A DNA stretch of 64,000 nt from Oligoflexia bacterium. GTDB lineage: Bacteria > Bdellovibrionota > UBA1018. The stretch lies in NCBI GenBank assembly GCA_963758495.1, contig CAVWVI010000001.1, forward strand, positions 192,001-256,000, in the 5' to 3' direction. Within the stretch, counting starts at the first letter, position 1. Every line of letters starts with the position of its first letter. The notes under the pieces are model-generated. The model did not search any database. It had not been told where the DNA came from and was given only the letters and a program-made list of their open reading frames with translations. A program made the position numbers and the translations under genes. Shown here in pieces: positions 1 through 64,000 of the stretch.

Positions 1-1
1 T

Positions 2-1204
2 CAACTCATAGGAACCACCCAACCTTGGCCTTGGTACGGAATTCCCTCTGGAGTCTACTTAGTGAATCCTGGAATGAGTATTTGGGTATTTACTCTCTTA
101 GCAAAACTTTTTGGAATCCACCAACCCACTTCCTTAGCTCATGCCGTTCAACTCTTTGCACTTCTAGGAATTTGCCTCGTCATTCCTTTCACTTTACGAT
201 TTGTAGCAGACGAAGAAAAAAGAGACTGGCTTTGGGCTTATGCTTTAGCCATGGTGAACCCTTTTTTGATTTTGTATCAAAGAAAACTTTGGCCCGAGCC
301 ATTCCTTCCCTTCTTTACGATGCTCACGCTCATGGGATGGTGGAAAAGAGATCAGAAATGGGGAGCTTTTCTCTGGGGGATCATTGGTGCTTGCCTTGGG
401 CAAATCCATATGAGTGGATTTTTCTTTGGGGCAGCGCTTTTTCTCTGGACTGCCGTGTTCGGTAAAAGGCTCAAAGTCAAAGCTCAGGAAACTCGGTGGA
501 AATGGTGGCTCATTGGATCCACACTCGGTGCTCTGCCTCTCATTCCATGGCTCTCCTATATCCTTCAACATCCGATTCATGGGAGCATGAGTGCAGGTTG
601 GAATGAAATCATTCAGTTCAAATACTGGGCTTTTTGGATCACCGATGCCTTGGGACTTCACCTCGGAAATCCTCTCGGCCTCCTTCGTGGCCCTCAGTTG
701 TCACAGATTTCAGATTTTATTCGTTATCCGATCCTCTTTGAACACGCTACTTATCTCGTGGGATTAGCTCATTTACTCACAGCCTTCCTAGCAGTTTGGA
801 TTTTCAGTCGATGGCTCAAGTCTCATAGAGTATCCGGTACAGTATCCGGTACAGTATCCGGTACAGTATCCGGTACGTTATCTGGTTCCGATTTTGAGAT
901 CATCGGATACAATTCTGAGACTGCTTTCGTGCAAAATTCAGCGCTCTGGGGATGTGGGATTCTCTTGACCCTCACAGGTGTGGTCATCCGTCGTTACTAT
1001 ATGACAATTACCTTTCCTCTTGAATTCATTTTCTGGGTGCGCATGGCCCGTACAGATACAAAACTAGGTCAAAAACTGCTGACTGCCTTATGGATCTGCG
1101 AATTCTTGATTTCAGCCCATTTCGTCGGCTATATTCATGTCAATCAGGGTTCGATCGATGGGGATTATGGAAAAGCGTATCATCTGATCAAAAACAATCA
1201 TTAA
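2..1204 (+). CDS. Polytopic membrane protein, probable GT-C/ArnT-like glycosyltransferase (5' end lies before the window)
   Basis: Frame is open from base 2; many hydrophobic helices; NPF..LYQRKLW and QIHMSG motifs resemble ArnT/PMT-like proteins; contains a 4x VSGT repeat. Confidence 0.5.
   Translation, partial: QLIGTTQPWPWYGIPSGVYLVNPGMSIWVFTLLAKLFGIHQPTSLAHAVQLFALLGICLVIPFTLRFVADEEKRDWLWAYALAMVNPFLILYQRKLWPEPFLPFFTMLTLMGWWKRDQKWGAFLWGIIGACLGQIHMSGFFFGAALFLWTAVFGKRLKVKAQETRWKWWLIGSTLGALPLIPWLSYILQHPIHGSMSAGWNEIIQFKYWAFWITDALGLHLGNPLGLLRGPQLSQISDFIRYPILFEHATYLVGLAHLLTAFLAVWIFSRWLKSHRVSGTVSGTVSGTVSGTLSGSDFEIIGYNSETAFVQNSALWGCGILLTLTGVVIRRYYMTITFPLEFIFWVRMARTDTKLGQKLLTALWICEFLISAHFVGYIHVNQGSIDGDYGKAYHLIKNNH
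829..876 (+). repeat. Tandem repeat (AGTATCCGGTAC)x4, in frame (VSGT)
   Basis: Four exact 12-mers read directly from the sequence. Confidence 0.95.
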
Positions 1205-1317
1205 AAATGGAAAATAGAAGCTCATTTTAAGGCTTTTCTTTGCAATCACTCAATCTTTTCCCTTGACTCCTCTAGGCACAAAGTTAAATTTAGATCTATA
1301 AGGAGAATAAGTATTTC

Positions 1318-1677
1318 ATGGCTAAAAAAAATAGTAATAAGAAATTTAACGTTTTGAATTCACTCTACGAAGGCGTGCTCAGCATTGCTCAAGTCACCAA
1401 AAAGGGTGAAGTCAGAATCAAACGATCTGACCTTAAGAAACTGATTGAAGATACATTCACAGCAGGCGCTAAAAAAGCATCTTCTGGCGAGCGCATTCGT
1501 TTCCCTGTCATCGGCGCTTTAGTACGTAAAGACGTAAAAGCTCGTAAAGCTGGAAAAGGAAAGAATCCTTTCACTGGCGAAGACATGACCATTAAGGCAC
1601 GTCCTGCTACCAAGAAACCTCGTTGGTCCTTTCCTCGTTCATTGAAAGAGACCTTTGCTGAAAAGAAAAACTGGTAA
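1318..1677 (+). CDS. HU/IHF-family histone-like DNA-binding protein (divergent)
   Basis: Basic 119 aa protein with a GKNPFTGE..IKA beta-arm motif; AAGGAG upstream. Confidence 0.85.
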   Translation: MAKKNSNKKFNVLNSLYEGVLSIAQVTKKGEVRIKRSDLKKLIEDTFTAGAKKASSGERIRFPVIGALVRKDVKARKAGKGKNPFTGEDMTIKARPATKKPRWSFPRSLKETFAEKKNW

Positions 1678-1724
1678 TTCGTTTAGCGTCTGAACTTGAT
1701 CTGAACATTCAGTTCAATGTTTTT

Positions 1725-1765
1725 GGGATTCTCCTCGCCGTCGTAAACGGCGGGGATTCCTTTTT
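1725..1765 (+). terminator. Probable bidirectional Rho-independent terminator between convergent genes
   Basis: GC-rich hairpin CTCGCCGT-cgtaa-ACGGCGGG followed by a T-run. Confidence 0.6.
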
Positions 1766-4118
1766 AAAAAGAAAAATCGAACACTACCCTCTTCACTTGA
1801 CCCTTAATCTTTGTCCAATCCACCGGAAAATTTTTTCTCTGTAATTTACATTGAGCCCATCTTTCCCATTCAGAATCAGGACTATCCAGTTGTGGGTTTG
1901 CAATATCTTGATTTGCACCTGCTAAAACAGCATAAACTTCTGGGGGCTGAGACATTTCCACAATCAATCGCTGAGAAGCACCTGCATAATGGCTAAAATG
2001 ATCTTGCATCCATTCAGAACTTCCTGGGTTGACTGAAAAGTCATCTCCCGGAGTACTGATTGCTTTTACGCGAAAAAATTCATCACCCGCAAGATGTCCA
2101 AAAGAATTCAAATGCACCTGACCCCAACTCAATAGGGTCTGATTTTTCATAAATTTTAAATCTTCTAGCGCAAGTAAAAAAGAATCGTAAACGCTCGTTT
2201 CAAAAGCAGGCTCGATCGGTAAATTTAATTTACGATAAAGTGCATTGATATTGACTTGTAGATCATCATTCAAACGATTCATCCATCGACGATAGAGGCC
2301 GCAAGCAACGCACTCTCGATTCGTTTCATAGTTCCAGTTTTTGAGTACATCCAAAGCAGGGAGTATCACTGTTTTAAGATCTGAAGCAGCGACTTTCTTT
2401 TCCAAAATCGTAAGGAGCTGAGGAAGTACAAACCGTGCATCCACCGCCTGGACATCGCACTGAATTCTCTGGGAAGACGCCAAATTATGAAACTTCGTTT
2501 TTTGAAGTAATTCTTCTATTCGAAAGGCTCTGAATCCAAATTCATGAGCTTTGCCTTGACTCCAACGGGCATCTTTAGGCCATTGCTGATTATTTGCAGT
2601 AGCAATATATCCCCGAGCAGGATTGAGAGTATGAGGCATTTCAGAAGGAGCTAAAGGGTGAGTCAATGCCGGGGAGTTTTCAATTTGTTCTAAAGTTTCT
2701 ACAGGAATACCAAAAGAATCATTTTTCTCCTGACGAGGAATTCGACCTACAGCACGATAACCCACGCCACCTTGATCATCTGCTAAAACAAAATTCCAAC
2801 TGGGCACACCCACTTGAGAAAGAACTTGATCTGCCTCAGCTACTGAGTGACTCTTCATGAGATCAAAAAAAGGAGTTATTTCCTTTGCAAGTAGATCAAA
2901 CCCCGTCCATTGCAATACCAGTGCTTTTTCAGCAGAGGAAGGCAAAGGTAGAATTGGAAAACTCTTGGGTGTTCTTCGAAAAGATTTAAAGAAAAAAGGT
3001 AATTTAAACTTCCAAACTTTAACCCAGATGACCGGCCAAAAGGATTGAGCTTCATTTTTCCCTTGGAGTTCCTTCTCTGAAACGGCCACCAAGCGCGCTG
3101 CGGGTAAAAAAGAATTAGTCAGTCCCCAGCTCAAATGTAAGTTTGCACCACTCGCAATAAAAGGGACTCCTGGAAAAGTAGCCCCTATGGCGTTGATATC
3201 GCCAGCATCTAAATGAATCCAATGCCAAAATGCAGGACGTGTGAGGCGAAGATGGGGATCATTTGCAAGCCAAGCATGATGTGACTGACTTCTACGTGGA
3301 CTGATCACCCAATTATTACTCCCCGTCCCAGGCCCTTGCCAAACAGAGGAGAGTTGTAGGTAGGACTCAGTCGTGAGTAACTCCTGGAGCGCAATTGACT
3401 CCGGGACAGAGTGCTGGTTTTGGGATTGCGTTTTAGACTGATTAGGTTTTTGAGAAGAAGACTTTGGATATTCCCCTTCCTTTAATATCGAAGTATCCCA
3501 CGGAAGATCAATTGGATTGAAAAGTGAAGAAGCCTGATCACCCTGTTTTTCTTCCCATTTTCTTTGATCTAACTGAATTTGAAAACTTCGCCGGGTTTGA
3601 TCAAACGATTGAAGCAAGATTAAGCTTAAAGAATCTTCTGGACTCCAAGGTTCTGGAAGATAGCCCAACTCATTAAATTCATACACACCTCGATCCACCG
3701 CCTCTTTCATGCCTTGATTCGCTCCCCGAGCGTAGGCCTGAAAAATGCTTTGATCTTGAGGATTCATCTGTTTAAAGATCGCTTTTGCTTTCTCTGGCAG
3801 ATTTAAAATCCGCAAAAAGAAATCAGACCGAAAGGAACTCATTCCAAAAAACTCAGCTTTGCGCCCCTGAACCGTTTTTTTAAAGAAATCCATTTCCCAT
3901 GCACGGTCTCTGCCATGGATATAACCCAAACAGGCTATACCCGATAGAGTGTCAGCAGCATGGATATGAGGAATCCCTTGCTCATCATCCCAAATTTCGC
4001 AACTCGCAGGAGTCGATCCAAAAGTAGCTGTGGAAAAATAAGGCGAAAAATAAAACCCGAAAAACCCTATAAGAAAAATCGTTAAACTCTTTCTTAAGAT
4101 TCGATGACCTTCCACCAA
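1764..4118 (-). CDS. Penicillin acylase family protein (Ntn hydrolase, peptidase S45)
   Basis: WDDEQGIPHI, GYIHGRDRAWEMD, GSNNW nucleophile motif, ANDPHL, TANNQ. Confidence 0.92.
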   Translation of the reverse strand: MVEGHRILRKSLTIFLIGFFGFYFSPYFSTATFGSTPASCEIWDDEQGIPHIHAADTLSGIACLGYIHGRDRAWEMDFFKKTVQGRKAEFFGMSSFRSDFFLRILNLPEKAKAIFKQMNPQDQSIFQAYARGANQGMKEAVDRGVYEFNELGYLPEPWSPEDSLSLILLQSFDQTRRSFQIQLDQRKWEEKQGDQASSLFNPIDLPWDTSILKEGEYPKSSSQKPNQSKTQSQNQHSVPESIALQELLTTESYLQLSSVWQGPGTGSNNWVISPRRSQSHHAWLANDPHLRLTRPAFWHWIHLDAGDINAIGATFPGVPFIASGANLHLSWGLTNSFLPAARLVAVSEKELQGKNEAQSFWPVIWVKVWKFKLPFFFKSFRRTPKSFPILPLPSSAEKALVLQWTGFDLLAKEITPFFDLMKSHSVAEADQVLSQVGVPSWNFVLADDQGGVGYRAVGRIPRQEKNDSFGIPVETLEQIENSPALTHPLAPSEMPHTLNPARGYIATANNQQWPKDARWSQGKAHEFGFRAFRIEELLQKTKFHNLASSQRIQCDVQAVDARFVLPQLLTILEKKVAASDLKTVILPALDVLKNWNYETNRECVACGLYRRWMNRLNDDLQVNINALYRKLNLPIEPAFETSVYDSFLLALEDLKFMKNQTLLSWGQVHLNSFGHLAGDEFFRVKAISTPGDDFSVNPGSSEWMQDHFSHYAGASQRLIVEMSQPPEVYAVLAGANQDIANPQLDSPDSEWERWAQCKLQRKNFPVDWTKIKGQVKRVVFDFSF

Positions 4119-5131
4119 CGCCCCCCCATTCGATGAGGTATTCTATTTGTTATAATCTGCCCTATAATAGCAGCTGTGACCGTAGGTCTTTCTAAATGAA
4201 TACTATGTCCTATGTTACGCAGTACAATAGCATGATGTTTTTTATTTTCATCTTGATGTAAACTACGAAGCCAAGCTGCTGAACAACGTGCCGGAATTAA
4301 TGTGTCTTTCTCACCCCAAAGCAACCAAACCTTTGATTTAATTTGCTTAGCAAGAGGGTCTAATGCATGATCTTCTCGAAACGTTGACATAAATAGCCGA
4401 ATATCATCTCGTTTGATAAACCTTCTAAAATCAGGAACGATCCAAGAAAACCAGCGAGGCTCTTTTACAAAAAGATGGGGCCGTAGTATTTTAAAGCCCT
4501 CTTCCTTAACTTGATTAAAAATCGCTTTCCAATCTTCTTTAGTCGCTTCATCACCAAAGAGGCCAGAGGGGTTAGCCAACATCAGAGTATCAGGACCTGA
4601 ATAGTTTTGACGATTAGAAAGAGGCCTAACCCCTGTGCCACAAAGCACTGCATAATGCGCAACCATCCAAGCCCCCAACGAATGACCTATAATCGTATGA
4701 GGCTTAAGCGAATCCAAAGTATCATTGAGTACAGACATCATGAGATCAAAGGAAGGAAACGCTTTCTCTTTTGAAAGAAAGCCTCCAAATCCAGGAAAAT
4801 CGACTAAAATCACTTCATCAAAAGATTGTTTTAAAACCGGCTGGAGCAAGCCAACAACAATAGCCCAAGAAAGCGGAGAATCCCCAAACCCAGGAATTAA
4901 GACAAATCGTTTAGGATAAGCGTCTTTTTGAGGTTTTTTTCTCAAGACCTTTCGCCAATAGCCCAGCTTGACCTCTCCATTTCGCCGAGTCTCCCATTGA
5001 TAACCTCTCATTTTAAAGTAGGCTTTAGCAAGCAAGTGAAATGCCTGCAAAACAGAGACGTTTTTTGGAAATGTAAAACTTCGTTTTTCTATCTGATTCA
5101 GTTCCTGAGACATGTTATTTTTCTTTATCAA
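4094..5131 (-). CDS. Alpha/beta-fold hydrolase
   Basis: PGFG oxyanion loop, DFPGFG, GHSLG nucleophile elbow, WGEKD, GHSIHLE. Confidence 0.85.
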   Translation of the reverse strand: MIKKNNMSQELNQIEKRSFTFPKNVSVLQAFHLLAKAYFKMRGYQWETRRNGEVKLGYWRKVLRKKPQKDAYPKRFVLIPGFGDSPLSWAIVVGLLQPVLKQSFDEVILVDFPGFGGFLSKEKAFPSFDLMMSVLNDTLDSLKPHTIIGHSLGAWMVAHYAVLCGTGVRPLSNRQNYSGPDTLMLANPSGLFGDEATKEDWKAIFNQVKEEGFKILRPHLFVKEPRWFSWIVPDFRRFIKRDDIRLFMSTFREDHALDPLAKQIKSKVWLLWGEKDTLIPARCSAAWLRSLHQDENKKHHAIVLRNIGHSIHLERPTVTAAIIGQIITNRIPHRMGGRWWKVIES

Positions 5132-5170
5132 ACATTTTTACAAATTGGAAATTATGCTATTTCCTTTTGC

Positions 5171-5974
5171 ATGATTTCCTCCCAAAGTCGTCTGAATATT
5201 GGCCGCCGTAACCTCTTTTTATTACTTAACTTTACACTAGGCATCCTCCCTAGCTTTGCCTTTTTTAGCTGGATCGAGCGAAATGCAAGTCTACCTTGGA
5301 TAGGCGTCTATTTTAATTGGCCATGGGTTTCTCTTGCCCAAGAATCCTTATTCATACGAAGTGCCTTGAATATTACCCTCTTTCTTTTTTTTGGCATGAT
5401 TCACTCCCTTTTCGCACAACCCCAAGTGCACCGTTTCTTAGAAGCATGGGTTCCACCTCAAGCACTCAGAACAGTGTTCATGATGTTAACTGGCATATCT
5501 CTTATTTTTTTAATGGGTTTTTGGCAAAGCACAGGCATCATTCTCTGGGTACTTCATCTTCCTCAACCCGTACTCACTCTTTCATCTCTACTCTTATTCT
5601 GGTTATTCATGGGGGGATGTGGAATCATCCTCAGTCAGTTTGATACCTTCCACTTTTTAGGAATTCGCCAACTGAGTCAAAGTAAACAAGAATTGAATCA
5701 TACCAGCGGAAATCAGACACTCAATCAGTCTGGGATTTATAAATATGTCAGACACCCTATTTATACACTGACTCTTTTAGCGATTTTTATCACACCCATC
5801 ATGAGTCTAGATAGAGCACTCTTAGGGTTTGCGATGGGCCTCTACTTGATGGTAGGCATCCCCATTGAAGAAAAAAAATTACTCCTCCTTTTTGGAGAGG
5901 CTTATCAAAACTATCGTAAACAAGTTCCAGCATTAATTCCTAAGTGGAATCACTTTACTTTCAGAAATAAATAA
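5171..5974 (+). CDS. Isoprenylcysteine carboxyl methyltransferase/NnrU-like membrane protein
   Basis: GIYKYVRHPIY and EE..L...FGEAY..YRKQVPALIP motifs; start placed at ATG 5171 to avoid overlapping the opposite gene. Confidence 0.8.
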   Translation: MISSQSRLNIGRRNLFLLLNFTLGILPSFAFFSWIERNASLPWIGVYFNWPWVSLAQESLFIRSALNITLFLFFGMIHSLFAQPQVHRFLEAWVPPQALRTVFMMLTGISLIFLMGFWQSTGIILWVLHLPQPVLTLSSLLLFWLFMGGCGIILSQFDTFHFLGIRQLSQSKQELNHTSGNQTLNQSGIYKYVRHPIYTLTLLAIFITPIMSLDRALLGFAMGLYLMVGIPIEEKKLLLLFGEAYQNYRKQVPALIPKWNHFTFRNK

Positions 5975-5989
5975 GCAACGATCTCGAAC

Positions 5990-6934
5990 ATGCAACCTAT
6001 GCCCTTTCGTTCAGATCAGAAATTGACTCAGGTGTTAAGTCAACAAAAGTTCACTTTATCTGCTGAAGTCATTCCTCCTCGGAATGGTTCTGAACAGCTC
6101 AAAGTTTTTCATCAAATTGAAACACTTATCCAGAATGGAGCACAATTTCTAGCCGTTACAAAAGGAGCAGGAGGAAGCCTCCGTGGAGGGAGTTTACCCA
6201 TCGCTCAAGCGATTAAAGAAAGATTTGCTGTTCCTTGTATTGCGCATTTTACCTGTCGAGACCTCACTCCTTCCGAAGTTGAAAATGGTTTAATGGATCA
6301 TCATTATTTTGGAATCCGTAATATCTTGGCCTTACGAGGAGATCCACCCGATGGACAACCTTTTTGGCAACCGAGAGAAGGAGGGTATAATTATGCTTAT
6401 CAATTGATTGAGCAGATTCGTAACCTCAACTCGGGAGTTTATTTACCACGGCTCAATGGCCCCAAAACGGACCACCCAGAAGCTACAGATTTTTGTATCG
6501 GCGCTGCCTGTTATCCAGACTATCCTCATGAAGAAGATCGAATTCATTTTTTTCGAATGAAGGTGGAGGCGGGTGCTGAATTCGGCATGACAGACATGTT
6601 GTTTGATCCCGATTCCTATGCTCGCTTTATCGATTTGTGCCAGAAACATCGAATTGAAATCCCGATTTTGCCTGGTACACGGTTTTTAAAAACTCGAACC
6701 CAAGCACTTCGAATGGCTGAGAAGTTTAAAACCAAGATTCCCACTCCAACTTTAGAAGGACTCGCAGAAACAGATGGCCCAGACGCAATCGCAAGGGGTC
6801 TCGATTTATTTATGAAGATGACAGAACGCCTCCAAAAGCTGGGAGCACCTGGAATTCATCTCTACGTTATTTCAGATACAGCAGGAGCATCAGCAACTCT
6901 TCAGCAGTTAGCAGAACGATATCCAAGGCCTTGA
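5990..6934 (+). CDS. metF: 5,10-methylenetetrahydrofolate reductase
   Basis: SAEVIPP, AHFTCRD, NILALRGDPP, IGAACYP, KVEAGAEF motifs. Confidence 0.88.
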   Translation: MQPMPFRSDQKLTQVLSQQKFTLSAEVIPPRNGSEQLKVFHQIETLIQNGAQFLAVTKGAGGSLRGGSLPIAQAIKERFAVPCIAHFTCRDLTPSEVENGLMDHHYFGIRNILALRGDPPDGQPFWQPREGGYNYAYQLIEQIRNLNSGVYLPRLNGPKTDHPEATDFCIGAACYPDYPHEEDRIHFFRMKVEAGAEFGMTDMLFDPDSYARFIDLCQKHRIEIPILPGTRFLKTRTQALRMAEKFKTKIPTPTLEGLAETDGPDAIARGLDLFMKMTERLQKLGAPGIHLYVISDTAGASATLQQLAERYPRP

Positions 6935-6935
6935 G

Positions 6936-7010
6936 TTGATAACAATTCGCCTTCCATCGGAAACCATTGCAAAGCTGAAATCCATGGCAACAAAGGAAGG
7001 ACTACCTTAG
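6936..7010 (+). pseudogene. Remnant of a CopG/BrnA-type ribbon-helix-helix antitoxin gene at the left junction of the HNH element
   Basis: Translates LITIRLPSETIAKLKSMATKEGLP*Q, matching the IxIRL...LK..A...GLPYQ pattern. Confidence 0.5.
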
Positions 7011-8587
7011 CAATTGAGGTCATATTCGAGGCACTCCGGGCGACTTAATGGAAGTGCTTATTTTTTTCGGGTGAGGCTGGGCGTGCGATGTATGTCCTAT
7101 AAATCGCATGACCGCAGAAGTGCATTGTGAATTTTTATTTTTAAAGACAGCTCTGCTGTACCAATGCTTTTACCAGTTACTTCCCGCGTCGGAAGTGAAC
7201 CTGAAAAAAAATGAAGGGACACTCATTTTTCGCTTGCGACCCTGACGCAGAGGGAAATTTAAAATCCAATCATCTGTCCCAGATCTGAGTTAAAAGAATA
7301 GCGAGACGCAATAAGGTGCCTCACAGTGGGAGCCAGAAATATCGAGTATGCCCCGGGATTATCAGATTTTTGTAAGTGCATAAAAATCGATTAAACGCTT
7401 AAAATTCAGCCCAAAATTCTGTGTTAAAATACTTTTCACGTATGGAAAAACTTGAAGTATTTCTGGAAAATGTAGAACTCAAAAAGCTCACCGATCAACA
7501 ACTCCATCACAAGATGGTATGGACTTCTCAAAAAGAGCGAGAAATCACCGCTCAGATGATCAGCATGATTGCTGAAGCTGCAAAGAGGAGATTTTATCTC
7601 GACTTAGAGTTTGGAACACTCTTTGACTATATGACCATTGGTTTACATTATAGTGCAGCAGCTGCACAGCGAAGAATCAGCGCTGCTCGGATTACAGTGG
7701 AAGTCCCCGAAGTTAAAACCCAGATTTTAGATGGAAGTCTGACCCTTTCTGCGCTGGCGCAAGCAGAGAAGTTTTTCAGAAATGAACAAAAGAATGACCA
7801 CACCCTCAACTTGGATGAGAAGAAAAACGTCCTACAACAGCTGAAAAATAAGAGTTCAAGAGAAGCAGAAAAGACGTTACTCCAGATGTCCTCCGCTCCT
7901 GAGCAACTGCAGCCTGAAAAAATAAAACCTATGAATGCTGAGTTGAGTCAGATCACGTTCAATGCCAACTCAGAGTTTATGGCGCTTTTGGGGGAGTCCC
8001 GTGGATTGCTCGGGCATCAAATGCCAGGCGCATCGATTGCGGAAGTCTTAGCTGAGATGATGAAGCTGGGCCTGAGCGAACTGAAAAAGAAAAAGTTCAA
8101 AGTGAAGTCCACTGTCGAGTCAGTTCAAGTAGCCAAGTCGGAAGAAGCAGAAACTGTAGAAGTGACTTCCCACGCCGGAAGTGGAGTCGCTTCCACGGTA
8201 TCTCATGATTCTGAATACATCACCCATGAAGTCAAAAGAACAGTCTACCAAAGAGATCAAGGTCGTTGCGTGGTTCTCAATCCCAGGACCGGCAAACCTT
8301 GTGGGAGTATGACATTTCTTGAATATGATCACTTTCCAATCCCGCGAGCCAAAGGTGGGCCTTCGACGGCATTGAACTTAAGACTCAGCTGTAGGACTTG
8401 CAACAGACTGCACGCAGTGCAATCCTATGGAAGAGCACATGTTTTAAAATATATGGAATCACCCGAGACTCAATTCATCAGGTAGAAGCTCGCGCAAGCT
8501 AGAGAACAATTGATCGAACTCCATCACGTCGCACGGAGTGCCTCGAATATAATCTAAATTCCGGTGGCGGCCGCACTGGTTTGAAGT
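6998..8587 (+). mobile_element. 1,590-bp repeated element, copy 1, encoding an HNH nuclease
   Basis: Near-identical inverted copy at 61657-63246 with unrelated flanks; 23-bp inverted repeat 7022-7044/8528-8550 (22/23 match). Confidence 0.85.
7442..8485 (+). CDS. DUF222-like N-terminal helical domain plus C-terminal zinc-binding HNH endonuclease
   Basis: VYQRDQGRC..CGS..FLEYDH..PRAKGG..T..NLRLSCRTCNRLH; likely start ATG 7442 (ORF is open from GTG 7421). Confidence 0.88.
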   Translation: MEKLEVFLENVELKKLTDQQLHHKMVWTSQKEREITAQMISMIAEAAKRRFYLDLEFGTLFDYMTIGLHYSAAAAQRRISAARITVEVPEVKTQILDGSLTLSALAQAEKFFRNEQKNDHTLNLDEKKNVLQQLKNKSSREAEKTLLQMSSAPEQLQPEKIKPMNAELSQITFNANSEFMALLGESRGLLGHQMPGASIAEVLAEMMKLGLSELKKKKFKVKSTVESVQVAKSEEAETVEVTSHAGSGVASTVSHDSEYITHEVKRTVYQRDQGRCVVLNPRTGKPCGSMTFLEYDHFPIPRAKGGPSTALNLRLSCRTCNRLHAVQSYGRAHVLKYMESPETQFIR

Positions 8588-8679
8588 CTACCTTAAAAGA
8601 ACCTTAACTTTTGCTAACTTTACATGTGCGTCATTTTTGCTAAGACGCGCACTAGGAGCAGCAGAAGCTGGAATGAGTA

Positions 8680-9324
8680 ATGAGAAATTTTAAAGTTTTT
8701 TCTGCAAAGAAAACCGGGATTCCCTTCGCATTGACCTTATCATTTTTAGCAACCTCTGCGTTCGCAGATTGCGAAGTTGAAAAGCAAGCACGAGATGCTT
8801 TAAAGGGGACACAAAATACCTTGAACCAAGCTTCAGCTTGGACAGTGATTGGCGGGATGGCTGGCGGTGCAGCAATAGGTGGTCCAGTAGGTGCACTCGG
8901 TGGTCTTCTGGGAGCAATACCAGGACTCTTCGGGAAGATAAATAATGACAAGTTAAACGCAGCTGAGGCTCGTTTGAGTGAATGCCTGGGTGCGATTACT
9001 AGAGCTAATATTGTGGCTCAGAATAGAGCCAAGTCTAACGCGGAACTATTGAGCGACCTGACTCAATCTATTAATAGAAGCTTTACCGAGCGGAAACAGG
9101 AAATAGACCACGAATTTAATCACGGTGTTCAAGGACTAAATAATCGAGCTATAGAAGAAGGTTTAGATCTTGAAGACAATGAAGTTCGGCAACGAATCAC
9201 TTTAGTGATAGATCAATTAAGAGCAGTGCGTGATCAACAGCTTGCAAAATTGGACGAGCAACGAATTTCTGAGCTTTCCAAGCCAATTGAATCGGTGACG
9301 GCTGGGAGAAAGTTCAGCTTATAG
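8680..9324 (+). CDS. Secreted hypothetical protein with glycine-zipper hairpin and coiled coil
   Basis: Signal peptide ending SAFA; GGMAGGAAIGGPVGALGGLLG. Confidence 0.65.
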   Translation: MRNFKVFSAKKTGIPFALTLSFLATSAFADCEVEKQARDALKGTQNTLNQASAWTVIGGMAGGAAIGGPVGALGGLLGAIPGLFGKINNDKLNAAEARLSECLGAITRANIVAQNRAKSNAELLSDLTQSINRSFTERKQEIDHEFNHGVQGLNNRAIEEGLDLEDNEVRQRITLVIDQLRAVRDQQLAKLDEQRISELSKPIESVTAGRKFSL

Positions 9325-9335
9325 ATCAACCACGC

Positions 9336-9566
9336 ATGAACCGCATCTATGTTAATCGGACTGAAGGGCCGCAGAAGAAATATTTTGGTTATGTCCGGCA
9401 AAAAGATCGTTGTGAGGTATACAAACTTTATGACAATGACAAATACTGTACTGTCACCGATCCCAGCCAGATGAATCGATTGGGTGGTTTTGGTCAGGTC
9501 CGAGTGATTAATGACTCCTTAAATGTTCTAAAAGGGTTCACGTATACAGGCAGTTGCGCAGGATAA
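9336..9566 (+). CDS. Small hypothetical protein, possibly a gene fragment
   Basis: 76 aa ORF in a same-strand run; no recognised family. Confidence 0.4.
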   Translation: MNRIYVNRTEGPQKKYFGYVRQKDRCEVYKLYDNDKYCTVTDPSQMNRLGGFGQVRVINDSLNVLKGFTYTGSCAG

Positions 9567-9578
9567 TAGGAAAAACTT

Positions 9579-9842
9579 ATGAAAAACCTTATGAGTTTGC
9601 TTCTTATTTTGAACTCAGTCGCTTTCGCTGGGGAAGGTGGCACAATCACTACGACTATTGGACTCTCTTTGCCTCTTGGTCCTCCTGTGAGCGGTAATCC
9701 GATGAGTGGGATTATCGCTGGTTTGTATAACCGTGGACCTGATCCAGTTGACGCTAATTTCAAAAACGTAAATAATACGATTGCCCAGCAAAGTGCAAAC
9801 ACTGCTCAGATTAACGCTTCTACAAATCAGGCAGATGATTGA
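9579..9842 (+). CDS. Small secreted hypothetical protein, possibly truncated
   Basis: AGGAA RBS; signal peptide MKNLMSLLLILNSVAFA. Confidence 0.5.
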   Translation: MKNLMSLLLILNSVAFAGEGGTITTTIGLSLPLGPPVSGNPMSGIIAGLYNRGPDPVDANFKNVNNTIAQQSANTAQINASTNQADD

Positions 9843-9877
9843 TCTGGATACGGTCTTTATTAGGGAGCTTGATTAAT

Positions 9878-10153
9878 ATGGAAGAAATAAAAGATGACTA
9901 TCTTTACGATGAGCAACACATTTTTAGATTGGTTCCAGATCTAAAGTTGGTTAGCAAAGTAGGACGAGGAATGTTTGAGGAGTCGCTTTATTTTTCAGAA
10001 GAGAAGAAAGTTTATTTTGAAAAAGGAGCGTTTGGGACTCATGATGCTGTTTGTTTCAAAAAAAGTAAAATAAAAGATCTCGAAGAAGCCAGAAAATGGC
10101 TGCAGGATATGACGGAATACTGGAAAAAAACTTGGCCCGGAATACCTGCCTAA
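9878..10153 (+). CDS. Hypothetical protein
   Basis: GGAG upstream of ATG 9878; charged small protein. Confidence 0.5.
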   Translation: MEEIKDDYLYDEQHIFRLVPDLKLVSKVGRGMFEESLYFSEEKKVYFEKGAFGTHDAVCFKKSKIKDLEEARKWLQDMTEYWKKTWPGIPA

Positions 10154-10273
10154 TAATCGACATAAAAATTCATGATCATTCGGGAGAAGGAGATTTAGAC
10201 CCATCGAATGGGAATACCAGTAATTGGGTCCTTACCAGATGATTGCTGAACCAATGAATATTAAAGGTGTAAT

Positions 10274-10783
10274 ATGTTTAAAAAATTATCAGTTATTTTA
10301 TTATTTTGCGTATCGATAAACTCATGGGCCGCATTTGAGCCTAGTCTATTGGGCTTGACCGCTAGCCTTTCTTCGATTGGGTCAGACCCTGGGTTCAAGA
10401 TTGAAGCAGATAGTCCATTCTTCATCAAAGGCCTCTCAGCATTGAACTTGGAGTACGGTCGTTATTTTTCGTCTTTGGCAGGAGGAACCACTTCTTACGG
10501 CATCCTTCAATTAGGCGTAAAAAGTCGCATTTACTCCACAGAGCTCGCCTCAATTTATCTCAAGGGAGGAGGACTTTTTATCAATGGCGATTCCCTTTCC
10601 AGCAGCAGTTTGACCGGCCTTAATTACTCTGCTGGTAGCTATTTCAAGATTCCGGAATCGGTCATCCAATTGCAAGCTGAAATAGGATACAATTACCTGT
10701 TTAGTGGCAATGCAGATAAATTGAATGGTCAATCATTTGCTACGGGTGGTGTAATTTCGGTTGGTTTCGCCTACCCATTCTAA
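10274..10783 (+). CDS. Small outer-membrane beta-barrel protein
   Basis: Signal peptide; amphipathic strands; C-terminal VGFAYPF with terminal Phe. Confidence 0.65.
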   Translation: MFKKLSVILLFCVSINSWAAFEPSLLGLTASLSSIGSDPGFKIEADSPFFIKGLSALNLEYGRYFSSLAGGTTSYGILQLGVKSRIYSTELASIYLKGGGLFINGDSLSSSSLTGLNYSAGSYFKIPESVIQLQAEIGYNYLFSGNADKLNGQSFATGGVISVGFAYPF

Positions 10784-10844
10784 CCAATCCGACTGGATTG
10801 ATTTATAATGGCGCATGACACTTCCTTCAAAATCAATCGCTTTT

Positions 10845-11546
10845 CTAAAGGCGATGAGGAAGGGAGAGGATTTTCGTGCGGATTTTTTCAAACTCTTCCA
10901 TAAACTCATGATTCAATTTCAATAGATGAAAGGTTCTTTCCGCTATTTCATATCCAGCACGAACATCACTAGGAAAATGAACGCCCAATATCATCCGTCC
11001 TCTCCCAATGTCTTCTGCTCGGTGCATGATCTTTTCCTTGCGATTCGGAAAAAGTTCTGAAAGAGCCAGACCTTGAATATAGGCTGCCGCTGCGTGTCCA
11101 CTGGGAAATGAGGTTCCGCGTGCGGCAAGTTTCCCTGCGCAAGGCGCGATTATTTTGGGTTGACGCAAATAGGGTCGAATTCGATTCGTCTTTTCCTTTA
11201 GAAAATGAACAGGTCTATCTACTTCGGTAGAAAGGTAGTTTAAGAAATGTTCCACTATTAAAAATTCAGAGGGAGTAAGAAGCCTACCGGAGTCAGGCCC
11301 AAAAAATGCTTCTGCCGACCAGGTTGCTTCTTTCCTGGCTTTTGCACAGTCGCCGGATGATCGTTCTTGCGTTATTTTTTTTACATCATCAATGTCTTGA
11401 GTTTCATCCAGGGGAACGCGAATATTGTTCAGAATCTGATCATAGTCGGCTTCTGTAATAAATGCAGCCTCTGCACGGGTGATTTGGATAAGCTGGCAGC
11501 TTAATAGTATGAGTATTAGGGCGAAGCCGCCGTTAAATAGTTTCAT
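10845..11546 (-). CDS. PAP2-family (class A) acid phosphatase, exported
   Basis: KxxxxRxRP, SFPSGH and GRMILGVHFPSDV motifs. Confidence 0.9.
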   Translation of the reverse strand: MKLFNGGFALILILLSCQLIQITRAEAAFITEADYDQILNNIRVPLDETQDIDDVKKITQERSSGDCAKARKEATWSAEAFFGPDSGRLLTPSEFLIVEHFLNYLSTEVDRPVHFLKEKTNRIRPYLRQPKIIAPCAGKLAARGTSFPSGHAAAAYIQGLALSELFPNRKEKIMHRAEDIGRGRMILGVHFPSDVRAGYEIAERTFHLLKLNHEFMEEFEKIRTKILSLPHRL

Positions 11547-11556
11547 TAAATCCCCC

Positions 11557-12654
11557 TTACTTCACCTTTTTCTTTAATGTCATTTTCTTGTGCCCGAGCC
11601 CAAGCTCTCCACTCAGTTGATTCAGATGATCCCCATTCTGTTTGTCCTGAATCTGATTCCGCTGCATACTTTCTATGAAATCCAGCACGATGGATCTTCC
11701 CAACTTCTTGTAACCTTTTAGGATCTTCTTGAATTCATTCTTGAGATCGGTGAATTTCTTTTCGGTCCATAGCTGATGCAGAGTTTTCCATAAAACCATT
11801 CGTTCATGGAAACGATCCAGCTGGGAGCTCTGAGAAATGAAAGCCTTAATGTCTTTCATTCGATTCAAAGCCTTTGCTTTGTCAACCTGCCCTCCCAAGA
11901 TCCCGTCGGATACCGTAGGAGACATCGGGGTCCATATTCCCGATTTGTCCTTTTCGAAATGGTCTCCTGAATGAAAAAACATGGGAAAATTTTCAAACTT
12001 ACCCACCAAATTCCATTTCAGTATGGAAGGGTCAACATTTTCGAAGAAAGGAATGAAGGAGGTCAGGAACACTCGAGTCGAAGGAATTTCAGGATTGTTC
12101 GAGCAGAGTAAGTGAGTCTTGAATTGATCTGCATACTCTTTGGAATACAAATTGATAATTTTCGCTGAAGCGGAGCCGGTGAATCCCGTATCCACAAATA
12201 AGAAGTGCTGTTTTCTCTTAAGAGCACTTTCTGAAATACCTTCTTGCTCCAGGTAATTCTTCATATTCGGATCTTTTAGAATGGAGCTGGATGTGAGGAT
12301 CAGGTGAATCCTGGCTTCATCAGGAGTACTGGAAGTGAGTGTAATGGCCGTATCATAAAGAAACTCCGCATCCCGACCCATAAAATAAATTGAATAATCC
12401 GGGTAAATGCAGAGGATCTCCGCAACTGCTTCCAAAGAGCCTAGCTTTAGCCCTTCTGACTCCACATGACTGAGAGAGCCCCAGTGCTCATTCTCGCTGG
12501 TGCTTGAGTCGGAATGATCTGAACTCAGAGGGATATTGCGAATGTCAGGACGTCCTGAGTAGGCCTCAAACACAGGGAATCCAGCGCAAATCGGATTGGC
12601 TACAAATAGTAACGCGAACAAAAGAATAGTAACCTTTGGGCAGAATGGTTTCAT
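11557..12654 (-). CDS. Secreted hypothetical protein with a PRTase-like motif
   Basis: Signal peptide; FMGRDAEFLY and FVDTGFTGS motifs. Confidence 0.55.
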   Translation of the reverse strand: MKPFCPKVTILLFALLFVANPICAGFPVFEAYSGRPDIRNIPLSSDHSDSSTSENEHWGSLSHVESEGLKLGSLEAVAEILCIYPDYSIYFMGRDAEFLYDTAITLTSSTPDEARIHLILTSSSILKDPNMKNYLEQEGISESALKRKQHFLFVDTGFTGSASAKIINLYSKEYADQFKTHLLCSNNPEIPSTRVFLTSFIPFFENVDPSILKWNLVGKFENFPMFFHSGDHFEKDKSGIWTPMSPTVSDGILGGQVDKAKALNRMKDIKAFISQSSQLDRFHERMVLWKTLHQLWTEKKFTDLKNEFKKILKGYKKLGRSIVLDFIESMQRNQIQDKQNGDHLNQLSGELGLGHKKMTLKKKVK

Positions 12655-12832
12655 TCTAAATTAAGTATACGTGGGTTTTCGTATACCAGGCAACTATTCC
12701 TCCAACGACCTTTCTGCTTTCCTATGCCCCGCGTTTTGGGGAAGACCCTGATTTTCTCAAAGATCTCAGCTGCTTATTTACTTTTAAAATTAATTTCTTA
12801 AGAACTTTTCCGGAAACTTCCGGAACTTAAAT

Positions 12833-12921
12833 TGGTGCCGAGGACCAGAATCGAACTGGTACGGCCCTTTCGAACCGCAGGATTTTAAGTCCTGTGCGTC
12901 TACCTATTTCGCCACCCCGGC
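12833..12921 (-). tRNA. tRNA-Leu (anticodon TAA)
   Basis: Cloverleaf with long variable arm, CAGGA-CTTAAAA-TCCTG anticodon arm, GTTCGA T-loop, encoded CCA. Confidence 0.95.
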
Positions 12922-13045
12922 AGATGACTTAACGTTTGATAGAACCTCTCATATCATGGTCTCTGGCTTTTCAAACGACTTTTTTACCAATTTTTGGCGA
13001 AAAGGGCTGGAGCCGACCCCGACACCTATTGACTGGGAACCCTGC

Positions 13046-15382
13046 TTATTTGCTCTCCATCTCAAAGCTACCATCCCAATCTAGAGCAGGAGGACTCTCC
13101 TGATAGTGTCGGCATCGATCCAAATAGATTTCGCAGGGACCATCGGGAACTTCCTGATTCGAAGCCAAGAGTCGATTCGCCGCCTCAAAAGTTTGAATGG
13201 CTTCAGTCCACTTACGCAATCGATAGAAGCCCCGTCCTTCTGCAAAGAGCTTGAGTCCTTCAGCTGAATATTCTTTTTCGAAGAGCTGAACTAACTCGAC
13301 TGCGATTTTTTTACCTTTAACTTTCACTTCATCCAAAACTCGGTGCGGTAATACTTCATGATTCGACTTCTGGATCGAGTCCAAAGTAAACCGGGTCGTT
13401 ACAATGGCTACCCCATATTTTTTTGTCATCCCTTCCACACGAGATGCAAGATTAACGTGATCTCCAATTACGGTATACTCAAAGTTTTGTTCCGAACCCA
13501 TGTTGCCCACATTGACGACGCCAGAATTAATTCCAATCCCAATATTCACTTCAATTCCATATTGAGACTTAAAACGTGCCGCATTACTTTCCAAAGCCTT
13601 CATCATTTCAACTGCTGCTTTGCAAGCATTTAACGCATGAACAGACTGAGGCAAAGGGGCACCCCAAAAAGCCATCACAGCGTCACCAATATATTTATCC
13701 AATGTTCCTTGATGCTGAAAGACAATGCCCGTCATAATTCCAAGATAGTCATTCAGAAAGGAAGCTAAAGCTTTCGCATCCATTTTTTCAGAAAAGGTCG
13801 TAAAACCCCGAATATCAGAAAACAGAATAGTCAATTCTCGTTTCTCACCTCCTAAGGAAAGCTTAGTAGGATCTTTCAGAATTGAATCCACCACTTCGGG
13901 GGTAACATATTTTGCAAACGCCCCCCGAATGAATTTTTTATTTCTTTCTTCGATGATGTATTTACCAGCTAAAGTCAGGATAAATACCGTACCCATTTCC
14001 AAATAAAGGAATGAGGTATTTAAATTATAATTGTTTGTAAATAAATATTTAAAATCTAAATACCAGAGACTTGAAAAAGATCCTGCAAAGAGAACCAAAG
14101 CAGGTACAGCATCCAGTCGCTCAACACCAAAAGCAAATAGACTCACTCCCACAATCATAAAGAAAAGGACCAAAAACGACCCATTCCCACTTGCCCCTGG
14201 AATCAGTGGGTCACCAGATAAAATATTATCCAAAATATTGGCATGTCCATCCACGCCGGGCGCATTAGATTCAAAGGGAAATTGCCTCATATCGTAAACA
14301 CCGATTGCTGAAAGACCAATGATTACATAGGCATCTTTTAAAACTGCTGCCTTGGATAAACCCGTAAGTTTCTGATTGAGTGGGTCTTCAATCGTATCTT
14401 TATCACTCACAATGTCCAGTGCCGGCACATGGGGAAACATGACACTTGGACCTCGAAAATTAATTTGAAGCGCACCCAAAGGTGTAACAGGAATGGTCTT
14501 CCCTGAAGATGCAAATCCTAGGGTCTTCACTCGAGCAGTATCGTCCAACGTGACCTGCAATTTTTCATTCAACCCCACTCGTGCCATATCTAAGGGCAAT
14601 GAAGGATGAGGCTTGCCGTTTGCAAAAACCAAAAGACTGGTGCGCCGGATATATCCATCCGAATCTAGAAAAGCATTTAAGAAACCAGAGTATTGTGCCG
14701 CTGCACTATACTCTTGAATATTTGTAATGGGCGTTACAAAGGAAACAATGGGAGTTCGAGTCGGATTAAAATTTTTGGCACTGAATTGATCAAAAGAAAA
14801 TTTATCAAATCCAGGAGGAAATTGACTGATTGCTCCAGGGTCAGTCACAGGACAAAACTGCGGCTCCTCATAGAGCGGTTGACATTGAAGTTCCGTTACC
14901 CAACCCAGTACTAGACGATTCCTATAACGACGAATGACTTCTTCGAGCTGATGATCGGTCTCGAATTTGGTGATCACGTCGTCGCTTATTTTTCCTTGTT
15001 TTAGAAGCTGCCTTAAGTCCTGCGGCACTCGAACGTCTGCTTCTGAAAAGATCATATCTAGACCTACAACCTTGGCACCCGCTTGAAAGGTCTTCTCAAT
15101 CAAATAGGCCATCACATCTCGATGCCAGGGCCATCGCCCCAAGGTCTCCAAAGCAGGACTATCAATATCCACTACGACCACTTTATTTTTAGGGGAGATG
15201 GGGCCACGCGTTTTAAACTTTAAATCTGTCATGACATTGGTAGCACGACTGAGTGCAGGAAAAACTTTTTCCCGCATGAAAGCATTTTCTAAATCGCCTC
15301 GAACACCCAGCTCAGTCACCCAAAAACAAAGGGAAAAGAACGTTACGACGGGTAGCTGTATTAACCAAAGCTTTTTCTTCAT
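13046..15382 (-). CDS. CHASE2-domain class III adenylate/guanylate cyclase
   Basis: LGRWPWHR, DSDGYIRR, ILFSDIRGFT, DKYIGDAVMA, YTVIGDHVNLASRVEG. Confidence 0.95.
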   Translation of the reverse strand: MKKKLWLIQLPVVTFFSLCFWVTELGVRGDLENAFMREKVFPALSRATNVMTDLKFKTRGPISPKNKVVVVDIDSPALETLGRWPWHRDVMAYLIEKTFQAGAKVVGLDMIFSEADVRVPQDLRQLLKQGKISDDVITKFETDHQLEEVIRRYRNRLVLGWVTELQCQPLYEEPQFCPVTDPGAISQFPPGFDKFSFDQFSAKNFNPTRTPIVSFVTPITNIQEYSAAAQYSGFLNAFLDSDGYIRRTSLLVFANGKPHPSLPLDMARVGLNEKLQVTLDDTARVKTLGFASSGKTIPVTPLGALQINFRGPSVMFPHVPALDIVSDKDTIEDPLNQKLTGLSKAAVLKDAYVIIGLSAIGVYDMRQFPFESNAPGVDGHANILDNILSGDPLIPGASGNGSFLVLFFMIVGVSLFAFGVERLDAVPALVLFAGSFSSLWYLDFKYLFTNNYNLNTSFLYLEMGTVFILTLAGKYIIEERNKKFIRGAFAKYVTPEVVDSILKDPTKLSLGGEKRELTILFSDIRGFTTFSEKMDAKALASFLNDYLGIMTGIVFQHQGTLDKYIGDAVMAFWGAPLPQSVHALNACKAAVEMMKALESNAARFKSQYGIEVNIGIGINSGVVNVGNMGSEQNFEYTVIGDHVNLASRVEGMTKKYGVAIVTTRFTLDSIQKSNHEVLPHRVLDEVKVKGKKIAVELVQLFEKEYSAEGLKLFAEGRGFYRLRKWTEAIQTFEAANRLLASNQEVPDGPCEIYLDRCRHYQESPPALDWDGSFEMESK

Positions 15383-15417
15383 TCTGATGAGTAAGCAGTT
15401 CCTTTAGGGTTGTTGAC

Positions 15418-15489
15418 AAGCACTGTAAGGAGTCTTGTTACGCCGTAAAGATTTGGATTCCCGGCGCAACAAGACTCCTTACAGTGCTT
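15418..15489. repeat. Long palindrome: 28-bp arms (1 mismatch) and a 16-nt loop; REP/MITE-like
   Basis: AAGCACTGTAAGGAGTCTTGTTACGCCG ... CGGCGCAACAAGACTCCTTACAGTGCTT. Confidence 0.9.
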
Positions 15490-15493
15490 ACGA

Positions 15494-17554
15494 TTAAAGC
15501 CGCATTTCAAGACTCGAGTAAACTGCTCTTCCTGGTCCGCCTGGCATAGTATTCACTCCGGGAGTATAATAAGTTGGAACATAATAGGCAGCATCCAATA
15601 GATTGGTTCCATATAAGGCCAGTTTCATATCAGGTGTAGAGCTACTCAAGGAAAGAAGCTGTTTCAAATTCAATGTCACATTTGCCGTTAAGAGATTATA
15701 GGCAGTTGATGCAGGATTTGTGACCAAATTGGCTGGAAAAGCAATCGCGTTACTCCCGTAAGCAGTGATATAGGAATCAAACACGCCCAGAGAAACTGAC
15801 TTCAGCTCATACCCCACTCCCGCCTTTGCGATCCAAGAGGGTGTGAACGAGACCCCGGTATTGCCATTTCCATCATTACTTTCTTGATAGGTAAGAGAAC
15901 CTAGAAAATAAATATTACTGGTAGGTAAATATTTGGATTCTAATTCCATGCCCATTAAATTTAACTGCTGTGAATTATAATAAGACCTGTTAGTCGCACT
16001 TCCTATTTGTGGTTCTTGAACAATTAAGCTGGACTGATGACTATAGAAAAAACCGAGAGAGGATTGAAAACTGGGGTGATTATAAAAGAATTGAAGGTCT
16101 GCTGTATCGATGAATTCAGGAGATAAACTGGGATTACCTACCACATTGATACCACCTCCCAGCGGGATACTTGCATCTGTTTGAGGAGGTGTAGGAGCAT
16201 TAAATGCTTGTCCATAGAGTGCCTTGAGTCCGAATTCAGGTGTAAAATGAGCCACAGCACCTAAACGTGGCACAAAGGAACCTGTATAAGGGGTTTGATT
16301 GAATTGAGCGCCCGCAATCAATTTAAGACCAGGGGTGAGCTGGTAGTCGAGCTGAGAATAAACAGCATACCAATATTGGACCCAGGCTAGATTCAAGTTG
16401 TCTATTTCACCTGACATTCTGTTGATGACCACTCCTGAAACCAAATTTAAGTTGTCTATCAACTTTCCTCGAACGGTGGTTTCCCATCGACTATCGTTCG
16501 TTCTATATTGATTGATAGCAGTGGGATACCCGAGAGGTTGATTGACTGATGACTTCAAGAGTAAGTCTGTGTATCCCCCGACATTGGAAATATGTGTTTC
16601 TAAGTTCCAATTTTGAGCTAGGTCTAATTTATAACCTAAATCCAAAAAGAATTTAGTATTACTGATCCATCCCGCAGCTCCATCCGTAGGAAGTCTCCAG
16701 TCGTATTGATTCGTGTGGCCGTAAAAAGTAGAAAGCTCCAGATTCTTATAAGCAGCGGTGGTGGTGAACCCTACGTTTCCATGTTGGTAGGCATTCCCTG
16801 AAACATTGTGTCCGGTTACAGAGTTAGCGCTTAATAGCCAGCCGTCTGTGTCTAAATATTTCAAGGCACTACTCACTCTTAAACCCGTTTCATCTGACTG
16901 AAAGTTTGAATAAGCTTCCACTGCTTTCGTATTAAAAGTGCCGTATTTGGGCGCAACCGATAAATGAACCCCTTGATCCTTTTTAGTGATAATATTGATC
17001 ACACCAGAGTATGCATTGGTGCCGTAGAGGACTGAGCCGGGTCCTTTTACAATTTCTATCTGCTGAATGGCTGAAATTGGAAAAGAAGAATAAATAGCTT
17101 GATTATAGGCTCCTACATAACTATCTCGATTGATAGGATTCCCATCCATCAGGACAAGCATATGAGTATCGAATCCTCGGGGGGTATCTCCACGAACCAG
17201 AATGGTATTATTATTGGTGAAGGTCTCATAGATAGGTAAAACACTTGCGACACGGGAAAGTAACTCCGTCAAATCATTTGCACCAAATAATTCTATTTCA
17301 TGTGCTGTAATAACGGACACGACTCCGGGGGCGTCATAAGAGTTCTCGACTCGCTTAGAAGAAGTCGTTACATTAAGATTCATAAGATCTTCTAAGCTGA
17401 GATCCGACACACTCCCTTTACCAGCTGGAGGAATCAATACATCCGAACTCTCGATTTTATCGTTTGCCCCAGCAAAATGAACGCTGGAAAATACAAGCAA
17501 ACAAAAAATAAACAATGAAAAACCTTTGCGAATAAGGCCCAAGAAATGACACAT
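15494..17554 (-). CDS. TonB-dependent outer-membrane receptor
   Basis: LSLEDLMNLNVTTSSK, plug motif IEIVKGPGSVLYGTNAYSGVINIITK, C-terminal PGRAVY strand; start uncertain (17554 or 17593). Confidence 0.9.
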   Translation of the reverse strand: MCHFLGLIRKGFSLFIFCLLVFSSVHFAGANDKIESSDVLIPPAGKGSVSDLSLEDLMNLNVTTSSKRVENSYDAPGVVSVITAHEIELFGANDLTELLSRVASVLPIYETFTNNNTILVRGDTPRGFDTHMLVLMDGNPINRDSYVGAYNQAIYSSFPISAIQQIEIVKGPGSVLYGTNAYSGVINIITKKDQGVHLSVAPKYGTFNTKAVEAYSNFQSDETGLRVSSALKYLDTDGWLLSANSVTGHNVSGNAYQHGNVGFTTTAAYKNLELSTFYGHTNQYDWRLPTDGAAGWISNTKFFLDLGYKLDLAQNWNLETHISNVGGYTDLLLKSSVNQPLGYPTAINQYRTNDSRWETTVRGKLIDNLNLVSGVVINRMSGEIDNLNLAWVQYWYAVYSQLDYQLTPGLKLIAGAQFNQTPYTGSFVPRLGAVAHFTPEFGLKALYGQAFNAPTPPQTDASIPLGGGINVVGNPSLSPEFIDTADLQFFYNHPSFQSSLGFFYSHQSSLIVQEPQIGSATNRSYYNSQQLNLMGMELESKYLPTSNIYFLGSLTYQESNDGNGNTGVSFTPSWIAKAGVGYELKSVSLGVFDSYITAYGSNAIAFPANLVTNPASTAYNLLTANVTLNLKQLLSLSSSTPDMKLALYGTNLLDAAYYVPTYYTPGVNTMPGGPGRAVYSSLEMRL

Positions 17555-17726
17555 AACATCCCCCCAAATTATAATACTCATAATTCGTATCAATAATATT
17601 TTCTATTATTTAGAGGATAAGCTTATGGGTCTTTTTATAAGTCGTCAAATAATAATAATAATAACCCTGACAGGAGAGTTAAACCGTAAGCACTCAAGGA
17701 ACTACTTACTTAAGCCCATCCTAAAA

Positions 17727-19070
17727 TCAGTGGGATACTTCTCGGACAACAATCCCAAAAGACTTGGACCCTAAATGATTCGCCACTCCTGGTTTTATAA
17801 CTGAGGACAGAGGAGTTATGGATTTAGGTTGAGCTTGAGACTTCACCTGAGGCTTAAATGAATGCTTAGACTTAGACTTAGGCTGAGGCTTAGGTTGAGA
17901 CTTAGGCTTGAAAACCGTAGGTTGACTCGACCTAGATTGAGTAGGCATAGATGGATACTCTTTATTCTCTATCAGTTTGACATGAGTAGTCTTCTCAATC
18001 AGTCTAGAAATATCCTTCCATAAACCCCTTTCCTCCGGGGTCACGAGAGATACTGCTTCGCCCTCTCGATCGGCCCTTGCGGTACGACCGATACGATGAA
18101 CATAATCCTCAGGCACTTGCGGCAAATCATAGTTAATAACATGGGCAATATGAGCAACGTCGATTCCTCTGGCTGCGATATCGGTGGCTACTAAAATTCT
18201 GAATTTTCCATCTTTAAAACCTGCAAGTGCTAAATTTCGCTGCCCCTGACTTCGCCCTCCATGAATCCGACTTACTTTATGGCCATATCCTGTTAGAAAA
18301 TGAGCCACACGATCCGTTCGAGCCTTAGTGCGGGTAAAAATTAAAACAGATCCTTGTCTTAAGTTCAGCTCATCCATCAAAACATCATTCTTTTTTGTGA
18401 CTGTTGTATGCACTATGGATTGAACGATTTTCTTAGCAGGTTGCGAAATAGCACCTACTGTTACACGAATAGGATTTCTAAGATATTTTCCTGCTAGTTT
18501 TTGAATATCAGGAGGAAGAGTTGCCGAGAAAAGCAAAGTTTGTCTGTCCTTCGGTAAAAATCTTAAAATTTGATTGAGTTGCGGAGCAAATCCCATATCT
18601 AACATTCGGTCGGCCTCATCTAAGACCAAAATCTCTGTATTCATCAAAGCGAGGCTTCTTCGACTCAGGTGATCCACCAAGCGTCCAGGTGTTGCAACAA
18701 TAATTCTAGGCTGTCTTGAGATACTTTTGAGCTGAGACTTCATCGAAGTCCCACCTATCAGAAGCACACTCTTGAGTTCAGGTGTAAAATAAGTCAGCTT
18801 CACTAAAACTTCTTGAATCTGGGCTGCCAATTCGCGAGTAGGCACTAAAATCAATGCAGTTTTACCAGGAGTTTTAAGTAACTTAACAATGATAGGTAAA
18901 CTGAATGCTGCTGTTTTGCCTGTTCCAGTCTGCGCACACCCGATTAAATCTTGATCCGAAAATACCACAGGGATAGCCTGAGCTTGAATAGGTGTAGGCT
19001 TCTCAAACCCCATCTTCATGAGTGCTTTATCTAAAGCTTGCGGCAACTGTAACTCTTTAAAACTTTGCAG
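17727..19070 (-). CDS. DEAD-box RNA helicase (RhlE-like); probable CTG start
   Basis: PTPIQ, AQTGTGKT, PTRELA, DEAD, SAT, ARGID, HRIGRT; AGGAG 5 nt upstream of CTG at 19070. Confidence 0.93.
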   Translation of the reverse strand: MQSFKELQLPQALDKALMKMGFEKPTPIQAQAIPVVFSDQDLIGCAQTGTGKTAAFSLPIIVKLLKTPGKTALILVPTRELAAQIQEVLVKLTYFTPELKSVLLIGGTSMKSQLKSISRQPRIIVATPGRLVDHLSRRSLALMNTEILVLDEADRMLDMGFAPQLNQILRFLPKDRQTLLFSATLPPDIQKLAGKYLRNPIRVTVGAISQPAKKIVQSIVHTTVTKKNDVLMDELNLRQGSVLIFTRTKARTDRVAHFLTGYGHKVSRIHGGRSQGQRNLALAGFKDGKFRILVATDIAARGIDVAHIAHVINYDLPQVPEDYVHRIGRTARADREGEAVSLVTPEERGLWKDISRLIEKTTHVKLIENKEYPSMPTQSRSSQPTVFKPKSQPKPQPKSKSKHSFKPQVKSQAQPKSITPLSSVIKPGVANHLGSKSFGIVVREVSH

Positions 19071-19132
19071 AAAAACTCCTGTACATCATATCATTATAAG
19101 AAATATTTTTATGTTTAAATTTGAAACCATCT

Positions 19133-19163
19133 AAGAATGTCCCGTGTTTACGCGGGAGTTCTT
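19133..19163. promoter_or_regulatory. Hairpin between the metalloprotease and helicase genes (terminator or 5'UTR structure)
   Basis: AAGAA..TCCCGTG-TTTA-CGCGGGA.TTCTT. Confidence 0.35.
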
Positions 19164-19219
19164 TAATTTTTACACAATAACATACTACGTCAGAGATAGA
19201 TATTAAAAATACACATGAT

Positions 19220-19948
19220 TTAGCGACTCATCTTCTTCCAAAAGTCATTCACGGCTGCTTGAGCCTGGAGACATTGATTTGTAGTTAACGCTGTCGATGA
19301 GTCATAAATAACCGGATTCATTACATCTAAAGGATCATTGAGATGACCTAAACTCAAATAATGCCCCAGCTCGTGAGCTACGATATTAGCAAATGTGCCT
19401 ACAGAGGATTCCATCACCACCCCATAGACCCCTTGCCCCGGCATATTGGTCCAAGCATTAGCAGTTGATTTTCCTAAAGAGCCTGTACGATTCCATCTTC
19501 CGGTAGTCACAATGAGAAACTCAGAATCACTTTGAAAGGCACTTCGAATCTTATCCAACTCAGAAATATCCCGAGTATTGAACTGCAACCGATAGGCTTC
19601 TGAATCTACAGCCAAGTACTGATCCATTTGAAACTCGATATTGCAGGCATTCCATATAGAATTTATCCCATCGATGTTATCCAGAGATTGCTGCTCACTT
19701 AATACTGGAACGCCCGTGTTCGATTGATAAACGACAAATCTTAATCCTATGCAAAAATGATTGGGATCAGACGAATGGCATGGCGATCCAATCTGAGACG
19801 AACGAGAACTTGGATCTGAACGATGAGCATTTCTATCATCTTGATCCAGCACAATACCTGGTTTTGATAAAGCGCCCTCGCAGGCATCTAGACTCAATAA
19901 AAGAAATAAAAAAGCAAAAACAAGAATATCCATTCTTGGATATTTCAC
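19220..19948 (-). CDS. Exported metzincin (matrixin-like) zinc metalloprotease
   Basis: HELGHYLSLGH plus Met-turn (DVMNP); possible lipobox LDAC. Confidence 0.8.
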   Translation of the reverse strand: MKYPRMDILVFAFLFLLLSLDACEGALSKPGIVLDQDDRNAHRSDPSSRSSQIGSPCHSSDPNHFCIGLRFVVYQSNTGVPVLSEQQSLDNIDGINSIWNACNIEFQMDQYLAVDSEAYRLQFNTRDISELDKIRSAFQSDSEFLIVTTGRWNRTGSLGKSTANAWTNMPGQGVYGVVMESSVGTFANIVAHELGHYLSLGHLNDPLDVMNPVIYDSSTALTTNQCLQAQAAVNDFWKKMSR

Positions 19949-20027
19949 CCCTATTCTTCCTCCGTAAATACGACCTCTTGGAAAATCGCTTTGTGAGTTA
20001 TACGAAGCAGGTAAGAATAGGTTTCAG

Positions 20028-20792
20028 TTAAAAAAATGGTTCGGGCGATTGGGATTGAACCAACGACCCCCACCGTGTCAAGGTGGTGCTCTCCCGCTGA
20101 GCTACGCCCGAACATGACGTATTATGATGAATTCCTTCATCGGAAATTGGGTTATAGCTTCGCTGAGTCCGGCAGTCAAACCAAAATCTCTGGTACGCCT
20201 CTAATATCAATAACTCTCCTAAGGTTTGAAATTCAGACTCTGACTGTTCTTTTAATAGAAAATCCACGGGGGCATCCAACCCACAGGGACGCAACCCTTT
20301 AAAGCTAGTGGGTGTTTTAAAACCATTGACAGCCAATCCATGTAAAAGAACTCCATTTTCAACATGCACGCCGACCGCAGCAAACTTTCCCTGGTCGGTC
20401 CAAACGCCCATTTCGCTACCCTCACGGATATGGGCACCTGAATCATAAGACCGCCCTACATCTAAAGCAACCTGAAGCAGGGTTTCCACTGCCTTACGAA
20501 CTCCACGAGGATCTCCCGTGAGCTTTTCGATGTGATCCACCGGAAAAAGAATCCACTGCCCAGGACCATGATAAGTTGCTAATCCCCCTCGGTCACTCCA
20601 ATGAACGTCCATGGAAGGGTCCAAAATATCCCCATCTGGAGTTCTACGTCCTCGCGTGATCACAGGGGCCACTTCCGAAAGAAGAAGCACCCCTTCCCCA
20701 CCCTCTCTCACTCTTGCTGCGATCTCACGTTGCCTCAAATCGAGGGCGGAGTAAGTCCACAGAGAGTCTGCTTGATGCCGTCTAACCTCCAC
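20028..20792 (-). CDS. lipB: Lipoyl(octanoyl) transferase
   Basis: DRGGLATYHGPGQ, KFAAVG, HGLAVN, RPCGL; start uncertain; 3' end runs through tRNA-Val. Confidence 0.85.
   Translation of the reverse strand: MEVRRHQADSLWTYSALDLRQREIAARVREGGEGVLLLSEVAPVITRGRRTPDGDILDPSMDVHWSDRGGLATYHGPGQWILFPVDHIEKLTGDPRGVRKAVETLLQVALDVGRSYDSGAHIREGSEMGVWTDQGKFAAVGVHVENGVLLHGLAVNGFKTPTSFKGLRPCGLDAPVDFLLKEQSESEFQTLGELLILEAYQRFWFDCRTQRSYNPISDEGIHHNTSCSGVAQRESTTLTRWGSLVQSQSPEPFF
20037..20111 (-). tRNA. tRNA-Val (anticodon GAC)
   Basis: TCGGGCG/CGCCCGA acceptor stem, CCACC-TTGACAC-GGTGG anticodon arm, encoded CCA. Confidence 0.95.
20151..20179 (-). promoter_or_regulatory. Sigma70 promoter for tRNA-Val
   Basis: TTGACT-17 nt-TATAAC, 40 nt upstream of the tRNA. 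Confidence 0.7.
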
Positions 20793-20805
20793 AGGAATCG
20801 GAACA

Positions 20806-21795
20806 TTAGTAGAGTTGAACAAGGTCACCTTCCCTGAAATTTCCACCCGTATGGACTTCACTTACCGCTCCATCAGGCCCAATAAAATCCACAATCTCAA
20901 GAGTTCCTTTTAATTGACCTTGTGAACGCCCCAAATAAGCGCCCGTGACCGGATCATAAATATCCTCACCTGGATTCAAAACGCGTAAAATATCTCCCCC
21001 GATCAAACCAGACGTTCGGCCTGCATTCACATAAAATTTAGGTCCAATCACTTTCGCAATTCGTCCTTGCCAGGTCATTTTTTCGATAGCCCTTAACACA
21101 TCAGGAATCACCCCTGCAACAGCTTCCCGAACTGCAGCCTGAGCAAGGTCAAACCTAAATGCTGGAGTGTCTGGAGTCGGATAGGATGAATCATAAGTTG
21201 AAACGCCGCTGCTGGATGCTTCGCCAGATCGAGCTGCAGCAAGAACTTCACGCCCCCCCTGAACATCAAAGACTTTGGTTTCTAGAGACACTGCGAGTAA
21301 TGATTGTTTTTGATGAAAAAATCCTATGTCGTCGCCCTTTTGCCGAAAAACCACCTTGGTGATTCTTCCAATGATTATGATCGTAACACCCATTTTTCGA
21401 CCTTCTGCGATCAGCTGTGCTACTTTTACCTGCTCCCCTTCAACAAAATCACTTGTACTCAGAGTCGTTTTTACATCATGAGGAAGAATGACCCGCTGAG
21501 AAATCAAAAGTGCGCGTTTTAATTCATCCGCTGCAAATTCTCCTATTCCATCTTGCCTGACTGGGGTGTCATTCCAAAAACCCAGTATCATGACCCTTTT
21601 TTTAGGCTGGCCCAGTAACTCCACTTTTTGCGTAGCAGTTAAACTTGCCGTCCCCTCATAGTAATTCTTGCTTCCATCTATTCTTCCAAATTCTTCTTCA
21701 TGAAGAAACTGGTGCGAACGCTGACATGCAGTCCCTATAAAAACGAATACAATAAAACTCCAGCTCAATCGGGATTTTGAATTGCTTTTCATCAT
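20806..21795 (-). CDS. Lipoprotein with CsgG-like and FlgT C-terminal-like domains
   Basis: Lipobox GTAC; WQGRIAKV..FYVNAG..SGL..GD and REGDLV patterns. Confidence 0.6.
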   Translation of the reverse strand: MMKSNSKSRLSWSFIVFVFIGTACQRSHQFLHEEEFGRIDGSKNYYEGTASLTATQKVELLGQPKKRVMILGFWNDTPVRQDGIGEFAADELKRALLISQRVILPHDVKTTLSTSDFVEGEQVKVAQLIAEGRKMGVTIIIIGRITKVVFRQKGDDIGFFHQKQSLLAVSLETKVFDVQGGREVLAAARSGEASSSGVSTYDSSYPTPDTPAFRFDLAQAAVREAVAGVIPDVLRAIEKMTWQGRIAKVIGPKFYVNAGRTSGLIGGDILRVLNPGEDIYDPVTGAYLGRSQGQLKGTLEIVDFIGPDGAVSEVHTGGNFREGDLVQLY

Positions 21796-21797
21796 TT

Positions 21798-22790
21798 TTA
21801 ATGTACCACCACTTTCAATGATGGATCCTTCTCTGAATCAAGAATGACTTTCTCCATCTGTTTTTTAAATTCCTCATTCTTGCTTTTCAAATAAACTGCA
21901 AATACGACTCGCCCCTTTGAAAACTGTCGTTCATCAATAGAAGAAATATCTTTCATTAGGTCAGTCGCTCTATTTTTAATCCGAATGTATTGTGCAAAAT
22001 CTTTAATTCCAGAAACTTCAAGTAAAGTTTCCTCCTGCCCCTCTAAATCTGCAACCGATTGCTGCAAGGCAAACTTTGCGCCTAACTCTGTAAAAATATC
22101 CCCCATTAATTTAGCAGTAGCTCCGTCAAAACGATCAGATTCCTCCAATTCCTTTTGATGATTTTTTATGGCATCGGTCCCGAGCTGGAGAGAAGTTCGA
22201 ATGAAATACCGTTTTTCATCCGGGTGTAGGCTATCTTCCATATCTGTAGGTAAAACGCCCCAAGTGAGAGTAAAGGTAGCTATTGGGTTTTTCGGTGAAT
22301 TTTTCGGTGAATTTTTCGACGAATCTGGCGATGACACAATGAATCCACGTCGCTCCAAGGTGGATTGCACTAACATCTTTACATCTGCAAAACTCTCCAT
22401 ACACTTTGAGCAGCTCGTATCTGGCTGAAAGAGGACAGAAACTTTGGGATCTTTTTGATCTAGAAATTTGGGACCATAAAAAAGAAGATAACGCTTCAAG
22501 CTATCATAATCGACTTTTACTGTAAGTCCCTGACCGGACCCCCTATAATCTAAAATGAATCTTTGATACTGGGGAATTACCTCATTTTTATAAAGAAGCT
22601 TTTGCCAAGACTCAAGTTCTCCTAATTTAGGTTCAGCATCTTCCAATGCGGCTTTCAATTGGCTCTCAACGGACCGAGAAGAAGGCTGAGAAAAAGAGGG
22701 CTCTGAAAAACTAAAGGGTGACAAAACAGTCAATCCAAACAATAACGATATGACGACCCAAGTCAAAAAACAGCTACTTTTTCCGTTCAT
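21798..22790 (-). CDS. Exported hypothetical protein
   Basis: Signal/anchor helix; operon-like position after dnaE. Confidence 0.6.
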   Translation of the reverse strand: MNGKSSCFLTWVVISLLFGLTVLSPFSFSEPSFSQPSSRSVESQLKAALEDAEPKLGELESWQKLLYKNEVIPQYQRFILDYRGSGQGLTVKVDYDSLKRYLLFYGPKFLDQKDPKVSVLFQPDTSCSKCMESFADVKMLVQSTLERRGFIVSSPDSSKNSPKNSPKNPIATFTLTWGVLPTDMEDSLHPDEKRYFIRTSLQLGTDAIKNHQKELEESDRFDGATAKLMGDIFTELGAKFALQQSVADLEGQEETLLEVSGIKDFAQYIRIKNRATDLMKDISSIDERQFSKGRVVFAVYLKSKNEEFKKQMEKVILDSEKDPSLKVVVH

Positions 22791-22846
22791 GAGACTAGTT
22801 TAGCGCAGTTATTCTAATAATTTGTTAAAAAAAGCTCTTGAGGATG

Positions 22847-25800
22847 TTACTTTAAACTCACTACGTCTTTGCCAAATATTCGATTAATGGATAAAATCAT
22901 TTGAGGAGTAGCCGCCACTCCTAATGTTTTAGGAAGTTCAAGGCGGGTGCTAAAAGTCTCATCTACAAACTCAATTCGAACAGGGCATTTACCTCGGCTA
23001 TGAAGAAGCTGCTTTTTCAATTCCCTGAGCTGATCTGCACTGACCTCTTGAGGCGCAAGTTGAATCACGATTTGCTGTACCCGACTCCGATGAGCTTCTG
23101 TAGCCCATTCGAGCGACTTGACCAATACTTTAGGAGCATCTTCTCCAAACTCAACTTCTCCCGTGACTATGACCGGCTCGGCCTCAGTCAAGGCTCGTTT
23201 TAAGAGCTCTTGAACAGCAGTATAAGTATCAGGAAAAAAGACCACTTCTACCTTGCCATTCAAATCCTCTAACTGAGCAAAGGCCATGCGAGAGCCTTTT
23301 TTGGTGGTCACTTCTTTAATTTCTCCCAAAAGCCCCCCTAGTTTGACTTCTGTTTTCGGCGCGCGATACCGGCCTCCACCGTAAGGCTCGCCCCAATTCG
23401 CACCATTGGATGCTGCAGAAGATGATGCAGGAGCTGACTTTTTGATTTGCTGCTTTTCTATTGCGACAGCCTTTAGCTTTTCAGTACTCCAACCCAACCA
23501 TTGTTCACAGATTTTCTGCCAACCATCCATGGGGTGCCCAGACACGTAAAAACCCACGACTTCTTTTTCAAGAGTCAATTTTTTTGAAGACGGCCAATCT
23601 GCTTCTTCTTTAAAAATCGCGTTAACTGGAGTGAGTAACTTAATTTCATCTGACGAAAAAGAATCAAATAACGAGGATTGTCCTAGCTCCCTTTCTTCCT
23701 GTTCATCACCTGCATGCTCAAGAAGAGCTTCCAAAGATGCAAACAAACTTGCACGATTCACTTCCGCAATCGAATCAAATGCTCCAGCCAAGCAAAGAGC
23801 TTCCATAACTTTTTTATTTACTTTACGTGTAGAAACCCTTTTACAAAAATCAAGTATGCTTTTAAATTTACCATTTGTACGTGCTTCGAGAATCGTATCC
23901 ACCGCAATACTGCCCACCCCTTTTATAGCTTCCAACCCGAAGCGAATGGCTTTACTAGATTCAGATTTTTCTTTTGTCTGGACCATCTCTACGCTAAATC
24001 GCTTTTGAGAAAAATTGACATCAGGCGAAAGCACTGGAATCTGGTGTTGACGTGCGTCACTGATGTATTTCGTTATTTTGTCAGTATTATCCATTTCCGT
24101 CGTAATTAACGCAGCCATGAATTCTGTTGGATAATGTGTTTTTAAATAGGCTGTTTGGTAAGTCAATGCTCCATAAGCTGCCGAATGAGATTTATTAAAA
24201 CCGTACTCAGCAAACTTTGCCATTAAATCAAAAATAGCTTCGGATTTCTCTGTTTTCAGTCCTTTCTCTAAGGCTCCTTTCACAAAGATTTCTCGATGTT
24301 TTGCCATTTCTTCTGGCTTCTTTTTACCCATGGCACGTCTCAGTAAATCAGCTTGACCCAAGGAGTACCCTGCTAATTCACGCGCAATTTGCATCACTTG
24401 TTCTTGATAGAGAATCACACCATAAGTATCTTTTAGAATCGACTCCAATGCAGGCACATCGTAAACTATAGATTTTCGACCATGCTTACGCTCGATGAAA
24501 TCGTCCACCATCCCTGACCCCAGTGGACCCGGACGATAAAGCGCATTGATAGCAGTCAGATCTTCCAAAGACCCCGGTTGAATCCGTGTGCAAAGATCTT
24601 TCATTCCGGAGCTCTCTACTTGAAAGACCCCATCTGTATCTCCAGAGCTAATCAGACCAAAAACGCTCGGGTCCTCATAATTCATTTGCTCTAATAAAAA
24701 GGAAGCCTCCGGAGTGCCAGGAGTTGCGACGAGTCGAACCATTTTGATCGCATTATCAATCACAGTTAGGGTCTTCAAACCTAAGAAGTCAAACTTAATG
24801 AGTCCAATCGCTTCAGAAAAATCTTTATCAAACTGGGTTACTAAATCTCCATCTCGACCCACATAAAGGGGACAGTAGGAGACCACAGGCTTTTCAGTAA
24901 TAATGACACCTGCTGCATGAATTCCTGCATTACGATAAAGACCTTCAAGCAAAAGCGCATATTGAATGACTTGAGAAATTTTAGGATCTGCCTCCATTCT
25001 CTCGCGAAGACGGGGCTCCATCTCCAAGGCTCGCTCAACAGTAATATCAAGCTCATCTGGAAGCAGCTTAGTCAGCTGATCAGTCTCCGCAAATGCAAGA
25101 CCTAAAACTCTTCCTACGTCCTTGATAACCGCACGAGCCTGAAGTTTTCCAAAAGTAATAATTTGGCAAACTCGTTCAGCTCCATATTTTCTAGATACAT
25201 AATCAATGACTTCACCGCGTCGATCTTGACAAAAGTCGACGTCAAAGTCAGGCATGCTGATTCGTTCAGGATTAATAAATCGTTCGAAAAGTAAATTAAA
25301 TTGAAGCGGATCAATATCCGTAATTCGAAGAGAATACGCCACCAAAGAGCCAGCACCTGATCCTCTACCTGGCCCTACCGGGATTCCATTACGCTTTGCC
25401 CAATTGATAAAATCTGCGACGATGAGAAAGTATCCCGAGAAACCGGTTCTCACAATCATCGTTAATTCGCCTTGGAGCCGCTCTTCATATCTTTTTTTCA
25501 ATTCCGGCCAATCCAGCGTTTGAACTTTTTTCTGAAATGAAGGTTCTTCAAACCTGACTTTGAGTCCTTTCTCAGCTTCTTCTCGAAAATAGGCAACAGG
25601 ATCAAATTCTGTACCCTTTTCTACATGGTCAGGAACAAAACGTGGCAAATGATAAATGGGTCTGCCTTTTTCATCTTTGAATTTAAACTCAAGATTGCAA
25701 CGCTCAGCAATCACTTGGGTATTATCACACGCTCTCGCAAACCTCTCAAAGCGCTCCCGCATGAGGGATTCGGACTTGAGATAATACTCAGAAGGTACAA

Positions 25801-26551
25801 GGCTCTTGGGTCTATCAAAATCTAAATTTTTTCCATGCTCAATACACTGCAAAACTTCATGAGCTTCAGAGTCTTTGGGCTCTAAATAATGACAATCCGT
25901 AGTAGCCACGCATTCCACACCATGGCGTTCGCCCCATTGACTGAGAATTTCATTGATTTGCTGTTGTTCTGGAAGCGGTGAATCTTGAAGTTCTAAATAA
26001 AAATCTTCACCAAAGCGTTTTTTAAACCAAAGAAGAGTTTCAATACCTGCAGCTTCCTCACCTGTCAGAGCTTGATAAGGAAGTTCTCCTCGAATACAGC
26101 CTGATAATACAATGAGTCCGTCGCCGTATTGATTTAATAGTTCACGATCAATCAAAGCCCGTGGACCTGCTGGCTGCCCCTTTTGAGGAGGAGGAGCTTC
26201 AGCGTAGGAACGAGTCACCATTTTACAAAGATTTTGATATCCTTCTAAATTTTTACAAAGAAGTACGAGGTGATGAAAGCGCGGAGTCAGATTTGCCTGA
26301 GCTGTGATCGCAGTCTGTTGAACGGCTGTACGTCCATTGGGAGCGTAGAAAATTTCACACCCGACAATAGGTTTCACACCCGCTTTTTTTGCCGAAAGGT
26401 AAAAATCAATGGCCCCAAAAAGATTATGGGTATCCGTAATCGCTACGGCGGACATGCCTAATTGAGTTACTTTCTCAAAAAGCGATTCTATATGAATGGC
26501 ACCCTGTAAAAGACTATACTGGGTGTGGACATGGAGATGAACAAAGGGCAT
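22847..26551 (-). CDS. dnaE: DNA polymerase III alpha subunit
   Basis: FVHLHVHTQYS PHP motif, GPGRGSGAGS, MPDFDVDF, GFNKSHSAAY; start ATG 26551. Confidence 0.97.
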   Translation of the reverse strand: MPFVHLHVHTQYSLLQGAIHIESLFEKVTQLGMSAVAITDTHNLFGAIDFYLSAKKAGVKPIVGCEIFYAPNGRTAVQQTAITAQANLTPRFHHLVLLCKNLEGYQNLCKMVTRSYAEAPPPQKGQPAGPRALIDRELLNQYGDGLIVLSGCIRGELPYQALTGEEAAGIETLLWFKKRFGEDFYLELQDSPLPEQQQINEILSQWGERHGVECVATTDCHYLEPKDSEAHEVLQCIEHGKNLDFDRPKSLVPSEYYLKSESLMRERFERFARACDNTQVIAERCNLEFKFKDEKGRPIYHLPRFVPDHVEKGTEFDPVAYFREEAEKGLKVRFEEPSFQKKVQTLDWPELKKRYEERLQGELTMIVRTGFSGYFLIVADFINWAKRNGIPVGPGRGSGAGSLVAYSLRITDIDPLQFNLLFERFINPERISMPDFDVDFCQDRRGEVIDYVSRKYGAERVCQIITFGKLQARAVIKDVGRVLGLAFAETDQLTKLLPDELDITVERALEMEPRLRERMEADPKISQVIQYALLLEGLYRNAGIHAAGVIITEKPVVSYCPLYVGRDGDLVTQFDKDFSEAIGLIKFDFLGLKTLTVIDNAIKMVRLVATPGTPEASFLLEQMNYEDPSVFGLISSGDTDGVFQVESSGMKDLCTRIQPGSLEDLTAINALYRPGPLGSGMVDDFIERKHGRKSIVYDVPALESILKDTYGVILYQEQVMQIARELAGYSLGQADLLRRAMGKKKPEEMAKHREIFVKGALEKGLKTEKSEAIFDLMAKFAEYGFNKSHSAAYGALTYQTAYLKTHYPTEFMAALITTEMDNTDKITKYISDARQHQIPVLSPDVNFSQKRFSVEMVQTKEKSESSKAIRFGLEAIKGVGSIAVDTILEARTNGKFKSILDFCKRVSTRKVNKKVMEALCLAGAFDSIAEVNRASLFASLEALLEHAGDEQEERELGQSSLFDSFSSDEIKLLTPVNAIFKEEADWPSSKKLTLEKEVVGFYVSGHPMDGWQKICEQWLGWSTEKLKAVAIEKQQIKKSAPASSSAASNGANWGEPYGGGRYRAPKTEVKLGGLLGEIKEVTTKKGSRMAFAQLEDLNGKVEVVFFPDTYTAVQELLKRALTEAEPVIVTGEVEFGEDAPKVLVKSLEWATEAHRSRVQQIVIQLAPQEVSADQLRELKKQLLHSRGKCPVRIEFVDETFSTRLELPKTLGVAATPQMILSINRIFGKDVVSLK

Positions 26552-26657
26552 TCGGTCTGCATACCGAACCCAGCTCCGAAAAACCATACGCAATGCATTA
26601 ATTTTTTGTTAAATCGAGTTAAATCTAAATGAAATTCATTGTGATACTGTGCAAAGG

Positions 26658-27251
26658 TCAGCTTCCTCGAATCACTGCGACATGAGGAGTGTATAACAGG
26701 GCGAGGTAACGTTTTTCGCCAAAGACTTCCTCCGCCTCCAAAACTGCTAAGGTTTGCCCCGGATGTGGTAGGGGTGCATCCATTGTGACATAAACTTTCA
26801 TTTGCTTACGGTCTGGAAGTTGAATAATCACCGTTCGAAGGCAATAAAACCAACTAAATAAATCTTGAGGTCCTTGTGCAGGATCAGTGACTACACCTCC
26901 TAACTTAACCTTGCCTTTTTCTATTTTTTTTCGAGCATTCAGGTAAGTACTTGAAAGACTTCCAAATACGATGAAATAAAATCCTAAAATCAATACTCCC
27001 GGCAATGCACCTATACTTCCAGTGCTCAACAGTCTGTTCCAATAATCTCGACACTGCTTTCTTTGAAAATCACTGACCACCTCTCCTCTTAATAAACATG
27101 AATGAGGAATTTGAGAAAGGTCAGATCCTAATGTCTGATAATAACGAGGACCTAAACAGAAAAAAGCGATTAAAAACAAGCCAAGCGCCGGACCCAACAT
27201 CCGAGCCAAAAAAAGTTTTTTTGGAATGTCGTTAAACGGTGTTTGTGCCAT
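26658..27251 (-). CDS. Hypothetical membrane protein
   Basis: Two hydrophobic helices; 197 aa. Confidence 0.6.
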   Translation of the reverse strand: MAQTPFNDIPKKLFLARMLGPALGLFLIAFFCLGPRYYQTLGSDLSQIPHSCLLRGEVVSDFQRKQCRDYWNRLLSTGSIGALPGVLILGFYFIVFGSLSSTYLNARKKIEKGKVKLGGVVTDPAQGPQDLFSWFYCLRTVIIQLPDRKQMKVYVTMDAPLPHPGQTLAVLEAEEVFGEKRYLALLYTPHVAVIRGS

Positions 27252-27431
27252 TTCACTCTTAGAATGAGTGATTTAAGATAAAATATCAATACAACTCAAT
27301 ACAACTCAACACAACTCAATTATTAAAGTTGATTATTTAATTTCTATCCTTAGTGTATCTAGACAACTTCAAACTCAAATGATATAAACCGTCAAATATT
27401 AATAACCACCCAATTCTCATGGAAGGTTCAA

Positions 27432-28349
27432 GTGTTTAAAAAAACTTTATTATCATCTATTATTTTACTCATCTCTCTCCCTTCCTATGCAGGCATATCC
27501 AGTCAACTCATCTGGAAGCCTTGGGCTCCACAAAATAAAGACAATACACTAGAGAAGCCCTTGCTGAGTAACTCAAGTGAAAGTGACTCAAGTGAAAGTG
27601 ACCCAAGTGAAGATGAAATTAAATTAGATCATAGTTGTCCGAAAGGATACGTTCTGGTCCCGGGCAACCCAGACTATTCCACCCCGACACCAGGTAAAGA
27701 TTTTTGTGTGATGAAATACGAAGCGTCGAAGAAGAGACTATTTGGCGGAAAGAGAAAAGCAGTATCCGCAAAAAAGGTGCCCTGGGTATGGATTAGTCGC
27801 TCAGAAGCGGAAGCTGCATGCGAGGCTAACGGACCAGGATATCATCTCATCACAAATTCTGAGTGGATGACCCTTGCAAGAAACATTGAATCCACACCAG
27901 CAAACTGGAGCGGTGGAAGAATAGGTAAAGGAGTTATACCCAGGGGAAAGAGCAATTCTTATGTTCCTTCAGCACCCAGTCACGATGAGAATCCCTATTT
28001 TGGAACATCCTACCCTGATGATTGGACCCATAAGAGAACCCATGAGTTAAGCAATGGCGAAGTCATCTGGGATATGGCTGGGAACGTATGGGAATGGGTA
28101 TCGGATCGCCAGACAATGAATCAGACAACAGAGGGAAGAGATCTACAAGAATATACAAGTACCGTTCACAATAGAGATAAAATCCAAATGCCAAGTTCCA
28201 TAGCTGACCTGCTGCGGCGGGATGGGAGTTGGCGCAGTGATGGTAGCGCTGGAATCTTCCCTGCGCTTCTGTTCCCTGCGCTTCTGTATGATTTCACTTC
28301 TGACTCGGGCACGGATGTCGGATTTCGTTGCGCCGTCGCATTGCCGTAG
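27432..28349 (+). CDS. Secreted FGE-sulfatase/SUMF1 (C-type-lectin fold) protein, paralog 1
   Basis: FCVMKYEA, HLITNSEW, DMAGNVWEWV, VGFRC; signal peptide. Confidence 0.85.
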   Translation: MFKKTLLSSIILLISLPSYAGISSQLIWKPWAPQNKDNTLEKPLLSNSSESDSSESDPSEDEIKLDHSCPKGYVLVPGNPDYSTPTPGKDFCVMKYEASKKRLFGGKRKAVSAKKVPWVWISRSEAEAACEANGPGYHLITNSEWMTLARNIESTPANWSGGRIGKGVIPRGKSNSYVPSAPSHDENPYFGTSYPDDWTHKRTHELSNGEVIWDMAGNVWEWVSDRQTMNQTTEGRDLQEYTSTVHNRDKIQMPSSIADLLRRDGSWRSDGSAGIFPALLFPALLYDFTSDSGTDVGFRCAVALP

Positions 28350-28398
28350 TTTGTGGATTGAGCAAGACAGAATAGTGATTAAAGAGCAATATAGCCAA

Positions 28399-29370
28399 AT
28401 GAGTCACAGTGGAATTAAAAATAGTATAAAATTAAAACTAATCAAATTGAAAAGTTTATCGCTAGTCATGTTATCGATCTTTGCTTTTCAGGGAGCTCTG
28501 GCAGGACCAAAATCCTGGAAGTCTTGGGCACCACAAAATAAATACAATACACTAGAGGAGCCCTTACTGGGTGACTCAGGTGAAGATAAATTTGAATTGA
28601 ATACTGACTGTCCGGAAGGATACGTTCTGGTCCCGGGCAACCCGGACTATGCTACCCCAACGTCGGGTAAAGATTTTTGTGCGATGAAGTACGAAGCGTC
28701 TCGCGAAGGAAACACTGCGAAGTCAAAATTAGGGGCGTTGCCTTGGGTAAATATCACTCGTGAAGCTGCGCTAGCCGCTTGCGCCAAGAATGGACGAGGA
28801 TTTCACCTGATCACAAATTCGGAATGGATGACCATTGCAAGAAATATTGAAGCTACTCCAGAAAACTGGAGCGGAGGTGCTGTGGGAGTAGGACAGTTGT
28901 CTCGTGGTAATAGTGATTCGCACGCAGCACTAACTGCTAGCTCGGATGATGATTTTTATTCTGGAAAAAATCATAATGACTGGACTCATAAAAGAACGCA
29001 CAGATTAAGTAATAGAGAAGAGATTTGGGATATGGCAGGGAACGTGTGGGAATAGGTATCGGATCATCTGACAACAGAGGGGGGAGGTGTACATGAGTAT
29101 AACTGGCTTCTCCCAGCTCAAGATAAAAATGTCCTAGAATATACGAGTACCGTTCTCTCAACTCAAGATAAACACCATTTTGGACCTGCTGGTGCATATA
29201 ATTCGACTCACAATATAGGTAAAATCTACGCTGGAAATACTGGGGCCGTCCTTCGGGGTGGTAGTGGGTTCAATGGTGACTACGCTGGGGTTTTCGCTGC
29301 GGATCTGCGCATCCGGCCATCTCTCTCGAGTGATAACGTCGGGTTCCGCTGCGTGGTCGCATTGCCGTAA
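28399..29370 (+). pseudogene. FGE-sulfatase/C-type-lectin-fold paralog 2, interrupted by one nonsense codon
   Basis: TGG->TAG at 29053-29055 in NVWE*V; frame continues intact to GFRCVVALP-TAA at 29370. Confidence 0.85.
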
Positions 29371-29431
29371 CTCGTAAGCACGCACAGCACAGCCACTGGA
29401 TCCTGTTCAATGCTTTTAACATCCATGTCTG

Positions 29432-41211: not shown

Positions 41212-41967
41212 CTAATGCGTAAGTAGTTCCTTTAGGTGTGTTGAAGAGGCGTCGGCAAAAAACAAATGGGTGTCATAAGAAGAGGGCCAAAGTCCAATGA
41301 ACTCTTCAACTTTTAACACAGTCTCTTTGTAAGAAATTTTTGAACTTTGATAGGCTTTTCTTGCTTCTGCAGCTTCCCATTCTCCTTGGTGTGCGCTCAT
41401 CCAAATGGGATCTAAATCAAAAGATCGTACTAAAGTCTTCGAATGCTCAAGTAGCTCCGTGAAGTTCGCAAAGCGAGAAGGAAGACCCCACCTGATGCAG
41501 GGATTTTCAGAAACAAATGGAAAGAAGAAGCAAAACACCACTTTTTCATGCCGTTTTAATGGCTGTCTTAATGAATGAAGTTCCCTGAAGTCCTTGCCAA
41601 ATACTTCGACCTCTCGACCTTCTTCTCGTAACTCTGAAGCATAGGCACGAGCCATATCGATACGTCTAAATAGATTCCAGTATCTTCGTGCTCCGTCTAC
41701 TTCTACCCCGCTCAACTTTGCTAGTGGAAAATAGTCTGACAAGGCTTTTGCGTAAGACCAATTTCTACAGCCAATATCTACACATTGACCGATTTCTTGA
41801 GCTAAGGCCCTGGGAATGACTCGAGATAAAGCAAGTTCATAGTACTTTCTTTCCTGAAGTAAAAATTTGGGATGACTTGTTTTAGGAAGTCCCTTGCGAA
41901 GAGCAAATCTGCCTAAGTATTTCTGACGTAAGATGAATTGCAGTTCTTTTAATGAATCCAGCAGCAA
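41212..41967 (-). CDS. Class I SAM-methyltransferase-like hypothetical protein
   Basis: VDIGC and GVEVDG motifs; probable TTG start 8 nt after AGGAG; the longer called N-terminus is MITE sequence. Confidence 0.6.
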   Translation of the reverse strand: MLLDSLKELQFILRQKYLGRFALRKGLPKTSHPKFLLQERKYYELALSRVIPRALAQEIGQCVDIGCRNWSYAKALSDYFPLAKLSGVEVDGARRYWNLFRRIDMARAYASELREEGREVEVFGKDFRELHSLRQPLKRHEKVVFCFFFPFVSENPCIRWGLPSRFANFTELLEHSKTLVRSFDLDPIWMSAHQGEWEAAEARKAYQSSKISYKETVLKVEEFIGLWPSSYDTHLFFADASSTHLKELLTH

Positions 41968-41988
41968 ATTTCTCACTCCTTGATTTTC

Positions 41989-42151
41989 ATTGTGCGCCTG
42001 CCACGAAGGATGAATTGCGAAAATCCATAAAAAACTCAAATACTCATCCAAGCAAAATGACGATATGAGCCCACTCACCATACAGTCATCATAAAGGCGA
42101 TGTTATCATGATGACTTAGCTTGAGTTCATCCTTCGTGGCAGGCGCACAAT
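41989..42151 (-). mobile_element. 163-bp MITE-like element, copy 2 (perfect 26-bp TIR)
   Basis: Reverse complement of 31439-31602 with a few substitutions. Confidence 0.88.
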
Positions 42152-42268
42152 CTAATCTAATTAATAAACTAATAAAATCAAGTAACTAAGACAGAATAAA
42201 ACATTAATACTTGATTTATTGACTCAGGATAAGAAAAGGCTCAAAATAGATCTTACAGAGGAATTAGA

Positions 42269-44008
42269 ATGCTCCAAGAACTCGCTTTATTATTCATTTT
42301 TTTTCTAATGAACGGTGCTTTGGAAAACCGAGCCCTCAGTATTGACTCTGGACTCATCCCACCCCCTCCACCTGCCCCATCGGAAAACAATGTTCAATTA
42401 TACGGAGTCATACCACCTCCCCCAGCAGCTCCTTCGTCAGCAGATCCAGCCAATTCAAATACTTTACCCACAAATAACAGCCCAGGCGATGCAGCTACCC
42501 ATAATGGTGCTGCTGCCAATCAACCAGAAGCAGAAGCTAGCCCCATTAGCCCCGCATTACCCCCTGGAGCACCCGATCCCAATCAAGACTCTACAAGCAA
42601 AGAATCTCATAAACAACGGGGCGGTACGCCTCGCTACAATATCCCCATTGATCCCACTTCAACTGATCAATGTGCGTACTCAGATACAATAGATAACAAG
42701 TACGCCTGTAGCAGCACGCATAATTTGGTCAATACAGCTCAAATGATGAACATGATGGGTCAAATGACTACATCAGCGATGACTTCTTCTGCAGGTCAAG
42801 ATGCACAACAACAAGCTTACAGTGGGGGATTGGCCAATGGCCAACAAGCCTCTATGGACGCTGCTGCTGATCTTCAAGAAAGAACGGGAGAAGCGCAGAT
42901 GGGCTTGGGAATCATGAATGGTATGCTCGCAGCTTATGAGCTTAAAAAATCAAGAGATCATAAAGCTTTTGCAGCACAGCTTCAAAGTGGAGGCAATGCA
43001 AATGCGAATAATCTGGAGATACAAGGACAAAAAACCAGCACACCGACTGTCGTAGATGGTGGCCTCACCCAGGTAGGAAAAAGTATTTTTAATTCTTATG
43101 ACATGGGAGTCAAAGTACAATCAAGCGATACAGATGCTGATGGTAATCTCACTGGCAACGTCGCTAAAGGTGCAGTGGTCAGAGCCATGAAGCAAGTAGG
43201 CCAACGTGCCGCATCAGAACAAATGGAAGCAGCCTCGGCAGCAAGCATGGGAGCAATGATGACAGGAATGAGCGCAGCAAGCCAGGCTGCAAGCGCTGCT
43301 ATGGCTATTCAAGGTGCGCAAGAGCTGAGAAGTCAAGCCAATGCTTTGAATGGGTCATCTTCAACTGGCACCTCAATTGTTCCCCCTAGTTTAAATGCTG
43401 GAAGTGCCGCTACGAGTGGTGCTCCTTCTTCCGCAATGGCTATTACGGGAAACGGAATCAATCCTAATACTGCTGCATCACCCAATCCTAGCCCTACTCC
43501 CGCAAATAATAATCCCAACTTAGGAGGCCCTCTCAATACGAATCCTTTTCCATTGGGCGTACCGGGAGGTCCAACACCGGGAGCCTATACAGCAGCACTA
43601 CCTGAGTCAGCGGGGGGTGGAGCAGGCGGAGGAATTGATGGAGGTGGAAGCACGAGTCCCGCAACGGCAACCTCAGAGGACCCTCAAGCTAAAGCGGATA
43701 AAAATGATGGCGCAGGTTATGAATCAGGAGCCACTCTTGCGGGAGGCAATGGTGGAGGAGGAAAAGGAGGAGACAGTGGGCCCGATCTTTCAAAGCTAGC
43801 AGCCCTATTTGGTGGACCTAAAGAAAAAGATCTTCCTTCCGCAAATGGGATTCTTGACTTCGGAGGGGGCAAAAACTCTCAACCAGGAAGTGGTAGTTTC
43901 CCAGCATTAGGGAAAGAGACCGATATTTTTAAAAGAATCCATGAAACGTATCAGACTGAACAACAAGGAAATGGAAGACTCAGCAATCAATTGAGAGCTG
44001 GAGGATAA
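42269..44008 (+). CDS. Secreted Pro/Ala/Gly/Met-rich protein with C-terminal DIFKRIHETY motif
   Basis: Signal peptide; low-complexity segments; hydrophobic small-residue helices. Confidence 0.7.
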   Translation: MLQELALLFIFFLMNGALENRALSIDSGLIPPPPPAPSENNVQLYGVIPPPPAAPSSADPANSNTLPTNNSPGDAATHNGAAANQPEAEASPISPALPPGAPDPNQDSTSKESHKQRGGTPRYNIPIDPTSTDQCAYSDTIDNKYACSSTHNLVNTAQMMNMMGQMTTSAMTSSAGQDAQQQAYSGGLANGQQASMDAAADLQERTGEAQMGLGIMNGMLAAYELKKSRDHKAFAAQLQSGGNANANNLEIQGQKTSTPTVVDGGLTQVGKSIFNSYDMGVKVQSSDTDADGNLTGNVAKGAVVRAMKQVGQRAASEQMEAASAASMGAMMTGMSAASQAASAAMAIQGAQELRSQANALNGSSSTGTSIVPPSLNAGSAATSGAPSSAMAITGNGINPNTAASPNPSPTPANNNPNLGGPLNTNPFPLGVPGGPTPGAYTAALPESAGGGAGGGIDGGGSTSPATATSEDPQAKADKNDGAGYESGATLAGGNGGGGKGGDSGPDLSKLAALFGGPKEKDLPSANGILDFGGGKNSQPGSGSFPALGKETDIFKRIHETYQTEQQGNGRLSNQLRAGG

Positions 44009-44013
44009 TTTAA

Positions 44014-45351
44014 ATGTTCATAAAGAAAAAAAAAGTTCATTTAAATTACATTAATAATATATTTTATTTATTTAATGTATTCACACTCCTCACTTCATTT
44101 TGTTTCAACTCAATAGTGACCCCAACCTATGCCTTGGCGAACACTGATCCCTGTGCAGGGGTAAACACGAACACCACTAACCTGAACCCAGATAGTCAGT
44201 TAGCCCAAAAAGGTCAGTATTGCCAAGCCGCTCAATCTTACGATTCAGCTTCAAAAACAGATAAAATTTTAATGGCAACCTGGGCAGGGGTAGCTGGAAT
44301 CTGCCTCATTCAGTGTGCTAACAAAGCGGCAGTGTTATCCGCTTATCAAGTATGTACGGTTGCACAAGCAGGAGCAGGCATTACCGAAGGAATACTCACT
44401 AAAGATTTGGCCAACACGTTTCAATCCCTCTCGGGTGTTGGAATGACATTATTGATGGGTAATCAGAATTCCGCTGGTGCCAAAACTGCTGGAGAAGACG
44501 CAGGAAAAACAGCGACAAAGTCAGCGGACATTATGGCTTGCATGGATGCCGCGATGGCTGCAGTCCAAGTCTATACAGAACATAGTGCCATGGTCAGTGA
44601 CTCAAATCTGGCAGCCCAAAATCGAACGTATGCAACTCAAATTCAAAATTCTTCGGCTAACTCGAATCTCACAGCGAGTCTGAGTGGCGCAGCGGCAACG
44701 GCCACCACCCTTCAAAATACTCTTCCCATAAGCACCACCGGAGGTGGAGGCGCTGGAGCTACGGCGAGTTCGGGCAGTGCTGCGGCAACTGCCTGTTCAG
44801 GCGCATCCTCTTCGAGTGGTAATACCAGTCTCCTTGAATGCGCCGTAGCCAGTGATTCAAACCTTCCAGGCGGGGTGAATTCTTCAAATTTTGCAAATGA
44901 TTTAAAAAATAACGGTATAAACTTGGGAGATTTAATGAATAAATCCCCCGAACAAGCATTAGCAACTGCGGCGATGGAGGGTGGTTTTAATCCTGAACAA
45001 TCCACCGAAATTATGGCTGCCCTAGATACCTTGGATCAAGGCATGATGGCAAGTGATGATACCCCCATGGATACTGCTGGCGGATACACCGCAAGTGGTG
45101 GGGGTGGCGCTAAAAAAGGCAACGAAGGAGATCCCGCCATGAATGCTCTTTTAGATAGCATGATGCAAAAGTTTGGCATGAAAAAGGGACAAAAACTAGA
45201 AGAGCACTTAGACGGTATGGGCACTGTGATCTATGCCAATAAAACACGATCACCCGCTTCTATTGTTGAAGATAAAACGATCAGCATCTTTGATCGAGTC
45301 TCATTCCGATATTACTTTTTTGGTGAAAAATTGGCAAAAATGGGAAATTAA
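44014..45351 (+). CDS. Secreted Ala/Gly/Ser-rich, Cys-containing protein with RSPAS and C-terminal SIFDRVSFRY motifs
   Basis: Signal peptide ending ALA; CxxxC in a hydrophobic helix. Confidence 0.7.
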   Translation: MFIKKKKVHLNYINNIFYLFNVFTLLTSFCFNSIVTPTYALANTDPCAGVNTNTTNLNPDSQLAQKGQYCQAAQSYDSASKTDKILMATWAGVAGICLIQCANKAAVLSAYQVCTVAQAGAGITEGILTKDLANTFQSLSGVGMTLLMGNQNSAGAKTAGEDAGKTATKSADIMACMDAAMAAVQVYTEHSAMVSDSNLAAQNRTYATQIQNSSANSNLTASLSGAAATATTLQNTLPISTTGGGGAGATASSGSAAATACSGASSSSGNTSLLECAVASDSNLPGGVNSSNFANDLKNNGINLGDLMNKSPEQALATAAMEGGFNPEQSTEIMAALDTLDQGMMASDDTPMDTAGGYTASGGGGAKKGNEGDPAMNALLDSMMQKFGMKKGQKLEEHLDGMGTVIYANKTRSPASIVEDKTISIFDRVSFRYYFFGEKLAKMGN

Positions 45352-45376
45352 GGATAAAAAAACCTAGATTTAAATT

Positions 45377-47089
45377 TCATGGGTTTTTATTTTTATCATT
45401 TGATAACCCATTTAAAGCTCGATTAAGTGGAGTTACCCATTCGAGTTTTACAACTTTATCTTGAGACTGATTAATTTTTGAAGAAACAATCTGAAAAATG
45501 GAATTTTTAGAGTCTGAATGCCATATATCCAACGACGAAGCAGTGGTTGCAGCAGGCTTTCTTTCAGAAAACACCACTTCTTTTCCGGAAGCGGCGGCTG
45601 CAGGCTTTTCCTTATCAGCAAATAATTTACTCAAGGGATTATCTTTTTTCCCGGTGTCTTTAGCTGCTCCGCCCCCAGAGTAACCCCCTGTGCTGTCTCC
45701 AGAGTAAGAAATCCCCCCCCCCAGAGCGGCGGCGTCGATGTTTTTTAAACTCGCTGCTGCGTCTCCGGTGAGTCCCAGAGCAGCACTAATTGCAGCACCA
45801 GGTGGCATGGAGGATAAATTACTAGCTAAAGCGTCCATACTGGTTCCCATACCCTTCAGGGCATTTGGGAAACTGCCATCATTAGGGATGGCACTAAAAA
45901 CCTTACCCAGCGGCCCTGCAGTCGCTGCTGCTAGTTGTCCTGAGGGGAAAGCTGTGTCATTACCTGCCACTGCGTCCGCAGCACTCTTATTATCGCCCAC
46001 ATTGACTGCATTTTGAGTCATTGTAGTGGCCGCAGGGCCTCCTGCAGAGTCCCCATTGATATAAGATCCAGATTGAGATGCTATTGCAGCACTGGCGTAG
46101 GATTGTATGGTGGTACATTCTTGGGCGACGCTCTGGTCTATCTTTGTTTTGTTTTCGTATTTTAGGGCGGCGACTGTGACGATGAAAGCTGCGTTGGCGC
46201 ACGCAAGTACCTTTCCCGCAACTGTATTTTTCAAACCCGCTGCAGCTTTTTCTCCTGCTTGTTTTGCCGCCAAACTTGCTCCTTCTGAAGCCTGTTCTGC
46301 AGCATTTGCGGCCTCTGCGAGATCAGCAGCTTGTTTTGTCGCTACTTTTGCCGCTGATTTTGCTCCTTCTGAAGCCGATTCTGAGGCAGCATCTACGCCG
46401 GCATCACTCGCTTTTTCTGCCGCTGCTTTTGCCGCTGATTTTGCTGCTACTGAAGCCTGTTTTGCGGCATCTGCGGCACCTGCGGCATCACTCGCTTGTT
46501 GTGCCAATGCTTTGGCTGCAGCACTAGATGCCCTTCCAGCCCACGCTGCGCCGGCCCCCATGGCCGCACCCCCTGCCGCCCCCACCGGTGCCATCACTAC
46601 ACTCGCTTTGGCAAGTGAGTTATTATCCCAGAATTGGCTGAAGTTATCACCACTGATCTTAATATCGGCTGCAATTTCAACCGCTATTGATGCCAGGGCT
46701 GATCCCATACAGGCTGCTCCAGCGGCCGTTTGTCCTGCGCCTGTCACATCAGCCATTTCTGCAACGCAAAGTCCGGTACAAACCGCAGCAGAAGCTCCGA
46801 AAGCATAAATCGTATTCATTTGTTGATTGCTAGCGCTTTTGAGTTCGCTCCATGCGGAAACATGGGGTCCAACGGCCTGCCAGTCAGAAACAATTTGACA
46901 GCCTGATGTTCCAGCGGGAGCATTCTGGCATTTACTCAAGCTAGCCGCAATCTGATCGCAGGTCATGGTTGACGCGGGTAAGGTGGCCGGATCTGAGTAA
47001 CTTGAATAAGAAAAAATACTTATTGGGAAAATCAATAATAATACTTGAAAAATGACCTGAAGGTAGAAGTTGAGAAATCTATATATCAT
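45377..47089 (-). CDS. Secreted Ala-rich, Cys-containing protein with RKPAA and SIFQIVSSKI motifs
   Basis: Signal peptide; CxxxC helix; Ala/Lys repeats. Confidence 0.7.
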   Translation of the reverse strand: MIYRFLNFYLQVIFQVLLLIFPISIFSYSSYSDPATLPASTMTCDQIAASLSKCQNAPAGTSGCQIVSDWQAVGPHVSAWSELKSASNQQMNTIYAFGASAAVCTGLCVAEMADVTGAGQTAAGAACMGSALASIAVEIAADIKISGDNFSQFWDNNSLAKASVVMAPVGAAGGAAMGAGAAWAGRASSAAAKALAQQASDAAGAADAAKQASVAAKSAAKAAAEKASDAGVDAASESASEGAKSAAKVATKQAADLAEAANAAEQASEGASLAAKQAGEKAAAGLKNTVAGKVLACANAAFIVTVAALKYENKTKIDQSVAQECTTIQSYASAAIASQSGSYINGDSAGGPAATTMTQNAVNVGDNKSAADAVAGNDTAFPSGQLAAATAGPLGKVFSAIPNDGSFPNALKGMGTSMDALASNLSSMPPGAAISAALGLTGDAAASLKNIDAAALGGGISYSGDSTGGYSGGGAAKDTGKKDNPLSKLFADKEKPAAAASGKEVVFSERKPAATTASSLDIWHSDSKNSIFQIVSSKINQSQDKVVKLEWVTPLNRALNGLSNDKNKNP

Positions 47090-47285
47090 GCTACTTCTTC
47101 GGAAGAAATCTTGATTTAATTGAGTAATTTCTGCGCTTCGTGCGAGGTTCTGCGTTATGTCAGGTTTACAATATGAGACGATTTTATAAAATACTTGCCC
47201 AGTCAGTAAAAATAGGGTTCAAGAGGCTTGCTTTAGCTATCTAAGAGCGGTAACACTACCCGTACAACCGGTCTATTTGAAAAAT

Positions 47286-47361
47286 GGGGCATTAGCTCAG
47301 TTGGTAGAGTACTTCCATGGCATGGAAGGGGTCAACGGTTCGAATCCGTTATGCTCCACCA
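47286..47361 (+). tRNA. tRNA-Ala (anticodon GGC)
   Basis: GGGGCAT/ATGCTCC acceptor stem with G3:U70, CTTCC-ATGGCAT-GGAAG anticodon arm, encoded CCA. Confidence 0.95.
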
Positions 47362-47446
47362 TTTTTCAAGTGCCTAAAATCATTTAGAAAACCATGTAAT
47401 AAAATCGCCTTTTAAGGAACTGCTTACAATAGACAAAAAGCTGAAC

Positions 47447-48712
47447 ATGGGTACTATGCGACTATTCAATGAGAGCCATGAAGAACTTAAAGTTTTGAAA
47501 GATACCCCTCGATTTTTAAAACGGCTAAAATGGGATGGTTTTTGGGGTTTAATTTTATTACCTCTCCTTTTTCAAATTTTTCAAAGCATGGATGTGAATG
47601 CGGCTCCTCATCCGGATGAGCCAGTTCAAGGAGAGGGGGACACGGCAGAGTCTATTCTTTGGGCAGCCAAAAACCAGAGAGTTTCTTTAGCCAAAAAGTT
47701 GCTCGATCATGGTTTAGATCCGAATTATGCTGGCGAAAACGGCGAGACTCCTCTGATGTGGGCTTCAATCCATGGTAACGTGGAGCTACTTAACGATCTA
47801 TTGAAGCATGGAGCAAATTTAGATCAAGAATATTCAAATGGATTCAGAGCCCTCGCATACGCTACATTTAACGAACACCTTGAAGCAGTGAAGGCACTTC
47901 TGAACGCGGGGGCAAAGGTAAATGCGGCAGATGACGAGGGAATGACCGCACTTCATATTGCAGCGGGTGTGGGTTCCGTTCCCATCACTCAAGCCTTGTT
48001 GGAAAAAGGAGCCGACCCTATGCAAACTAATACGCTAGGACGGACCCCCTATTATTATTCAAATATAAATTACTGTAAGAAACTAAAAGTCCTTTTTCAA
48101 CCACTCCCGAATCTCCCGGACGTAGAGAGATTTCGAAATCCAGAGCTGCTGGAAGAGCTGGACCAATCCGATCATGAGACTTATCACCAGCATCCGAACA
48201 AGGTGGCGGAGCTCTTGTTTAAATATGGAGCTACTCGAGTCGCTGAAACAGGAACTTTAAAGAAAAAGACATTCATTGATTCACCTTGTCTCGACATCAC
48301 GAAAGCAACAATCAACAGTTCAGACCAGCTGAAATCATTGTCAGAATTTATTAGTAAGATTTCTTCTGGTGAACTTTCCGATTTAGCGACGACTCCTTTG
48401 ATGGCCGCTTCATATATGGGTAAATTACAGTTCGTTAAGGATCTCTTGCATCACCATGGGGTAAACTTAGATCAGGAAAATTCAACTGGTTCCAGAGCCC
48501 TCTCATTTGCCGCACTCAATGGACACATTGAAATCGTACAGGAGCTTTTAAATGCGGGCGCGGATATGAATCATATCAATAAAATAGAGAAATCTGCTTT
48601 ATACTACGCTTTGCTCAAAAATACGGATGATCATGAGACACTCAATAGAAAAGAGGCAGTAGCACATCTCCTTTTGGATTTGGGTGCCGAGCACCCTTCA
48701 AATTCTCACTGA
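47447..48712 (+). CDS. Ankyrin-repeat protein with N-terminal hydrophobic/signal segment
   Basis: GETPLMWA, GMTALHIAA and TPLMAA..LL..GA repeats in two blocks. Confidence 0.9.
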   Translation: MGTMRLFNESHEELKVLKDTPRFLKRLKWDGFWGLILLPLLFQIFQSMDVNAAPHPDEPVQGEGDTAESILWAAKNQRVSLAKKLLDHGLDPNYAGENGETPLMWASIHGNVELLNDLLKHGANLDQEYSNGFRALAYATFNEHLEAVKALLNAGAKVNAADDEGMTALHIAAGVGSVPITQALLEKGADPMQTNTLGRTPYYYSNINYCKKLKVLFQPLPNLPDVERFRNPELLEELDQSDHETYHQHPNKVAELLFKYGATRVAETGTLKKKTFIDSPCLDITKATINSSDQLKSLSEFISKISSGELSDLATTPLMAASYMGKLQFVKDLLHHHGVNLDQENSTGSRALSFAALNGHIEIVQELLNAGADMNHINKIEKSALYYALLKNTDDHETLNRKEAVAHLLLDLGAEHPSNSH

Positions 48713-49152
48713 TATGAGGCCCCATCCAAAACTCCCTTCTCGTATGGGGGTAACTCTTCGAATGAAGGTAGCTCAAAGCTCATATTTTGAGAAACATTTT
48801 GAACATCACCCATGAATTTCTCAAGTAAGTTAAATTGAGAAACGGGAGATTTCGCAGCATAGCATTGCCAATTCGTTTTTTTGGCTTCTACAGTGAAATC
48901 GCGGTGATATTTTTTCTCATGTCTTTTCAGATGGGTATACATAGGGAAGACTTTTGTACATCCAGGAGCTAGGCATTTAAAAAAACCCTTTCTATTTGAA
49001 CTTTTTATGAATTCTCTTTTACTCTGATGCTCTGAAGAAATAACAGGATTTTCATTGTTATCTACCGCAAGAACTTCACTCGTTTCTGCTCGCGCATTTA
49101 GACCCGAGAAAACTACAAGACCAGCCAATAAAACATAATTTATTTTATTCAT
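48706..49152 (-). CDS. Secreted protein with a classical C2H2 zinc finger
   Basis: Signal peptide ending ARA; FKCLAPGCTKVFPMYTHLKRHEKKYH fits C-x4-C-x3-F-x5-L-x2-H-x4-H. Confidence 0.75.
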   Translation of the reverse strand: MNKINYVLLAGLVVFSGLNARAETSEVLAVDNNENPVISSEHQSKREFIKSSNRKGFFKCLAPGCTKVFPMYTHLKRHEKKYHRDFTVEAKKTNWQCYAAKSPVSQFNLLEKFMGDVQNVSQNMSFELPSFEELPPYEKGVLDGASYQ

Positions 49153-49351
49153 ACTTACTATACAATAAGCAACTTCGATGCCTAATATTTATCTAAAAAT
49201 AACGAATACATAAAGAAATAAGAGACAGATCAGATCTCAATATAATCTCTACAGATGGCAAACTGCTTGACAGGTTATAAATTTATTTAATTTAATAACT
49301 AACTATAACATAGAATTTGCACTTCCAATCCTCCTACCAGGAGGACATCCC

Positions 49352-49888
49352 ATGACCCAGCACATAAGAAGATCATTTATTTTTAATTTAAAAATGCGTT
49401 CCAACCGGGTGGCTCGATTTCAAACTCAACTCGCAATTGCTACCTTAGTCGCTTGCTTTTCCAGTCTATCTGTTCATTCTGAAAATAATAATACTCAGAA
49501 TTCGAGTCAACCCCAGGTGCAAATGATTCAAAATATCTTAAATCATCCAAACCATTTCTTAGGAAAGAAAATTACCTTAAATGGAAAGGTAGAACGAGTT
49601 CTGGACCCTAGAACCTTTGTAATGAGTGCAAACGAAGACTCAAGTCGGCGGATTCTTGTCGTAACAGCAACTCCCCGTATTTACCGCGCTGATCAACAAC
49701 CAGGATTACTAGGGCCTCCCTTGCAAGATGATGAGAAAGTACAAGTCACGGGTAATTTACAAATGCTGATGGTAAGCACTGTAGCAGATACATTGGGTCC
49801 TAAAAAAGGCCAGGAACCACTCGAACAAATCACAACTCGGACTCCAGTGGTTGTCATTCAATCAGGCACACTTCATATACAAGAATAA
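49352..49888 (+). CDS. Exported hypothetical protein (OB-fold-like)
   Basis: AGGAGG RBS; I..IL..P..F.GKKITL.GKV pattern. Confidence 0.6.
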   Translation: MTQHIRRSFIFNLKMRSNRVARFQTQLAIATLVACFSSLSVHSENNNTQNSSQPQVQMIQNILNHPNHFLGKKITLNGKVERVLDPRTFVMSANEDSSRRILVVTATPRIYRADQQPGLLGPPLQDDEKVQVTGNLQMLMVSTVADTLGPKKGQEPLEQITTRTPVVVIQSGTLHIQE

Positions 49889-49920
49889 TATGTGTATTTT
49901 CAAATAGTTATATAATAAGT

Positions 49921-49956
49921 TGTAAACAATTGTAAAGATTTGTAAATCACTGTAAA
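49921..49956 (+). repeat. Four TGTAAA hexamers at exact 10-bp spacing
   Basis: TGTAAA at 49921, 49931, 49941 and 49951. Confidence 0.8.
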
Positions 49957-49991
49957 GTAGATCATCCCTGACTTTCATTTCGGACTCGAAG

Positions 49992-50363
49992 GTGAATGAA
50001 CTTCAACCACTTGCTGGAGTTTATGACTTGAGGCGAATCCAAGGCATCGATGCCTACGGAGTCATGACATTACTTTGCTCCATCAAGGCACACCTCAAGG
50101 AGTCAAACAAAAATAGCGTATATCTTCTTGTAGATGACACGCCATTTTGCAGCTATTTGGATTCCATAGGCTTTTTCACAGAAGTAGAGCGAGCACATGC
50201 CGGGCGCGTTTCATGGGATACCTCTGCGATAAAAAAAGTAAATATGACTCGGTTTGCCGTTATTCTTCCGTTGCACCTCGTCGGGTGTAGAGGAGCTGAA
50301 AAGAAGCTTCTGGACGACCTATACGACCCTCTCCTGAGGCAAGGGTTTTTGGAGACCTCATGA
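49992..50363 (+). pseudogene. STAS-like N-terminal fragment, probably a truncated STAS-HATPase gene
   Basis: DL..I..IDAYG...L and YL..IGFF patterns; 4-bp overlap with the downstream gene; no ATPase domain. Confidence 0.4.
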
Positions 50364-50638
50364 AAGAAGTATTAATGAATAGATTTGGTAGAACTCTTAC
50401 AGACCGTGAATACGGGAAGAGCGTTGCAAATACTCTGGTGCAAGAAAATGAATTTCCGTTAACGCTTGATTTCAGAGGAGTCATGTCACTGGGGTCGTCC
50501 TGTGGAGATGAGATTCTAAGTGCTCTCACACCAAAACAAAACTCCACCGTTCAAATAATAAACGCTAATCAAGCCATAAAGTCGTGTCTTCAGAAAGTGG
50601 CTGAAGATTTGAAAGTTACAATCAAGTTTTTAGGTTAA
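50360..50638 (+). CDS. STAS-like DUF4325-type small protein
   Basis: L..RE.G, LDF.GV..LGSS..DE, I.N.N..I patterns. Confidence 0.7.
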   Translation: MKEVLMNRFGRTLTDREYGKSVANTLVQENEFPLTLDFRGVMSLGSSCGDEILSALTPKQNSTVQIINANQAIKSCLQKVAEDLKVTIKFLG

Positions 50639-50662
50639 TCCTAAAAAAAATAGAATCAGCCT

Positions 50663-51226
50663 TCAGGCTCGTAACCTAAAGGCCTTCAATTCCGCTACCC
50701 TCTTCCACTCGTTTTTCTCTTCGTCCGTAGAAGGCACATGCTGGACCACAGAAGTAGATTTACCCAATGAATCTACGGCTACCAGATTAAAATATCCACA
50801 CGCCGCATGTTCACTCGTTTTTTGAATTGGATCTTCTGAGAAAAGATCCACCTTGACAGTGACTGAGGTATTTCCAGTGTAAACAATCTGCCCCTTTAGA
50901 TCGACAATGCTTCCCACCTTGACAGGAAGAAAACAATCCACTTGGTCGGCCCCTACCAAAACCACGGATTGATTTGAAAACCGAGTAGCCGTGAGAAAAG
51001 CTGCGCGCACCATGAGCGCCATCATATTTCCGGCAAATAGAGTTCCGTAGTGATTGGTTGCATCAGGAAAAACAATGTCTGTCATCCGAAGGATTTTGGG
51101 ATTTCTACCCTCAGAGTTTTTATCCTTAGAACTTTTATCAGAACTTTTATCGTCGAAACTTTTAGCGAAACTTTTGGTGTCGAGAGAACCTGCCTTTTCC
51201 GCTCTCTCTAATTCAGCGTTACTCAC
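50663..51226 (-). CDS. Acyl-CoA thioesterase (hotdog fold, YciA-like)
   Basis: VFP..TNHYGTLFAG, PV.VG, YTGNTS.TV. Confidence 0.85.
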   Translation of the reverse strand: MSNAELERAEKAGSLDTKSFAKSFDDKSSDKSSKDKNSEGRNPKILRMTDIVFPDATNHYGTLFAGNMMALMVRAAFLTATRFSNQSVVLVGADQVDCFLPVKVGSIVDLKGQIVYTGNTSVTVKVDLFSEDPIQKTSEHAACGYFNLVAVDSLGKSTSVVQHVPSTDEEKNEWKRVAELKAFRLRA

Positions 51227-52389
51227 CTTCGATCACTTAACGGGATGACCTGACGCTGAGCAGGTCCGACATACTCGTTCAGAGGTCTAATAATTCGATT
51301 ATTGGCAGCTTGCTCCATAATATGAGCCGACCAGCCTGTCGTTCGAGCCATCACGAAGATCGGTGTAAAGAAGTCAATATCGAAGCCCATCATGTAATAG
51401 GCTGGCCCAGCAGGAAAATCGAGGTTGGGATAAATTCGCTTCTTCTCTACCATCACTTTTTCAAGCGAATTGTACATCTGCATCCACTTCTGCTCACCCG
51501 TAACATCGGCCATGACTTGTGCATATTTCTTCATGGTGGAAACTCGGGAGTCACCCGACTTGTAAACACGATGTCCGAATCCCATGACTTTCTTCTTTTG
51601 AGCTAAAGCGTTGAGCATCCATTGCTCTGCCTTGTCCGGGTCACCAATTTCGATCATCATGTGCATCACCTGTTCATTGGCTCCACCGTGTAACGGTCCT
51701 TTCAATGCGCCAATCCCCGCAACGGTCGCAGAATAAATGTCGGATTGAGTAGAAGTCACCACTCGTGCTGTGAATGTCGAAGCATTGAAGCTGTGTTCAG
51801 CGTAAAGAACCAACGATGCGTCAAAGGCTTTGACAATCTCTTTCCGTGGCACCTTCCCAAAATACATTTGAAAAAAATTCTCAGAAATAGACAAATGGGC
51901 TTGAGGCGGGATGAAGCTCAATCCACTTTTAAAACGGTGGTGAGCAGCAATCAAGGTCGGGATCTTCGCAAGGAGCTGGATCGCCTTGTCTCTATTGGTT
52001 TCTGGAGAGGAATCCCAAGTGCGAGGATCTTCACAACCCAAAATGGAAACTGCTGTACGAATAGCATCCATAGGATGAGTACTTCGAGGAAGAGATTCGA
52101 TGGCACGAAGAACTGTTTCAGATACCTCACGATAGCCGCGCTCTTTTTTTGAAAAAGCGGCCAGTTCTTGCTGATTTGGAAGCTCTCCATAATAAAGAAG
52201 GTAGGCTACTTCTTCAAATGAACAACTTTCAGCCAAGTCCTGTACTGGATAACCTCGATAGATCAGAGAATTTGTTTCTGGATTCACTTTGGAAATCACA
52301 GAAGTATCTATGACAGCACCTTCTAAACCCTTTTTAACGTTCATTTTCTCTGGTTCTGGAACGTAATCGGGATTGATATAGTTTGTCAC
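51223..52389 (-). CDS. prpC: 2-methylcitrate synthase/citrate synthase
   Basis: YAEHSFNASTF, GPLHGGANE, MGFGHRVYK, PNLDFP; adjacent to prpDB. Confidence 0.9.
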   Translation of the reverse strand: MTNYINPDYVPEPEKMNVKKGLEGAVIDTSVISKVNPETNSLIYRGYPVQDLAESCSFEEVAYLLYYGELPNQQELAAFSKKERGYREVSETVLRAIESLPRSTHPMDAIRTAVSILGCEDPRTWDSSPETNRDKAIQLLAKIPTLIAAHHRFKSGLSFIPPQAHLSISENFFQMYFGKVPRKEIVKAFDASLVLYAEHSFNASTFTARVVTSTQSDIYSATVAGIGALKGPLHGGANEQVMHMMIEIGDPDKAEQWMLNALAQKKKVMGFGHRVYKSGDSRVSTMKKYAQVMADVTGEQKWMQMYNSLEKVMVEKKRIYPNLDFPAGPAYYMMGFDIDFFTPIFVMARTTGWSAHIMEQAANNRIIRPLNEYVGPAQRQVIPLSDRR

Positions 52390-52466
52390 AAAAATTCCTT
52401 TCTCTGAATGATCTACTTGAATGATCCATTTGGATTTTGCCGAAGCTTAATCTGTATTCAACCCGG

Positions 52467-52534
52467 ACGTTAATTCAAGTCAGCCTGAAATGTCAACGAA
52501 CCACTTGACGTATTTAAGAGTTCTCAGCTACGGT
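52467..52534. promoter_or_regulatory. Back-to-back sigma70-like promoters for prpC and prpDB
   Basis: Minus strand TTGACA-18-TAACGT; plus strand TTGACG-18-TACGGT. Confidence 0.4.
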
Positions 52535-52587
52535 CGATTCAATTCTGACCTGCGGCAGAAATTAAAGTGGCATAAGAAAGGAAAACC

Positions 52588-54096
52588 GTGAAGATACATC
52601 AAATTCGGGTACACCCCTCCAAAGAAAAACTAGAACGCAAAGACCAATTCGCATGGAAGCTCGCCGAAATCTCATCGGACTCTGCTCCTATTAAAACCGA
52701 CGTTCTAGACATGGTGATTAATCGAATCATCGACAATGCGTCGGTTGCGATCGCTTCCTTGAACCGCCACCCTGTTGCTTCAGCTCGTGCCATGGCCTTA
52801 GCCCACCCTAGAAGCGGGGGAGCAACCGTTTTTGGAATGCCCAATGATCAGAGATTTGATTGCGAATGGGCAGCTTGGGCGAATGGAACTGCCGTTCGAG
52901 AGTTGGATTTTCACGATACCTTCCTTGCCGCTGATTACTCCCATCCAGGTGACAATATCCCTCCCATCTTGGCAGTTGCGCAACAAATGAACAAATCAGG
53001 TCAGGATCTCCTAAAAGGGATTGTCACGGGCTACGAAGTTCAAGTGAATCTTGTAAAAGGGATTTGCCTTCACGAATTTAAAAAAGATCATATCGCCCAT
53101 CTCTGTCCTGCACAGGCAGCTGGAATTGGAACTTTGCTTGGGCTTCCAACCGAAACGATTTTTCAAGCCATTCAACAGGCCGTTCATGTGTCCTTTACCA
53201 CGCGCCAATCGCGTAAAGGCGAGATTTCATCCTGGAAAGCCTATGCTCCAGCCCACGCTGGGAAGCTTGCGATAGAAGCTGTGGATCGCACTATGCGAGG
53301 CGAAGGTGCACCTTCACCCATCTACGAAGGCGAAGACTCTGTGATCGCCTACATGCTCAGCGGAAAAAACGGCCGATATGAGGTTCCTCTTCCACAAATC
53401 GGCGAAGAAAAACGGGCGATTCTGGAAACTTACACGAAGGAGTATTCCGCGGAGTACCAATCACAGGCGCTCATTGATCTCGCTCGAAAAATGAGATCGA
53501 AAATAACAAACTTTGATGACATCCAAAATATCGTCATTCACACTTCTCATCACACGCATTACGTCATCGGGACAGGTTCCAATGACCCCCAGAAAATGGA
53601 TCCCACTGCTTCTCGAGAAACCTTGGATCACTCGATTATGTATATTTTTGCGGTGGCTCTTGAGGACGGCACTTGGCACCATGTGAACTCCTATGCTCCG
53701 GAACGTGCAAAACGCGAAAGTACAATTCGACTATGGAACAAAATTTCTACTCTTGAAGATCCACAATGGACGAAATGGTATCATGAACAAGATCCGAATA
53801 AAAAACGGTTTGGTGGCCGAGTGGAAATCACCTTTAAAAATGGCGAAAAACAAGTAGATGAATTAGGCGTTGCAGATGCTCACCCTGCTGGAGCAAGACC
53901 GTTCAAACGTGCTGACTACATCCGAAAGTTTGATACCCTTACCAGTGGGATTATTACGAAGAGCGAACGAGATCGATTTATTTCACTTACGGAAAATCTA
54001 TCCGACCTTACATCAGCTCAAGTGCAACAACTCAATATTCAGATTGAAACCGATCGATTGAAAAATCATAAAAGAGACAAGCAAGGAATTTTCTAA
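52588..54096 (+). CDS. prpD: 2-methylcitrate dehydratase (MmgE/PrpD)
   Basis: [39 protein letters not shown]. Confidence 0.93.
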
Positions 54097-54995
54097 TGCT
54101 ATTTCCTGAACTGACCCCTGCTGAAAAGCGAAAAAGTTTTCGTACAGAACTCAAGAGTGGAAGACTCCTCCAATTTCCTGGTTCTTGGTCACCTCTTGTG
54201 AGCATGGCTATTGAGAAGCAAGGTTTTGATGGGGTTTACATTTCTGGGTCAGTTCTCTCCAATGATCTGGGATACCCAGATATTGGCCTCACGACTCTGA
54301 CTGAAGTCGCACAGCGTGGGCGGCAGATCGCACGAACCACGAAACTTCCGACCCTGATTGATATTGACACAGGCTTTGGAGAACCCATGAGTGCCACTCG
54401 CACCGTTCAAGAAATGATTGAGATGGGTCTTGCAGGTTGCCATATCGAGGATCAAGTGAACCCAAAACGATGTGGTCACTTGGATGGCAAGGCATTGGTG
54501 AGTCGCGAAGAGATGGTTCGAAAAGTAACAGCGGCAGCGCGTGGAAAACGTCTCGATGAAAATTTTCTACTCATCGCTCGCACAGATTCCCGTGCAACAG
54601 AAGGTCTTGAAAAAGCGATTGAACGATCCAAAGCCTACGTAGATGCTGGAGCGGATTGTATTTTTATTGAAGCACTCGAAAACGAGAAGGAATTTGAGAT
54701 TTTCAGAAAAGCGATTTCTGTCCCATTACTTGCAAATATGACGGAATTCGGGAAATCCAAACTCCTCACTTATGACCTGCTTTCAAAGCTGGGCTATAAT
54801 ATCGTGATTTATCCAGTGACCACTTTCCGCTTGGCGATGAAAGCAACTCTCGATGGACTTTCTGAAATCAAAACCAAGGGAACTCAAGAAGGCCTCTTAA
54901 ATCAGATGCAGCACCGCAAGGAATTGTACGAACTGTCTCGGTACGAGGAATATAATTCCTTCGATCAGAGCATTTTCAATTTCCATTTAAAATGA
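54096..54995 (+). CDS. prpB: 2-methylisocitrate lyase
   Basis: DIDTGFG, HIEDQV.PKRCGH, ARTD, LANMTEFGK. Confidence 0.95.
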   Translation: MLFPELTPAEKRKSFRTELKSGRLLQFPGSWSPLVSMAIEKQGFDGVYISGSVLSNDLGYPDIGLTTLTEVAQRGRQIARTTKLPTLIDIDTGFGEPMSATRTVQEMIEMGLAGCHIEDQVNPKRCGHLDGKALVSREEMVRKVTAAARGKRLDENFLLIARTDSRATEGLEKAIERSKAYVDAGADCIFIEALENEKEFEIFRKAISVPLLANMTEFGKSKLLTYDLLSKLGYNIVIYPVTTFRLAMKATLDGLSEIKTKGTQEGLLNQMQHRKELYELSRYEEYNSFDQSIFNFHLK

Positions 54996-55001
54996 AGGCA
55001 C

Positions 55002-57224
55002 TTACCTACGGACATGAAGCTTCAAGCCATCTTTCACAGCGTACTTGAGTTCTGGAATAACATCCGCATCCATAACTAAAGTATGAATCCAATTATGATA
55101 ATTCCCATCAGAATGGTTTGCCGAAAGATTTCTAGCCAATGTACCAGCCACCAAAGCCGCGGCAAGATCGGTTGAACTCTCTCGATCGTGACCGAGTCTA
55201 GGTTCTTCAACAGGAATATTTTCCGCAGGAGCTGCAATCTGCACCAGTGATGAGTCGTAATTGGCCTGCTTGCCAGGAACTTGGATTAATTGATTTTGAG
55301 AATCTACGCCCGTCACAACCATCACATTGTCATAGCTTTTCGAAAGTGCCGCTGGATAAGAAGGGTGCAAAGACAAGGATAACCCTTGATCCCCTGCCGA
55401 CGTTACAACCACGACCCCATGCTGTTGAGCATAGGCCACTCCCATTTCAATCGCCTGGGATAAAATCGGAGTATTCCAACCACAGACAATGATTTCCGCT
55501 CCATGATCTACAGCATAAATAAACGCAGCATAAATAGAAGCCGAGCTAGTGATTCCCCAAGGATTAAATACCTTCAAAGGCATCACCTGAATCTGTGGCG
55601 CCACAGCGGCAATCACACTTGCAACTTGAGTTCCATGATAACTATCATCGTAGGGTTTTGAATCTTGAGAAATAAAATCCCATCCATATCGATCCATAAA
55701 ACCATCTGCATAGGTTGTAGGAACTGAATTCAACCAAAGAACATCGTGAAGTGTGGGAGAGTTATAATCCATTCCAGAATCTATGACTGCGATGATTGGC
55801 GCTGGATTCTCCAATGTTCCTTGACGCATTTCTGGAGCGTCCAGAAGCCCGATGGATGCCGCCCATGGCTCCTGGTTTAAACTCAACGGTTTCGCTAACC
55901 CAAGTCCATCTGCTTTTTTGTGATAAATTTGATCATAGCTAAAATATCTCCAAATTCGATAAGGTAATAAAACGGCTTCGGCTAAACTTTTTGCAAGGGC
56001 TTGTGCTCGCGTGACGGTAGGAACTAAGCCAGTTAAATTACTAGGTGGAATAATTACAGGAGCGAGCACAATCGACTCTGATGTCATGGAGAGATCCGAA
56101 GCTGTTTTCATTTTTAAACTTAAAATATTGAGGGTATCTGATTGCTGAGCTAATGACAGAGAAGGCAAAGCTGAAATCTGACTGTACATATCTCCGACCT
56201 GCACTGAGGTGAGGTTTCCTCTTAGCAAATGCGCCGTGGACCCATTCAATTCGCTCGAATCCACTTGAAGGATATCATCCATGTGATTCAGGTTTTGATA
56301 ATAAACTCCTACTGGAATTTCAGAATTTTCACCTGTCCCTAAAAGCACTGTTCCATCAACAAGAACTGCATCGATTTTGGCTAATAACGGAACTTCCGAA
56401 AGGCCACGATCAATCGACTCAATGGCTTTCGAAAGCGCGCTTTTTACAACCTGATTCATTGCATCTCGACGAGCTACGGAAATTCCAGCACTATAACCTT
56501 TATAAGCTCCAGCAACATCAAAGAAAAATCCATTGCCTTTCACCTGAATTTCGTAAATCTTCGGAGCATTGTCCATCGCCTTCTGTATTTCTACATTCAA
56601 CCGAAGTTCTGAATGATAGGATGCATATTTCACATTTAACCAGGCATAGAGAATATCAATTTCAAAACCATCTCCTAAATCTAAGCCTGCCTGTGAGTCA
56701 ACGGGAAATACCCCCTTACTGTCAAATCGACTCCCGAACCAATTTGGACTACCCCAGCCCACTCTTAATGGAAATTCATTTTTAAATGTTCCATATCCGT
56801 CATTGAAAGGGGTTCTAAAGTTTTCGTTCAATCCATAAAACATTCGATCGCCAAATGATCCCGTTTGAAAACTAAGAGCCGTCACTCGAATTTTTACCGT
56901 CGCATCGGGTGAAACACTTTCTACCCAATTATAATCCAGGGCTCTGTAATTGGATGCCTTGTCGATTGTATCAACCAAAATATAACGTCCTGAATTAATA
57001 AAATAGGTTGAAAGCATACCTTGAAAATCTTGACCAAAATCATGCATGGATTGATCCGGCATCTCAACTTGAACATCCTGAATGGGAATTAATTCTATCA
57101 CTTTTTTTCCAGTTTTGACTGCTGTCAAATCAGTGGGCTTTTTCCCTGCCGCTAAAGTTGATGTGAGGGGAGATAAAGTCGAGATCAATCCGACAACGAA
57201 GACCAAAAGGGGAGAAATTTTCAT
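55002..57224 (-). CDS. Exported protein: CsgG/FlgT-like N-terminal region plus subtilisin (S8) domain lacking the catalytic Ser
   Basis: IAVIDSG and YHGTQVA present; SAGD instead of AGN; SSTDLAA instead of SGTSMAA. Confidence 0.75.
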   Translation of the reverse strand: MKISPLLVFVVGLISTLSPLTSTLAAGKKPTDLTAVKTGKKVIELIPIQDVQVEMPDQSMHDFGQDFQGMLSTYFINSGRYILVDTIDKASNYRALDYNWVESVSPDATVKIRVTALSFQTGSFGDRMFYGLNENFRTPFNDGYGTFKNEFPLRVGWGSPNWFGSRFDSKGVFPVDSQAGLDLGDGFEIDILYAWLNVKYASYHSELRLNVEIQKAMDNAPKIYEIQVKGNGFFFDVAGAYKGYSAGISVARRDAMNQVVKSALSKAIESIDRGLSEVPLLAKIDAVLVDGTVLLGTGENSEIPVGVYYQNLNHMDDILQVDSSELNGSTAHLLRGNLTSVQVGDMYSQISALPSLSLAQQSDTLNILSLKMKTASDLSMTSESIVLAPVIIPPSNLTGLVPTVTRAQALAKSLAEAVLLPYRIWRYFSYDQIYHKKADGLGLAKPLSLNQEPWAASIGLLDAPEMRQGTLENPAPIIAVIDSGMDYNSPTLHDVLWLNSVPTTYADGFMDRYGWDFISQDSKPYDDSYHGTQVASVIAAVAPQIQVMPLKVFNPWGITSSASIYAAFIYAVDHGAEIIVCGWNTPILSQAIEMGVAYAQQHGVVVVTSAGDQGLSLSLHPSYPAALSKSYDNVMVVTGVDSQNQLIQVPGKQANYDSSLVQIAAPAENIPVEEPRLGHDRESSTDLAAALVAGTLARNLSANHSDGNYHNWIHTLVMDADVIPELKYAVKDGLKLHVRR

Positions 57225-58195
57225 TGTGCGCTCACGTTTCTAATCATCACAAGGTCCCCCACTTGAACTCCTCGAGTTGAAAACACTTGATCCACACTAG
57301 CGGTACTTGATACTGTATCCGCCATAATCGTATGCACATAAGCAACAGTTTGAAATACGTTACAGGTTCCAGTGGATGAGGCATCAACTGGAGCATAGAT
57401 CTCAAATGATTGATTTGGATAAATTTGAAATTGAGAACCTGCATCGAAAATCAGCGTACCAGCAGAAGGAACCACTTCCATAACACGAGCTTGCCAAGGC
57501 AATTGATTTACTCGGGGTGATTGGGCTAACTGACTCATTCCATTTAACATAATAGAACGTATTGCAGCACCTATTGGAGTGTTATATAAAACACTTGGAG
57601 CAGTGTTAACCATAGTAAAATCAACCACCATAGATAAATTAACCCCCGCTGTTAAATGCGTAGAAGTGGAGGCAGCAACTGCAGAACAGCTACCGCTGAT
57701 ACATTCCCAGATGCTAAAATCCATTGAAATGGTGCCAATTTGAACACTCACCTTACCTGTAATATTTGTAATAGCGCCAATTGATCCTGTGGGTGAAAAA
57801 CCAAATGAAACCGAGCCATCTCCTACATCCAACTGAAAATTGGTGACGGAAGAACGAAGCTCTAAATGAGAATCACAAGGGTTGTTTTCAAGAGAAACTA
57901 CAGGTGCAAAATTAGAGCTAGAGGTGACTGCTGTATTTAATATGGATTGTAGATCTAACGATAAATCCACTGCAGACCCATTGGGTAATTGGAAAACTTT
58001 TGTGCCGATTGGCTGAACCACCACATTTCGAACTGGATTCGGTGTCGTCAAACTAGGGGTATTTGATATCGAGCAGGAAGGTACACTCAGTTTCTTGGCA
58101 GCAGAATAAGCATTTTGAATAAAAACAGTATTGATTGTGGTTAAAAATACTGAGCCAAAAAGGACACACAGCTTGGTATAGTTCTCAGATTTCAT
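57221..58195 (-). CDS. Exported CsgG/FlgT-like beta-rich protein
   Basis: Signal peptide; PWQARV..V...LIFDAG and VQVGDLV patterns; 4-bp overlap with the S8 gene. Confidence 0.55.
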   Translation of the reverse strand: MKSENYTKLCVLFGSVFLTTINTVFIQNAYSAAKKLSVPSCSISNTPSLTTPNPVRNVVVQPIGTKVFQLPNGSAVDLSLDLQSILNTAVTSSSNFAPVVSLENNPCDSHLELRSSVTNFQLDVGDGSVSFGFSPTGSIGAITNITGKVSVQIGTISMDFSIWECISGSCSAVAASTSTHLTAGVNLSMVVDFTMVNTAPSVLYNTPIGAAIRSIMLNGMSQLAQSPRVNQLPWQARVMEVVPSAGTLIFDAGSQFQIYPNQSFEIYAPVDASSTGTCNVFQTVAYVHTIMADTVSSTASVDQVFSTRGVQVGDLVMIRNVSAQ

Positions 58196-58417
58196 TGAGA
58201 GTTCCCTTTCTTATTTTTATTTTAATTTTAATTTTTATCTTTATTCTTATTGGGTGGGCTTATCTGTAAAGTATTACTAAATCGTAATAGATTTGACACG
58301 TATAGTCAACTCATAATTCGCCTTAAAATTTGCGATATAAGTCATTATAATTTAATATTTATTTTTTATATTCGCCTAGAGTCGACTCTATTCATCAGTA
58401 CCGCCAGTCATTCAAAC

Positions 58418-59209
58418 CTAGCGAGTTTGCTGTGGCGTCTCGTATTGGTTATTTAAAAGTATGATTTCTACTCTACGATTTTTTGCTCGATCCCACGGTT
58501 CTTTTCCCTCCGACAGGGGACGGAAATGAGAAAAGCCTGCTACTTCTAGATGAGTAGGATCAATATCGAATTTACTAATCCAATATTTTGCGACCCAAGC
58601 TGCACGTGCAGAAGAGAGTTCCCAATCACTTGCAAAGACTTTTAATCGCGCTTCTGCGGGATCAGTATGCCCTTCCAGTCGAATCAAACGTTTCGTCTTC
58701 GAAACGACTCGTCCAATACGATCTAGGACAGGTCTCAAATCTAAACGAGCCTCAACCGCCCCCTCATCAAAGAAATCTTTTGTCGCTATTCGGACAATAA
58801 GACCTTTGCTATCGTATTGCATTTTTAATTTCTCTGAAATTTCGGTTGCACCCAATTCTAAACTCATTGTTTCTTCAAGCAAATCTCGAACTTCTTGAAG
58901 CTCTGGATCAGGGTCCGCAGCGGTATTTGTTTTGCCAGCAGGTAGATCTTGCATTCTCCCTACCGGAGAATTAGGAACCTCAAAGGGGTTAGCGGTATTA
59001 CCCCCTGAAGTGCCCCCCAAGTCCACCATTCCCGCTGGTCCAGCAGCAAAAGCCCGCTGAACTCCTGCAGAAAATTGCTTAAACTTGGCCATGTCTGCTT
59101 GTGAAATTGCATACATAATCACAAAAAATGCAAAGAGCAGTGTAATGAAATCTGCATACGAGACGAGCCATCTTTCAAGATTTACATGTTCTGGATGTTT
59201 TTTCTTCAT
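58418..59209 (-). CDS. motB: Flagellar motor stator protein MotB
   Basis: WLVSYADFITLLFAFFVIMYA; EGHTD, WELSSARA, NRRVEI OmpA-like domain. Confidence 0.95.
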   Translation of the reverse strand: MKKKHPEHVNLERWLVSYADFITLLFAFFVIMYAISQADMAKFKQFSAGVQRAFAAGPAGMVDLGGTSGGNTANPFEVPNSPVGRMQDLPAGKTNTAADPDPELQEVRDLLEETMSLELGATEISEKLKMQYDSKGLIVRIATKDFFDEGAVEARLDLRPVLDRIGRVVSKTKRLIRLEGHTDPAEARLKVFASDWELSSARAAWVAKYWISKFDIDPTHLEVAGFSHFRPLSEGKEPWDRAKNRRVEIILLNNQYETPQQTR

Positions 59210-59218
59210 ATTTTAATT

Positions 59219-59998
59219 TTACGCCTTAGCAGGATGCCCCCCCGAACGACGATGATGCTCTTCCACAAATACTTCTAGTTTCTCTTGAAGGAAGTGGGGG
59301 TTCAAACCTTCTTGAATTCCTACAACTCCTAATTTTACGACTTCTTTAGTGAGCATCCTTTGTGCGGCCTTACGCTTCATTTTTGTGCCCCAAGGAATGA
59401 AAAAAAGATTTGAAATACCCACCCCATAAACTGTGGCGACGAACGCCACTGCAATACCTTCACCGATTTTAGAGGGATCATTCAAAAGCGCCATAACGTG
59501 AATCAAACCGAGAACGGCACCGATAATTCCGATAGTAGGTGCATAACCCCCTGCACCCTCGAAAACTTTTCCAGCAGCCTCTTCTTCTTCAAAGGCTAAA
59601 AAGATCTCTGTTTCAATGATTTCTTTGACAGTATTAGGTTCAAAACCATCGATGACATATTTAATCGTTTTTTTAAATAATTCGTTTTGAATACTATCGC
59701 GCTGTCCTTCTACTGCAAGAACTCCTTCTTTACGAGCAATAGTCGCAATTCGAATAATTTCATCAATGGTTGGCCTAACGTCGAGATTTACGTTGATGTA
59801 AACAGAAGGAATCATGGCAAAAGCTTTTTTTACATCTTGAACCGGAAACGACAAAAGCATGGCACCAATAGTACCAGACAGAACAATGAGCGCTGCAGTG
59901 CCCTGCATAATTTGCCCAATGTGTCCTCCTTCAAGAATCTGACCTCCTAGAATACCGCAAATCCCCATCAGGGATCCCATCACCGAAGCTAAATCCAT
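59219..59998 (-). CDS. motA: Flagellar motor stator protein MotA
   Basis: ARKEG, GGYAPTIGIIGAVLGL, AFVATVYG, IQEG.NP. Confidence 0.95.
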   Translation of the reverse strand: MDLASVMGSLMGICGILGGQILEGGHIGQIMQGTAALIVLSGTIGAMLLSFPVQDVKKAFAMIPSVYINVNLDVRPTIDEIIRIATIARKEGVLAVEGQRDSIQNELFKKTIKYVIDGFEPNTVKEIIETEIFLAFEEEEAAGKVFEGAGGYAPTIGIIGAVLGLIHVMALLNDPSKIGEGIAVAFVATVYGVGISNLFFIPWGTKMKRKAAQRMLTKEVVKLGVVGIQEGLNPHFLQEKLEVFVEEHHRRSGGHPAKA

Positions 59999-60017
59999 CG
60001 CATCTTCTCCTGATCTT

Positions 60018-60227
60018 TCACTTCATTTCCTCTCTAGGAGGTGGCTCATGGTAGAGCTGCTGACGATAAGTCATAGTAGCTCGGATGACAGCGTCAACGT
60101 CTTCACGAACCATGAGCTTTTCACCTACAGTCAAAGTAATGACAGTGTCTGGCGTGGCTTCGATATACTTTATCAAATCACAGTTGAGTATAAATTCTTT
60201 GCCATTGAATCGAGTTAGCCGGATCAT
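60018..60227 (-). CDS. flbD: Flagellar FlbD family protein
   Basis: MIRLTRFNG..F.LN.DLI..IE.TPDTVITL..G. Confidence 0.9.
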   Translation of the reverse strand: MIRLTRFNGKEFILNCDLIKYIEATPDTVITLTVGEKLMVREDVDAVIRATMTYRQQLYHEPPPREEMK

Positions 60228-60294
60228 AATTGAAACTGTCACCTTCCCCAGTTCATGTATACTTTAAGTGTAACTCTGATGAGCTAGGAGTCAA

Positions 60295-61653
60295 ATGAGT
60301 CAATCAAATATAGATGTACGAGGGTATACCAGCTTTAATCGTCCCGTCTCAAGGCAACTTCAAGTCCTTTCGATCCTCGTCGATGGATCTATTGTTCTAT
60401 TTATTGGCCTAGTCGTACTAGAATTATTGAAGATCACACCTCTTCCAAAAATGAGTCATGTAGTGCTATGGATCTTCTTGGGCGCTTCATACTGGTTTCT
60501 TCAAAAAGGTCTATTTAAAGTAACTTTAGGCGAACGTTGCTGGCAAATCAGACCCAAGGGAACAAAACTCTACGAATGTGATTATTTAAAGCCTGCCTCT
60601 ATTTTCATGAGCTGTCTTTTAACTACCTTCTCGATTCTCATCTCTTATTCAACCTTCAAGAAAATCGTATTTCAAAATCCAGTCTGGCTCTCCGCGTCCT
60701 TATGGAACTTCGAGCCCTTCATCCCTTCTTCCAAAGATTGGATGGTGACTCCGTTTTTTTATGTCATGGGTGGGTGGCCAAAAACATTCAATGGCAAGCC
60801 CATTCTTTATTCACTCCCTTACGAGAAAGGCCCTCCTTCAAGATTTATTGGACATACTGTCGCTTATTGGGATGCTCCAGATATTAAACTCGTTTTGGAA
60901 GGCCCAAAAACCCCAGACAAAGCTGGGAGTCAAAAGGAACTCAAAGAATGTATTCTGGGTCATGCTTTTCCTTCTACTCACTCTATTTACTCTCTTGATT
61001 CGGCTTATCATTGCATATTTGCACGCGAGCAAGCTCTCACCCGACATATTAAAGAGCTTGAAGCGGCTCACCCTTCTTCCTGGACGCTTAAATGGTTTAT
61101 GGTTAATAATGCAATGCTACCCCCCGAAGATCGGCCTCAAGGAATCTATTTGAGTGCTTCAGGTGATACCTGGACTCAAGATCGCTTTATCCTGATCAAC
61201 TCTCAGGGAATTCACCAAACCCTCATTCTAACTCGACCCAAAAATGAATCCGGAAGCCTCGCCTTTGATCTCATACAAAAAACGGTGAGAAGCTTACGCA
61301 GCTTTAAAGAACTCGACCCCGGTCGAGCCTGGGTCAACCAAGAGCTTGAAGAAGTCCGCCTTCGAGAATTACAAACTAACCAAGACCCTGTTGCGCTTAC
61401 AGCAAATTTAGCAGAAATTCAAAGCCTCCTTATTTCTAGAATTTCAGTCGAACCTGGAAGCTTTGACTCCTATTTTCATTTAGCGGGAACTTCCATGATA
61501 CTACTAAAAAGCTTGAACGCGAGTCGCGAGAAAAAGCTCTCCATTGCACTCCAGAACCTCCAAAATGCTTACCATTTTGCTCAAGACGTTGCCCCCGCTG
61601 ATCCCCGAATCAATCTCATGCAAAATCTTATAGTTGAGGCTAAGAAGTTTTAG
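60295..61653 (+). CDS. Hypothetical membrane protein
   Basis: N-terminal TM helices (RDD-like TLG motif); AGGAG RBS; helical C-terminus. Confidence 0.65.
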   Translation: MSQSNIDVRGYTSFNRPVSRQLQVLSILVDGSIVLFIGLVVLELLKITPLPKMSHVVLWIFLGASYWFLQKGLFKVTLGERCWQIRPKGTKLYECDYLKPASIFMSCLLTTFSILISYSTFKKIVFQNPVWLSASLWNFEPFIPSSKDWMVTPFFYVMGGWPKTFNGKPILYSLPYEKGPPSRFIGHTVAYWDAPDIKLVLEGPKTPDKAGSQKELKECILGHAFPSTHSIYSLDSAYHCIFAREQALTRHIKELEAAHPSSWTLKWFMVNNAMLPPEDRPQGIYLSASGDTWTQDRFILINSQGIHQTLILTRPKNESGSLAFDLIQKTVRSLRSFKELDPGRAWVNQELEEVRLRELQTNQDPVALTANLAEIQSLLISRISVEPGSFDSYFHLAGTSMILLKSLNASREKKLSIALQNLQNAYHFAQDVAPADPRINLMQNLIVEAKKF

Positions 61654-61656
61654 CGA

Positions 61657-64000: not shown

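Follow-up and report, generated by a model that had tools for sequence, protein, structure and literature searches.

How did a gene for a putative HNH nuclease, on a unit in which no transposase is recognisable, come to stand at two unrelated places of the same genome? The window, i.e. the whole analysed stretch of 64,000 nucleotides, contains two copies of this unit (Table 1), and the original prediction that they are of the same length, nearly identical, recently duplicated and set in unrelated flanks agrees with direct comparison. Each copy is 1,590 bp long, and the two differ by 11 substitutions and no indel (99.3% identity), four of the substitutions being coding, all of them residue-changing, and seven non-coding. 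The copies lie 53 kb apart, inverted relative to each other. As a whole, the unit is genuine: it belongs to an HNH family that is known yet unexplained, it was duplicated recently, and the question is by what route the second copy arose.

BLASTN against the full 3.66-Mb, 5-contig assembly, which is about 92% complete, found these two full-length copies only. The presence of just two close copies would suit an assembly artefact, one locus having been placed twice, an alternative that had been raised together with the prediction. This explanation is very improbable, since the 11 substitutions come without any indel, comparison with P0002 shows derived residues private to each copy, the flanks are unique with intact neighbouring genes, and a separate short duplication is found at each site; a 75%-identical relative also occurs in several near-identical copies (a cluster of four) in another assembly. 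As for the ragged boundaries that would have counted against an element, the right boundary is sharp, at 8587, and the left one has an uncertainty of about 12 bp, the true tip lying somewhere in 6998-7011. Copy 1 has metF (PF02219) on one side and a gene without assignment on the other; the 452-aa gene next to copy 2 is likewise unassigned, and motA is two genes away. In a search of 60 genomes for close DNA relatives, a single weak match of 44 bp was obtained, while related loci were found once in metagenome contigs and not at all in genome contigs (single-protein query) or viral contigs. The promoter and terminator scan remained at chance level. Elsewhere in the window, positions 15494-17395, covering most of a TonB-dependent receptor gene, are 97.6% identical to G000:C3:1570024-1571925, a pair taken to be a recent duplication or gene conversion.

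Table 1. Coordinates in the window of the duplicated unit and its features, with the residue ranges of the domains predicted in the encoded protein.
Feature	Position	Strand	Remarks
Copy 1 of the duplicated unit	6998..8587	+	BLASTN and direct comparison
Copy 2 of the duplicated unit	61657..63246	-	directly 3' of a stop codon, that of the 452-aa gene at 60295-61653
HNH gene, copy 1	7442..8485	+	347 aa from ATG at 7442
Longer reading of the same ORF	7421-8485	+	GTG start, 354 aa
HNH gene, copy 2	61759..62802	-	4 aa differences from copy 1
ParB/KorB-like helical domain (predicted)	residues about 31-155		fold match 6s6h, Z 6.2, rmsd 3.7 over 101
Ribbon-helix-helix-like segment (predicted)	residues about 166-222		fold match 8u12, Z 5.2, rmsd 2.7 over 50
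Linker	between ribbon-helix-helix segment and HNH		low model confidence
Zn-HNH nuclease (predicted)	residues about 254-333		Z 6.7; C276, C287, H297, N312, C317, N321
Left R arm, copy 1	7010..7077	+	profile E 1.8e-10; 81-88% to other R arms; contains 7012-7052
Right R arm, copy 1	8519..8594	-	profile E 2.2e-11; inward-facing; contains 8520-8560
Left R arm, copy 2	63167..63234	-	profile E 1e-9
Right R arm, copy 2	61657..61725	+	profile E 3.5e-9
8-bp direct repeat CTACCTTA, left, copy 1	7002..7009	+	within GGRCTACCTT
8-bp direct repeat CTACCTTA, right, copy 1	8588..8595	+	exact match to left copy
GCGAA 5-bp duplication, copy 2	61653..61657	+	overlaps element bases in part
GCGAA partner, copy 2	63233..63237	+	sequence
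Upstream palindrome, copy 1	7179..7196		18 bp, ACTTCC-N6-GGAAGT, 263 bp upstream of ATG
Linker palindrome, copy 1	8165..8182		second copy, in linker-coding DNA
Upstream palindrome, copy 2	63048..63065		exact genome match
Linker palindrome, copy 2	62062..62079		exact genome match

Each copy contains a single long ORF, an HNH gene whose product matches PF01844 with 24.7 bits against a cut-off of 21.4 and, as had been claimed, no transposase, recombinase or reverse transcriptase family was found in this protein at E<=1 in either Pfam or NCBIfam. Sub-threshold NCBIfam matches to IscB and Cas9d were confined to the HNH stretch (21 bits vs. a cut-off of 175 for the IscB model), and no RuvC domain was detected in the window protein. 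The structure predicted from 141 sequences (pLDDT 89, pTM 0.79) comprises putative ParB-like, ribbon-helix-helix and HNH domains, names that are to be taken as leads, the Z values of 5-6.7 being middling according to the tool's own note. Foldseek searches of the model against the PDB gave nothing at E<=0.001, and neither a transposase nor a recombinase fold was present among the best 50 fold matches listed. In the alignment of the 141 relatives, mostly 27-55% identical, no variation was seen at C276, C287, H297, G306 and C317 and almost none at N312 and N321; 131 of these relatives have an HNH domain match. The nuclease residues of the predicted HNH domain are intact in the window protein. In comparison with the 69% relative L014, dN/dS is 0.11 over the N-terminal part and 0.19 over the HNH domain, and two dispersed paralogues of the window genome (G000) give 0.12; judging by these values, the DUF222-like HNH family is under purifying selection. 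Between the two copies of the unit themselves, four non-synonymous and no synonymous changes were counted; with every coding difference non-synonymous, nothing points to selection after the duplication.

The label DUF222-like fits the family better than it fits the window protein, in which Pfam found no PF02720 match: 43 of the 141 relatives have one at E<=0.01 (best 7.5e-7), sub-cut-off matches also turned up, and the ESM Atlas gave, as a lead, a DUF222 cluster at 0.96, of which 12% of the members are annotated. Of 60 genomes searched from the same taxonomic family, 43 contain members according to a family profile, with 15 matches in G000 and up to 39 in G017. Four other, fully searched genomes hold 19, 39, 28 and 15 matches at E<=1e-30, 83 of these 101 having no internal stop, and a library clustered at 50% identity contains 5,744 family clusters at the same threshold; the relatives with named hosts come mostly from Bdellovibrionota. 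The most similar family pairs (14 best pairs per genome, four genomes) are about 68-89% identical, apart from one row at 100% made of overlapping neighbouring loci, and were drawn from fragmented assemblies, which conceal very recent copies. In such pairs, the common DNA begins ~40-500 bp before the gene and stops near the gene's end, and the outer ends are not common.

Inverted flanks were found in 10 of 57 usable family loci, the window locus being one of the ten, vs. 6 of 250 ordinary genes and none of 57 mismatched pairs. The usable loci were taken from 77, of which 20 were dropped for short flanks or partial matches, and amount to 54 distinct ones after removal of three duplicates. For the four-genome set, the corresponding figure is 7 of 69 usable loci, out of 92. 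Inverted flanks are, on these counts, enriched in the HNH family, yet uncommon.

Several further arrangements were observed around the paralogues of the window genome. At G000:C4:555914-557429, an HNH paralogue lies inside a 198-bp, 79% inverted repeat unrelated to R, the repeat described below. The flanks of a partial HNH paralogue (G000:C4:346266-347637) stand close together, with the gene absent, at a second locus (C3:534206-534498), possibly an empty-site analogue of that paralogue. The genome's single Y1 (IS200-type) transposase gene, at G000:C1:327121-327594, directly adjoins an HNH paralogue at the latter's broken 3' end. Finally, a two-gene segment of 3.1 kb, adjoining an R-flanked HNH paralogue, is duplicated with 94.7% identity (G000:C4:118912-121994 and C1:383094-386174).

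The unit had been put forward as the best candidate for an undescribed system. The part of this claim that stands is the duplicated, transposase-free HNH unit; that it is a stand-alone system is not supported, since the family is very large and multicopy and the ends derive from a dispersed repeat (named R in this text) that also surrounds other genes. Three features come in addition to those first described, namely the R arms with their 41-bp, 85% subterminal inverted repeat (7012-7052 / 8520-8560), a short duplication proper to each copy, and paired palindromes. According to a profile built without the arms of the element and without element T (see below), the ends of the unit are truncated, inward-facing arms of R, whose likeness continues in the alignment about 7 bp beyond the common end at 8587. 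Of the 21 R arms in the genome, seven have an HNH-family gene no more than 700 bp away, these belonging to the two copies and to one other lineage, and 14 have none within that distance. Elsewhere, inward R pairs enclose gene-free units of 0.5-0.65 kb, a PIN gene, a DDE_Tnp_1 gene and the HNH paralogue C4:117528, and a pair is also located beside a Fic gene. Since they bracket the DDE gene, the PIN gene and gene-free units, R moves, or has moved, without an HNH gene inside. The middles of the gene-free pairs show no similarity to HNH loci, and their interpretation as deleted HNH elements was rejected on that ground. The truncation point varies widely from one R arm to the next; the arms in the window have neither the tip of element T nor the recurring full-length R tip, which borders a truncated HNH paralogue.

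Element T (G000:C1:532940-535280) carries a DDE_Tnp_1 gene with one internal stop and 230-bp, 99% inverted arms, in which R-like DNA lies inside family-typical tips, with a 10-bp duplication; the R profile matches its inner repeat too (E 7e-6 and 1e-4). We take it to be IS4-superfamily-like, even though it scores below all NCBIfam cut-offs; its protein gave no plasmid match. Relatives of the T family measure about 1.76 kb and have ends of about 25 bp, a short CT-N5-CGGAGAGG motif at these ends, duplications of about 10 bp and no R sequence. The idea that R might be transposase T's canonical end was rejected, as the T-family elements of four other genomes have short or no ends and no R. Concerning the real tips of the unit, they are not mutual inverted repeats (0-6 of 15 bases match over all 12 tip pairings tried). 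The original prediction allowed that the ends might match a known IS; the genome carries many IS types, and no tip match was found among the tips of its multicopy elements compared by eye, by fuzzy search of both unit tips, or with the tip of element T. By eye, the R tip resembles what we presume to be dif, att or IS21-like site motifs. No R arm lies near the single Y1 transposase gene. Outside the genome, R had no match over 50 bp in 115 genomes of the order and none in 400 genomes of the phylum (two candidates scored per genome) or in 164 family loci, and none of six viral pattern matches could be extended. R as a structured RNA or single-stranded DNA hairpin is unsupported, Rfam searches giving no family at gathering score, 15 R arms showing no consensus pairs and 10 segments having z-scores of -1.1 to +1.1, and R as a decayed coding sequence is unconvincing, with codon-position conservation of 0.79/0.81/0.76.

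It is in the light of these arms that a mobile insertion cassette has to be considered, R being the long terminal repeat of a MITE or IS family mobilised in trans and the HNH gene a passenger kept by a retention or addiction effect of its own. Such a cassette would account for the inward R pairs around other cargo or none, for the 14 arms without an HNH gene within 700 bp and for the full-length R tip beside a truncated HNH paralogue, as expected of a transposon end, and with many IS types in a genome assembled to about 92%, the partner may simply be missing. We nevertheless consider it unlikely: the window arms lack both the R and T tips, the tips are asymmetric and the duplications of unequal length, T-family elements elsewhere have no R sequence, no IS with R ends was found when the 115 order and 400 phylum genomes were searched with R DNA, and long inverted flanks are exceptional in the family (10/57 and 7/69 loci). 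The inverted repeat of the 69% relative L014 is 35 bp long, differs from that of the unit and starts at the same inner junction, which suggests that the outer arms are exchangeable.

Other observations concern R and its surroundings. A TGCCAATCAAAGGTTGAAAT-like motif recurs at G000:C1:315318, C3:276676, C3:556961, C3:1217044 and C4:118899, these sites being full-length R tips, the break of a truncated HNH paralogue and a position upstream of a gene that we take to be cas3. An island at G000:C3:1214200-1217600 (L096) comprises two R-pair units around the Fic gene and a two-gene pair; its border genes are presumably rsmH and ftsL, and the two-gene pair presumably Xre/RES. One of its R units is bracketed by an imperfect ~35-bp repeat of the end of the Fic gene, upstream of which a long AT-rich palindrome (L096:1733-1801), with sub-threshold matches to microRNA models, is probably an operator or a hairpin. 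Transposase-free cassettes with inverted ends of 55 bp and 192 bp and passenger genes were also seen, at G000:C3:229880-231097 and C4:714429-717061.

The junctions were then compared. That no target-site duplication is common to both copies, as first stated, holds; each copy has its own, CTACCTTA in copy 1 and GCGAA in copy 2. The chance of a given exact 8-mer is about 2e-5, and the duplicated target of copy 2 is 2-5 bp long depending on where the tip is placed, so that over these two junction pairs the lengths are unequal (8 bp vs. 2-5 bp). In the alignment, the R consensus and the 8-bp repeat are in register, so that the latter may be element DNA; its right copy, 8588-8595, could represent duplicated target or else the R arm's outer tip. 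GGRCTACCTT occurs eight times in the genome and is present at both left junctions, where, instead of being a target motif, it may belong to the element as its left tip; CTACCTT is not enriched at the other R junctions (2/12, P=0.11). The variable base 7009 agrees in each copy with that copy's own right flank. DDE cut-and-paste produces symmetric tips and duplications of fixed length, and conservative site-specific integration leaves reciprocal junctions. As far as their sequences indicate, the junctions of the unit fit neither of these processes, and fit a microhomology-guided insertion with staggered ends.

The palindrome located upstream of the gene and again in the DNA coding for the linker has five exact matches in the genome, four of them within the two copies of the unit. 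DNA homology with L014 runs from 7177 to 8525, the upstream palindrome marking its start. Among 101 of 129 family loci (the other 28 having no linker palindrome), the linker palindrome was also found upstream of the same gene in 13, vs. 5 of 606 mismatched pairs, and 10 of these 13 paired upstream palindromes lie at -239 to -324, their sequences being locus-specific. In a stricter test, 15 of 57 loci (counting distinct ones, 14 of 54) had the upstream palindrome again within the same gene, vs. 6 of 285 mismatched pairs and none of 200 ordinary genes; in the four-genome set, paired palindromes were found in 8 of 69. The loci tested are mutually related, so a formal P value overstates, and the pairing is confined to about one locus in eight. 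Out of 179 gene-body palindromes, 100 fall in the linker deciles. In its simplest reading, the palindrome would be a candidate binding site of the encoded protein.

Palindromes upstream of and inside the gene would suit simple autorepression, and with it a passive origin of copy 2: host recombination, through microhomology-mediated duplication or gene conversion among R arms and paralogues, would have placed or homogenised it, the protein being kept for another role, useful to the host or to itself, e.g. as an autoregulated nuclease. R arms cut at many different points are what illegitimate recombination would leave, and REP13E12 loci are described as gene-conversion hotspots in M. tuberculosis (PMC13061034). 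We regard this origin as rather improbable. Up to 39 divergent, mostly intact and scattered copies per genome are hard to explain without active spreading, and the patchy distribution (43 of 60 genomes), the position of the unit copies between housekeeping genes (metF; near motA) and the lack of any match of the three proteins tested to PADLOC defence models (2023 library) also argue against it.

The explanation we prefer, with somewhat less than even confidence, is a nuclease-initiated, microhomology-guided copy-in carried out by host repair, the unit being selfish and independent of a transposase. Its core would begin with the upstream palindrome (7179), include the gene and end at about 8525, and the R arms would be a worn host wrapping acquired around it. 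The protein would bind its own 18-bp palindromes through the ParB-like and ribbon-helix-helix domains, the HNH domain would nick DNA, the end exposed by the nick or break would pair with a short GGRCTACCTT-like match at a new site, and host repair synthesis would insert a copy of the unit there, with short, unequally long duplications as the result; every mechanistic step here is one that we infer.

This copy-in is supported by the asymmetric tips, which match no IS tip examined, by the unequal duplications, with base 7009 agreeing with the right flanks, and by GGRCTACCTT at both left junctions. The invariant catalytic His and three Cys with low dN/dS, the mostly stop-free family copies with a common core and no common outer ends, the pairing of upstream and linker palindromes, and L014, with the same core between different inverted arms, point in the same direction. 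Against it stand the number of junction pairs, two only, with no empty site seen, the 8-bp repeat in register with R, the absence of CTACCTT enrichment at other R junctions and the apparent mobility of R without an HNH gene inside. The palindrome pairing in about one locus in eight, among loci that are not independent, the lack of any sign of selection since the duplication and the middling Z of the fold matches also weigh against it. As a broader proposal, which is possible but which we hold with more doubt, DUF222-like HNH genes would form a class of self-mobile elements without transposase, binding element-specific palindromes, nicking DNA, being copied by microhomology-guided repair and picking up flanking arms; the window pair would be a recent, junction-resolved example of it.

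The DUF222-like HNH family is very large, with dozens of intact copies in some genomes, and no mobility mechanism for it was found in the literature searched. At 1.6 kb, the locus is a compact unit for experiments, coming from an environmental lineage; its junctions are known, a catalytic residue is predicted, and the sequence of its candidate binding site co-varies within loci. Should the nuclease drive the copying, this would amount to a new mode of DNA mobility and could supply small nucleases that are re-targeted naturally; should it not, the unit would be one more passenger cassette.

Among known systems, REP/RAYT and IS200/605 elements differ from the unit in that R has no conserved end hairpin and no Y1 transposase lies near an R arm. 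With homing endonucleases and TnpB/IscB, the unit has in common an HNH domain resembling those of group II intron maturases, IscB and Cas9. In homing and restorative homing, a sequence-specific nuclease promotes the copying of its own locus via host repair (PMC13565253). Unlike in classical homing, the window unit has no intron and reached a non-allelic site, and of the parts of OMEGA systems (IscB/TnpB), neither a RuvC domain nor a guide RNA was detected in it, the latter by Rfam at gathering score or as a consensus fold. The predicted folds of residues 31-155 and 166-222 resemble ParB/KorB DNA-binding domains and ribbon-helix-helix repressors, respectively, and the 18-bp candidate site is similar in size to what we take to be the size of ParB-type sites; the window protein differs by having no CTPase domain or partition context and by its fusion to a nuclease.

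Mobile insertion cassettes are defined in PMC6199540 by inverted arms, a passenger gene, no transposase and a size of 0.7-3 kb. MIC231 and MITEs are similar to the unit in these arms, this passenger gene and this lack of a transposase, and to the R pairs with their varied cargo, whereas in the window the arms are truncated and do not reach the tips, which lack symmetry, the duplications differ in length, and no cognate IS turned up. As for the REP13E12/DUF222-HNH genes of Actinobacteria (PF02720 + PF01844), they are listed as repetitive elements in PMC10589994, appear as phage integration targets in PMC2323391, and are said in PMC13061034 to lack a defined biological function. Inward R arms and paired palindromes are not described for them in the literature searched, the window protein lacks their PF02720 match, and the named hosts of its relatives are Bdellovibrionota. 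Both are nonetheless alike in being multicopy, dispersed single genes that encode a helical N-terminus and a C-terminal HNH domain and are accompanied by no transposase.
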